A stretch of DNA of 64,000 bases from Mobula hypostoma (Eukaryota), in the NCBI RefSeq assembly GCF_963921235.1, contig NC_086123.1:30442001-30506000 (forward strand), in the 5' to 3' direction. The position numbers were made by a program, and so were the translations under genes. Below are positions 1 to 64,000 of the stretch, piece after piece. The notes beneath the pieces were generated by a model, which worked only from the letters and a program-made list of their open reading frames with translations, did no database searches and was not told the origin of the DNA. The stretch's first letter is position 1, and every line of letters begins with the position of its first letter.

Positions 1-112
1 AGAGAAGTGAGCCATGGAATGAGAGATTGAGAGGGAGAGAGATAAAAATAGAGAGGGAAAATGGATAAAAAGAGAGAGGTTATTAAAAAGAAGTAAGCAA
101 TTTTTATAGTAG

Positions 113-1255
113 TTTTTTAAAAAAAACTTTATTTTCAAAAATTTCAAAAAAAAATGAGATCAACAAAAACATACTAGCTCAGACATGTATAAAAAAGAAA
201 TAAGCAAAAAAAAGACATAATGTTAGAGGGATGCCTATTGTACAAAGTGCTCAAAAATACAAACATTAAATCTCAAATGAGGGCCGTGAGAAATCAGCTG
301 GGGGGAAATTGCTCATCCGCCCCGGCCTCGTCCAGGTAGGCAAGAAATGGATCCCAGATAGCCGAAAATTTTTTAATTGAATTGATTCTCAAGAACCTAA
401 GTTTCTCCATCTGTATGACTGAAATCATATCAGCCATCCATCTCCGAAAGGAAGGGGGAGAAGGTGATTTCCATTCAGTCAAGATAAGTCTTTTGGCAAC
501 AATCATCCCCAGCATAAGAGACTGTTGTATGGCTGCAGGGAAACAAATAGTAGATTGCGAGCAGCCAAATATAGCAAGACCAGCTTCCAAGGGGAAGGTT
601 CTTTTATAGGCCTTTGAGTACCAGTCAAATATTTTGGTCCAAAATCCAAAAGGTATGTGGCAACGTGGCTTCCGTCCCTTGGCATCTATCACACATTGGC
701 GAGACTGGAGGGTAAATCCTCTGCAATCTAAGTTTAGAGTAATGGAGACGGTGGACAACTTTAAACTGGATCAGTTGGTGACTGCTGTCAACAGAGCAAG
801 CCTGTATCATAGACAAACATTTGTCCCAGGCAGCTTCAGATAATTCAATACACAACTCCTCTCTCCAGGTGTCTTTAATCTTCACAGTAGGCACTAGAGT
901 GCAATTGTCAAACAAACATACAAACTTAGAAACGAGATGCCTGGAGTCAAGAGGTTCTTTAGAATATCAAAAAACATATGTTTTCCTGGAAGGATTTCAA
1001 AATTACAAATCTTAGATTGAGTGTAGTGTCCAATTTGCAAATAACAAAAAAAATGCGAATGAGACAGCTCAAATTTCTCTTTCAACAGACTAAATGTTGC
1101 AAACCGTCCCTCTGTGTACAGGTCTTCAATAGAAACTAGACCCTTCTCCCTCCAAGCATGGCAGGTTTTATCTGACCATGAGGGTAGAAAGTAGTGATTG
1201 AACAGATTGGTGTATGTACAGAGGTCTCTGGTAAATTCAGAACACTCCTAATCTG
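113..1255 (-). mobile_element. L1/Tx1-type LINE, 3' fragment of ORF2 plus 3' UTR
   Basis: Minus-strand ORFs with LIQFKVVHRLHYSK...CDRC...HTFW (C-terminal zinc-finger region) and AKRLIL.EWKSPSPPS; T-rich tail near 113-135. Confidence 0.9.
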
Positions 1256-1424
1256 ATTATTATAGTAGTTAATCTGACCCTCACATTGAGCGTTTTTTTT
1301 TGCCAAAGTGGCCCCTGCTTGAAAAACTAGAGAAGAAATAGTGTTCTAGCTACAGTAGAGCCCACACAGTGGTTACCATGATACAAAAAACTCTGGTGTA
1401 GTATGAATTTAAAGTAAGATACCA

Positions 1425-2156
1425 ACTTCTGCAGTACATCATGTGTAAAGCACTCCCAACCACTGAGCACATGTACATGAAACGCTGTTGTAGGAAAGTA
1501 GCATCTGCCATCAGAGATCCTCACCACCCAGGCCATGTTCTTTTCCTGATGCTGCCATCATTTAGAAGGTACAAGAGCCTCAGGACTGGCACTAACAGGT
1601 TCGAGAATAGCTACTTTGGCATAACCATCAGGCTCTTGAACAAGAGGGGTAATTACACTCACTTGCCATCCATTGAGATGTTCCCACAACCAATGACCTC
1701 TCTTTAAGAACTCTTTATCTTATTATTTCATGTTCTTATTATTTATTGCTATTTATTAATAGTTAACAATGGATGGTGCAATCCTGGTCATATTACGTTC
1801 GAGGAACGTGTTTGTAGATCAGATATTGAACTTTTTGCTGTTGGACTCCGGCCATATTCCACCGAGATACAACACTGGGCGTCACGGGAGGTTGTTCCTG
1901 CCTGTGGCCATCGAACTTTGCAGCTCCTCCCATGGAGGGTCAGACACCCTGAGCTAATAGGCTGGTCCTGGACTTATTTTCCATCTGGCATAGTTTGCAC
2001 ATTGTTGTTTGATTGTTTGTGGTTTCTGTATCGCTATATTTATGCTCTATTCTCGGTTGGTGCGGCTGTAACGAAACCCAATTTCCCTCAGGATCAATAA
2101 AGTATATCTATTATTCTACTTATGCCTGCATTTGCAGTTTGTTGTCTTCTGCACTC
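1425..2156 (+). mobile_element. Rex1/Babar-clade LINE 3' fragment, interrupted by a second Rex1-type insertion
   Basis: KVASAIRDPHHPGHVLF.MLPS.RRYKSLRT.TNRF.NS...IRLLN C-terminal motif. Confidence 0.8.
1758..2118 (+). mobile_element. Copy-specific Rex1-type LINE 3' end insertion
   Basis: PRYNTGRHGRLFLPVAIEL motif and aatttccctcaggatcaataaagta tail; absent at the equivalent sites (~9850, ~17375) in the other copies. Confidence 0.75.
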
Positions 2157-3689
2157 ATCATTGGCCTTCAATAAGCATAACACAAATATCTTCCTTTGTG
2201 TGAGGTACGACTGAACAACTGTTATTGGTGTACAGAAGTGAATGCCTAGTACACTGGGAAAACTTGCAGAAAGCTGGGATATAATGTGATGCAGTATGAA
2301 GGGGTGAACTTCTAACAAAGCATCTACCCTTTCCAAAGTTGAACAGCTAGTCAATCTCCATCATAAATGATAAAAATATCAAGAGACTGACATACTGCCA
2401 TAATTCATCACAGATTCCAAACCAACAACCAGAATATGACTTTTTGACCTGAGTCAGCAGATTTCTTTTCTGGTGTTTGGAAATCCCTACCAGATGACGC
2501 AATGTTACCTTGCTCAAAATATTGATTTTAAAATTTTAAGATATTGTTAACTTTATTTTGGTTATTATATAATCTTTGGCATAAAAGAGCATTATGGAGA
2601 TTGTTAGTTACATGTGATTACTGTAAGGGACTGACAGCGTAATTGTGTCAAAGTTATTGGCACAAATATTATGTTGTGACAAAATATTTATGTAGGTGAT
2701 GGACATAATAGGTTTGTGAGATTCTTTCCTGCATGTTATCATTGTTTCCTTACGACAAAACATAAATAGTTCTTGCAATATGCCAGCAATTCTTTGATCT
2801 GCTGAAAATTAGCACTTAAAATCTTCACGTTAAAAGGGTCATGTTTATATTGGTCAAAGAGGAAATTCATTTATCATTGCTATTAACATCAACATCATCT
2901 TCAAAGTTAGCAGTTATACTATCTTTATTATTTTCATTATTTTGGACAGTATCAGCTGGAAGTATTGTAGTTCTCAACCTTTTCTTTCCAGTAACATTTA
3001 TATACAATATTTGCAAGTTAGGACAAGCAAATAGCTTCATAAAAACATGGACTATTTAAATCCCAAACTATCTATAAATAAATAATGTCTTTATATGCAG
3101 AGCAGTGAAATCAAATCCAATCCACTTAACATGAGCAGAAAGTTACTTTAATTTTTCATAGTCACTAAATCTTCAGCTTTTTGGGCTCGTTTTATTTTGA
3201 GGTTACCTGTTTAGACATTTTTGAAGCTGATTTGTGTAGAAAGCATACTGAGTTTGACCAGAGTCTTTCTGCTTTTTCAAACATTGAAATGCAAAATGGG
3301 GAAATGGCACAAAATTCACGTACAGACATTCTCGAGGTCACAACAGGGTTCTGTTCCTGAGAACTGTTTGTAAGTGAAAATGTTCTCCTAATCAGACGCA
3401 GTGAACATAAATCCTGTCTCTCAGAAACCTCTCCAACAAGCTCCCTACCACTTATAAAAAGGTTCACTGACCTGAGTTGTTGCCACGGTCTTTTTGAACA
3501 TGGAAACAACATAACCTATCCTACATCTTCTGGCAGTTCACCTGTACAAAAATCTCCATCCAATCTGGTCCAGAATATCAATGTATCCTCTTCCTTTAAC
3601 TCCCCAACCTTCACATCCCTCTCCATGATAAATATCAATGAGAAGTATTCATTCTGTACTTTGCTTACAACACCTGGCTGCACACATGC

Positions 3690-4628
3690 TCTTTGTGATT
3701 TTTATAAATGACTTGGATGAAGAAGTGGAAGGGTGCGTAAATTTGTAGATGACATAAAAGTTGGTGTTGTAGTGGTTAGTTTAGAAACTTGTTGCAAGTT
3801 ACAACGAGATATTGATAGGACACAGAGATGGGCTGAGAAGTGGCAGATGGGTTTCAATCCAGAAAAGTGGGAAGTGATACACTTTGAAGGGTTGAACTTG
3901 AAGGCAGAGTACGGGGTTAATGGCAGGATTCTTAGCAGTGTGGATGAACAGAGGGATCTTGGGGTCCATATCCATTGATTCCTCAAAGTTGCCACCAAGC
4001 TGATAGGGTGATTAAGAAGGTACATAGTCTTTATCAGAATCTGAATCTGAATGGGGCACGAAGTTGAACAGCTCTGAAGTAATGCTATATCTCCATTAAA
4101 TTCTGGTTAGAACCTGCTTCAATACTTCGAGTATTGTGCTCAATTCAGGTTGCTTCATGCAGAAACTTTAGAGAGGGTGCCCGGACTTGAGAGCATTATG
4201 AAAGATTGAGCGAGTTAGGTCTTTTCTTTAAGGAGTGAAGGAGGATGAGAAGTGATTTGACAGAGGTGTATATAATGATGAGAGAAATTGATAGAGTGGA
4301 CAGCCAGTTCCTTTTTTCCCAGTGTGGAAATGGCTGATACAAGAGGGCATAATCTTAAGATGATTAGAAGAAAGTGTGTGGGGGGGGGATGTTAGAGGCA
4401 GGTTGATTACAAAGAAAGTGATGGGTGTATGGTATGGGCTGCCAGGGGTGGCAAAAGAGGCAAATGCAATAGGGAAATTAAGGGACTCTTAAATAGCAAC
4501 ATAGATGAAAGAGAAATAGAAGGTTGTGTGGGAGGGAAATGCTGCATTGATCTTGGAGTAGGTTACAAGGTTGGCACAACATCATGGACTGCAGGGCCAG
4601 TATTCTGCTGTAAGGTTCTATGTTCTAA
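3690..4628 (+). mobile_element. CR1 LINE 3' fragment (copy A)
   Basis: KFVDDIKVG...LQRDIDR..RWAEKWQMGFNPEK.EVIHF...EQRDLGV; ends with a ttctatgttcta-type tail. Confidence 0.88.
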
Positions 4629-5210
4629 CATACCACCACTCAACCACTACCCTTTGTTTTCGGTGGACCAGCCAAACTTGAATCCAATCCACCAAGTCAC
4701 TGTGGATCCCAAGTTTATCTTTTTGAGATATCTACCATGAAGGATTTTATCAAATGCTTTAATAAATATTTTGTAAATGCTTCCTTCAGCACAGCAACAT
4801 ATAGAACTAACAATGGGATGACACCCTTCCAGGTTTGCCATAAGCACACACACACCACACTAAACCCTTTGCGATACTTTGGCAACAACCATTATTGAAG
4901 CAGCACATTGTTGTAGGTAAAAAATTGCTCCTTATACAGTGTATACTTCTCTTTAAGGCTGGCTCTCGAGGTCTTAACAGTGAGACCGAGTGCTGGCAGC
5001 TGCAAGACCTTGCAATATTTTCACATCAGTGCACAGTGAAACTGGCACAGTCCTAAATTGACAGGGATATTTGACAGTTCTCGTCTTGAAATTACAATGT
5101 TTAAAGGACTAAAGGTGGACCTGAGATAGCAAAAATGAAAGCAACAAATTAGAGTCTTAAACCTAGATAAATAAATAATATCTATTCAAATCAATAGTAA
5201 ATCTTTCCAC

Positions 5211-5370
5211 GTGCTTCTTAAGTGAGTAAACAATTGTATAATCAGTCTCTTGACATAACTTTTCTTAAACAATAATAAACCTCCACCTGCATCAATTGGC
5301 TGTAGTTTTAAACTTTCTTCCATTGTTTTGTTCTCAGGTAGCACATCAACTTCTCCATGGCTTTCTCTGC
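5211..5370 (-). pseudogene. Putative exon RESHGEVDVLPENK...FTHLRST (duplicated at ~12845-13003)
   Basis: tatatttcag acceptor and an open frame, followed by a 90-bp GT...AG segment (5121-5210) and a further in-frame segment STFSPLNIVISR. The donor (GTGGAA) is weak. Confidence 0.45.
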
Positions 5371-5609
5371 CTGAAATATAAACAGCAAAAATAGAACAAT
5401 AACACAAGTTAACATCTACTACCTTGTAATTATCTAAACCTGTTCTCTAAAAACATATCTACATTATGACTAAGAAACTCATCCTACAGTATTTAAAGAT
5501 GGCTATCTGAAGATTCTCCATACTTCTCAGACTGGCTCCAAAATTTAAATCGTGTTAAGTACAGCTTCAATGTATTTGCTTAATGGACACTACCTGGAGG
5601 TGAGAATCA

Positions 5610-6610
5610 TTTGCTCTAACAAAACATCACCTCCATAATCTCCAACAGCACAGCAGCACTGCAGGGATGTATACTTAGCCCCCCACCCTAGTCGCTTTAC
5701 ACCGATGACTGAGTGGCTAAGTACAGCTCCAACAATATACACAAGTTTGCTGATATCACCACTGTTATGGGCTGTATCAAAGGTGGTGATGAATCATCAT
5801 ACAGGAGCAAGATTGGAAATTTGGCTGATTGGTGTAATAACAACAACCTCTCACTCGATGTCAATAAAACCAAGGAACTGATAATAGTCTTCAGGAGAGG
5901 CGAACCAGAGGTCTATGAGCCAGTAATCATTGGAGGATCAGAGATGGAGAGGATCAGTAGCTTTAAATTCCTGGCTGTCACTATCTCAGAGGATCTGTCA
6001 TGGACCCATCATTTAAATATAATTGTGAAGAAGACACTTCAGCACCTCGACTTCCTCAGGAGTCTGCAAAGGTTCAGTATGTCATCAAAAACCTTGGCAA
6101 ACTGGTTGCATTATGGGAACACCAATGCCTTTGAGAGGAAAATCCTGCAAAAGGTAGTGGATTTGGCCCAGTACATAATGGGTAAAACCCTCCCAACCAC
6201 TGAACACATCGGCATGAAACATTGTCATAGAAAAGCAGCATCCATCATCAAAGATCCTCACCACACAAGCCATGCTTTTTTCTCACTGCTGCCATCAGTA
6301 GAAAGTACAGGTGCCTCAGAGCATGCACCACCAGGTCCAAGAACAGTTTCTATTGCTCAACTAAAGGGGATAGCTACACTCCTTTAAGGACTAGGTTATA
6401 TTGTTATTTCATGCCTGTTATTTTTTGCTACTTACTTATTATCTGCATTTGCACAGTTTGTTTACAGTTCCTGATGTATACAGTTTACAGATACTGGTTA
6501 CAGTTATTGTTGTATAGATTTATTAAGTATGCCCACAGGAAATGAATCTCAGGGTTGTATAATGGTAACATGTAGGTACTATGATAATACATTTTACTTT
6601 GAACTTTGTA
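5610..6610 (+). mobile_element. Rex1/Babar-clade LINE RT and C-terminal fragment (copy A)
   Basis: ORF 5713-6387: KFADITTVMG...WC.NNNLSL.VNKTKELI..FR...FKFL.VTISEDLSW...KAASIIKDPHH. Confidence 0.88.
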
Positions 6611-7299
6611 CTTTGAAAAGGTTTTAATTTGACTTAAACAGATTTGTTTCATTCCTATGCAAATTCAGTAGGTGGTGGCTATCATACTGCCCAAGACTGC
6701 AACTTTTTAATCAGATTCACCAAAATGTTATTTAGAATTGAATTCAGTGCCAAAATATTTTAATTTCATTTCAACTGTTGAAGGTATTTTCTCTGGTTCC
6801 TCAAGGGCCAGTGTTCCTCATTGCAAGGTCTACAAATCAGTGGTGGCTCCTTAAATCCCGTGTATAATTACTGTGGGACCAAACCATGGCGGCTACTTGC
6901 CCAGGATGCACATGGAATGTGGTCAGGAATGGGACTATATGTATGGATGGAACACTAAGAGAAGACAGGCAAGTTGTAAATGGAGAAATTTTGGAAACAA
7001 AGACCAAATGCATGGCTAAGAAGATGGGCAGCATGCCCAGAAAGGAAGGAGTTCTGCAGGACGATAAGAGGAAGTTAAAAAGTGATGGTGGGGGGGAGAG
7101 AAGCACCGGAGGGTGGAGTAACACCTAAACTACACATATAAACGGTACTCACAGGAAGATTTTTTTTTACACAACACCAGCCATTATAATTTTTCTACCT
7201 TGACCTGTAAGGAATCCACATTTTATCCTTTTCATACATCTACAATAAATGATTTTACGATTTTTTTTCATTTCTCAAGGCATGCTGCCATATTTTAGT

Positions 7300-8170
7300 T
7301 TTTACTTGGAGAGAGAGTGAGGGAATAAATGTGAGTGTGAGAGTGAGAGAAAGAGAGAGAGTATATACAAACACAAGGAGAAAGATAGATACAATCAGAC
7401 AAAATTTCTGAGAGTCTCTCTCTCTCACACATATACACAAAGAGCAAAAGATAGAAAAAGTGAAAGTAAGACAAAGAATACAGTAGATTGTAGTAGCAAA
7501 AGATATAATGCAACAAGGGAAGGTGATAAAGAGACCTGAAACATAAATCTGTGCATCAGGGAGAAGGATGGACTCATGGAAAGTAAAAGGGAGCAAGAAA
7601 ATCAGAGACAGAAAGAAAGAAAACAAGACAGAGAAAGTGAAAATGAAAGAGAAAGGAAAAGAAAAGCAACTCTAAGAAAATGACAAAGAGAAAAGAGGTC
7701 AAGACTGAGCAATATACAGTAGCAGGAGAACTAAAATGAGAGATAGAGAGGTAGACTGATGTTGAGAAGAGGGAAAGAAGCATTGAATATACCTGGATGA
7801 GAAAAACAGATAAAGTGAGAGAACCATGGAGGAAGGGAAGAAAATAGATTCAGAAGAATAGCAAGAAAATGCAGGAAAAGGATGAAAACATGATACCAAA
7901 CGATTAGCTCAGGGAGAAAAGTTCTGGGAAATAAAATCAATGTGACTGGACAAGATTTAGAGACAAGGAAAAAGGGCAAGGATGGAAACCGGAATAAAGA
8001 AAGAGCGAGGTTAAGAAATGATGAAGGAAGGGAAATGCCACTGAGAGAGGGAGAGAGTAATATATACTGAGAGAAGTGAGCCATGGAATGAGTGATTGAG
8101 AGAGAGAGAGATAAAAAGAGATAGAGAGAGAAAATGGATAAAAAGAGAGAGGCTATTAAAAAGTAAGCAA
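7300..8170. repeat. Purine-rich (GA/GAA) low-complexity tract (also ~14935-15710 and 1-95)
   Basis: Strong A/G strand asymmetry; the F/L/S-rich minus-strand ORFs are a by-product. Confidence 0.85.
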
Positions 8171-8184
8171 TTTTTATTAGAGTA

Positions 8185-9355
8185 GTTTTTTAAAAAATGC
8201 TTTATTTTCAAAAATTTTTTAAAAAATGAGATCAGCAAAAACATACCGGCTCAGATATGTATAAAAAAGAAATAAGCAAAAAAAAGACATAACATTAGAG
8301 GGATGCCTATTGTACAAAGTGCTCAAAAATACTAAACATTAAATCTCAAATGAGGGCCGTGAGAAATCAGCTGGAGGGAAATTGCTCATCCGACCCCGGC
8401 CTCATCCAGTTAGGCAAGAAATGGATCCCAGATAGCCGAAAAATTTTTAATCGAATTGGTTCTCAAGAACCTAAGTTTCTCCATTTGTATGACTGAGATC
8501 ACAGCAGCCATCCATCTCCAAAAGGAAGGGGGAGAGGTGATTTCCATTCCATCAAGATAAGTCTTTTGGCAACAATCATCCCCAGCATAAGAGACTGTTG
8601 TATGGCTGCAGGGAAACAAATAGTAGATTGCGAGCAGCCAAATATAGCGAGACCAGCTTCCAAGGGGAAGGATCTTTTATAGGCCTTTGAGTACCAGTCG
8701 AATATTTTGGTCCAAAATCCAGTCAGTAATGGGCAAAACCAAAAGGTGTGTGACAACGTGGCTTCCATCCCTTGGCATCTATCACACATTGGTGAGACTG
8801 GAGGGTAAATCCTGTGCAATCTAGGTTTGGAGTAATGGAGACGGTGGACGACTTTAAACTGGATCAGTTGGTGACTGCTGTTAACAGAGCAAGCCTGTAT
8901 CATAGACAAACACTTATCCCAGGCAGCTTCAGATAATTCAATGCCCAACTCCTCTCTCCAGATGTCTTTAATCTTCACAGTAGACGCTACAGTACAATTG
9001 TCAAACAAACGTACAAACTTAGAAACGAGATGCCTGGAGTCAAGAGGGTTCTTTAGAATATCAAAAAAAGCATATGCTTCCCTGGAAGGATTTCAAAATT
9101 ACAAATCTTAGATTGAATGTAGTGTCTAATTTGCAAATAACAAAAAAAGTATGAATGAGGCAGCTTAAATTTCTCTTTCAACAGACTAAATGTTGCAAAT
9201 CGTCCCTCTATGTACAGGTCTTCAATAGAAACTAGACCCTTCTCCCTCCAAGCATGGCAGGTTTTATCTGACCATGAGGGTAAAAAGGAGTGGCTGAAAG
9301 AGATTGGTGTATGTACAGAGGTCTCTAGTAAATTCAGAATGCTCCTAATCTGATT
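8185..9355 (-). mobile_element. L1/Tx1-type LINE 3' fragment (copy A)
   Basis: ORF 8499-9008: LIQFKVVHRLHYSK...CDRC...HTFWFCP; paralog of 113-1255. Confidence 0.9.
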
Positions 9356-9519
9356 ATTATAGTAGTTAATCTGACTCTCACATTGAGCATTTTATTTGCC
9401 AAAGTGGCCCCTGCTTGAAAAACTAGAGAAGAAATAGTGTTCTAGCTACAGTGGAGCCCACACAGTGGTTACCATGATACAAAAAACTCTGGTGCAGTAT
9501 GAATTTAATGTAAGATACC

Positions 9520-9890
9520 AACTTCTACAGTACATCATGGGTAAAGCACTCCCAACCACTGAGCACATGTACATTAAACGCTGTTGTAGGAAAGTAGCAT
9601 CTGTCATCAGAGATCCTCACCACCCAGGCCATGTTCTTTTCCTGATGCTGCCATCATTTAGAAGGTACAAGAGCCTCAGAACTGGCACTAACAGGTTCAA
9701 GAATAGCTTCTATCTCATAACCATCAGACTCTTAAACAAAAGGGGATAATTACACTCACTTGCCATCCATTGAGATGTTCCCACAACCAATGACCTCACT
9801 TTAAGAACTCTTTATCTTATTATTTTATGTTCTTATTATTTAATGCTATTTATTTATGCCTGCATTTGCAGTTTGTTGTCTTCTGCACTC
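9520..9890 (+). mobile_element. Rex1-clade LINE 3' fragment truncated at the duplication junction
   Basis: RDPHHPGH...RRYKSLRT motif; cut at tgcactc|atcattgg. Confidence 0.8.
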
Positions 9891-11419
9891 ATCATTGGCC
9901 TTCAATAAGCATAACACAAATATCTTCCTTTGTGTGAGGTACGACTGAACAACTGTTATTGGTGTACAGAAGTGAATGCCTAGTCCACTGGGAAGACTTG
10001 CAGAAAGCTGGGATATAGTGTGATGCAGTATGAAGGGGTGAACTTCTAACAAAGCATCTATCCTTTCCAAAGTTGAATAGCTAGTCAATCTCCATCATAA
10101 ATGATAAAAATATCAAGAGACTGACATACAGCCATAATTCATCACAAATTCCAAACCAACTACTCGAATATGACTTTTTGACCTGAGTCAGCAGATTTCT
10201 TTTCTGGTGTTTGGAAATCCCCACCAGATGATGCAATGTTACCTTGCTCAACATACTGATTTTAAAATTTTAAGATATTGCTTTCTTTATTTTGGCCATT
10301 ATATAATCTTTGGCATAAAAGTGCATTATGGAGATTGTTAATTACATGTGATTAATGTAAGGGACTGACAGCGTAATTGTGTCAAAGTTATTGGCACAAA
10401 TATTATGTTGTGACAAAATATTTATGTAGGTGGTGGACATAATAGGTTTGTGAGATTCTTTCCTGCATGTTATCATTGTTTTCTTACCACAAAACATAAA
10501 CAGTTCTTGCAATATGCCAGCAATTCTTTGATCTGCTGAAAATTAGCACTTAAAATCTTCACGTTAAAAGAGTCATGTTTATATTGGTCAAAGAGGAAAT
10601 TCATTTATCATTGCTATTAACATCAACATCATCTTCAAAGTTAGCAGTTATACTATCTTTATTATTTTCATTATTTTGGACAGTATCAGCTGGAAGTATT
10701 GTAGATCTCAACCTTTTCTTTCCAGTAACATTTATATACATTAATGGCAAGTTAGGACGAGCAAATAGCTTCATAAAAACATGTACTATTTAAATCCCAA
10801 ACTGTCTATAAATAAATAATGTCTTTATATGCAGAGCAGTGAAATCAAATCCAATCCACTTAACATAAGCAGAAAGTTACTTTAATTTTTCATAGTCACT
10901 TTCTTCAGCTTTTTGGGCTTGTTTTATTTTGAGGTTACCTGTTTAGACATTTTTGTAGCTGATTTGTGTAGAAAGTATACCCAGTTTGACCAGAGTCTTT
11001 CTGCTTTTTCAAATGTTGAATTGCAAAATGGGGAAATGGCACAAAATTGAAGTACAGACATTCCCGAGCTCACAACAGGGTTCTGTTCCTGAGAACTGTT
11101 TGTAAGTGAAAATGATCTCCTAATCAGATGCAGTGAACATAAACCCTGTCTCTCAGAAACCTCTCCAACAAGCTCCCTACCACTTATTAAAAGGTTCACT
11201 GACCTGAGTTGTTGCCACGGTCTTTCCGAACATGGAAACAACATAAACTATCCTACATCTTCTGGCAGTTCACCTGTACAAAAATCTCCATCCGATCTGG
11301 CCCAGAATATCAATGTATCCTCTTCCTTTAACTCCCCAACCTTCACATCCCTCTCCATGATAAATATCAATGAGAAGTATTCATTCTGTACTTTGCTTAC
11401 AACACCTGGCTGCACACAT

Positions 11420-12357
11420 GCTCTTTGTGATTTTTATAAATGACTTGTATGAAAAAGTGGAAGGGTGCGTAAGTTTGTAGATGACATAAAAGTTGGTGTT
11501 GTAGTGGTTAGTTTAGAAACTTGTTGCAAGTTACATCGGGATATTGATAGGACACAGAGCTGGGTTGAGAAGTGGCAGATGGGTTTCAATCCAGAAAAGT
11601 GGGAAGTGATACACTTTGAAGGGTTGAACTTGAAGGCAGAGTACGGGGTTAATGGCAGGATTCTTAGCAGTGTGGATGAACAGAGGGATCTTGGGGTCCA
11701 TATCCATTGATTCCTCAAAGTTGCCACCAAGTTGATAGGGTGATTAAGAAGGTACATAGTCTTTATCAGAATCTGAATCTGAATGGGGCACGAAGTTGAA
11801 CAGCTATGAGGTAATGCTATATCTCTATTAAATTCTGGTTAGAACCTGCTTCAATACTTCGAGTATTGTGCTCAATTCAGGTTGCTTCATGCAGAAACTT
11901 TAGAGAGGGTGCCCGGACTTGAGAGCATTATGAAAGATTGAGCGAGTTAGGTCTTTTCTTTAAGGAGTGAAGGAGGATGAGAAGTGATTTGACAGAGGTG
12001 TATAAAATGATGAGAGAAATTGATAGAGTGGACAGCCAGTTCCTTTTTTCCCAGTGTGGAAATGGCTGATACAAGAGGGCATAATCTTAAAATGATTAGA
12101 AGAAAGTGTGTTGGGGGGGGATGTTAGAGGCAGGTTGATTACAAAGAAAGTGATGGGTGTATGGTACGGGCTGCCAGGGGTGGCAAAAGAAGCAAGTGCA
12201 ATAGGAACAATTAAGGGACTCTTAGGCACATAGATGAAAGAAAAATAGAAGGTTGTGTGGGAGGGAAATGCTGCATTGATCTTGGAGTAGGTTACAAGGT
12301 TGGCACAACATCATGGACTGCAGGGCCAGTATTCTGCTGTAAGGTTCCATGTTCTAA
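11420..12357 (+). mobile_element. CR1 LINE 3' fragment (copy B)
   Basis: Paralog of 3690-4628; ORF 11465-11710. Confidence 0.88.
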
Positions 12358-13244
12358 AATACCACCACTCCACCACTACCCTTTCTTTTCTGTAGACCAG
12401 CCAAACTTGAATCCAATCCACCAAGTCACTGTGGATCCCAAGTGTATCTTTTTGATACATCTACCATGAAGGATTTTGTCAAATGCTTTACTAAATATTT
12501 TGTAAATGCTTCCTTCAGCACAGCAACATATAGAACTAACAATGGGATGACACCCTTCCAGGTTTGCCATAAGCACACACACACCACACTAAATCCTTTG
12601 CAATACTTTGGCAACAACTATTATTGAAGCAGCACATTGTTGTAGGTAAAAAATTGCTCCTTATACAGTGTATAGTTCTCTTTAAGGCTGGCTCTCGAGG
12701 TCTTAACAGTGAGGCCGAGTGCTGGCAGCTGCAAGATCTTGCAATATTTTCACATCAGTGCACAGTGAAACTGGCACAGTCCGAAATTGACAGGGATATT
12801 TGACAATTCACATCTTGAAATTACTATGTTTAAAGGACTAAAGGTGTTTCTTAAGCGAGTAAACAATTGTATAATCAGTCTCTTGACATAACTTTTCTTA
12901 AACAATAATAAGCCTCTACCTTCATCAATTGGCTGTAATTTTAAACTTTCTTCCTTTGTTTTGTTCTCAGGTAGCACATCAACTTCTCCATGGCTTTCTC
13001 TGCCTGAAACATAAACAGCAAAAATAGAACAATGACACAAGTTAACATCTACTACCTTGTAATTATCTAAACCTGTTCTCTAAAAACATATCTACATTAT
13101 GACTAAGAAACTCATCCTACAGTATGTAAAGATGGCTATCTGAAGATTCTCCATACTTCTCAGACTGGCTCCAAAATTTAAATCGTGTTAAGTACAGCTT
13201 CATTGTATTTGCTTAATGGACACTACCTGGAGGTGAGAATCATT

Positions 13245-14240
13245 TGCTCTAACAAAACATCACCTCCATAATCTCCATCAGCACAGCAGCACTGCAGGGA
13301 TGTATACTTAGCCCCCCACCCTAGTCGCTTTACACCGATGACTGAGTGGCTAAGTACAGCTCCAACACCATACACAAGTTTGCTGATAACACCGCTGTTA
13401 TGGGCTGTATCAAAGGTGGTGATGAATCATCATACAGGAGCAAGACTGGAAATTTGGCTGATTGGTGTAATAACAACAACCTCTCACTCAATGTCAATAA
13501 GACCAAGCAACTGATAATAGTCTTCAGGAGAGGCGAACCAGAAGTCTATGAGCCAGTGATCATTGGAGGATCAGAGATGGAGAGGATCAGTAGCTTTAAA
13601 TTCCTGGCTGTCACTATCTCAGAGGATCTGTCATGGACCCATCATTTAAATATAATTGTGAAGAAGACACTTCAGCACCTCGACTTCCTCAGGAGTCTGC
13701 AAAGGTTCAGTATGTCATCAAAAACCTTGGCAAACTGGTTGCATTATGGGAACACCAATGCCTTTGAGAGGAAAATCCTGCAAAAGGTAGTGGAATTGGC
13801 CCAGTACATAATGGGTAAAACCCTCCCAACCACTGAACACATCCAGATGAAACATTGCCAGAGAAAAGCAGCATCTATCATCAAAGATCCTCACCACACA
13901 AGCCATGCTTTTTCCCGCTGCTGCCATCAGTAGAAAGTACAGGTGCCTCAAAGCATGCACCACCAGGTCCAAGAACAGTTTCTATTGCTCAACTAAAGGG
14001 GATAGCTACACTCCTTTAAGGGCTTGGTTATATTGTTATTTCATGCCTGTTACTTTTTGCTACTTACTATTATCTGCATTTGCACAGTTTGTTTACAGTT
14101 CCTGATGTATACAGCTTACAGGTACTGTTTACCGTTACTGTTGTATAGCTTTATTAAGTATGCCCACAGGAAATGAATCTCAGGGTTGTATAATGGTAAC
14201 ATGTAGGTACTATGATAATACATTTTACTTTGAACTTTGT
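13245..14240 (+). mobile_element. Rex1/Babar-clade LINE fragment (copy B)
   Basis: ORF 13346-13933 with KFADNTAVMG; paralog of 5610-6610. Confidence 0.88.
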
Positions 14241-15739
14241 ACTTTGAAAAGGTTTTAATTTGACTTAAACAGATTTGTTTCATTCCTATGCAAATTCAGT
14301 AGGTGGTGGCTATCATACTGCCTAAGACTGCAACTCTTTAATCGGATTCACCAAAATGTTATTTAGAATTGAATTCAGTGCCAAAATATTTTAATTTCAT
14401 TTCAACTGTTGAAGGTATTTTCTCTGGTTCCTCAAGGGCCAGTGTTCCTCATTGAAAGGTCTACAAATCAGTGGTGCCTCCTTAAATCCTGTGTATGATT
14501 ACCTTGGGACCAAATCATGGCCAGCTATTTGCACAGGGTGCAGATGGAATGTGGTCAGGAATGGGACTATACGTATGGATGGAACACTAAGAAAAGACTG
14601 GCAAGTTGTAAATGGAGAAATTTTGGAAACAAAGACCAAATGCATGGCTGAGAATATGGGCAGCATGCCCAGAAAGGAAAGAGTTCTGCAGGATGATAAG
14701 AGGAAGTTAAGAAGTGATGGTGGGGGGAAAAAAAAGCACAGGAGGGTGGTGTAACACATAAACTACACATATAAACAGTACTCTCAGGAAGATTTTATTA
14801 CACAGCAGCCATTATAAGTTTTCTATCTTGACCTGTAAGGAATCCACATTTTATCCTTTGCATACATCTACAATAAAGGATTTTACAATTTTTTATTCAT
14901 TTCTCAATGGATGCTGCCATATTTTAGTTTTTACTTGGAGAGAGAGTGAGAGAATAAATGTGAGAGTGAGAGTGAGAGAAAGAGAGATAGTATATACAAA
15001 CACAAGGAGAAAGATAGATACAATCAGACAAAATTTCTGAGACGAGATATAATGCAACAAGGGCAGGGTGACAAAGAGACTTGAAGAGTAAACCTGTGCA
15101 TGAGGGAGAAGGATGGACTCATGGAAAATAAAAGGGAGCAAGAAAATCAGAGACAGAAAGAAAGAAAACGAGACAGAGAAAGTGAAAATAAAAGAGAAAG
15201 GAAAAGAAAAGCAACTCTAAGAAAATGACAAAGAGAAAAGGGGTCAAGACTGAGCAATATACAGTAGGAGAACTAAAATGAGAGATAGAGAGAGAGATAG
15301 ATGTTGAGAAGAGGGAAAGAAGCATTGAATATACCTGGATGAGAAAAGAGATAAAGTGAGAAAACCATGGATGAAGGGGAGAAAATAAATTCAGAAGAAT
15401 AGCAAGAAAATGCAGGAAAATGATGGAAACTTGATACCAAATGATTAACTCAGGGAGAAAGTTTTGGGAAATAAAATCAATGTGACTGGACAAGATTTAG
15501 AGACAGGGAAAAAGAGGAAAGATGGAAACCGGAATAAAGAAAGAGGGAGGTTAAGAATTGATGAAGGAAGTGAAATGCCACTGAGAGAGGGGGAGTGTAA
15601 TATATTTAATATATTCAGACAAGTGAGCCATAGAATGAGAGATTGAGAGAGAGAGAGAGCAATAAAAGGAGATAGACAGAGAAAATAGATAAAAAGAGAG
15701 GCTATTAAAAAGAAGTAAAGCAATTTTTATTATAGTAGT

Positions 15740-16893
15740 TTTTTAAAAAATACTTTATTTTCAAAAATTTCAAAAAAAAACAATGAGATCAACAAAAACT
15801 TACCAGCTCAGACATGTATAAAAAAAGAAATAAGCAAAAAAGAGACATAACATTAGATGGATGCCTTTTGTACAAAGTGCTCAAAAATGCTAAACATTAA
15901 ATCCCAAATGAGGGCCGTGAGAAATCAGCTGGGGGGAAATTGCTCATCCATCCTCGGCCTCGTCCAGGTAGGCAAGAAATGGATTTCAGATAGCCGAAAA
16001 TGTTTTAATTGAATTGGGTCTCAAGAACCTAAGTTTCTCCATCTGTATGACTGAGATCATATCAGCCATCCATCTCCGAAAGGAATGGGGAGAAGGTGAT
16101 TTCCATTCCATCAAGATAAGTCTTTTGGCAACAATCATCCCCAGCATAAGAGACTGTTCTATAGTAGATTGCGAGCAGCCAAATATAGCAAGACCAGCTT
16201 CCAAGGGGAAGGATCTTTTATAGGCCTTTAAGTATCAGTCGAATATTTTGGTCCAAAATCCAGTCAGTAATGGGCAAAACCAAAAGATATGTGACAACAT
16301 GGCTTCCGACCCTTGGCATCTATCACACATTGGCGAGACTGGAGGGTAAATCCTGTGCAATCTAAGTTTAGAGTAATGGAGACGGTGGACAACTTTAAAC
16401 TGGATCATTTGGTGCCTGCTGTTAACAGAGCAAGCCTGTATCATAGACAAACATTTATCTCAAGCAGCTTCAGATAATTCAATGCCCAACTCCTCTCTCC
16501 AGGTGTCTTTAATCTTCACAGTAGATGCTACAGTGCAATTGTCAAACAAACGTACAAACTTAGAACCGAGATGCCTGGAGTCAAGAGGGTTCTTTAGAAT
16601 ATCAAAAAATATATGCTTCCCTGGAAGGATTTTAAAATTACAAATCTTAGATTGAGTGTAGTGTCTAATATGCAAATAACGAAAAAAGTGCGAATGAGGC
16701 AGCTCAAATTTCTCTTTCAACAGACTAAATGTTGCAAACCGTCCCTCTATGTACAGGTTTTCAATAGAAACTAGACCCTTCTCCCTCCAAGTATGAGAGG
16801 TTTTATCTGATCATGAGGGTAGAAAGGAGTGATTGAACAGATTGGTGTACGTACAGAGGTCTCTGGTAAATTCAGAACGCTCCTAATCTGATT
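15740..16893 (-). mobile_element. L1/Tx1-type LINE 3' fragment (copy B)
   Basis: ORFs 15986-16720 carry the same L1 ORF2 C-terminal motifs. Confidence 0.9.
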
Positions 16894-17059
16894 ATTATAG
16901 TAGTTAGTCTGACTCTCACATTGAGCATTTTTTTTGCCAAAGTGGCCCCTGCTTGAAAAACTAGAGAAGAAATAGTGTTCTAGCTACAGTAGAGCCCACA
17001 CAGTGGTTACCATGATACAAAAAACCCTGGTGCAGTATGAATTTAATGTAAGATACCAA

Positions 17060-17537
17060 CTTCTACAGTACATCATGGGTAAAGCCCTCCCAACCACTGA
17101 GCACATGTACATGAAACTCTGTGGTAGGAAAGTAGCATCTGTCATCAGAGATCCTCACCACCCAGGCCGTGTTCTTTTCTTGATGCTGCCATCATTTAGA
17201 AGGTACAAGAGCCTCAGAACTGGCACTAACAGGTTCAAGAATAGTTTCTATCTCATAACCATCAGACTCTTAAACAAAAGGGGATAATTACACTCACTTG
17301 CCATCCATTGAGATGTTCCCACAACCAATGACCGCACTTTAAGAACTCTTTATCTTATTATTTATTGCTATTTATTTATGCCTGCATTTGCAGTTTGTTG
17401 TCTTCTGCACTCTACTTGATCTTTCTTTGATCCTGTTATAGTTATTATTCTATAGATGTGCTCAGGAAAATGAATCAGGGTTGTATATGGATATATACAG
17501 TATATGTACTCTGGTAATAAATTGTACTTTGAACTTT
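17060..17537 (+). mobile_element. Rex1-clade LINE 3' fragment with complete tail
   Basis: RDPHHPG motif followed by the full 3' UTR ending aataaattgtactttgaacttt. Confidence 0.82.
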
Positions 17538-17624
17538 GGAATGGGAGTTGTGGATTGTGTTTTGAAAGTCCACCCAGAAGATTATTCAGCAATTTATCGT
17601 CACAAATTGCCTGCTAGGTCTTAC

Positions 17625-17885
17625 TTTATCTTTCTAGTATATGACATCCTCCCTCCACCAGGATTTTTAATGTTATGTCTGAAAGTCTTTGTGCTTTCTC
17701 AGTCTCTGGACAATCAAAAATGTTCCTTCTGCAGATTTGATATTCATCTATGCTGGAAGTGGGCAAGTCATAATACTGTAATATACTATGTACTGCTTCA
17801 TGAAAAATATATCTAATCAGTACTTCTCTAAACTTTTGTTCTGTTACTACCAAGCAAGTCCTCAAATTATCATTTCTAGTTATTC
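17625..17885 (-). pseudogene. Exon encoding a Ras-association (RA)-like domain, with a terminal stop
   Basis: cattgcag acceptor, gtaaga donor, 261 nt, phase 1-1. EAVHSILQYYDLPTSSIDEYQICR...KILVEGGCHIL resembles the afadin/RADIL RA pattern. In-frame TAA at 17626-17628. Confidence 0.6.
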
Positions 17886-17992
17886 CTGCAATGCACAACA
17901 ATCTCTACAATTACAATTTTAATGTGTACAAAAATGCTCTAAGCACAGGTTAATATACCTTATAGATGTTGTAAAGAAAAATAAAGTCTTAC

Positions 17993-18070
17993 TTGGACAA
18001 TGTTGAAAATATGAATCTGTTTGTGTGGCAATACTGCAATGCAATATTTTGTGTGCTTGAAGACTTTCAT
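17993..18070 (-). pseudogene. 78-nt symmetric exon (D)ESLQAHKILHCSIATQTDSYFQHCP (TQT motif)
   Basis: tatttttcag acceptor, gtaaga donor, open in phase 1-1; joins in frame to 17625-17885 across a 107-bp intron. Confidence 0.7.
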
Positions 18071-18844
18071 CTGAAAAATACAAAACGCAATAAAGGAACC
18101 CCAAAGACATGAGGAAAAGCTAGTCTTACATAAATATTTTTTGTCTTTATTTACTCCCATTAATATGAAAGAAAAGTCTCAAATCTTCTGTTGATACCTC
18201 AACAGATTCCCAAATTACTATGTTAGTCAAACAGGATAAGAGGCTGGCGTGACTGCACTTGGAGTATTGTGTGCAATTCTGGTAATCACATTAGGGGATC
18301 AAATGTAAAGGGAAAGTAAGCAGTTCATGGAAGGAACCTTATCAGCATTGACGTACAGAGGTTCCTTGAGGTCCAAGTCCTTAGCTCCCTGAAAGTGTCT
18401 GCAAGTTGACAGGTGGGGAAATGATATCTCCCTCAATATTCTTTTCTTACCCTATTGCTTAATTCCCCTAAAATCTAGAAATTTATTATTTTTGAATGTA
18501 ATCAATAATTAAACCTGAACAATCTTTATCATCCTCTGGGTGAAGACATTTTTCCTCACTCTTGTGACTTGACTGTTCATTTTTTGTGCAATTGTAGCTA
18601 TACAGGTCATTCCTGGGGAAATGAATTGGTTCTAATTTTATAGACATTCTTAAGTCAGTTTCGTCCTTAAGTCAGAAGATATACAAAAAACACTTGAGAT
18701 GGTAACCATACCACAGTTTTTTAATGAATGGCATCAAAATACATAAGACTGATAAGAAAGAATAATAGGCACTGATGCAAAATTGTTCTTTTCTACTCAA
18801 TACCATTTATGAAGAATTAAGTTATTTTAAATGTGTTTTCTTAC

Positions 18845-19135
18845 ACTACCTTCTCTCTAGTATCCAGCTATATTGTCCCCAGTAAATTTTGTCTATCTAT
18901 TCACATGGGCAGGTTAGAATGGACTGACGAGCCATGTAGAAATAAAAATGCCTCTCAAAGTTGGCTGTCTTCCCCGGTACACTTTCAACAGTTCTCAACC
19001 CCATTTCTTTATTATTCTGCAAAGGCCAGTAAATCAGTTCACCTTAGCTGAAGAAATTTGTATTAACTCTCACAGGATGGGAAGAGTAACACTGAAGCTT
19101 GTGTAGCACAGTAATCTCCACTTCTGTACAAGATT
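18845..19135 (-). pseudogene. Exon with a second, weaker RA/ubiquitin-fold-like segment and in-frame stops
   Basis: ttttacag acceptor, gtaaga donor, 291 nt, phase 1-1: (E)SCTEVEITVLHKLQCYSSHPVRVNTNFFS*GELIYW...WILERR*. Confidence 0.45.
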
Positions 19136-19304
19136 CTGTAAAATACACTAATAGCAGCAAAGGATTGCCAGCAACAGTTCCCCTGCTAGCTTAAACCAGC
19201 AATGAAGCCACGCTCCAGGACTTCCAAATGGATATATAAGTAATATTAAAAGAGCTGTGGTGTTGGTTCAGATGATCTAACTTTCCAAATACATTGATTT
19301 AGCT

Positions 19305-19640
19305 GCAACAGCCTTGTGGTGCAGCTAACCGATCTGCTGCCTTGTAACTCTGCTGACCTGGGTTTAATTCTGACCTCTTGTGTTGAGCGTTTGCATGTTC
19401 TTCCTGTGATTTCTTGGATTTTCTCCAAGTGTTTTAATTTCCTCCCACAGTCCAAACATGTAGATTGGTAGGTTAATTGGCTGCTGTAAATGACCCCTAA
19501 TATGCTGATGATGATAGAATATGAAGGAGGGAAGTGTTGGGAATTAATAGAAAAAATAAAGTGGGATTAGAGTAATTGGTTGATTGATGGTTGGTGGGGA
19601 CTTGATAGGTTGCAGGTCTGTTTCTGGGCTGTATGACTCC
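19305..19640 (+). mobile_element. tRNA-derived SINE (V-SINE/HE1-like), decayed
   Basis: gacctgggtttaattctgacc B-box-like head, gtttgcatgttcttcc...ttcctcccacagtccaaa core, ctgtatgactc tail. Confidence 0.6.
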
Positions 19641-19688
19641 ATTAAAGCTGAAAAGTTTGATGAGTTACTATTCATAAGTAATTAAAAA

Positions 19689-22600
19689 GATTCAAGGCAG
19701 TCCCACTAATTGGCAATCATGTTTTGGGTGCCAAGGATTGAATATTCAAGAAGCACTTGAACAAAGACTCAGTGCTGAATCTTAAGCCTACTCATGATTT
19801 CATCCAGAGTATGCTTTATGCTCAGATTCTCGATACTAGCCTTGGGTACTCCAGCATTTGGGTCCAAGCCATTCTCATCACAGTATGATTGAGCCAGTAT
19901 GGACCCAGTGAGGACGAAGAGGGTTAGCCCAAGCCCTCTCAATACATCTTTGTTCCACTCCCTAACCTCAGACTATGACCACCCCTTGCCTGCTCAAGAT
20001 CCAGTTGAACCCATGCAGGTTGGTTCCCCTCTGCCAATAAGATCATGGCGCCAGTGTCAAGGTTGCTGCTTTTACTGCTGGGAAGCAGATCACCTGCAGG
20101 CTGAATGTCTGAAGCTGCAGCCACCTGGGGAACTGTTAAGACCGTCCAATGTCAGGAGGACTGTGATGGTAGCAGTCTCTATACCCATTTCCACAGATTC
20201 TAGTTTTGTGCTGAAGGCGGAGTTACCTGGGGTAAGAACCTGAGGCAGGTGAAGACTTTTGTGGACTCCGGGCCAGCGGATAATTTTCTGGATACAGGTA
20301 CTGCTCAGAAGTTCGACATACTGCTGCGAGGGTTGAGTCAGTTGTTGCTTGCAACTGTCTTGGACAGCCACCTGTTGTATTCCAGGCAGATCCAGCAACA
20401 GACTGTGGTGTTGCAGATGAGGATAGGAGATCATGTGGAAGACATTATTTTCTACATTATTGATTCTCCACTCATACGCCTGATCCTCAGGCTTTCTCAG
20501 CATAACACATTCGTGGACTGGAGGGAGGGGAGAATCACTGTTTGGTCCAGCCATTGTAAGAGGGTTGTTCCCAAGATCAGCAGCCAATGAAGGGACAGAC
20601 GTTAGCTCAGGGTAACCTGGGGCCTTCAGGAAACCCAGTCCTGCTTTCAAAGGAAGACAAGACAGCTCCAGCCAATAGGTCTGTACAGGTCCTGACCCAG
20701 TCCAGTCAGGGGTGCACTGGAACGAGATATCTAATTCAGGAGCAAAGCAAGGTGATGCCCAAGCAGTATGGAACTCTGGCACTTAAGCCAAAGGGCTCCA
20801 GTTGCCAGGTTCCATCTAAGGGGAGGGCTCCAAGATGGAGGTTCTTGGAACCTGGTCCCAGGAGTGCAATGAACATTTGTTGCACCTCTCTGCCGATGTC
20901 TGAGGAGATGGACAAGGATTTGGACTGTGCTTTCACCAAAGGCTCTTGTGGACCTATAGGAGAGAATCTGGGGTCTGCCAAAGCACCTCCACTGCCAACA
21001 GAGTCACAGAAGTCATCCTCTGATGAAGGGTTGGGGTAAATGCAGCATCCAAGCCAGTAGAAATCCCTTCCATCTATAAGGATTTGGAAGAGGTCTTCAG
21101 TAAGGAAAAGGCCTCAACTCTTCCACCGCACTGGCCCTATGACTGTGCAATATATCAACTGCCAGGTACGTGTCCTCTATGGGGTTGATTATACAAGCTA
21201 CAGAGTACTATATTAAGGAGGCTCTTGCCCTGGGTTTCATTTGGGCCACTGCCTCTTCAGCCAGCGCTTGCTTCTTCTTTGTACAGAAGAAGAACAAGAG
21301 GCTGCAGCCTTGCATTGATTATGGACAGCTGGATTGCATAACAGTCAAGAATCATTACCCTCTTTGACTCATGAACACTGTTTGAGATTCTCCAAGGGGC
21401 AAGAGTATTCACAAAGCTAAAATTGCGGAGTGCATACAACCTGGTTCACATAAAGGAGGGTGATGAGTGAAAGATGACATTCAACACACTGACAGGGCAC
21501 TATAAGTATCTGGTCATGCCCTTCAGCCTTGTGAATGCATCAGCAGTTTTCCAGACCTTTATAAATGACGTGCTCCAGGATGCTCTCCATAAGTACGTTT
21601 TCATCTACTTGAATGGCATCGTAATCTTCTCAAGGCTTCTGGATCATGAACCTTACGTCAAGTTGGAAAAGTCCAAATTTCACGTAACCAGTATTTCTTT
21701 TGTGGCTTCAACATCTCTCATGGCTATTTCAAGTAAGACGCAGGCAGTCAGACATTGGCCACAATCATCCTGTGTGAAGCAAGTCCAACGATTCCTGGGA
21801 TTGCCAACTTTTATCAAAAGTTTATTAGGAACTTCAGTGCAGTGGCAGTTCCGCTGATCCACACTAACCAAGAGAACCATGGGCCATCTTGTTTGGACTA
21901 CCAAGGTGGAGGCTACTTTTGCAGAGCTCAAACAGCAGTTCACGACAGCTTGCAGTTTGGTCACACCTAATCCAAACCTTCCCTTCATCATGGAAATGGA
22001 TGCCTTGGATGTCGGAGTGGGTACAACGTTGTTTCAACAGACACCGTTGGACAATAAACTGCACCCGTGTTCATTCTTTTCAAGGCGACTATCGCTGGCA
22101 GAGGTGAATTATGACATTGGGAATAGAGAACTGCTCATGGTCAAGTTGGTTCTGGAGTACTGACATCACTGGCTCAAGGGGGCCAAGACCCCTTTTATCA
22201 TATGGACGGACCACAAGATCCTTGAGACTGAATTCCAGGCAGGTCAAGTGGTTTCTTTTCCTTAACCATTTTAATTTCACCCTGACCTATTGACTAAGAT
22301 CTAAGAACCAGAAGCCAGATGCCTTGTCCTGTCAGTTTGACGAATACAAACGAGAAAAGCAGTCTAACATTATTTTGCCCCAAGCAAAGGTGATAGTGCC
22401 AAATTGTTGGGGGATCGACACTCTTGTTCGTAAGGCCCAGGCACAAGGTGAGATTCCTCAGAAAAGTCCTCTGGGTCGGCTGTTCATTCCTAGTCCAGTC
22501 TGGTCTCAGGTTCTTTAACGGCAACATGTATTAAGATTGACATCTCACCCAGGGATTACCAGGACCCTCGAGTTCATTAAGAGAAGATATTGGTGGCCGA

Positions 22601-23497
22601 GGATGGCGAGGGAGGTCCATCAATATGTGCAGTCATGCGAGGTGTTTGCCCAGAACAAGGAGCCCCACACCCAACCTCAAGGGCTCCTTCACCGTCTACC
22701 TGTTCCAAAAAGACAATGGGCTCACATCTCTATGGACTTTGCCATGGGTCTTCCTCTTTCCAAGGGGAAAAGTGTTATCATGGTAATTGTGGGTCATTTT
22801 TCGAAGGCCTGCAAACTCAATGTCTTGGACAGACTTTCATCTGTGGCGGAGATGGCCGAGATCGTCCTACAGCAGGTCTTCAGGATCCATGGTTTTCCAG
22901 TGGACCTTGTATTGGATCGTCGTCTGCAATTCACATCACGTTTCTGGAGGGTGTTTTGCAAACTGGGTCAACAGCAAGTCTTTCCCCTGGGTTTCACAGC
23001 AAGAAGAATTTTGGACTCACGTACTGTTTGAGGTGTTTGGCAATATCTCATGGACTGGGAGTGATTCGGACCGGAGGAGAGGTACTGGGTGCCTGAAAGA
23101 GACATCTTGGATCTGGCTCTCATCCATAACTACATTCACCATCTCGCTGAGCAGTTTGGGACATCAGGAGTCATCCATTGGGGAGGGGGTCCTGTTCCGA
23201 CATGCACCCATTTGCGCCAGCTTCTGAGGTTTAGACACTCTAACTCCCTGGAGCAGGGATAGCTAGAGTGGCTCTATTAATGATTCAGGGCAGTCTCGCT
23301 AATTGGCAATCATGTTTTGGGGGCCAAGAATTGAACACTTAAGGAGCACTTGAACTGAAGTTTGGTGCTCAATCATAAGCCTACTCATGCTTCTGTCTAG
23401 TGTTCGTTTTGTGCTCAGATTCTCGACCCAGTTTGAAACCATGTTTCGATCCTAGTCTTGGATACTCCAGCATTTGGGTCCAAGCCATTCTTGTCAA
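19689..23497 (+). mobile_element. Gypsy chromovirus (Sushi/Tf1-type) LTR retrotransposon, decayed, gag largely deleted
   Basis: MDP start, EPMQVG and CFYC...H...C knuckle, protease FVDSG, RT (FFFVQKK...PCIDY; TGHYKYLVMPF), RNase H (MDALDVGVG; NYDIGNRELL), integrase (HPGITRT...C..; HISMDF), chromodomain QYLMDWE*FGPEER.WVP..DILD, PPT ggggaggggg before 23193. Partial 5' LTR ~19689-19882; 3' LTR 23193-~23497. Confidence 0.9.
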
Positions 23498-23558
23498 GGA
23501 TGTTCATCACACTGTTGGGAAGGATTAGGTCTAGGCTCCTCTATTACCACACATGGAT

Positions 23559-23618
23559 TGATGTGACCCCTGGGATGATACACAATTGAAAGGGTGTATC
23601 ATCCCAGGGGTCACATCA
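23559..23618. repeat. Perfect 25-bp inverted repeat with 10-nt loop
   Basis: tgatgtgacccctgggatgatacac-aattgaaagg-gtgtatcatcccaggggtcacatca. Confidence 0.95.
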
Positions 23619-24016
23619 GTGGTATGGTGCTAAATGTGTTGTTTGTTTTTCCTTTAAAAAAAAGTAAGATTACACAATTGAATATATTGACCACAAATGT
23701 ATAAGTTTTTTGCAATGTTTCTTCCTATATTTTTGAAACCAATAAAATTTAACTTGACTTCATTTATTGCAATGGAGATACTGACTTTGCTTATTTAAAA
23801 GGTGAGTGTAGGTAAGGGATTTTATTTCTTTCACTTAATTTTTACGCCATTTTAACATAATTAATTATTCAGTATCATTTTTGATGCTTGAAGTAAATTT
23901 ATTTTTTATTGATTGAATATATTTATTTTTCAAATAGTTAACCCTTTTGAAACTGTTTTAACTATTTCCAATTGTCATACACCAAGGTAGGATTTGTAAG
24001 AGTTAAAAAAAGATAC

Positions 24017-24325
24017 CAGTAAAAATATTCTATCAAAGGTCCTGAGTCTTTTGCCTTTGCTGCTTTCAAGATATTGAATGACATATTTTCTTCTACTGCT
24101 ATACATTGCAAATTATTTATTCTGAAATGCTTTGTCAGAGCTTTATCTTTCTGAGAAAGTTTACTTACTTAACTTCTTATTAACTGTTTAGTTTTTAATT
24201 CCATCATATAAGATCTCACATGCTTCCTCAATTAACTACTTTTCACATTGTAAAGCTCAATATTTTCAATTCTTTCTTGATCTCTTTTTACATTTTGGAG
24301 CAACTTTATCAATTTAAGCTGTCCT
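24017..24325 (-). pseudogene. Coiled-coil-like exon with two in-frame TAA stops
   Basis: About 102 codons in one frame: GQLKLIKLLQNVKRDQERIENIELYNVKSS*LRKHVRSYMMELKTKQLIRS*VSKLSQKDK...; gtatct donor; acceptor uncertain. Confidence 0.5.
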
Positions 24326-24721
24326 CTTTTCAATTATGTATTTTTTTAAAACATAATTTACAAATATAGAATTCAATACAAGCAAGATTTTTTTACTACT
24401 TTTAAACAGCTATTTAACCCATTGTGCCATATCTCTATAAATTTTACATCTAAATGTGTACAAAGAGATGCTCTTTCCAAAACAAGAGAGGAGGTCCAGA
24501 AAAGAATCAGGAAATCCTTCTGAAGCAAACTGAAAGTGGTACAAAACTTTTATTTTGGAAGTATTTTAATTAGTTCCTATCTTGGCAAGAATAAATAACT
24601 TTTAAGTTCATAGTTGTTTCACAGCTTAATACAAGTTCTGTAATACAGCCCATATGAAAAAAAATGACAACTTAAGGTTTAAAATCCTATGGTAAATGGT
24701 ATATTTAAAATTAAGACTTAC

Positions 24722-24778
24722 CTGAAAATGTTACTTCTGTCTGTGTACTGAAGTTGCAAAAGACACGATGGTGTTTAC
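24722..24778 (-). pseudogene. 57-nt symmetric exon (G)KHHRVFCNFSTQTEVTFS (TQT motif)
   Basis: tatatttcag acceptor, CAG|gtaagt consensus donor, open in phase 1-1. Confidence 0.72.
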
Positions 24779-24829
24779 CTGAAATATAACATTGACAATA
24801 TTTATAAAAGACAGTGTTCTAAATTAATA

Positions 24830-25610
24830 AGTCATAGAATTGCATAGCACAGTAAAGGGCTCTTTGCACACTATGACCACACTAAATTATCTTCTCATGC
24901 AAATTAATCCCATTTTCCTACACTAGGTTCATATCTTTCTATTCAATACCTGTTTAAGTGTCTGTCTAAATGCTGCTCAAGCAAAGTGATTGTATCTGAC
25001 TCCAACATCTCCTCTGGCAGCAAATATAAGGTATCAAACAGTCTATGTTTAAAAAAAACTTCTCTTAAATCTCCTTTAGAATTTCTATCTTTCAGGTTAA
25101 ACTAATGCCCTCTTGTTTTTGCCCTATGATGAGAAAAAAAAGATGCTAACCTTTTATAATTTTATCTCCATCAAGTCACCCATTAGACACATTAGCTCCA
25201 GAAAAACAAACACAGCCAACTCTTATACTCAATACCTTGCCCTAAATCCCTTTTTACTACCCTATCCCCTGTGTTATCACTTTCAAAGAGTTATGGATTT
25301 GGACCCCTAGGTTTCTCTGTATATCACTCCTAAAGCATTTGCTATTTGCTCAATATGTGTTAGTAGAATTTGACTGTAGAATTTGACTTCTCTAATTGAA
25401 TTACATCAAACTTGTCCAAATTAAATTTCATCTGCCACCTCTTCACTCAACTTTTGAGCTGATCTATGTCGTGATGTATACTTTGACGACCTTCTTCACA
25501 CTTTATGACCCCACCATTTTTTGTAAACTTACTAATCATACCACCTACATTCTCATCCAAGTCATTTATAGAAATTACAAACAATAAAGGGGCCCAGCAC
25601 TGATCCCCCA
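24830..25610 (-). mobile_element. CR1 LINE fragment, decayed
   Basis: PLLFVISINDLDENVGGMISKF (ORF 25447-25638) and a CR1-type 3' end near 24830. Confidence 0.75.
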
Positions 25611-26961
25611 GCTCCTTGAAGTGGGACAAGAGACCCAAAATTAGTGAAGCAACTACCTGGTATTGTTGCTCTTACAAACTAATGCCCATCAGCCAGTATT
25701 CTAATCCCTGGAACCTACAATACATCTCAGACTACATCTTTTACCCATGGACCAGCAGTTACTGGAAGATGCGTTACAATTTGCCTTTGTTTCCAGTGGG
25801 AATGTGACTGGATTGGTGGAGTGGCTTGTCAATTATCAAATCACCCACCTTTTCACAAACCTCCCATTTTATTGAACATTGCCCCTATCATTAAGCAAAG
25901 AATTAAATGTGGGCAGAAGCTGACTCTAATATTTTTATTTTTCACAGCAGATGACACGGAAACCCAAGTGACGTTATTGAAAGGTGTTACTTTTTAAAGT
26001 GAGGCACAGATATAAAGCCACTTTCCATCCCAGAAAGGGACATGATCTAGAAACGTCACCAAGAGATTTCATGTCAATTAACTGTGAAATGACATAAGTG
26101 ATATAATTATGATGTGCAAGGACTGGTCATGCAATCTTTCCTGCATGTTGATAAATTCCAAGAAGTGTGGATAACATCATTACATTCTCTCACTGCATCA
26201 GGAGTTTGGCAGACATTAAAGAATGCCATGTCATATGCTGCAACTGCAATCTATTGATGAACAGTAGGCATATGTAAGGATAGATGATCCAGTTTCTGTC
26301 CCACCTGCAGGTTATATGCAATAGTTCAACATACATTTGAGGAGGCCTGATCCTTAACATTGATTTTGGACCTAATGATATCTCCTCGATCAAATAAAAC
26401 GAAGAAGATCTCACACTGAGTGCTATTTTATGTATCCCGTGAATAGTTAAATCAGATATCTTCTATGCTGAAGGCTGTCCTGAAGAATCAATGAAATAAG
26501 CAGGATTACAGAATGTACTCTGTGTGGATGAAGTTCAATGTCTATTGCCAAAAGCAATCAGTTATATTATTATTTCTCAAAGCATCTTCTACAAAACTCA
26601 AATCAGAGACATGATGGAAAATTATTAAGGGACTTAATGTTATTCAGGAAAAGCAGTTCAGCTTGTCAGCAGCTTTGATACAGGAGTCTGCATCTGCAAC
26701 CTTACTTACGGGTTCAGAATATGGGATTAGTTCAGTAATACTTCTTAATGTAGTAATCTCTCATGACTAACAAGAACAGTAAGGTGACACAAGCACGACC
26801 AATACCAAAAGTCTTTTCAAAGTTATGGCTTGGTCTTTTACCATCATTAATGGTGGATCAAAATCATGGAACCGCTAATGTAAACATCAGTAATAAGATT
26901 GTTGTATTTCAGAAAAAGGGTAGCATACTGTACATCTTCTGACAGTGATTTAGAAGAAATT

Positions 26962-29900
26962 CTTTCTTTCTTTTTAAATCTTTTTATTGAATAAGTATAC
27001 AAAAAGGTAAGCCATATAGGCACTAATACACTGTTAGAATATAATAAAATTACAGAAGATATTAATACAAAAAAAATACAAACAATGTTATTTAAACATA
27101 ACGTACCAAGGTAACCTAATAGTATACTAATTTTTATATATATATCAATAGAGAAAAGGAAAAAAAAACCCCCAAAAAAAAACCCACCGTGCAACTAACT
27201 AAAAGCAAAGCAAAGCAATGGGCTAACTTGAAACCAAACAGAGTTAAAAAACTTAAAATCACGTCCTCAATCCTGACCTCCATTAAAAACAGTAAAAAAA
27301 AAACAAGAAGGGTATATATTACATTAAATGAAAATATTGAATAAAAGATCTCCAGGTCTGTTCAAATTTAAATGAGGAGTCATAAAGATTGCTTCTAATT
27401 TTCTCCAAATTCAAGCATAATATCGTCTGAGAAAACCAAAAAAAGGTAGTTGGAGCATTAAGCTCTTTCCAATGTTGTAAGATACATCTTTTCGCCATTA
27501 AAGTAAGAAATGCACATTCTACGGGCTGAAGGGGAAAGATTACTGGAAATTTTAGGTAGTCCAAAGATAGCAGTAATAGGGTGAGGAGAGATATCTATAT
27601 TCAATACCTTGGAGATAATATTAAAAATGTCTCTCCAAAAAGTTTCCAGAGTAGGGCAAGACCAAAACATATGAGTTAAAGAGGCTATCTGCCCCGGACA
27701 TCTATCACAAAAAGGATTAATATGAGAATAAAAGCGCGCTAATTTATCTTTGGACATATGTGCTCTATGAACAACTTTAAATTGAATTAGGGAATGTTTA
27801 GCACAGATAGAGGAAGTATTGACTAATTGTAAAATCTGCCCCCAGTCATCCACGGAAATGATAAACCCCAATTCCTGTTCCCAATCTACCCTAATCTTAT
27901 TAAATGGAGCTTTCCTAAGTTTCATAATAATATTATAAATCATAACCGATGCACCTTTCTGACATGGATTAAGATTAATTATAGTATCTAAAATGTATGT
28001 AGGAGGAAGCATTGGAAAGGAAGAAAGTATAGTACTTAGGAAATTTCTAACTTGTAGATATCTAAAAAAATGTATTCTTGATAAATTATATTTATTAGAT
28101 AATTGTTCAAAAGACATAAGGGAACCATCTAAAAATAAATCCAAAAACCGTGAAATACCCTTAGTCTTCCAAATTTGAAAAGCACGATCCGTAAAAGAGG
28201 GAGGAAAAAATATGTTACCTAAAATAGGAATCACTAACCCAAATTGATTAAGATCAAAAAATTTTCTGAATTGAAACCAAATACGTAAGGTATATTTAAC
28301 TATCAGGTTAGACACCTGTTTAAGGTGTTTCAAATCAAAAGGAAGAGAGGAACCCAAAATAGAGCCAAGTGTATAACCCTGAACAGATTGTAATTCCAAT
28401 GCTACCCATTTAGGAATGGATAGTATATCCTGGTCAAGTAACCAGAATTTCATATGTCGAATATTAATTGCCGAATAATAAAATCTAAAGTTAGGTAATG
28501 CAAAGCCTCCATCTCTCTTAGTTTTCTGTAAATGTATTTTACCCAGTCTTGGGTTTTTATTTTGCCAAATAAATGAAGAAATTTTGGAGTCGACTTTGTC
28601 AAAAAAAGATTTTGGAACAAAGATTGCTAATGCCTGAAATATATATAAAAATTTTGGCAAAAAAAAATCTTAACTGCATTACTACGACCAATCAAAGTTA
28701 AATATAAAGGAAACCATTTAGATGAAAGTTGAATAATCTGGTCTATTAACGGTAAAAAGTTAACCTTAAATAAATCTTTGTATTTACAAGTAATTTTAAT
28801 CCCAAGATATGAAAAATAATTATTAATCAATTTAAATGGAAAGTTATGATATAAGGGAAGTTGTTTATTAATCGGGAAAAGTTCACTCTTACTAAGATTT
28901 AATTTATAACCTGAAACAAGACCAAATTGTGCTAATAGCTCTAAAACAGCCGAGATGGATTTTAGGGGATTAGAAATATATAAAAGTAAGTCATCAGCAT
29001 AGAGTGATATTTTATGGGACTTTAAGCCCCAAGTTATCCCAGTAATATTTGGAGATTCTCGAATGGCAATTGCAAGAGGTTCTAATGCAATATCAAATAA
29101 TAAAGGACTAAGAGGACAACCTTGTCGAGTACCTCGAAAAAGAGGGAAAAAAGGTGAACTTAAAGAGTTAGTACGGACCGAGGCCACAGGAGAATGATAT
29201 AACAGTTTAATCCAGGATATAAATTTCGAGCTAAAATTAAACATTTCAAGCACCTTAAATAAATAAGGCCATTCTACTCTATCAAAAGCTTTCTCAGCAT
29301 CTAAAGAGATAACACACTCAGGAACATTTTGTGAGGGAGTATAAACAATATTTAACAGTGTGCGAATATTATAAAAAGAGTAACGACCTTTAATAAAACC
29401 CGTTTGGTCTTCCGAAATAATAGAAGGAAGTACTTTTTCTAATCTATTTGCTAATAACTTAGAAAAAACTTTAGAATCAACATTTAATAAAGATATTGGT
29501 CTATAAGATGCACATTGAGCAGGATCTTTATCCTTCTTTAATATTAGAGAGATTGACGCTCTATTGAAAGATTCAGGAAGTTTACCAAATTTTAATGAAG
29601 CCTCAAAAACCCTACAGAACCAAGGGATTAATGAAGGAGCGAAACATTTATAAAATTCTACGGTAAACCCATCAGGGCCAGGAGCTTTCCCCAAATTCAT
29701 AGAGAAAATAACATTCTCAATCTCATCCGTGGTAATAGGAGTATCTAACATAGAAGACATATCCTGTGAAATCTCAGGGAAGTCTAGATTATCTATAAAA
29801 TCATTCATATATTTAGAATCTCGAGGAGACTCTGATTGATATAAGGAAGAATAAAAATCACAGAAGGTTTGATTAATCCCCACATGATCAAGTATCAGTC

Positions 29901-30518
29901 GGTCATTTTGGTTATAAATCTGATTAATTTGAGATTTAGCATAATTAGACCAGTTGATTAGCCAACAGTTTGCCAATTTTGGCACTGTGTACATAAAATT
30001 CACTTCTTGTTTTCTTTAATTGGTTTACAATCTGTTCCATTTGAAGTTCAGTTCTTTGTTTATATAACTCCTCAGAAGGAGCTATAACATATTTCTTATC
30101 AATTTCCTTAATCTTGTCCACAATTACCAACTCCTCCTGCTTCAGCTTCTTCCTCAAAGCAGCAGAATATGAGATAATCTGACCACGAATATAAGCTTTA
30201 AAAGTATCCCAAAGAATGTTCACAGAAATATCCTCTGTATAGTTAATTGTAAAAAAAGATCAATCTGTTCATTCATAAAGTTAACAAAGTCCGAGTCCTG
30301 AAGCAACAGCGAATTAAAACGCCATTGTCTATTATTTTGTATGTTGGCCAGAATTTTAATAGAAAGCTTAAATGGAGCATGATCCGAAATGGTTATAGAG
30401 TCATAAACACATTTAATCACTGAAGAAATAAGACGAGAATCAGTAAAGAAATAATCAATTCTTGAATAGGAATGGTGAACATGTGAAAAAAAAGAAAAAT
30501 CTTTTTCCTGAGGATGCA
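26962..30518 (-). mobile_element. L1/Tx1-type LINE, 5'-truncated ORF2, with 15-bp TSD
   Basis: Endonuclease end (SRIDYF, ISDHAP), RT (KAPGPDGF, SYRPISLLNVD, SLDAEKAFDRVEW, RGTRQGCPLSPLLF, LYADD), C-terminal CDRC...HMFWSC; A-rich tail; TSD gatttagaagaaatt at 26947-26961 and 30519-30533. Confidence 0.96.
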
Positions 30519-30851
30519 GATTTAGAAGAAATTAACAACAGTTTTGCCAGTGTTACCATCATGACAATTTGAACATGGCACTTAGGAAAAACTGCAATTA
30601 GGTAAGGAAATTACTATTTTAAATTTTGTAGTTGCTATGAACATAGAAAATATTTTCACACTTGTATTTAGTGGATGCATATATAATGCAACCATCCTTA
30701 ATCCCAGTTGAATATAAAAGTAAAGTAATCATTAACAATTTCTAGAATGATTTCATTCATAATACAACCATTCAAAGACAGCAAGATGATAATCAACTAA
30801 ATGCTGCATTCAAATAATCATGTAAGTCTAAAGAAAAATACTTAATATTAC

Positions 30852-30932
30852 CTTTACCAGAGTGAGAACATTTTTCTGTTTGTGTGCCTTTGTCACATAA
30901 TATTGCACTTTCTTTTCCAAGAGCTTGTATAA
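30852..30932 (-). pseudogene. 81-nt symmetric exon (V)IQALGKESAILCDKGTQTEKCSHSGK (TQT motif)
   Basis: tatttcag acceptor, AAG|gtaat donor, open in phase 1-1. Confidence 0.72.
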
Positions 30933-31013
30933 CTGAAATATACAAAATTAGCATCATTTAGGAATGTTACTTACTAAATGAACTGAATGGATTCTGAGTA
31001 AGATTTTTTTTAA

Positions 31014-31760
31014 ATGTCTTCAGCTCTATTTCCATCTTTAATATCTCTATTTTTCCCTTTCAGGGTTCTTTTGAAGACCCTGACCTGGAGTTACACGCTG
31101 ACCACAGTTCTTTGCAGGAATGGGACCTGCTCTCAGGGTTTTATGAATGGCCATCATTCGGCACACCAAGGGCTCGGCCTAAGAGCTTCGGTTGCCTTCA
31201 GAGGATCAAGATTTCATGGCTCGGGAGACAGGGGGATCAGAGGTTGGTGTCTGGGCAGGAAATCCATGTGTCGTGGGAGATGGAAGATCTAAGGCTGTGT
31301 GCCCAGAGACCTGAGATCTCTGGGCACAGAGCTTGGAAAAAGCAATGTAATGGTTAACATTGTAAACCAGAGAGTTGTTTATGTCTCCCGTCTCGCTGTG
31401 AAACGGAGACATCTCTTTCTCCCTTATTAGGGAGAGAGAGAGAGCCGGGTGAACTAGTAGTCTTTGGGGTACTGCAAGTCTGTGTCTTAGCTGTTGCTTT
31501 GTTCAAGCTTGAATGCTTGGTGGCAGGTGCCGATGCTTTTTTTTGCCAGTGCAGAGAGGGTGGAGGGGGGATCGTGGCTTGCTGCCACTTACGCACAGGA
31601 GGGGGGGGGAGCTGGGGGTCTGTGGGGTTCTAACATTTAACTGTCATTCCTTCTTTGGGGGCATTCCTGTGTTTTTGTGGATGGTTGTGAAGAAAAAGTA
31701 TTTCACGATGTATGTATATTGTATACATTTCTCTAACATTAAATGTACCTTTGAAATCTT
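31014..31760 (+). mobile_element. Non-autonomous repeat with Rex1-like 3' tail and internal 12-bp hairpin
   Basis: Tail tattgtatacatttctctaacattaaatgtacctttgaa resembles Rex1 tails elsewhere in the window; inverted repeat tgtgcccagaga/tctctgggcaca at 31298-31328. Confidence 0.45.
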
Positions 31761-32384
31761 TGAAACAATAGAGGGGGATAAATTTGATGCTGTAGTTGAG
31801 GTGATCAAATGAGAAATATGGCATGAGATAAACAGAGTAAAAGACAAGGTTTTCAGAGGATTATCATCTTTGAAAATGAAAAGGTGACCTGGCACAAATG
31901 AAATATATACTTGTCTATTAAAGGAAAGGCTGAGGCTTTAACTGCAATTATTCAGAGAATATCAGACAATTATCTTACTGATAACATTCCAGCCATTGCT
32001 TTAAAAAAGGGAGGAAAGAATACAGTAAACCAAGTAATTGTAGGTCATTTAGTTTAATTTCAGTTGTGAAAAATTATTGGAATTTATTGTAGAGACATTA
32101 TATGTTTTCAGTTAGAAAGGCATGGTTAATTAGGGTCCGTTTGCGTGGATTGCTTAAGAAAAAGTCACGTTTGACTAACAAATGAATATTTTGGAAAGTA
32201 AAATGGAGGGTCAATGAAAAATATGTGTTTTATATAGTTGACATGGATTTTAGCAATGTTTTTGACAAAGTCCCACATGGCAGAATTCAAAATTGGTTCA
32301 TTATCAGGAGTGACCAACAGTCTTGCTCCTTTCACAAGTTAGTCCAAATTGCAAAGGGAGTGATGCATGGGAATGATATCAGAG

Positions 32385-33020
32385 AACACAGAAGATAGAA
32401 CAATACAGGACAGAGACACAATATTGTGTGAAACCAAATAAATTAGTAATCAAAAGGCTGACTAAATGAATCCTATATGCCTATATAATGTACATATCCT
32501 TCCATTATCCTCATATTCATGTGCCTATCTAAATGCCTCTTGAAAGTCCTTAATATAGCTGCCTCTACCACCACCCCAGGCAGTGCATTCCAGGCACCCA
32601 CCACTCTAGGTGTAAAAAATCTTGCCCTAGCATTTCCTTTGAAATTACCCCCTGTCACCTTAAATGCATGCCCTCAGGTACTAGACATTTCAACCATGGG
32701 AACGAGATACTGTCTATTCTATCTATGCCTATCATAACCTTATAAACCTCTAACAAATCTCCCCTCAGCTTTTGGCGCTCCAGAAAAATCAACCCAAGTT
32801 TGTCCAACCTCCCGCTTTAGCACATGCCCTCTAATCCAGGCAGCATCCAGGTAAACCTCTTCTGTACCCTCTCCAAAGCTTCAACATCCTTCCTATAAAG
32901 GGGTAACCAGAACTGTGAACAATATTCCAGATGTGGCTTAACCAGAGTTTTATAAGCTGCAACATAACTTACTGACTTTTGAACTCAATGCCTTGACTAA
33001 TAAAGGCAAGCATGCCTTTT
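32385..33020 (-). mobile_element. CR1 LINE 3' fragment
   Basis: RFFTPRVVGAWNALPGVVVEA..L.TFKRHLDRHM. Confidence 0.85.
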
Positions 33021-33024
33021 GCCT

Positions 33025-33200
33025 TTCAAAGTTCAAAGTAAATTTATTATCAAAGTACATATATGTCACTCTGAGATTCATTTTCTTGTGGGCATACACA
33101 ATAAATCCAATAACCACAATAGAATGAATGAAAGGACATACCGACTGAGCATACAACCAGTGTGCAAAAGACAAAAAAACTGTGCAAATACAAAAAGAAA

Positions 33201-33235
<35 letters not shown>

Positions 33236-33495
33236 GCAATGAATATCAGGAACATGAGATGAATAGTCCTTGAAAGTGAGTCCATAGGTTGTGGAAACAT
33301 TTTAATGATGGGGCAAGTGAAATTGAGTAAAATTATCCCCTTTGGTTCTACAGCCTGATAGCTGACGGGTAATAACTGTCCTGAACATGGTGGTATGAGT
33401 CCTGAGGCTCCTATACTTTCTTCCTGATGGCAATAGTGAGAAGAGCACATGATCCGGGTGGTGGGTCCTGATGTCGGATGCCGTTTTCTGAAGTG
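33025..33495 (-). mobile_element. Rex1-clade LINE 3' fragment with (TAA)n tract
   Basis: HHPDHVLFSLLPSGRKYRSLRTHTT motif and aataaatttactttgaactttga tail on the minus strand. Confidence 0.82.
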
Positions 33496-36289
33496 AAATA
33501 ATAATTATCATGTTACAATGTACAAGATACTGGAGGAATACAGCAGGACAGGTAGCATCTGTGGAGGTAAATGGGTTGTCAACATTTAGGATCAAGACCC
33601 TTCATCTGGACTGAACAACATAGGGGAGTTGAGTAGTACATAGGGCAGACCTTTGGCCCTGACACTGTCACTAGTGCTGTGACTTATCCAGATTTCATCC
33701 TGCAAGTCTAAGTTTCCAAGAAACCACTTGCAGAATATTGCAGACATGAGATAATGTAGATTGCGGCTCTGTTCTCTAGAACAATTAGAGATCTCAGTGA
33801 AACTTACAAAATTCATGTCAGGCTAGGTTCAGGGAGGCTATCTCTGCTGGCTGAGGAATTAGGATCACAGGCACAGTTTAGAATAGGAGATCAGCTGTAA
33901 GGTACTGGCATGAGGAGAAATTTCCCCAATCAAAAGGTACTGAACCTTTGAAATTCTCTATCCTTGATGGCTGTGAAACCTCAGAAATTGTTTTAATTCA
34001 AATCAAAGATTGATAGATTTCTGGATATTAATAGGAGCACAAGTAATTGCAGATTTGCTGAGTTGATTGAAGTTATCAGGGAAAATAATCTTGAAAGTAC
34101 AATAGAAAGAAACATAATGTGATACGATATGTCAAAAGCTATAGAAAGGTGAAGGATAAGACCTGGAGATAAGTGTTGCAGTAAGTTCACCAGAACAAGT
34201 TCAGCAAGAATAAAATTCAAAAAAACAGGTAAAACTTTAAATAATCTAATAGTTAAACATATAAATTGTAAAAAGCTTATTTAAGGTTTACCTTTCTGAA
34301 TGGACAGGAATTCCTCTTGTAAAGTATCAGGAAAAATATCATAATCTTTAAAGGATAATAACAATGTTCTTTATTAACCTCCTGGATTAGCCAACATTTC
34401 TACAGCTGAATATTTTCCTTGCTAGTATTATAATCAAAATACAACACTCTAAATTATAGAAAGATGAAAAAAGGACAATAAGAGCAGCGATACCAAAAAG
34501 ACAAAGAAACCATTTCTCCATTGTACATATTATTCAGAAAGGAACTCTACTACACATCATTATGTAAAGTCTGCCTTTGTCATCTTATTTTCTCCAGTAC
34601 ATGAAGATCAAGGGCTCTGCATCAGTCAATATGCATAGGATACAACATCAGTAACATATCAAAGGCACTGGACTTATGAGTTTAATAATAATTATTATGA
34701 ATTAAGGTCAATTCAGAGCACTGATAACAATTGAGAGGTTGCACCAGAGAGCTCTGCAGTGATGTACCTTTAGTTCAGAAATATGGCTAATCCTGTGCTA
34801 CGCCATTTATTAAAGCTGAAGATAACTGCAAAAGTCAACAGTATATTAAATTCTGGTTTGTCTGCCTGTTAATTTACCATGGGGAAATCGTGACAAATTA
34901 TCAGGTCTCACATGCACTTAAACAATAAATAGATGAAAAGTGAATGCATGTACAGGGCAATACATACATTACTTGGTCTAAATTAAATATTAACTTAAAT
35001 TATTTACCGAGTAGATAGATCTCTAATTACATGATGCTATACAGCCACATTAACTCTATGTCTGACATGAATCAAAAGAGTTTTCGTTAATCAATGTGGA
35101 AGTACTCATTCCATTGTTCAAAAATCCTGATGGTGCACCATTTGGCTGATTGGGTGTTGATCTTAGTGCTCTCTTTGACATATTGAGGCTATGATTTCAG
35201 CATTCTTTGACATGATGGGATTCTGGTTTACACGTTCTCTTTGAGACTGTGTGCCCCATTTCCTGTATTCATTTTATTTTACCTAGGCCCTGGTTTCTAT
35301 GCTCCTTGGAAACTCACTGGGGTCCCACTTCCTGCAATTCCTTTAATCTGTTTCCTATATGCTCTTTATCCTCACAGAAACCCCATTTCCCATATTACCT
35401 TTAAACTTACCAGGTTCAATACAAACATAATTATAGCACAGTGTAACATCTAAATAAAAGAGAATTAAAAGTGTCCCCAAATTTCTGCCATGGACAGTCC
35501 CAAGACCAGTTGTGAAAGGAGGGAGGTTGGGTATGGGGCTAAAAACCCCATTCTGTAAAAATTCAGTGCTATAGAAACACCACCATAAGCTCCAAGGACC
35601 TTATACCTAGGACTGAAAGAATACACTAAGTATGTTTTGAATTATAGAGAAGGGAGGACTGCAGAGAATAAAAAGAACATCTGAAATATGACCAAATTTG
35701 TCCAAGTGACTTATTGCTTTCAGTATCTTCTACTAGAGGAAGCAGAATTGTTTGGAGGAGTGTAAATGGAGGCAGATGAATAAGGAAAAAATCAGGCTAA
35801 AACTGCAATGAAAAATACAGTAGCTGTTCAAATTCAGAAATAAAGGAGAATGTTAAAAATACTCAACATATCCAATAGCATGTATGGAATGAGAGAAAAC
35901 TAAGTTAATGCTACAGATGGATGACCACAAGTCAGAACAATCCAGTTTTGACACAAACAGCAAAGGATGGCTATCTGAAACTGTTGAATTCAATACTGAA
36001 TACCAGGGCTCCAACATTCTTAGGTAGAAGATGAATTGCCATCTTCAAGCTTACATTAGATTTCACTGGAACCATGTAGGAAAGCCAGAGAACACAATGA
36101 ATTAAAGTTCCTAGTGACTGAAGCTCAGTGTCACTCTTACAGTTAGAATAGAGGTGTCCTGAAAAATGTTCAACCAATCTGTGTTTGTTTTCTCCAGTAT
36201 AGGATAGTTTATACTATGCGTATGAAATGTGTATGAAATGCAAACACTAAATTGAAAAAGTGTGAGTCATTGCTTCACCTGAAAGAATT

Positions 36290-37130
36290 GGTATTATCCA
36301 AATCTGTCCTTTTACCTTGCCTTTTTCCACCATCCAGGAACCCAAACAGTTCTTCCAAGTGAAACAGCATTTCACTTGTATTTCTCCAATTCAGTGTATT
36401 GCATTCAGGTTTCACAATGTGGTCTCTTCTATACTGGTAAACAACGAATGTAGATTTAGTAAACACTTTGCAGCCACCTCCATTCAGTCCATTGAAATGA
36501 CCACGAATTTCCAATTAGCTGTCATTTTAATTCTCTATCCCTATTTTGACCTCTGTATTTGTTGTCCCACGCTCTTCCAAATGAACCACAATTTAGCTCA
36601 AAGAAAAGCACCTCATCTTACAACCGAGCATATTGCAGTCCCTGGATTTAATATTGAATTCAACAATCTCCACCCTTCTTGTTTGTGTCAAAACTGGCAA
36701 GTTCTGAAGCAAGGTCATCAATCAGTAACATTAATTTAGTTTTTACCTCTCTACACATGCCATCTGATAAGCTTAGTGCTTCCGGATTTAAGCACCCAGC
36801 AGGGCATTTTTTTCATCTGTGTACCCTCTTCATTTATCTTCCTCCAGCTACATCCCATAGGCAGATCAGCTTCTTCTGTGAGAAGATAGCCAAAGCAAAT
36901 AAGTTACCTGTACAATCTTGGTCTCCACCCTATCACAGACCTTCCATTTTCCTCTCTCTCTGTGCAACTCAAGACACACTTGATTTCTCATTTTTCCAGT
37001 TCTGTTGAAGAATTATTTCCCTGAAACAAAAAATCTTTATCACTCCACCAATGCTGCCTGACCTGCTGTGCATCCATCGCATTTTCTGCTTTTATTTCAG
37101 ATTTCAGGTATCTGTCATTTTTTGCTTTTG
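36290..37130 (+). mobile_element. Penelope-like element fragment, decayed
   Basis: EPKQFFQVKQHFTC...CI (GIY-YIG region) and gctgcctgacctgctg-type terminal sequence. Confidence 0.65.
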
Positions 37131-37189
37131 AATTCAGAATGAGACATCATCTCATTGAAATGCACAAAATTCTTATTTGATAGGGTAGA

Positions 37190-37793
37190 AATGGAACTTT
37201 GCTACTTAGGAAGCTGAGTGACATCAAATGGCAGGTGCGACTTGGACATCAAAAGAAGAATAGGGATGGCAAAAGACACCTTTACGAGAATGAAGAGTAT
37301 ACTGACAAATACTAAACTAGGCATGACAACCCACTGCAGAGTACTGAAATGTTATGTTTACCCAGTAATGTTATATGGCTCAGAATGTTGGACAATATCT
37401 ATTAACATGAGGAAATGAATTGTAGCAGCATAGATGTGGGTTTTGAGGAGGAAGCAAAGAATATCATGGATGAAATGAATATCTAATGAGGATGTCATGA
37501 ACAGAGCAAACACAAAAAGAGAAATAATGTATGAGATCATGAAAAGGCAACGTAATTTCATTGGACATGTGATTAGGAAAGAGGAGTTAGAATGCATGGT
37601 AATTATGGGAAAAATTGAAGGGAAGAAAGCAAGAGGAAGACAAAGACAAATGATGATGGAGACAGTAGCTAGAGAACTGGAAATGAATACTAATGAATTG
37701 ATCCACTTGACCCGAAACAGGAGTGTGTGGGCCATGGCAGTCAAAGCTCAAACTGGGCATGACACCTGATGATGATGATGATGATGATGATGA
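37190..37793 (+). mobile_element. RTE-clade LINE 3' fragment with (TGA)n tail
   Basis: GRCDLDIKRRIGMAK..F...LKCYVYPVMLYGSECWT; FIGHVIRK...GKIEGKKARGR; tgatgatga tail at ~37767-37793. Confidence 0.9.
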
Positions 37794-39000
37794 GAAATGG
37801 AACTGATGTTTCACTTGGCTGGCTTGTCTCGAACAAATCTCAATATAAGGCATGTCAGTCAGGTCAGAGATAAGAAATTTCTTCACCTGAGAGTGGTATA
37901 CCCAAGAGGGCCAAGGAGTTTAGTCACTTCATATTTCAATATCAATAGATCTTTAGCCATTAAGGGAATTAGTGAATGTGGGGCTAATGCAAGATGAAAA
38001 ATCAATTATGATCTTATTGAATGGAAGAGCAGCACACGGGGAAAATAGTTTCTTGTAATAGTTTTTAAAAGTTGGATGAAAATATATTTGGAACTAATTT
38101 TAAAATTAGGGTAAAGTTACATTAGTTGACACTGAAATTCAGGGCAGATTAAATCACAAAGAAAATACATATTTTATATTGAGCGTGGATAAATAATGCC
38201 CATCCAATTGAAAATGTAAAAATGAAGCAATTTTGTTCAGAATATAATAACGCAGACTAGAAAACGGTGATTGAAATTTGCTTTTTAAATATTAAAACGT
38301 GAAAAGATGCTCTTGAAGACTGATTGGAAACTTGTTTCTTTTTCATAATCAATAAAACTCTGTGCCAACCATAAATCTAAACATGGACAAATTTTACTTT
38401 TCATTCCTTAAGACTGTTACATAGATTTCAAAAGACTACACTGATCAAACCTGATTATTTTTCTCAGATGCACTGGTCAGCGGCATAACTGATAAGAGCA
38501 GTAATTAAAAAAAAGCAGAAGAGTGCAATTCATCCTGGACAAAGAAAATAACTAAAGGTGTTTGTGATTGCATATAACAAAACTAAGAATTTGTATAAGA
38601 AATAGTTGATGTTTGAACTTTTCAAGGATTCTGAATTGAGCAGAAGGGGCTATTACTATATACAAGTCTAAAACCAATTCAGAATTAAAACAGCAATGGT
38701 GAGGCTGCAGCTGGAACTTATACTGTAAAGGGTGCCATTATTTCACTTATATATATATTGTATGTTTGTGATTGTTTTTAATAACAATTTTTGATGTAGT
38801 TAAACTTTATGGAGATGCATTCAGTGAGTGAACTTTTTTTTTAACTGAAGTAACCAAAAGTACCCATTTTTGTCAAATACTAATTAAGACTGAAAAAAAT
38901 CATTCCCAGACAAATGAATAACAAAGTACAAGAAAACAAAGCCCTTAAAGCAGATGAACTACTACTTAATGCACTAACATTTAAAATATCTTATAGGTAC

Positions 39001-39177
39001 CTCGTTGAAATGATTCTTCTGTTATATCACTGCAAATAGTCGCTGGTTCTAAATTACCATAAACAAATAATGTAAAAAGTACAAGGTAATGTAAAGTAAA
39101 TTAACTGTTGCTGCTTTAGGTTTTGTTTGCTGTCCCAATTCATTTCAACAGCAAGAATTATTTGATCAACTTTCAAC
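39001..39177 (-). pseudogene. Decayed PDZ-like exon (LKVDQIILAVE)
   Basis: tttcag acceptor; begins (R)LKVDQIILAV, similar to the PDZ RL.VGDQILAV motif; decays downstream. Confidence 0.45.
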
Positions 39178-39918
39178 CTGAAACCCAGATTTATAACTAC
39201 TAATGCCAATCAAATGCCCATTAGTAAAAAGTATTAATTTCCATCTCCATTAAAATTAAGTTACAGAAAGTAAAAATCAACACTTACTAAGAGATTGGTT
39301 TGTGTGCAAAATGGAATGAATACATGCCATAGTCACAATTTCATGTGGATATAATGGCCATGCATAAATGCTTGTCATCCCTAACTCTTTTCAGAGAGGA
39401 TTCTAGATCTGTTTGAAAGTATATCGATGGAACCCCAAGTAATTGTTAAACTTATAAATAGCTTTAAGCAGCATTGGTACAAAAGTACATATAATTTATG
39501 ATAGGAGCAGAATCGGGCCATTCCATCATGGCTGATTTATTATCTCTCTCAACCACGTTCTCCAGTATTCACCTGTAACCTTTAACACCCTAATAACACC
39601 TCAGCATAACATCCTTGCTCTTAATATTCTAGTCCTCTTGAAATGATAATGCAAGCAAAGATGAAAGTGATAATCCTATTTGAACAATGCATTTCACAAG
39701 GCACTTTTGGAGAAGTCTTAAACATTCTGAAATGATAGACAGAAGATTTCACATTCTAGTAGCTGAAAGGTCAAAGACAACATTTAGATCAGAAAACGTG
39801 ATAAACATACAACACAATGTAGTGAATTTAATTGCAGATTTGAAGGCTGAAGCTAAAATATGTAAAATAGGATGCATATATGATGAATAAGTGGTTGAAA
39901 TGAAATGGATTTGCTTAC

Positions 39919-40000
39919 GTGGATGGCATATCCCAAATCTGACAGGTTTTGCTCAGTTCTATATTACGGGCTCTATGTTTTTCATTACCTAGATGAAACC
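39919..40000 (-). pseudogene. Decayed PDZ-start exon (RNIELSK...DLGYAI, frameshifted)
   Basis: ttttgtttgtag acceptor, gtaagc donor; IELSK followed in a shifted frame by DLGYAI (GLGF-like loop). Confidence 0.5.
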
Positions 40001-41232
40001 CTACAAACAAAATGCTGTCTCAGTTAATGCCTTATGAAAATTTTTAGAATATGGGACTAGGACCAGGCTATTCAAATCCATAAATTTGTTCTGGCATTTG
40101 CTGAGACTATGGATCACTTTAAAATAACTATACATACTTGTTCTACATTCTTGAAAATCTCTGGTTAATAGAAATCTAACAACTTCCTACTGAAAAAAAC
40201 CTGAATCATATTGACTGCAGATGACAAAGTAGGAGAAATGATCCAAATCTCTACTACCCTTTCCATGTATAAGTAGCTTTTACTGCAGGGATAGAGTATT
40301 TTTTTCTGAGGTGTGACTCCAGAATTGAATTACTTTATTTATTTAGAGATACAGCATAGAATGGATCCTTCTGCCCGTGCCGCCAGCAACCCACCGATTT
40401 AACCCGAGCATAATCACGAGACAATTTATAATGACCCATTAACCAACTAACCGATATGGCTTTAATCTGTGGGAGGAAACTGGAGCAACCTGAAGGAAAT
40501 CCATACATTCCATGGGGAGGACATAAAATTTCTTACAGATGGCATCAGAATCAAACTGCAAACTCTGATGCTCCAAACTGTAACAGTGTCATGCTAACTG
40601 CTACACTACAGTCAGTGATGCCCCACTTAAATGAAGTGCCTGAGGTTTGGTCTAACCTCAGCTTTGTAAAGCTGTCACATGATTCCTAAAATCTTCTGTT
40701 TGGATATTGTTCCAAAATTGCTGCTGTAAGATCACAGGAAATGCAGTGAAAATGTTTACATGTAAATTGAACACTTGTGGAGTGGGTATAGCTTCATTAG
40801 AATTGCTGGCCTATTATTCATTGCATGTGAAAGAATATATGGTTGTAACAAGCCCCACTTGACGTGTAGGTTTTTTTATTTCAAAAATTGTGAATGTATA
40901 TTTTTCTAAATCATATTCAACACATGCATTTGTTAACCAACAGAATAAGATATAAAACCAATTGTTCAAAGTGCTTCAGAAAGCATTGAAATATTAGCAT
41001 TTAGTTGCTGCTATAATGAAGAAACAGTTAATTAATTGCACAGCTGCATAGTGGAGTAGCAGTTAGTATAACGCGTCACAGTGCCAGAGAGTTGATATGA
41101 ATGTGGGAAAGGAAAAATAGGGCCAGTGTAGAAGAGTGCTTAATGGCTGGCAAAAACTCATGCGCCTAATAGCCTGCTTTCATGCTGCATGACTCTATGA
41201 CAAATATACCTAAGTGAATTTCAGTTGGGCAC

Positions 41233-44200
41233 TACAAACCTGACTGTCTGGGTAGGCCCATTATCTCTGTCTGCTCCTGCCCCACTGAACTCAAGTCTGC
41301 ATACTTCAACTCCATTCTATACCCCTTGGTTCAGTCCCTTCCCACCAGCATCTGTGACACTTCACCAACCTCTTCAAGAATCTTTAACTTTTAAAAGATA
41401 GAAGCCAATTCTATATACATGGAGAAAAAACTGGTAAGCTATTGGCTAATCAATTGAAGACCTTTATAGCTAAATGGCAAATTAAAGAAATTTGTAAAAC
41501 CAATGGTGATCTGACAACTGACCATTTTGAAATAAATGACACTCTTAGAGAATTTTATTCTAAACTGTTTAGTTCTGATTTTGTTAAAGATAATACTGCA
41601 ATGAACAATTTTTTAGACCAATTAAATATTCCTCTTCTTTCAGTTGATAATCGAAAGCAGTTGGATCAACCTATTTCTCAGGAGGAAATCACTGAGGCTC
41701 TAGGTTCATTGCATTCTGGGAAATCTTCAGGACCTGACTGATTCTCTGGAGAATTTTATAAGGCTTTTTCTTCATTGCTTATACCTCATGTATGTTCTAC
41801 CTTTACTCATTCCTTCAAGGTGGGTAGGTTGCCACAGTCTTTTTATGAAGCTTCCATTTTGTTTATTCTTAAAAAGAATAAGAATCCCACTGAATGCTCT
41901 TCATATAGACCAATCTCTTTACTCAATGTTGATGCTAAGATCCTATCTAAAGTTTTGGCCTGTAGACTTGAAAATATTATACCTTCTATAATATCTGATG
42001 ATCAGACAGGATTTATTAAAAATCGATATTCCTATTCTAATATAAGGCGATTGTTAAATGTTATGCATTCTCCATCCAAGGAAATATTAGAATGTGTGAT
42101 TTCTCTGGATGCGGAGAAGGCTTTTGACCGAATTGAACAGAATACCTATTTAAAACCTTAGAAAAATTTAATTTTGGGCCCAATTTTATTTTTTGGATTA
42201 AATTACTTCACTTATCTCCCTCCGCTCGGGTCCTTACTAACTGTCAAAATTCTAAACCAATTAAACTCCAACGTGGAACCAGACAAGGATGTCCATTGAG
42301 CCCTTTGCTTTTTGATTTGGTATTAGAACGTTTAGCAATTGCCTTTCAAGAGTCTAAAGATATCACCGGTATCTTAAGGAAAGGTACTATTCATAAAGTT
42401 TCGCTTTATGCTGATGACCTATTGCTTTTTATATCTAATGTTACAACTTCTTTACCCTCTATGTTTCTTTTACTGACTAACTTTTGTCAGTTTTCAGGAT
42501 ATAAATTGAATTTACATAAGAGTGAATTGTTTCCTTTAAATAATTTGATATCGTCCGATATTAACCTTCCTTTTAAAATTGTAAGAAAACAATTTACATA
42601 TTTGGGTGTAACAATCACTAAGAATTATAAAGATCTATTCAAGGAAAAGTTTCTAACTTTAATGAATTATGTGAAAAAGACACTTTCTAATTGGTCACCC
42701 CTCTCTTTATCATTGATTGGTCAAATTAATTCTACTAAAATGAATATTTTACCTAAATTTGTACACCTTTTTCAAGCTGTACCTGTTTTTATTCCTAAGT
42801 CTTTTTTTGATTCTTTAGATTCGATTCTTTCTTCCTATATATGGAAGAATGGAAAACCCCAATTAAATAAAGCCCACCTTCAAAAAATTAAAAAGAATGG
42901 AGGCCTTGCTCTACCCTATTTTAGGTTATATTATTGGGCAATTAACATACGAAATCTCACGTTTTGGTTATATTATATTAATTGTGAGGATTGTCCAATA
43001 TGGGTCTTTTTGGAAGTCAACTCTGCTGCCAAATTTTCTATTATTTTTCATCTCGGATCCTCTCTTCCTTTATCTTTAAATAAATTAACTGACAGCTTGG
43101 TGGTTAATCACACTTTGAGGATCTGGCTACAGTTTAGAAAACATTTTGGGTTATTGAGATTTTCTCTTTCTAGTCCTATTTTTTCTAATTTTTTTTAAAC
43201 CATCTATGACCGACTTGTTTTTTAGAGAATGGGTTAGATTAGGCATTAAACGACTTTAGGATCTGTTTGTTGGAGGGAATCTTTCTTCTTTTGAGCAGCT
43301 CTCAGTGAAATATAACTTATCAAATACCCACTTTTTTTGATATCTACAGATTAGAGATTTTATAAGAGTTAAACTACATATATTTCCTACCAGCCCGGAA
43401 AAGAACATAATAGATGTAATTTTTAATTTGAAACCTTTGGTAATGGCTCAATATCTTATATTTACGGTCTGTTGTTGGGACTGAGAATGGCTCCTTTAGA
43501 CAAAATTTAAAAAGACTGTGAAAAGGATTTACAGACTTCATTATCTGATGAGACCCCAGAGGGCTATTTTCAAAATAGTTAATTCTTCCATCATTATGTG
43601 CTCGTCATTCCCTCCTACAATTTAAAGTGGTACATAGGGCTCATATGTCTAAAGACAAGCTGTCTCATTTTTTTGCAGATATATCTCCTTATTGTAACAG
43701 ATGTAATAATGGAGAGGCTTCATTAATTCATATATTTTGGTCATATTCGAGCCTTGAAAAATATTGGAAAGATGTATTCCAAACTTTTTCTGTACTTTTT
43801 AAAGTTAATTTTAAGCCCAATCCTTTGACTGTCGTATTTGGTATTGTTGAGGAAAGAGCTATAATTTTGGAGCCTTCTCATTTGCGGGTACTGGCTTTTA
43901 TTTCTCTTATGGCTAGGAGGGCAATCTTGCTCAAATGGAAAGAGGTTGCCCCCTCTACACATGCTCAATAGTTATGCGATGTTATGTCATGTTTAAATTT
44001 AGAGAAGATTCGTTGTTCGATTTCTGATTCTAATCAAAATTTTCAAACGTTATGGGGACCCTTTCTAAACTATTTTGAAAATCTTTGAATTGTTATTGTT
44101 ATTAAAATATAGATCTGGGCTACTATTATAAAACACTATATGGTAAAGTACTCTTATTTTTTGATTTTTTTTTACCAACCAGTTTTGTCTTGGTAGTGGG

Positions 44201-46140
44201 TGTAGATTTTTTTAAATAATATAAGTAACCATATTATTGTATTTCATAACCCAATTTATTTTGATTGATTGATCATGAATATAAGATACTGTGATTGTAT
44301 CAGTGTGATTTATATATAGTGCATTATGTGCTACCTTATGTTGATTTATAGTAAGTATCCTTATGAATTCTGTACTTATGGATATGAAATTTAATAAATT
44401 TAATAAAAATATTGGGGAGAAAAAAGAATCTTCAATTCCCTGGCCCTGACCACCTCATTTTCACAATGGATGTCTAGTCCCTGTACACTTCTATCCCCTA
44501 TCAAGAAGGGCCTTAAAGTTCTCTGCTTCTTTTTCAACCAACGACCCAACCAGTTCCCCTCCACCACCACCCTCCTCCATCTGGCAGAACTGCTCCTCAT
44601 CCTCAACAATTTCTCCGTTGGCTCTTCCTACTTTCTGCAAACTCATAGGGTAGCCATGGGCACCCGCATGGGCCCCAGCTATGCCTACCTTTTTGTTGGC
44701 TATGTCGAACAGTCCATATTCCAAACCTTCCTTGGTAATGCTCCCCAACTCTTCCTGCGCTACAGTGATGACTACATTGGAGCTGCTTCATGCACCCATG
44801 CTGAATTCATCAATTTAATCAACTTTGCCTCCAACTTCCACCTTGTCCTTAAATTCATTTGGTCCATTTCTTACTCCTTTCCTGATCTCCCTGTTTCCAT
44901 CTCCGGAGACAAACTGTCTGCTGACATCTTTTATAAACCAACTAATTCCCACAGCCATGTTGACTATACCTCTTCCTTCCCTGTCTCCTGTAAAATGCTA
45001 TTCCCTTTTCTTAGTTCTTTTGTCTCCACCACATCTGTTCCCAGAATGAGGCGTTCCTTTCCAGGATATCAGAGATGTCTTCTTCAATGTGTGTGGTTTC
45101 CCTTCCTTGAACATTGATGCTGCCCTCATCCGCATATCCTCCATTTCCAGACATCCACACTCTCCCCATCTTCTTGCCACCTTAACAGGGATAGTATTCC
45201 TCTTGTCCTCACCTATGTACCACCCCATGAACCTCCATATCCAATACATCATTCTTTCCAACTTGCGTCATCTTCAATGGGATCCTACCATGAAACGCAT
45301 CTTTACATCCCCTCCCACTTTCCACGGGGATCACTCCCTCAGTGATACCCTGGTTTATTCGTTACTCTCCAATCTCCCACCTGCCACATATCCCTGCAAG
45401 CAACAGAAATGCTACACCTGCCCATTCACCTCCTCACTTACCCCCATTCAAAGCCCCAAACAATCCTTCCAGGTGAGGCAACACTTCGCTTGAAAATCTG
45501 TTGGGGGTCGTCTATTGTATCCAGTGCTCCTCATGTGGCTTTCTCTACATTGGTGAGACCAGATGTAAATTGGAGGACTGCTTCATTGAGTACCTATACT
45601 CCATTGGCCAAAAGTGGAATTTCTCGGTGGCCAATCATTTTAATTCCTATCCCTATTCCCGTTCTGACATGTCAGTCCATGGCCTCCTCTTTTGCCATGA
45701 TGTAGCGACTCTCAGGGCAGAAGAGCATCACCTCATATTCTGTCTAGATAACCCCCAACTTGATGTCATGAACATCAATTTCTCTTTTTAGTAATAGATC
45801 TTTCCCTTCCCCCTTCCCTTTTCTTCAATTACCCAATCTGGTCCCTTACTTTTTCTCCCCACCTGCCTAATACCTCTATCCTAGTGTCACCCCTTCTTCC
45901 CTTTTTCCCATGGTCCACTATCAGATTCCTCCTTCTCCAGCCCTTTACCTTTCCCATCTACCTGGCTTCGAGCTAGTCCTCCTTGCCCTCTCCCCATCTT
46001 TTTTATTTTGGTGACTTCACCCATACTTTCCAGTTCTGATGAAGAGTCTCAACTGTTCATTAATTTCCATAGATGCTGGTTGACCTGCTGAGTTCCTCCA
46101 CTATTTTGTGTGTTGTTCTGGATTTCCAGCATCTGCTGAA
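41233..46140 (+). mobile_element. Penelope-like element (RT and GIY-YIG endonuclease), split by an L1
   Basis: MDV.S; VAMGTRMGPSYAYLFVGYVE; LRYSDDYIG; FYKPTNSHS; GVVYCIQCS.CGFLYIGET. 5' piece 41233-41384 and 3' piece 44424-46140. Confidence 0.88.
41385..44423 (+). mobile_element. L1/Tx1-type LINE, 5'-truncated, 9-bp TSD
   Basis: GKSSGPD, SYRPISLLNVD, SLDAEKAFDR, RQGCPLSPLLF, LYADD, CNRC...HIFW; TSD aagaatctt at 41376-41384 and 44424-44432. Confidence 0.93.
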
Positions 46141-46234
46141 TCATTTGTGGTTACTACTAATATGTTCCCTTATTTCTTCTGGGACAAACTGATTGACAAT
46201 ATTAAAGTGTCAGCAATGATAATATTAAAGTGTA

Positions 46235-47200
46235 GGCTGACTTGCAGGAGGCAAAGACTGAAAATAGAGGGGGCCTTTTCTGGATGATGGCTGGGAACAA
46301 GTGGTGTTTCACAGGCAGCAGTATTGGAATCGCTTCTTTTCACATTATATGTCAATGATTTTGATGATGGAATTGATGGTTTTGTGGCCAAGTTTGCTGA
46401 TGATACAAAGACAAGTCAAAAGACAGATAACGTTGAGGAAGCAGAGCGTCTGGAAAGGGACTTAGACAGATTGAGAGAATAAGACAAAGAAGTGACAGAT
46501 GGAATGTAATGTAGGGAAGTGTAAAATCATGCACTTTGGTAGAAAGAATAAAGGCATAGACTATTATCTAAATGGAGAGAAAATTCAAAAATCCAAGGTA
46601 CAAAAGAACTTGGGAATCATTGTGCAGGATTCCCTAAAAGTTAACTTGCAGTTTCAGTCAGTGGTAAGGAAGGCAAAAGATTTGCTGGCACTGGAGAGGG
46701 TTCAGAGACAGCTCATGAGAATGACTCTAGGTATGCATGGGTTAATGTTTGAGGAGCATTTGGCGGCTCTGGGCCAGTAGTTGCTAGAGTTTAGAAGAAT
46801 GAAGGGTGGAAACTATCTCATTGAAACTATCAAATATTGAAAACCCTTGATAGAGTGAATGTGCAGAGGATGTTTCTTATAGTAGAGGAAGTCTAGAACC
46901 CAAGAGCACCACCTTATAATAAAGGTACGTCCATTAAAAACAGGGATGAGGAGAAATTTCATTAGCCAGAGGGTAGTGAATCTGTGGAACTCATTGCCAC
47001 AGATGACTGCGGAGGTCAAGTCATTGGGTATATTTAAAGCAGAGGTTGATATGTTCTTGACTAGTCAGGGCGTCAAAGGCTACAGGATAAGGCAGGAGAA
47101 TGGGGTTGAGAGGGATAATAGATCAGCCATGATGGAATGGCGGAGGGGACATAATGGACCGAATAGCCTTATTCTGCTCCTATGTCTTATGGTTTTATAA
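46235..47200 (+). mobile_element. CR1 LINE 3' fragment
   Basis: AKFADDTK, CNVGKCKIMHFGRKN, RRNFISQRVVNLWNSLP; tatgtcttatggt tail. Confidence 0.88.
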
Positions 47201-47678
47201 TAATTTTATCTAAGTCATCAGTATAAATAGTGAACTGCTGATGGCCTAATATTAATTCCTAGAGCATCCCAGCACCCAGCAATTAAGATCTGAAAACCCG
47301 AGAAAAAGCAATTTAGTCTTACTCGCATTTTTTCAAGTTTCTTTTAACCAATAGTCACACGATGCAATTATATTGATTACAATCTGGATACACTGCCACA
47401 AGTATTAGAGGTGACAGGTACTCTCACAAAATTAAGTACTTAGGTGATCACTTGAATCACGAACGCAACAATGACTACAGACTAATGCTGTACATTGGAT
47501 TGGCATAGATGGATTCTTCAAGCTTGGCATGAACATGATGTACTGAAGAGCCTTTTTCTGTCCTATATAACTATGATTCTATATTATACAGTATATACAT
47601 CTTTATTTTTGATGATAATCTTTAATGTGGTATCAAATATTTTTTTGAAAATCTAATTTACAACATTCTGTTAACTCT

Positions 47679-47893
47679 GGGACGGTGATGTACTGGCATC
47701 AGCACTGGACTTTGAGGCAGATGGCCCTGAGTCTGAATCCGGACGGTCCCAACCTGGGCAGCAGCAGTCCATTAAAAACAGGGATGAGGTATCTGCAGGG
47801 AAGAAGGGCCTGGCAATCTACTTCCATACCTTGTCATGAAAACCCTGTGGACAACCATACTATCCAGAGGGTTGGACAGCAACAACAACAAAA
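47679..47893 (+). mobile_element. tRNA-headed SINE with RTE-type 3' end and (CAA)n tail
   Basis: tRNA-like head (ggactttgaggc...gagtctgaatcc), ggcaatctacttccataccttgtcatgaaaaccctgtggaca body, caacaacaaca tail. Confidence 0.6.
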
Positions 47894-48896
47894 ATTTCTA
47901 CACTGCTAGGCACATCCACATAAAATTTTGATTAAAAAAATTAAACGTGATTTTCCCTTCATCAAATACTGCTAATACTGACATGATGTACACCAATTTT
48001 ATAAATGACATCAGGATAACTGGTCTATGAACGTATCTTGTCTCTTCTTTGTTTCTTCAATATCTATTACATTAGCTACTTGAAACTACTACATGCTTTT
48101 TGGAAGATCATCATCAATTATTTCAGTGTTTGAAAATAGGCGAGGCTGCTTGGCTTTAAAATCAATGTGGGAGAAAGATGTCGCAAGTACTTAAATCATC
48201 AGTACAGTAAGCTACAAGCATTTAGAAATAGTGTAAGATTGAAAGGCTCCAAGTGATTAAAACACTTGAAATTGTATTGAGATTTTAAAAACAGAATGGA
48301 AGAGAGGCTCAAGTGTAGGTAAGAATGACACTGGTATTTCAAAAGTAGCACAGGGGAGAAAGGCTCTATCTTAAGATGCAACAGGAGTGATTTTAAGAGT
48401 TTGAAATCAGTGTGATAGAGAAGCACTAGATGTTTAAATACTGTGAGCGCAAGAGAAAGAGAGACTTACCATGTTATGTACCTACATGATGATCTCTGGC
48501 AACGTTTATATATAAAACAACAAAGGTGCCGGTTATGTTTTCTAACCTACATGATTCTTGCAGAATGAGTTTTCTTTTCCAATTTACTCAATTCAATCTC
48601 ATAGTTTAAAAACAAAATCCCGTGCTGTTCAATTTTTTATCATAATGCTTGTATGATTTCAAGTGAATGCAACAACTAATTTCACATTTGGAAATAATAC
48701 CTACCTATTTAGCCAAGGAAAATAAATCACTAAGGAAACATATTAAGGAAATACTTTAAATTGTTTATGGAGAAATTGTAATGGAACAGAGTAGTGCCTC
48801 CTGGAAGAGGGTCATCTTTATTAATAAATGGAAAATGTCATATAAATAATAAACAATTTAACACACTAAATGTAAAAATACATGTTTGATAAATAC

Positions 48897-48953
48897 CTTG
48901 TTGACAGTGATAAGAACCAACCTGTAAGGTACGTCCACAAGTAACTTCAGAAT
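48897..48953 (-). pseudogene. Decayed PDZ exon GRTLQVG / LITVNK
   Basis: tattttag acceptor, AAG|gtat donor; GRTLQVG then LITVN in a shifted frame, matching PDZ GRLQVGD.LL.VN with a deletion. Confidence 0.55.
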
Positions 48954-49791
48954 CTAAAATATATGTAAGAAGGAATATAATCAATATGAAGCAAATTAAT
49001 CTTGAAATACTCAGGTCAAATGACATCTTTTATGAATAAGGTAAAGGAAAACTCCTTCAACATAAGAATGAGTTTAAACAGGAGAGTGCCAGTGCAGGGG
49101 TCTCCTTAAGGTCTTCCATTCAAGGAAGAAGGGCCTCAGAGCATCTTTGTGCGGAGGTATTAGACAGATTAGATACCTGTGGTGAAAATCAGCTAACTTT
49201 AATGAGAAACTGAAAGAATTTGAAGAGGAAGAGAGCATCAGAGATGTAACAGATGTAAACAGAAAGAGAATGGAGGAAAGAAAGAATTATGTCAAAGTAG
49301 GAAGTAAAAAGTCCTGTGAGGTGCAAGTAGGCTGAAACTATAGGTCCCCCGATGCATCTTCAATAACTCCAAAAGACTGGAAGTAGGGTAAATACTGAAA
49401 GGCTTTTATTCGCAGTAAAATGTAACCTCCAGCATGCTGAGTGTCTGCCCCTGGACTGAGGAGGAGGAGCAATGGTGAAATTGCCTTATTCAGGGGTCTG
49501 TGGGAGGAGCCACAGGGGCAGTCAGCAGAGGGGCGTGTCCAGACAGGTAACCCAGTTACAACATATATATATATATGGTTTACCACATTCACCCCTCCTT
49601 TTTTTAAAAGAGTCCCGCGGGGTGAAGTGACTGACAATATTTAAAACAAGTATATTTACAGGTCAAGTTTATGAGGCGGTCCAGTCCGTCGCTGTGATCT
49701 ACATAGCACCGGTAGTGATTGCACCGGTGATGGCAGTTGTGCTGGCTCCGGCTTGACTTGAGGTGTCAGCACATTAGGCATCGGTAATCCC

Positions 49792-51936
49792 TCATGCGTG
49801 TGCGTTGCGCCTGATATGGGAGTGTCGTGTGGTGTCTGTGTAGGGCTTGGAGTGCACGGTGTCTGGTGGGTATATATAATTGGTGGATACAGGGTTAGTA
49901 GTCATCATGGAGTGTTCAGGGTAGGGGCCCGGTGCACCTGCTGGCGCCAGGTTGTGGATGGAGACCGTGTCCTCCCGCCCATCAGGTAAAACCACATAGG
50001 CATACTGGGGGTTCGCATGAAGTAAGTGAACCCTCTTGACCATCGGGGAGTATTTATTGCTCCTCACATGTTTTCGGAGCAGCACTGGCCCCAGGGACAT
50101 CAGCCAAGTTAGTAGGGTGGTCCCAGTGGTTGACTTTCTGGGAAAAGGAAAGAGTCGCTCATGAGGGGTGGCATTGGTGGACGTGCATAACAGGGAGCGG
50201 ATGGAGTGGAGTGCCTCGGGAAGGACCTCCTGCCAGTGGGAGACCGGCAGTCCCTTTGACCTGAGGGCTAAGAGTGTGGCTTTCCACACCGTGGCATTCT
50301 CCTTCTCCACCTGTCCATTCCCCCGGGGATTATGGCTCGTGGCCCTACTAGTTGCAATTCCCCTAGCCAGCAGGTATTGGTGCAGCTCGTCACTCATAAA
50401 TGAGGACCCCCTGTCACTGTGGATATAGCATGGGTATTTGAACAGAGTGAAGAGCCTGCGCAGGGCTTTTATAACTGACGTGGTAGTGGTGTCGGGGCAG
50501 GGGATGGCGAATGGAAACCACGAGTACTCGTCGATAACATTAAGAAAGTACACATTGCAGTCGGTAGAGGGACGGGGGCCCTTAAAGTCAACACTCAGTC
50601 GCTCAAAGGGGCGGGTGGCCTTGGTTAGTTGTGCCTTTTCGGGTCAGTAGAAGTGCGGTTTGCACTCTACACAGACTTGGCAATCCCTGGTCATCGTCCT
50701 GATCTCCTCAAGGGAGTAAGGCAGGTTCCAGGCTTTCACGAAGTGGAAAAGCCGGGTGACCCCCGGGAGGCAAAGATCTACGTGTAGGGCATATAGCCAG
50801 TCGATCTGCACGCTGGTGCACGTTCCCCAGGATAGGGCATCGGAGGGCTCGTTGAGCTTCCCAGGCCTGTACATGATGTCATAGTTGAAGGTGGAGAGTT
50901 CGATTCGCCACCTCAGAATTTTATCAGTTTTGATTTTGCCCCGCTGTTGGTTACTAAACATGAATGTGACTGAGCACCGGTCAGTTAGCAGGGTGAACCT
51001 TTTGCCAGTGAGATAGTGCCTCCAGTGCCTAATACCTTCCACTATGGCCTGGGCCTCTTTCTCCACCACAGGGTGCCGAATTTCAGGGCCTTGAAGGGTA
51101 CGGGAGAAGAATGCCACCGGTCTTCCCACCTGGTTGAGGGTAGCAGCCAGTGCAAAGTCGGAGGTGTCACTCTCTACTTGGAAGGGAATGGCCTCATCCA
51201 CCGCATGCACTGCTGCTTTGGCAATGTCCCCTTTTATGTGGCTGAAGGCTGCATGGGCCTTGGCTGAGAGGGGGAATGTGGCGGACTTGACCAGGGGGCG
51301 GGCCTTGTCTGCGTAGTTAAAGACCCATTGGGCGTAATGCGAAAAGAAGCCCAGGCACCTTTTGAGGGCTCTGAGGGTGTTGGGAAGAGGGAGTTCCAAC
51401 AGGGGGCGCATACAGTCAGGGTCAGGGCCAATGACTCTGTTCTCCACGACACACCCAAGGATAGCAAGTCGGGTGGTCCCGAACACACACTTGTCCTTGT
51501 TATAGGTGAGATTGAAAGCTTTGGCCACTTGGAGAAATTTTTGGAGGTTGTTGTCGTAATCCTGCCGGTCGTGACCGCAGATGGTGATGTTATCCAGATA
51601 TGGGAACGTGGCCTTCAGTTGGCACTGGTCCACCATCTGGTCCATTTCCCTCTGGAAGACAGATACACCATTCGTGACACCGAAGGGGACGCGCAGGAAG
51701 TGATAAAGCCTGCCGTCCGCCTCGAAAGCAGTGTAAGGGCGGTCCTCCCGGCGGATGGGGAGCTGATGGTAAGCAGATTTTAGGTCTATGGTTGAGTACA
51801 CCTTGTACTGTGCTATCTGATTGACCATATCCGTGATGCGGGGTAGAGGGTATGCATCGAGCTGCATGAACCTATTGATGGTCTGGCTATAGTCCACGAC
51901 CATTCTACTTTTCTCCCCGTTCCGAACAACGACCAC
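49792..51936 (-). CDS. pol: Pol (RT, RNase H, integrase) of the Gypsy element, interrupted by a stop at ~50644
   Basis: RMVVDYSQTINRF..LDAYPLPRI, IDLKSAYHQ, VPFGVTN, YLDN; RNase H ESDTS, EKEA, LTD; integrase SVDFKGP, HSDRG, GNGQVEKEN. Confidence 0.9.
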
Positions 51937-52260
51937 CTGCGCCCTCCAAGGACTTGTGCTTGCCTCAATGACCCCTCCCTAAGCAGCCGCTGCACCTCTG
52001 ACTTAATGAAGGCTCTGTCCCCTGCGCTGTACCTCCTTCATTTAGTTGCCACAGGTTTACAGTCGGGGGTCAGGTTGGCGAACAGCAGTGAGGGAGGGAT
52101 CTTGAGGGTGGAGAGGCCGCAAGTGGTGTCGGTAGTGCTGCTGTTGGCATGGTGTTGGGTGGGATGTGCGGGTCGGTGTGGGTGTGTGATCAGTAGCGGG
52201 GTATGTGAAGTATTCCTACAAAACTGGGGATTTATGACAGTGATTGGTAGGAGGGGCCCA

Positions 52261-53604
52261 TCATACTCCATTGTCATGCTTTTCAGGTGGCTCTGGAAGT
52301 CGAGCCCCAACAGCACAGGGGCACACAGTTGAGGCATGACCAGTGATGTAAAGTCTTGATATTCTGTGCCCTGCACCACTTGCGTCGCTACACAACCTCT
52401 GCCCCCCCCACCCCCGCCGGATGTCTGTTGTATACGACTTGGAAGCCATGGCGAGCCTCTGACTTACCGGCCGTATCACGAGTCCACAATGCTGCACCGT
52501 GTCCTGGTGGATAAAACTCTCCATGCCGCCTGTGTCAAACAGGCAGCTTGTCCTGCGCCCCTCCACCAGGATGTCCATCATTGACCTTGCGAGCTGGTGG
52601 GGAGCGCTTTGGTCGAGGGTCACAGAGGCCAAGGTTGAGTCGCTATCTTGGTCCGGCATGGTGGGGTGCCCCGTGAGCACCCGTTGGTCGTAGGCGGTGG
52701 GAGGTGACACCGACCAAGATGGCCGCCCCCATGTCTCGCACGTGGTGGCGGCTTGCAGGGAAGATGGCGACCCCCATGTCTCACATGTGGTGGTGGCGTG
52801 CAGGGAAGATGGTGGCAGGCAAGATGGCAACCCCCATGTCTCGCACACGGCGCTGCTCGATCCCGCTCGCGGTTTGGACTCACAGACCTTGGCGAAGTGG
52901 CCCTTCTTTCTGCAGCTGCAGCAGGTAGCTTCCCGGGCCGGGCAGCGTTTCCGGGGATGCTTCTCGAGTCCGCAGAAGTAGCACTTCGCAGACTCGCAAC
53001 TGGCAGCAGCTGAGGTCGATTCACCAGCAGGTTGTGGGGTCTGCGGCGCCAAGGCCATCGGGGGATCGCATGCCTGGAGAGCCTCAGAATTGTGCAGAGC
53101 AGCCTCCAGCGTGTCAGCCAGCTCGATCGCCGAATGTAAGGTAAGATCAGCTTTTTCCAACAGCTGCTGGCGTACATATATTGACCTGGTCCCCGTGACG
53201 AAGGTGTCTCTCACTAGGAGCTCTGCATGCTGTCCTGCCGTCAGCCCCTGGCAATCTCAGGCCCGCACGAGCGTCCGTAGTGCCTGGACAAACTCAGCAC
53301 TTGATTCCCTGGGCCGCTGTTGCCGAGTCGCTAAGCGATGCCATGCGTAGACGGTGTTTACCGGCCGCAGGTATTGTCCTTTGAGTGCGCTCATTGTGCA
53401 GTCATAGCTCGGCTGGTCTCTGATCATCGAGTAGACCCGTGGACTGACCCTGGAGAGTAGAACTCTGCGCTTTGCTGTGGAGTCGGTCACTTCAATCGCC
53501 TCTAGGTATGATTCGAAGCAAGCCAGCCAGAGTTCGAAAGCGTTTCCAGCTTCAGGTGTTTGCGGGTTGAAATCTAACTTGTTGGGTCTCAGGACGCATT
53601 CCAT
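52261..53604 (-). CDS. gag: Gag-protease of the Gypsy element (one in-frame stop near 53257, later frameshift)
   Basis: CYFCGLEKHPRKRC and CCSCRKKGHFAKVC knuckles; protease LFDTG. Confidence 0.85.
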
Positions 53605-53916
53605 GCTTTAAAATTACTGCGAATAAATTTGATGCACCTTCAATAACTCCAAAAGACTGGAAGTAGGGTAAATACTGAAAGGCTTTTATTTGCAGTAAAA
53701 TGTAACCTCCAGCACGTTGAGTGTCTGCCCCTGGACTGAGGAAGAGGAGCAATGGCGAAATCGCCTTTATTCAGGGTTCTGTGGGAGGAGCCACAGGGGC
53801 AGTCAGCAGAGGGAAGCGTCCAGACAGGTAACCCAGTTACAACATATATATATATATATATATATATGGTTTACCACACCCCCTGTGGAGCTTGGGGAGG
53901 ACATACAAAGACTTAC

Positions 53917-54131
53917 ACATTCTGCCATAATTTCTACTACCACCAAACATATATACTCCTCTTTCGGCATTCCAGAGGAAACAATTGTTGCCTGCCCAGC
54001 AACTCCAGGCCAGTCCAGTTAGCTTCAGTTCAAGACTAATGGTCATCTGAAGGAAGAAGTGCCTCAAAGTATCTTTTGGTTTTATCAAGGCAAACCAGCA
54101 CTGAGTTTGTTACAAGCAAAATGTGCTTCAG
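53917..54131 (-). pseudogene. Decayed PDZ-like exon (ISLELKLTGLAWS...RGVYMF.GG...GRM)
   Basis: gtaagt donor at 53911-53916; order of motifs resembles PDZ strands bA, bB, bC. Acceptor tentative. Confidence 0.45.
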
Positions 54132-55199
54132 CTACACAATAGCATTTTTTGGTGAAATATTGAATGGATGATGGGGGTATGCATTTTGATGTTGTGTCCC
54201 TGGACTATAAGAAGGTTTTTGATTATAGCTATCCATCAGTTTTATCAGCAATGCTGAAGTATATGGCATAAAAAAGACATTAATAGCATTGATTACAAAG
54301 TTGCCTATGAAACAGACATAGATGGTCATGAATGGTTGTTTTCCAGATTGGAGGAAGGTGAATCATGTTTTCCAGACATTGTTGTTCCTGCTATTGCTGT
54401 TTTTGTCCTAGGTTAATAAATAGACATGGGCATACAAGCCCCAGTTCCCAAATTTGCGAATGACATAAAACTTTGCAATATCATGAACTGAGAAGAGGAT
54501 GGTGACAGATTACAGCAAGATAAAAAAGATACTTCCAGAAAGGGCTATATGAAATGTGATGCAATTTCACATAAACAATGAGCAGAGGCAACATAAAGTA
54601 AGGTAAGGTGTTTTAAAAGGAGAGCTGGAGGTACTGTATATGTACACATACCATTGAAATTAGCAGAGCAGTTTGAAAAAACAGTTAATAAGTCCTCACA
54701 TTTTGAGCTTTATCAACAGACATAGAGCCTAAAATCAGGGAAATTATATGAAATTTCATAAAACACTAAGTCACCTCAACTGGAATATTGTGATCAATTC
54801 TGATCACATGACATAAACAACATAAAAGATTTACCATTTGTACAGTGTCTTCAGTTATCTAGACACAATTTCTTACTGGTGTATTCAATATCACTTTTTT
54901 TTCTAAGTTTTGAATGTGTCAATGATTTGATCTGTATGAATAGCAGGTAAGACAAGCTTTTCACTGTATCTTGCTTGGAACATATGAAAATAATAAACCA
55001 ATAATTCCAATTCTAATTTTCTTTCAGAACATCAGTGTTTTAAAGCAATTGGTTCAAAATACAAATAGAACCAGAAATATCACTGAAATTGTAAACCCCA
55101 AGATTTAAAAAAGCTCAGCTCCTTTCGGAATGTTTTGGTAGGCTGCAATCATCACGAGAGGTTGCTCATTGCTGAGGCAGTGTAAGGTTTAAAAAGAGC

Positions 55200-55925
55200 T
55201 CAGGGTCTTTGCACTTTGGTTGAAGGAATAAAGGTGTAGACTATTTTCTAAATGGGGAGAAAATTCAAAAACAAAAGGTGCGAAGAGAATTGGGAGCCCT
55301 TGTGCATGATTCCCTAAAGATTAAGTTGCAGATTGGGCCAGTAGTGAGGAAGGCAAATGCAATGTTTGGAAGGACTAGAATATAAGAGGATGTGATGCTG
55401 AGGCTTTATGAGGCACTGGTATTGGAATTGGAGTAGGTCCAGAGGAGGTACACGAGAATGATTCCGAGAATGAAAGGCTTAACGTATGAGGAGCATCTGA
55501 TGGCTCTGGACCAGCAGTTTCTAAGAATGGGGGCCGGGGGGGGGGGTGGTGAGAATCTCACTGAAACCTACTGAATATTTTAACGCTTAGATACAGAGAA
55601 TATGGATTCCTTTAGTGGGTGAGTCTAGGAGCAGAGAACACAGCCTCAGAATTGAGGGACACCCATTTAAAACAGAGATGAGGAGGAATTTCTTTAGCCA
55701 GAGGGTGGTGAATCTGTGGAATTCATTGCTATGGATGGTTGTGAAGGCTAAGTCATTGAATATATTTAAAGCAGATGTTCTTGATTAGTCAGGATGTCAA
55801 AGGTTACAGGGAAAAGGCAGAAAAATGGCATTGAGAGGGATAATAAATCATCCATGATGGAATTGCTGAGCAGACTTGATAGGCCGAATGGCTTAATTCC
55901 GCTCCAACGTCTTATGGTCTTATGG
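55200..55925 (+). mobile_element. CR1 LINE 3' fragment
   Basis: RRNFFSQRVVNLWNSL motif; tcttatggtcttatgg tail. Confidence 0.82.
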
Positions 55926-56544
55926 TTATCACTGAAGTTGTTTTACAGTACAGAACAAATTAATAATGATTCTGCACAGACAGTGTAACATTTCAATCTC
56001 CATCACTATTGCATACATAAATAAACATGGGATTACTTCTTCTTGGAATATAATAACACTGACATGATAACTGGTGACGTCACATTAATGACAGTTCAAT
56101 GCATTAATGCATACACAGACTTTATAAATATCTCATTGGTAATGACAAGAGCTCACATTTGTTGTGTGTTTATAGGTGTCTTCTGCATCTAAAATATGTT
56201 TAGCAAGTAATGTTTTTTGAAATTTATAACATTAACAATCCATTCTTCTTGCCTTCAGTTTATTTTCCCATTTTGGTTCACAGCAGCATTTCACTAATAT
56301 GGATTTGCCTTGCATATAATATTGGCAGATTTTCAAGGTTACCCAGGAGAATAGCTCGCAGACCAGTCCATTGTTTAATTCACTCTGCATGATATCAAAA
56401 CACGGCTGACACTACTAGATGTGGTAAAGGCTATGAGACATGAAAACCCAAGTAACAATACACAAAAGATTTATATTCCAGAACAAAACATGTTTTTAGT
56501 TTTAATAAACTAGCAATCCATCTGACAATGCAGAGCTTTCCAAT

Positions 56545-58950
56545 CACCAACAAGAGAAAATCTGCAGATGCTTGAAATCCAAGGAACATGCACACAAAAT
56601 GCTGGAGGAACTCAGCAGGCCAGGCAGCATCTATGGAAAAGAGTACAGTCGACATTTTGGGCCAAGACTGGAGAATAAAAGATGAGCAGTAGGTTTAAAA
56701 GGTGGGGGAGGAGAGAGAGAAAAAAAACACTAGGTGAAAATGGGAAGGGGAGGGATAAAGTAAAGAGTTGGGAAGTTGATTGGTGAAAGAGATACGGGAC
56801 TGAAGAAGGGGGAGTCTGATAGAAGAGGACAGAAGGTCATGCAAGAAAGAAAAGGGGTGAGAGTACCAGAGGGAGGGGATGGGTGGGCAAGGAGATAAGG
56901 TGAGAGAGGGGAAAGGGGATGGAGAATGGTGAAGGGGGGGGCATGGCCAGAAATTCAAAAAAATCGATGTTCATGCCATCAGGTTGAAGGCTACCCAGAC
57001 AGAATATAAAGTGTTGCTCTTGCAACCTGATTGTGGCCTCATCATGACAGTGGACAGTGGAGGAGGCCATGGATAGACACATCAGAATGGGAAAAAGAAG
57101 TGGAATTAAAATGGGTAGCCATTGGGAGATCCTGCTTTTTCTGACTGACGGAGCGTAAGTGCTCGGCGAAGTGGTCTCCCAACCTACATCGTGTCTCACT
57201 GATGTACAGGAGGCCACACTGGGAGCACCGGACACAGTATATAACCCCAACAGACTCACAGGTGAAGTGTTGCCTCACCTGGAAGGACTGTTTAGGGCCC
57301 TGAGTGTTAGTGATGTCATGGTCCGGCCCGTGAAGTCTGCAGTCCGGTTCACAGTCCGGTCTGTGGACTCAGGACTCTGGGTCTTCCAGCTGTCCCTTGT
57401 TTGAGTTAATCATAGGCACCTGATTCCCACCTTGGGGCTTGGAATATAAGTAGCCGTGGGGTTGAGTGTGAGCTGCTGGTTGTTTTGTCAAGATCCCCTG
57501 GGAGCAACCTGCCAGTGGAAGGCGAGAGCAGCCAATTGCCATCTTTAGGCCGCATTGGGGAACCATCCCCTCATGGAGCCTTGCTGTCAGTAGTCGAAAC
57601 TGTCTTTGCGGTATGGATTCGGCTGTTTCCCGGGCCAGCTGAGTGACTACCTGCTACTCTGAGCTAGGTAGGGATCTGGCTGTTTCCGTAGCCAGCTGAG
57701 GTTGCTGGCTGAACTGAGGCTTGGAGCTACCCCGGAGCAGAGATGGAACTGTCTGTCGTTCTTTGGTGTTGTCTCTTCTTGTCCTCGCCTCTGTGGGGTA
57801 AAACAGGCTGTTTTGCCGTTGCCCTGCAGGGGAATCTGTCTTGTCTTGTCCTCGCCTCTGTGGGGTAAGTGAGGCTGTTTTGCCATTGCCCTGCAGGGGG
57901 GGGGGCGGGGATCTGTCTTGTCTTGTCTTTGCCTCTGTTGGGTAAGTCCGGCCATTCTGCCGTTACCCAACAGGTGGACCTGTCCCACCTTGGTGTGGAG
58001 ATAAAGTTGAGTCCTGGCTTGTTTAAGGATAAGTCCCGGCTCTGTGTCCATGCACTGTCCAGTCTCGTGTTAGTGTCATGTTAACAATGAGTCCTGGTTT
58101 TTCGATGGATAAATCCCGGCTCTATGTTGATGTACAGTTCCCAGTCTGTCTCTGAGCTCCAGCCTCTGAGTTATCAGCCTCCGTATTCCAAGAGCCCAAG
58201 CCTCGAGGATCCCGCAGCCAAGCTCCAAGAGCCCAAGCCTCGAGGATCCCGCAGCCAAGCTCATGACCCAAGACCCCAGTCTCAAGAGCAAAGACCCCAG
58301 CCTGTCTCCAAGCTCAAGCCTCTAGGCCCCAGCCACGTCCCGTCCTGAAGCCATGTCATGTCCTTGCCTGGTTCTGGGGTCCGAGCCCGAGGCAAGACCC
58401 AGGGTCTGGGTCCTTGTCCAGTCTTAGGCTCGGAGTCGAAGCCTTGTCTCCTAGTCCATGGTTTCTAGTCCTGGTCCCGCTTTCCCTAGCCCAAGTCTGC
58501 GTTCTTGTCCCTGGTCCTGGTCTGAATCCTGTCACGTCCCTACTCTAGTCAAGTCCTGTTCCTTGTACTTCAGTGTCCGAGTCTCGCATTTGGGTCCGTT
58601 CTCAGCACCCGATTATGCCAAGTAAGAGAGGAGGAATAGGGGCAGGAGTAGCATTTGTTCTGCTTGCAAGGATAAGTACCAGGAGGGAGATCAGTGGGCA
58701 GTGGGGAGGAACAAATGGACAAGGGAGTCACATAGCCGGGGGGTGGGGGAGAGATGTGTTTGGTGGTGGGATCCCACTGGAGATGGCAGAGGTTTCGGAG
58801 AATTACATGCTAAACATAAAGGCTGGTGGGGTGGTAAGAAGATGGGGTGAGAGCAGATATGCGTGAAATGAAAGAGATACAGTTGAGGGCAGCATTGATA
58901 GTGGAGGAAGGGAAACCCATTTCTTTAAAGAAGAAGGACATCTCCTTCAG
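56545..58950 (-). mobile_element. Penelope-like element 3' part, split by a solo LTR
   Basis: QVRQHFTCESVGVIYCVRCSQCGLLYISET...LGSLQPDGMNIDF; continues after 58620. Confidence 0.85.
57314..58620 (+). mobile_element. Solo LTR (~1.3 kb, Sushi-like) with internal tandem repeats
   Basis: Starts tgtcatgg, tataag box near 57445, gcatttgggtcc U5 motif shared with the 19.7-23.5 kb element, ends tgcca; flanks agtga/agtaa (5-bp TSD, one mismatch). Confidence 0.8.
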
Positions 58951-59289
58951 TCTGGAAACTTTGCTCAGTTACCCTCAGAAACCAACAAAAATGATGGAAG
59001 GTGTCAATGATAATGTTATCAAGTATTAAATGCACATGAATAATCATATCATAATACTCAGTTTGAGTTTCACAAGAAACATTTTGCTCCAGCCATCATT
59101 ACTATCTACGGCTAAGCATTGATAAACAAACTGATTTTCAGAGGTGATGTTGAGTAAATGTCACTGGCATCAAGAAAGAATTTTACCAAGACACCCTGGT
59201 AAAATTTGAATCACTGGAAATCAAGGGATAAACTGGAAAATCGTTGGGACAATATTAAGCACAAATCAAGATTGTTGTGGTTGTTGAGG

Positions 59290-59845
59290 CTTTTCATTCC
59301 AGAATGAAGAGATGTCCTCCTTTTTCAAAGAAAGGGGCTTCCCTTCCTCCACATTCAACACTGCCCTCAACTGCATCTCTTTTATTTCACACAAGCCTGC
59401 TCTTCCACTATCTTCTCACCACCCTACCAGGGACAGGATTCCTCTTGTCCTCACCTACCACCCCACCAGCCTCTGTGTCCAGTACATAATTCTCCATAAC
59501 TTCCGCCATTTCCAGTGGGCTCCCCCCTTTTCTTTCTTCCATGGCCTTCTGTCCGCTCCTCAGACTCCCCCTTCTCAAGCCCTGCATCTTTCACCAATCA
59601 ACTTCCCAGCTCTTTACTTCATCCCTCCCCCTCCCGGCTTCACCTATCACTATGTATTTCACTCTCCCTTTCACCACCTATTAAATCTACTCCTCATCTT
59701 TTTTTTTCTCCAGTCCTGCTAAAGAGTCTAAGCCCCAAAACATCAACTATACTTTTTTGCATAGATTCTGCCTGGCCTGCTGAGTTCCTCCAGCATTTTG
59801 TGTGTGTTGCTTAGATTTTCAGCACCTGCGGATTTTCTGTTGTTT
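59290..59845 (+). mobile_element. Penelope-like element fragment
   Basis: MSSFFKERGFPSS...RDRIPLVLTYHP; gcctggcctgctgagttcctccagc terminus. Confidence 0.82.
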
Positions 59846-60351
59846 GTTGTGGTTCTTGTAAGTCATTTGTCTCACTTTGACTCAGGGCATTACTGGGGAA
59901 TACTAGTGTTTGAATGTAGTAATAATAGTAGTACTAATACTAGTAGCAGTAGTAGTAGTAGTGTGATCACATGAAGTGAGTAAGACGTTTTCCTAGGGGG
60001 TTATCTGATGGTGGGTCCTCAGGTGGCTACAGAGGCTGAACTGAGATCCACATATTCTGGTGCACTATGGTCATGAGTAAGTTGTAGCTGTGGTTAGTAG
60101 TTCAAATGTCGAACAGTAAAGCAACAGACCCTTGGCCCACAATATCTGTGCTGATCACAATACCTTTTAAATTGTACATCTAGCTGCACATGGTCTATAA
60201 CTCTCATTTCCCTGTCTGAACATGTGCGTGTCTCAATGGCACTTAAACATTACTGTTACATTTGCCTCCACTACCTCTCAGGTAGTGTGATCCAGGCTGC
60301 TACTACGCTTAGTGTGAAAAACTTGTCATATGAATCTTTAAACTTTACATT

Positions 60352-61826
60352 TAGACCATAAGACAAAGGAGCAGAAGTTGGCCATTCAGCCCATCGAGTC
60401 TGCTCCGTCATTTTATCATGAGCTGATCCATTCTCCCATTTAGTCCCACTCCCCCGCCTTCTCACCATAACCTTTGATGCCCTGGCTACTCAGATACCTA
60501 TCAATCTCTGCCTTAAATACACACAATGACTTGGCCTCCACTGCTGCCCGTGGCAACAAATTCCATAGACTCACCACCCCGACTAAAAAAATTTCTTCGC
60601 ATTTCTGTTCTGAATGGGCGCGCTTCAATCCTTAAGTCATGCCCTCTCGTACTGGACTCCCCCATCATGGGAAACAACTTGCCACATCCACATTGTCCAT
60701 GCCTTTCAACATTTGAAATGTTTCTATGAGGTCTCCCCTCATTCTTCTAAACTCCAAGGAATACAGTCCAAGAGCGGACAAACGTTCCTCATATGTTAAC
60801 CCTCTCATTCCCAGAAACATTCTAGTGAATCTTCTCTGTACCCTCTCCAATGTCAGCACATCCTTTCTTAAATAAGGAGACCAAAACTGCCCACAGTACT
60901 CCAAGTGAGGTCTCACCAGCGCCTTATAAAGCCTCAACATCACATCCCTGCTCCTATACTCTATTCTTCTAGAAATGAATGCCAACATTGCACTCACTTT
61001 CTTCACCACCGACTTAATCTGGAGGTTAACCTTAAGGGTATCCTGTACGAGGACTCTGAAGTCTCGTTGCATCTCAGAACTTTGAATTCTTTCCCTATTT
61101 AAATAATAATCTGCCAGTTTATTTCTTCTGCCAAAGTGCATAACCATATACTTTCCAACATTGTACTTCATTTGCCACTTCTTTGCCCATTCTTCCAATC
61201 TATCCAAGTCTCTCTGCAGACTTTCCGTTTCCTCAGCACTACCGGCCCCTCCACCTATCTTCATATCGTCAGCAAACTTAGCCACAAAGCCATCTATCCC
61301 ATAATCCAAATTGTTGAGGTACAATGTAAAAAGAAGCAGCCCCAACACGGAGCCCTGTGGAACACCACTGGTAACCGGCAGCCAACCAGAATAGGATCCC
61401 TTTATTCCCACTCTCTGCTTCCTGCCAATCAGCCAACGCTCTATCCATGTATGTAACTTCCCCGTAATTCCATGGGCTCTTATCTTGTTAAGCAGCCTCG
61501 TGTGGCACCTTGTCAAAGGCCTTCTGAAAATCCAAATATACAACATCCACTGCATCTCCCTTGTCTAGCCTACTGGTAATTTCCTCAAAAAATTGTAATA
61601 GGTTTGTCAGGCAGGATTTTCCTTTAAGGAATCCATGCTGAGTTCTGCCTATCTTGTCATATGCCTCCAGGTACTCTGTAACCTCATCCTTGACAATCGA
61701 CTCCAACAACTTCCCAACCACTGATGTCAAGCTAACAGGTCTATAATTTCCTTTTTGCTTCCTTGCCCCCTTCTTAAATACTGGAGTGACATTTGCAATC
61801 TTCCAGTCCTCCGGAACCATGCCCGA
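60352..61826 (-). mobile_element. CR1 LINE (RT to 3' end) nested in an older CR1 (~60115-62464)
   Basis: PEDWKIANVTPVFKKG, YRPVSLTS, LDFQKAFDKVPH, GVPQGSVLG, KFADD, YKALVRPHLEYC. Confidence 0.92.
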
Positions 61827-62464
61827 ATTTCTCTCACCTTAAAGCTATGTTCTCTAGTAGTTGACATTTCCATCCCAGGAAAAAGACTTCTCCTATATAT
61901 CTACCCTGTATATTCCTCTCAAGTTTATATACTTCAAATAGATTGCCCCTCAGCCTCCAACACTCCAGAGGAAATTACCCATTTGTCCAACTTCTCCTTA
62001 CAGTTAATCCTTTCTAATCAAGGAAATAAGTTGGAGAACCTCTTCTGCCCACTCCAAAGTCTCCATATACTTCCTGAAATGCCGTGACCAGAACTGTGTA
62101 CAATCCTTCAAATACGGCCTAGCACAATTTTTATACAACTGCAATATGACTTCCTATCTTTTATACTCAGCACTTAGATGTACGAAGACAAGTACGCTAT
62201 ATGCCTTCTTTATCACTCTATCTTCTTGCGTTGCCATTTTCAGGAAGCTATAGACTTACGTCCCAAGATCTCCCTTTACATTAATGTTCACAAGGGTCAT
62301 GCCATTTACTGAATATGCTCCTCTCACATTTGACATCCCAAAGTGAAACATTTCACACTTGTCTATATTAAACTCCATGTGCCATTTCTCAGCCCACATT
62401 TCTAATTGGTCTATATCCTGTTGAATCATTTGTCAACCTTCCTCACTATCCACAGCTCCACTAA

Positions 62465-64000
62465 TTTTTTTAAATATAATTTTTATTGAGTTTTCAAAGT
62501 GAATACATGAAAATATAAAGTCTACCCTCACCCCTCCCCTTAACCCTTCCCCCCGATATATACTCCTACCTGAAAAAAAAAGAAAGAAAGAAGAAAAAAA
62601 GAAAAAACTGCCTGGATATTGGAAGGTTCCCACATGCTCCATGGGATTCAAAATAAATTTAGTATATGTATTTATTACTTTCCCCAAGGGACCAAGGTCT
62701 TTATCATCGGAGTAACTAAATATGCCATCCTATTTTTTGTAAATAAGGGCGCCAAATATTCAAAAATGTTTCATATTTATCTCTTAAATTATAAGTAATT
62801 TTTTCGAGTGGAATAGAACTAGCCATTTCATTGTTCCAACGATTCATACTTAAATACGAATCTGATTTCCAAGTAACTGCTATAGCCTTCTTTGCTACAG
62901 CAATGCAATTTTTATGAATTCTTTGCGATATTTATTCAATTTAAGTTTCGGTTTTATCCCTTCAATATCACCTAATAGAAATAATACAGGGTTATGTGGA
63001 AGTTGAGTTCCAGTAATTTGTTACACCGAAAGCATTGATCAGATAAATTTGAATTTAATCTGTTTATTTTTTGTGGTGTAATATATAACTGGTGTAAAAA
63101 ATTATATTGTACTACTCTAAGTCGAACGTTTATTGTATTTGTCATACTGTCAAGACACAGTCTTGACCAATTTGTTTCATCAATATTAATATTCAGATCC
63201 ATTTCCTATTTTTGTTTTGACTTGTGGATTCCTTGTTTAATTGACTGTTTTTGAATCAAATTATACATACAAGAAATAATTTTTTAAATTTTTCCTTTTT
63301 GAATTAAAATTTCAATTTCATTGGGTTTTGGCAAAAACACTGTTTGACCCAGTTTGCCTTTTAAGTAAGCCCTTAATTGAAGGTAACAAAAGAAAGTGTT
63401 ATTTGATATTTTATATTTATTCTTTAGTTGTTCAAATGACATCAATATACCTCGTTCATAACAGTCTCCTATAGATCTAATCCCTTTTTGGTACCAATTA
63501 TATAAAAGTTGATTATCTATTGTAAAAGGAATAAGTCTGTTTTGGAAAAAAGATCTCCTTGCTAATAAAGATTTCTTTATTTCATTATCAACATTTATCT
63601 TATTCCATAGATCAACCAAATGTTTTAATATAGGAGATTTTTTTCTTTTCCCGTATCCATTTAGATTCCCATTTATATATAAAATCTTCAGGTATATTTT
63701 CTCCTATCTTGTCTAATTCTATTCTAATCCATGCCGGTTTTCGATCATCAAAGAAAGATGCAATAAATCTAAGCTGATTTGCTTTATAATAATTCTTAAA
63801 ATTTGGAAGTTGTAACCCTCCTAACCTAAATTTACATGTCAATTTTTCCAATGATATTCTTGGCATCTTACCTTTCCAAAGGAATTTTCTCATACATTTA
63901 TTTAACTCTTGAAAAAATTTCTGTGGCAATTGTATTGGTAATGTTTGAAACAAATTCTGTAATCTAGGAAATATATTCATTTTTACAACATTGACTCTAC
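62465..64000 (-). mobile_element. L1/Tx1-type LINE 3' portion (runs off the window)
   Basis: MNIFPRL..LFQTLP...FLWKGK.PRI...GGLQLPNFKNYY; QYNFLHQLY...CFRC; T-rich tail at ~62465-62490. Confidence 0.9.

Follow-up and report, generated by a model that had tools for sequence, protein, structure and literature searches.

The element on the minus strand of a 64,000-nucleotide stretch of Mobula hypostoma DNA (contig NC_086123.1, positions 30,442,001 to 30,506,000; hereafter the window) raises the question of how a Ty3/Gypsy LTR retrotransposon begins reverse transcription when its leader is complementary to its own LTR. The original prediction, made from this one copy, was that the element has no primer-binding site for a tRNA and may be primed by its own RNA in a geometry different from that of Tf1.

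The element and the pairing of its leader

TG..CA LTRs, a polypurine tract (PPT), a target-site duplication (TSD), and the domain order PR-RT-RH-IN are all present in the window element (Table 1). A Pfam search with its gag and protease pieces gave no match, while the closest solved structure to its reverse transcriptase (RT) is that of Ty3. Given the LTR mismatches listed in Table 1 and a broken gag-pro region, the window copy is dead. The genome searched for relatives of the element measures 3.48 Gb, and the first look at this stretch gave about 2977 candidates. In the family, the TSD is 5 bp long in 39 of 48 copies. The catalytic motif of the RT reads YLDN in place of YxDD, and when a motif expression was run on 120 listed homologs, 68 had xxDN, 31 had xxDD, and 21 did not match; the xxDN type also occurs in intact polyproteins. 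Short tandem repeats lie at 57770-58260 and, within gag, at 52716-52865, and the segments 45000-47200 and 55200-59800 of the window hold what we take to be fragments of LINE-like and SINE-like repeats.

Table 1. Coordinates, in window numbering, of the parts of the element and of its predicted RNA features
Feature	Position	Strand	Remark
Left target-site duplication GGGGG	53879..53883	-	right flank 49349-49345 agrees at 4/5
5′ LTR (TG...CA)	53630..53878	-	249 nt, of which part is a TA microsatellite; mismatched to the 3′ LTR at 12 of 238 aligned columns
TATA-like box, GAATAAAG in the window copy	53765..53772	-	TATAAA in 59/80 sampled copies
Initiator-like TCAGTCC	53733..53739	-	putative label; predicted transcription start at A 53737
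Predicted self-primer (capped 5′ fragment)	53684..53737	-	putative; 54 nt in the window subfamily
Pairing arm, 15 nt, ending AATAAAA	53684..53698	-	pairs with the leader; predicted cut after 53684
Poly(A) hexamer inside the pairing arm	53690-53685	-	
Remainder of R and U5	53630..53683	-	inner stem opens at GCCT just past the predicted cut
Spacer base 53629 and primer-binding site 53628-53614	53614..53629	-	53628 differs from the family's usual T
Leader, 25 nt	53629-53605	-	gag ATG at 53604
gag (ATG 53604, two CCHC knuckles) and protease region	52041..53604	-	interrupted by stop codons and frameshifts
Reverse transcriptase and RNase H	50647..51978	-	444 codons open; catalytic motif YLDN
Integrase core	49795..50643	-	without chromodomain
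Polypurine tract	49588..49605	-	
3′ LTR	49350..49587	-	arm copy at 49418-49404

As had been predicted, a 14-mer of the leader (53627-53614) is the reverse complement of the element's own LTR, matching the 3′ LTR at 14/14 positions (49405-49418) and the 5′ LTR at 13/14 (53685-53698), and the 25-nt leader does run from the end of the 5′ LTR (53878-53630) to the gag ATG. None of 5000 shuffled leaders had at least 13 exact matches to the 3′ LTR, the best reaching 12. The proposed spacing of 2 nt from the LTR edge is correct for the window copy, in which 53628 has changed, but does not describe the family. Most copies have T at the equivalent position and, since position 1 is paired in 70 of 74 copies, the family duplex begins one base past the CA of the LTR; it comprises 15-16 bp and ends at AATAAAA. 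A single long stem-loop had also been envisaged. The arm-to-leader stretch folds at -23.3 kcal/mol, a stability that 0 of 300 mononucleotide shuffles attained, whereas the predicted 138-nt 5′ end as a whole folds no better than dinucleotide shuffles (z -1.16). In U5, positions +1 to +4 after the predicted cut are predicted to be paired in 18 of the 24 families described below, the remaining 6 having no predicted inner stem. The arm almost always ends in AAA followed by RCCT, which L169 exchanges for TGG/CCA.

Covariation of the leader and the LTR arm

Compensatory covariation between the leader and the LTR arm, by which the original prediction proposed to judge the pairing, is present both inside the genome and across families. 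Among near copies (n = 30), two alleles occur at duplex position 8. Exact patterns with a gap of 56-57 gave LTR/leader counts of T/A 53 and G/C 39, and the discordant classes, taken from ten listed rows, were T/C 7 and G/A 3; this corresponds to 92 concordant against 10 discordant copies (Fisher p 2e-17, uncorrected for shared descent). A pattern blind to the arm returned 649 LTR-leader-gag junctions, of which the first 80 listed, all on two contigs, were sampled. Most of these represent a third subfamily, whose duplex has 16 bp, and 74 could be anchored on the U5 side for a pairing table. Of these 74 copies, 70-73 are paired at positions 1-7, 10, 11, 13, and 14, 66 at position 12, 54-56 at the CpG positions 8-9, and none at position 17. 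Base pairs are swapped between subfamilies at position 11 (A:T 67, T:A 5) and at position 15 (G:C 54, T:A 6, G:A 8), so that the three ray subfamilies are set apart by compensatory pairs, although these within-genome counts represent few independent events because the copies share descent. A search for private LTR variants mirrored in the leader was without power, as most differences postdate insertion. At two positions the allele on the LTR side appears to have come first (G:A 8 vs T:C 1; T/C 7 vs G/A 3), as would fit repair of the site templated by the primer, although two such events are no proof. For Ty1 and Ty3, the primer sequence is reported not to be inherited (PMC5371799).

Relatives were collected from 80 metagenome contigs kept out of 326, from 11 prokaryote records with apparent host contamination, and from five of those genomes. 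Prokaryote genome records thus hold these retrotransposons (L169-L179, G001-G005), apparently as host DNA contamination. The cross-clade comparison was anchored on the start of gag and required a 13-nt arm exactly 1 nt after a CA. Among relatives at 34-65% RT identity, 33 of the 52 gag-anchored places with enough upstream DNA (four further places had too little) pair at 12-13/13, compared with 0-1 of 100 shuffles. With five duplicates removed, 29 of 47 unique sites pair at this level, and the letters of the site differ between relatives. The 18 unique misses comprise five distant gags (three outside the clade in the tree and two not placeable), seven places whose arms are mutated but recognisable by eye, five without a recognisable LTR, and one in which the leader is present and its LTR partner is absent. 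Twenty-four families and subfamilies were then selected for pairing (19 gag-anchored, two anchored by hand, and three ray copies). In this set, positions 1-13 are paired in 92-100%, with up to four pair types used, pairing fades across positions 14-16, and background is reached from position 17. Pairing with the own leader averages 12.7/13, a score inflated by the selection of the set for pairing, against 8.0 for swapped leaders, of which 14/552 reach 12. Even close relatives (L090/L091 and L100/L102) are separated by single compensatory pairs. One relative carries a 17-nt direct repeat in both U3 and leader that overlaps the end of an 18-bp duplex (L108:2160-2337).

The claim that a tRNA primer-binding site is lacking also withstood examination, with TGG at the junction in 0/24 families. 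The host tRNA sample was small, consisting of nine sequences that are all Lys-TTT (30 loci of 60 Rfam matches), and their longest complement to the site is 5 nt; the main argument against tRNA priming is therefore that the site follows each element's own LTR. It might nevertheless be supposed that the duplex is merely regulatory, serving poly(A) masking, packaging, or translation, and that priming falls to a host RNA, whether a tRNA, a fragment of one, or some other kind. The overlap of the duplex with the poly(A) hexamer would suit such a role, as would the arm of subfamily B, which may resemble an anticodon loop (CT-GCT-AA), presumably that of a Ser tRNA, and the poor tRNA sample leaves room for it. 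However, the letters of the site change with each element's own LTR, the arm combined with a T-loop motif occurs in the genome at chance level (3 matches, none a tRNA, against 4 for the control), an Rfam search over the element found nothing, and none of the 58 read-through junctions described below has foreign sequence after the site. A purely regulatory duplex is thus highly improbable.

Candidate primers and the record of read-through junctions

Self-priming in some form is almost certain, and the primer is probably a capped 5′ fragment of the element's RNA, freed by folding and a cut between AAUAAAA and GCC. By analogy with Tf1, the RNA would fold so that 15-16 nt of its own R pair with the site one base past the 5′ LTR, and would then be cut at this point, probably by the element's own RT/RNase H. 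The resulting capped 5′ fragment, 51-54 nt long if transcription starts at the initiator (Inr) found at TATA+31, would become the primer. Minus-strand strong-stop DNA would measure about 55 nt and could transfer by means of what little of R remains between the cut and the poly(A) site. Plus-strand strong-stop DNA, when first made, would copy the whole primer and be displaced, as in Ty3, where this product is described as a dead end (PMC5371799). The displaced strand may sometimes fold back or jump template and then integrate, giving palindromic and rearranged insertions.

If R itself acts as the primer, a backward copy of R is expected where the plus-strand DNA leaves U5. A search for an LTR end and primer site continued by LTR complement found 58 such genomic places and 0 for the control pattern. 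Of these read-through junctions, 40 belong to the main subfamily, or ~6% when set against 625 normal junctions of the main subfamily and intermediates, and the inverted copy extends to the start of the LTR in 45/58. Among the 28 junctions that have both ends intact and do not enter the PPT, an exact 5-bp TSD is present in 19 and one with at most one mismatch in 22. The integrase therefore inserted these junctions as palindromes, and the by-products so integrated copy R in place of the leader. The palindromic insertions (L357-L414) are ~400 bp long: a single LTR is followed by one base and then by U3-R in inverted copy, so that both sides are U3 ends. Fold-back of a displaced strand whose last 51 nt are complementary to its own R would explain this commonest class, but full palindromes alone do not name the primer because fold-back needs just the 15-nt site. 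Their arms diverge by 5.1% (n = 39) and ordinary LTR pairs by 5.0% (n = 69), with lineage-marking sites differing at 8.0% and 8.9%, respectively; since the arms are as alike as LTR pairs, there is no sign of a second molecule. A comparison of left with right arms did not separate the priming models.

At 13 junctions the inverted copy is short; measured on one reference copy, the lengths are 19, 28, 29, 33, 50, 50, 52, 55, 55, 129, 161, 163, and 163 nt. Of these 13, five end at 50-55 nt, -4 to +2 of the predicted Inr A, a window that was fixed after viewing the data (uniform P ~1e-4). In one of these five (L359), the copy jumps through a 7-nt microhomology into sense internal sequence. The short copies support a 51-54-nt primer cut between AAUAAAA and GCC, and not the first 11 bases as in Tf1. 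Against this reading, the 50-55-nt cluster consists of five loci with ragged ends, and a CCCCC/GGGGG hairpin surrounding the Inr could also cause stops or deletions there; the six families without a predicted inner stem are a further point against it.

At seven junctions the copy extends across U3 and the PPT and over 0.3-4.3 kb of internal sequence; a 5′ fragment could template this only if a switch occurred. Such junctions would be expected from direct copying of a different primer, the 3′ end of the RNA, whose R copy would shed the poly(A) tail and 10-30 nt, pair with the site, and loop the RNA. Such priming would keep the whole of R for strand transfer, and the rearranged insertions, of which four of nine examined have exact 5-bp TSDs and one more matches at 4/5, speak for it as well. 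Insertions of this kind (L415-L424) contain a 5′ LTR, an inverted 3′ block, and a switch to the sense strand, and several end at a 3′ LTR with matching TSDs. However, priming from the 3′ end does not predict the copies that stop opposite the Inr (5/13), needs a trimming step of no known kind, and leaves the conserved RCCT stem past the cut unexplained, while the palindrome arms, no more divergent than LTR pairs, give no hint of a second molecule. It is distinctly unlikely.

The predicted RNA start bears on whether the primer is instead that of plain Tf1 geometry, in which transcription would begin at the arm, the first 11-16 bases would prime, and the upstream TATA box and Inr would make other transcripts. 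With the TATA box starting at 53772 and the Inr A at 53737, the pairing arm is predicted to open at nucleotide 40 of the transcript. Assembled contigs, as far as their loose ends were listed, displayed neither transcript starts nor ends, nor any poly(A) junction. In 58 TATAAA copies with an Inr match, the Inr A lies 31 nt past the start of the TATA box in 42 and 31-32 nt past it in 52, and the predicted primer measures 51 nt in the main subfamily, a length given by 61 of 69 copies, compared with 54 nt in the window copy and its subfamily. The spacing was calibrated on the chromoviruses of this genome, whose 11-nt arm lies 30-31 nt past a TATA-like box in 6/8 loci scanned (10 LTR hits). For the rays, the suggestion of a geometry unlike that of Tf1 is borne out, with the Inr at TATA+31 and ~37-40 nt before the arm, but this does not extend to the whole clade. 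A TATA-like box lies 35-48 nt ahead of the cut in L106, L108, and L117, placing the arm at or near the predicted RNA 5′ end, and these three relatives are possibly Tf1-like in primer geometry; in L089 the box is 70 nt ahead of the cut, and in most relatives none is visible. Besides these three boxes, plain Tf1 geometry would account for the initiator-like context of the 11-mer, which has G at position 2 in 23/24 families and A/T before it in 24/24. In the rays, however, no box lies 30 nt before the arm and TATA+31 lands on TCAGT. Stops at 11-16 nt do not occur among the 13 short copies, a weak point since the search pattern could not catch such stops. For this element, a start at the arm is quite improbable.

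The position of the poly(A) signal suggests another source for the same fragment, namely a short transcript of the 5′ LTR ended by host cleavage and polyadenylation, trimmed to the hexamer, and acting in trans. In 14/24 families the end of an AATAAA or ATTAAA lies no more than 1 nt from the cut, as such a source would require, and the 50-55-nt stops fit it equally well. In the other 10/24 the hexamer is absent at the cut, although three of those have one 11-32 nt downstream. Host poly(A) cleavage occurs 10-30 nt downstream of the hexamer, the hexamer would be concealed by the duplex, and the inner stem suggests folding in cis, which together make a primer in trans very unlikely. Where the hexamer lies at the cut (14/24 families), masking of the poly(A) signal, as first suggested, may come with the duplex. 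In older subfamilies, the TATA box (53772-53765 in the window copy) reads GAATAAAG and so holds a second AATAAA in U3, which would be transcribed in the 3′ LTR ~80 nt ahead of the main hexamer. Taken together, priming by the RNA's own 3′ end trimmed to the hexamer or by a fragment made through host polyadenylation is unlikely. If either were true, it would be a priming route undescribed for LTR elements, spread from corals to rays, and would tie termination directly to the start of reverse transcription.

Placement of the clade and its meaning

The element was correctly called non-chromoviral. Neither a chromodomain nor a Tf2-type SH3 domain was found in the window reading frame beyond the integrase core, in 8 polyproteins, or among the Pfam entries of the 240 homologs listed, whereas both were detected in 2/2 control chromoviruses from this genome. 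A quick tree was built from 72 RT-RH rows, with rows of <200 aa left out; in it, the 47 members of the clade share a single branch with a long stem (SH-aLRT 100), and the 11 chromoviral rows lie apart. Five RTs from IMG/VR, which held only distant RTs (23-32%), mostly in 7-8-kb genomes that are taken to be caulimoviruses, served as outgroup rows. Given the lack of a chromodomain and the separate RT grouping, it is very likely that self-priming occurs outside Tf1/Sushi. Forcing a sister relation between 12 clade and six chromoviral rows of the quick tree, with L031, the row nearest the chromoviruses, outside the constraint, was marginally rejected (p-AU 0.046); since this value is borderline, an origin of self-priming independent of the chromoviruses is not established. 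Homolog searches returned 957 and 958 proteins past the cut-offs. The closest named proteins among the matches listed come from rays (Mobula 89%, Hypanus 83%), and named homologs occur in rays, catshark, corals, anemones, nematodes, a fluke, a spider, a copepod, insects, and a sea slug.

The nearest mechanistic parallel is provided by Tf1/Tf2 of Schizosaccharomyces pombe, Tj1, and the Tf1/Sushi group, whose primer site is likewise complementary to their own R. The Tf1 primer is made up of the RNA's first 11 bases (PMC7175516, PMC5341516, PMC4600332), cut between bases 11 and 12 (PMC7175516), and about half of the Tf1 cDNA is reported to retain a single-stranded primer copy (PMC11042837). A helix just past the predicted cut and a primer copy on the plus strand are shared with the ray family. 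However, the RT of the ray family is only 22-31% identical to theirs and belongs to the separate long branch without chromodomain or Tf2-type SH3, the duplex measures 13-16 bp in place of 11, and the ray arm lies ~37-40 nt into the predicted transcript, ends in the poly(A) hexamer, and is 54 nt from the LTR end. The chromoviruses of this genome (L328-L347) have an 11-nt self-complementary site with the same 1-nt spacer, and two self-priming gypsy lineages therefore share this host. In plants, self-priming has been predicted, likewise from LTR-leader complementarity, for Tcn1 (gypsy) and for TAR/Houba/Osr-1 (copia), so that in TAR it arose outside the chromoviruses, while plant non-chromoviral gypsy elements are reported to be tRNA-primed (PMC6317226). 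Ty3 of Saccharomyces cerevisiae resembles the ray family in its RT structure and in its displaced plus-strand strong-stop DNA with a primer copy (PMC5371799), but its primer is tRNAiMet, and this DNA therefore cannot fold back on its own R.

Among animal elements, the double CCHC gag of the family may resemble that of Mag, and the original label Mag-like is putative. Saci-2/lennie of flatworms also form a compact single-ORF gypsy clade distinct from CsRn1; their primer sites are reported to vary, and they are described with 4-bp TSDs, polyproteins of mostly ~1400 aa, assigned tRNA primers, and a CCCH gag (PMC12471100; PMC2582038). An identity with Saci-2 was not adopted, as these descriptions set it apart from the ray family with its 5-bp TSDs, ~1200 aa, and two CCHC knuckles. 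The Mag lineage and MolGy/PolGy are other widespread non-chromoviral gypsy clades of animals (PMC6238403, PMC8556966), and one of the MolGy groups that bear numbers may correspond to the clade. The terms PBS and primer binding are absent from the main texts of the mollusc and annelid surveys (PMC6238403, PMC8556966), and a motif search of the readable files of the supplement to PMC6238403 gave no match. The full-text literature searched holds no account of the primer of this animal clade; Repbase, Dfam, GyDB, and most subscription papers lay outside that scope, and an earlier mention of its self-priming in such sources is possible. What is new are the 58 genomic junctions at which the reverse complement of the LTR follows on from an LTR end and primer site.

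Whereas the literature consulted ties gypsy self-priming to the Tf1/Sushi chromoviruses, it is here placed, very probably, in a separate and widespread animal clade. This suggests that independence from host tRNA, and hence from tRNA-fragment defence, arose repeatedly or is older than thought. In addition, a long 5′ tail on the primer appears to be tolerated by the ray family. Its misassembled insertions form a genomic record of plus-strand intermediates, and in any genome with self-priming elements a short pattern search of this kind can be used to infer which primer is used and where the RNA begins.
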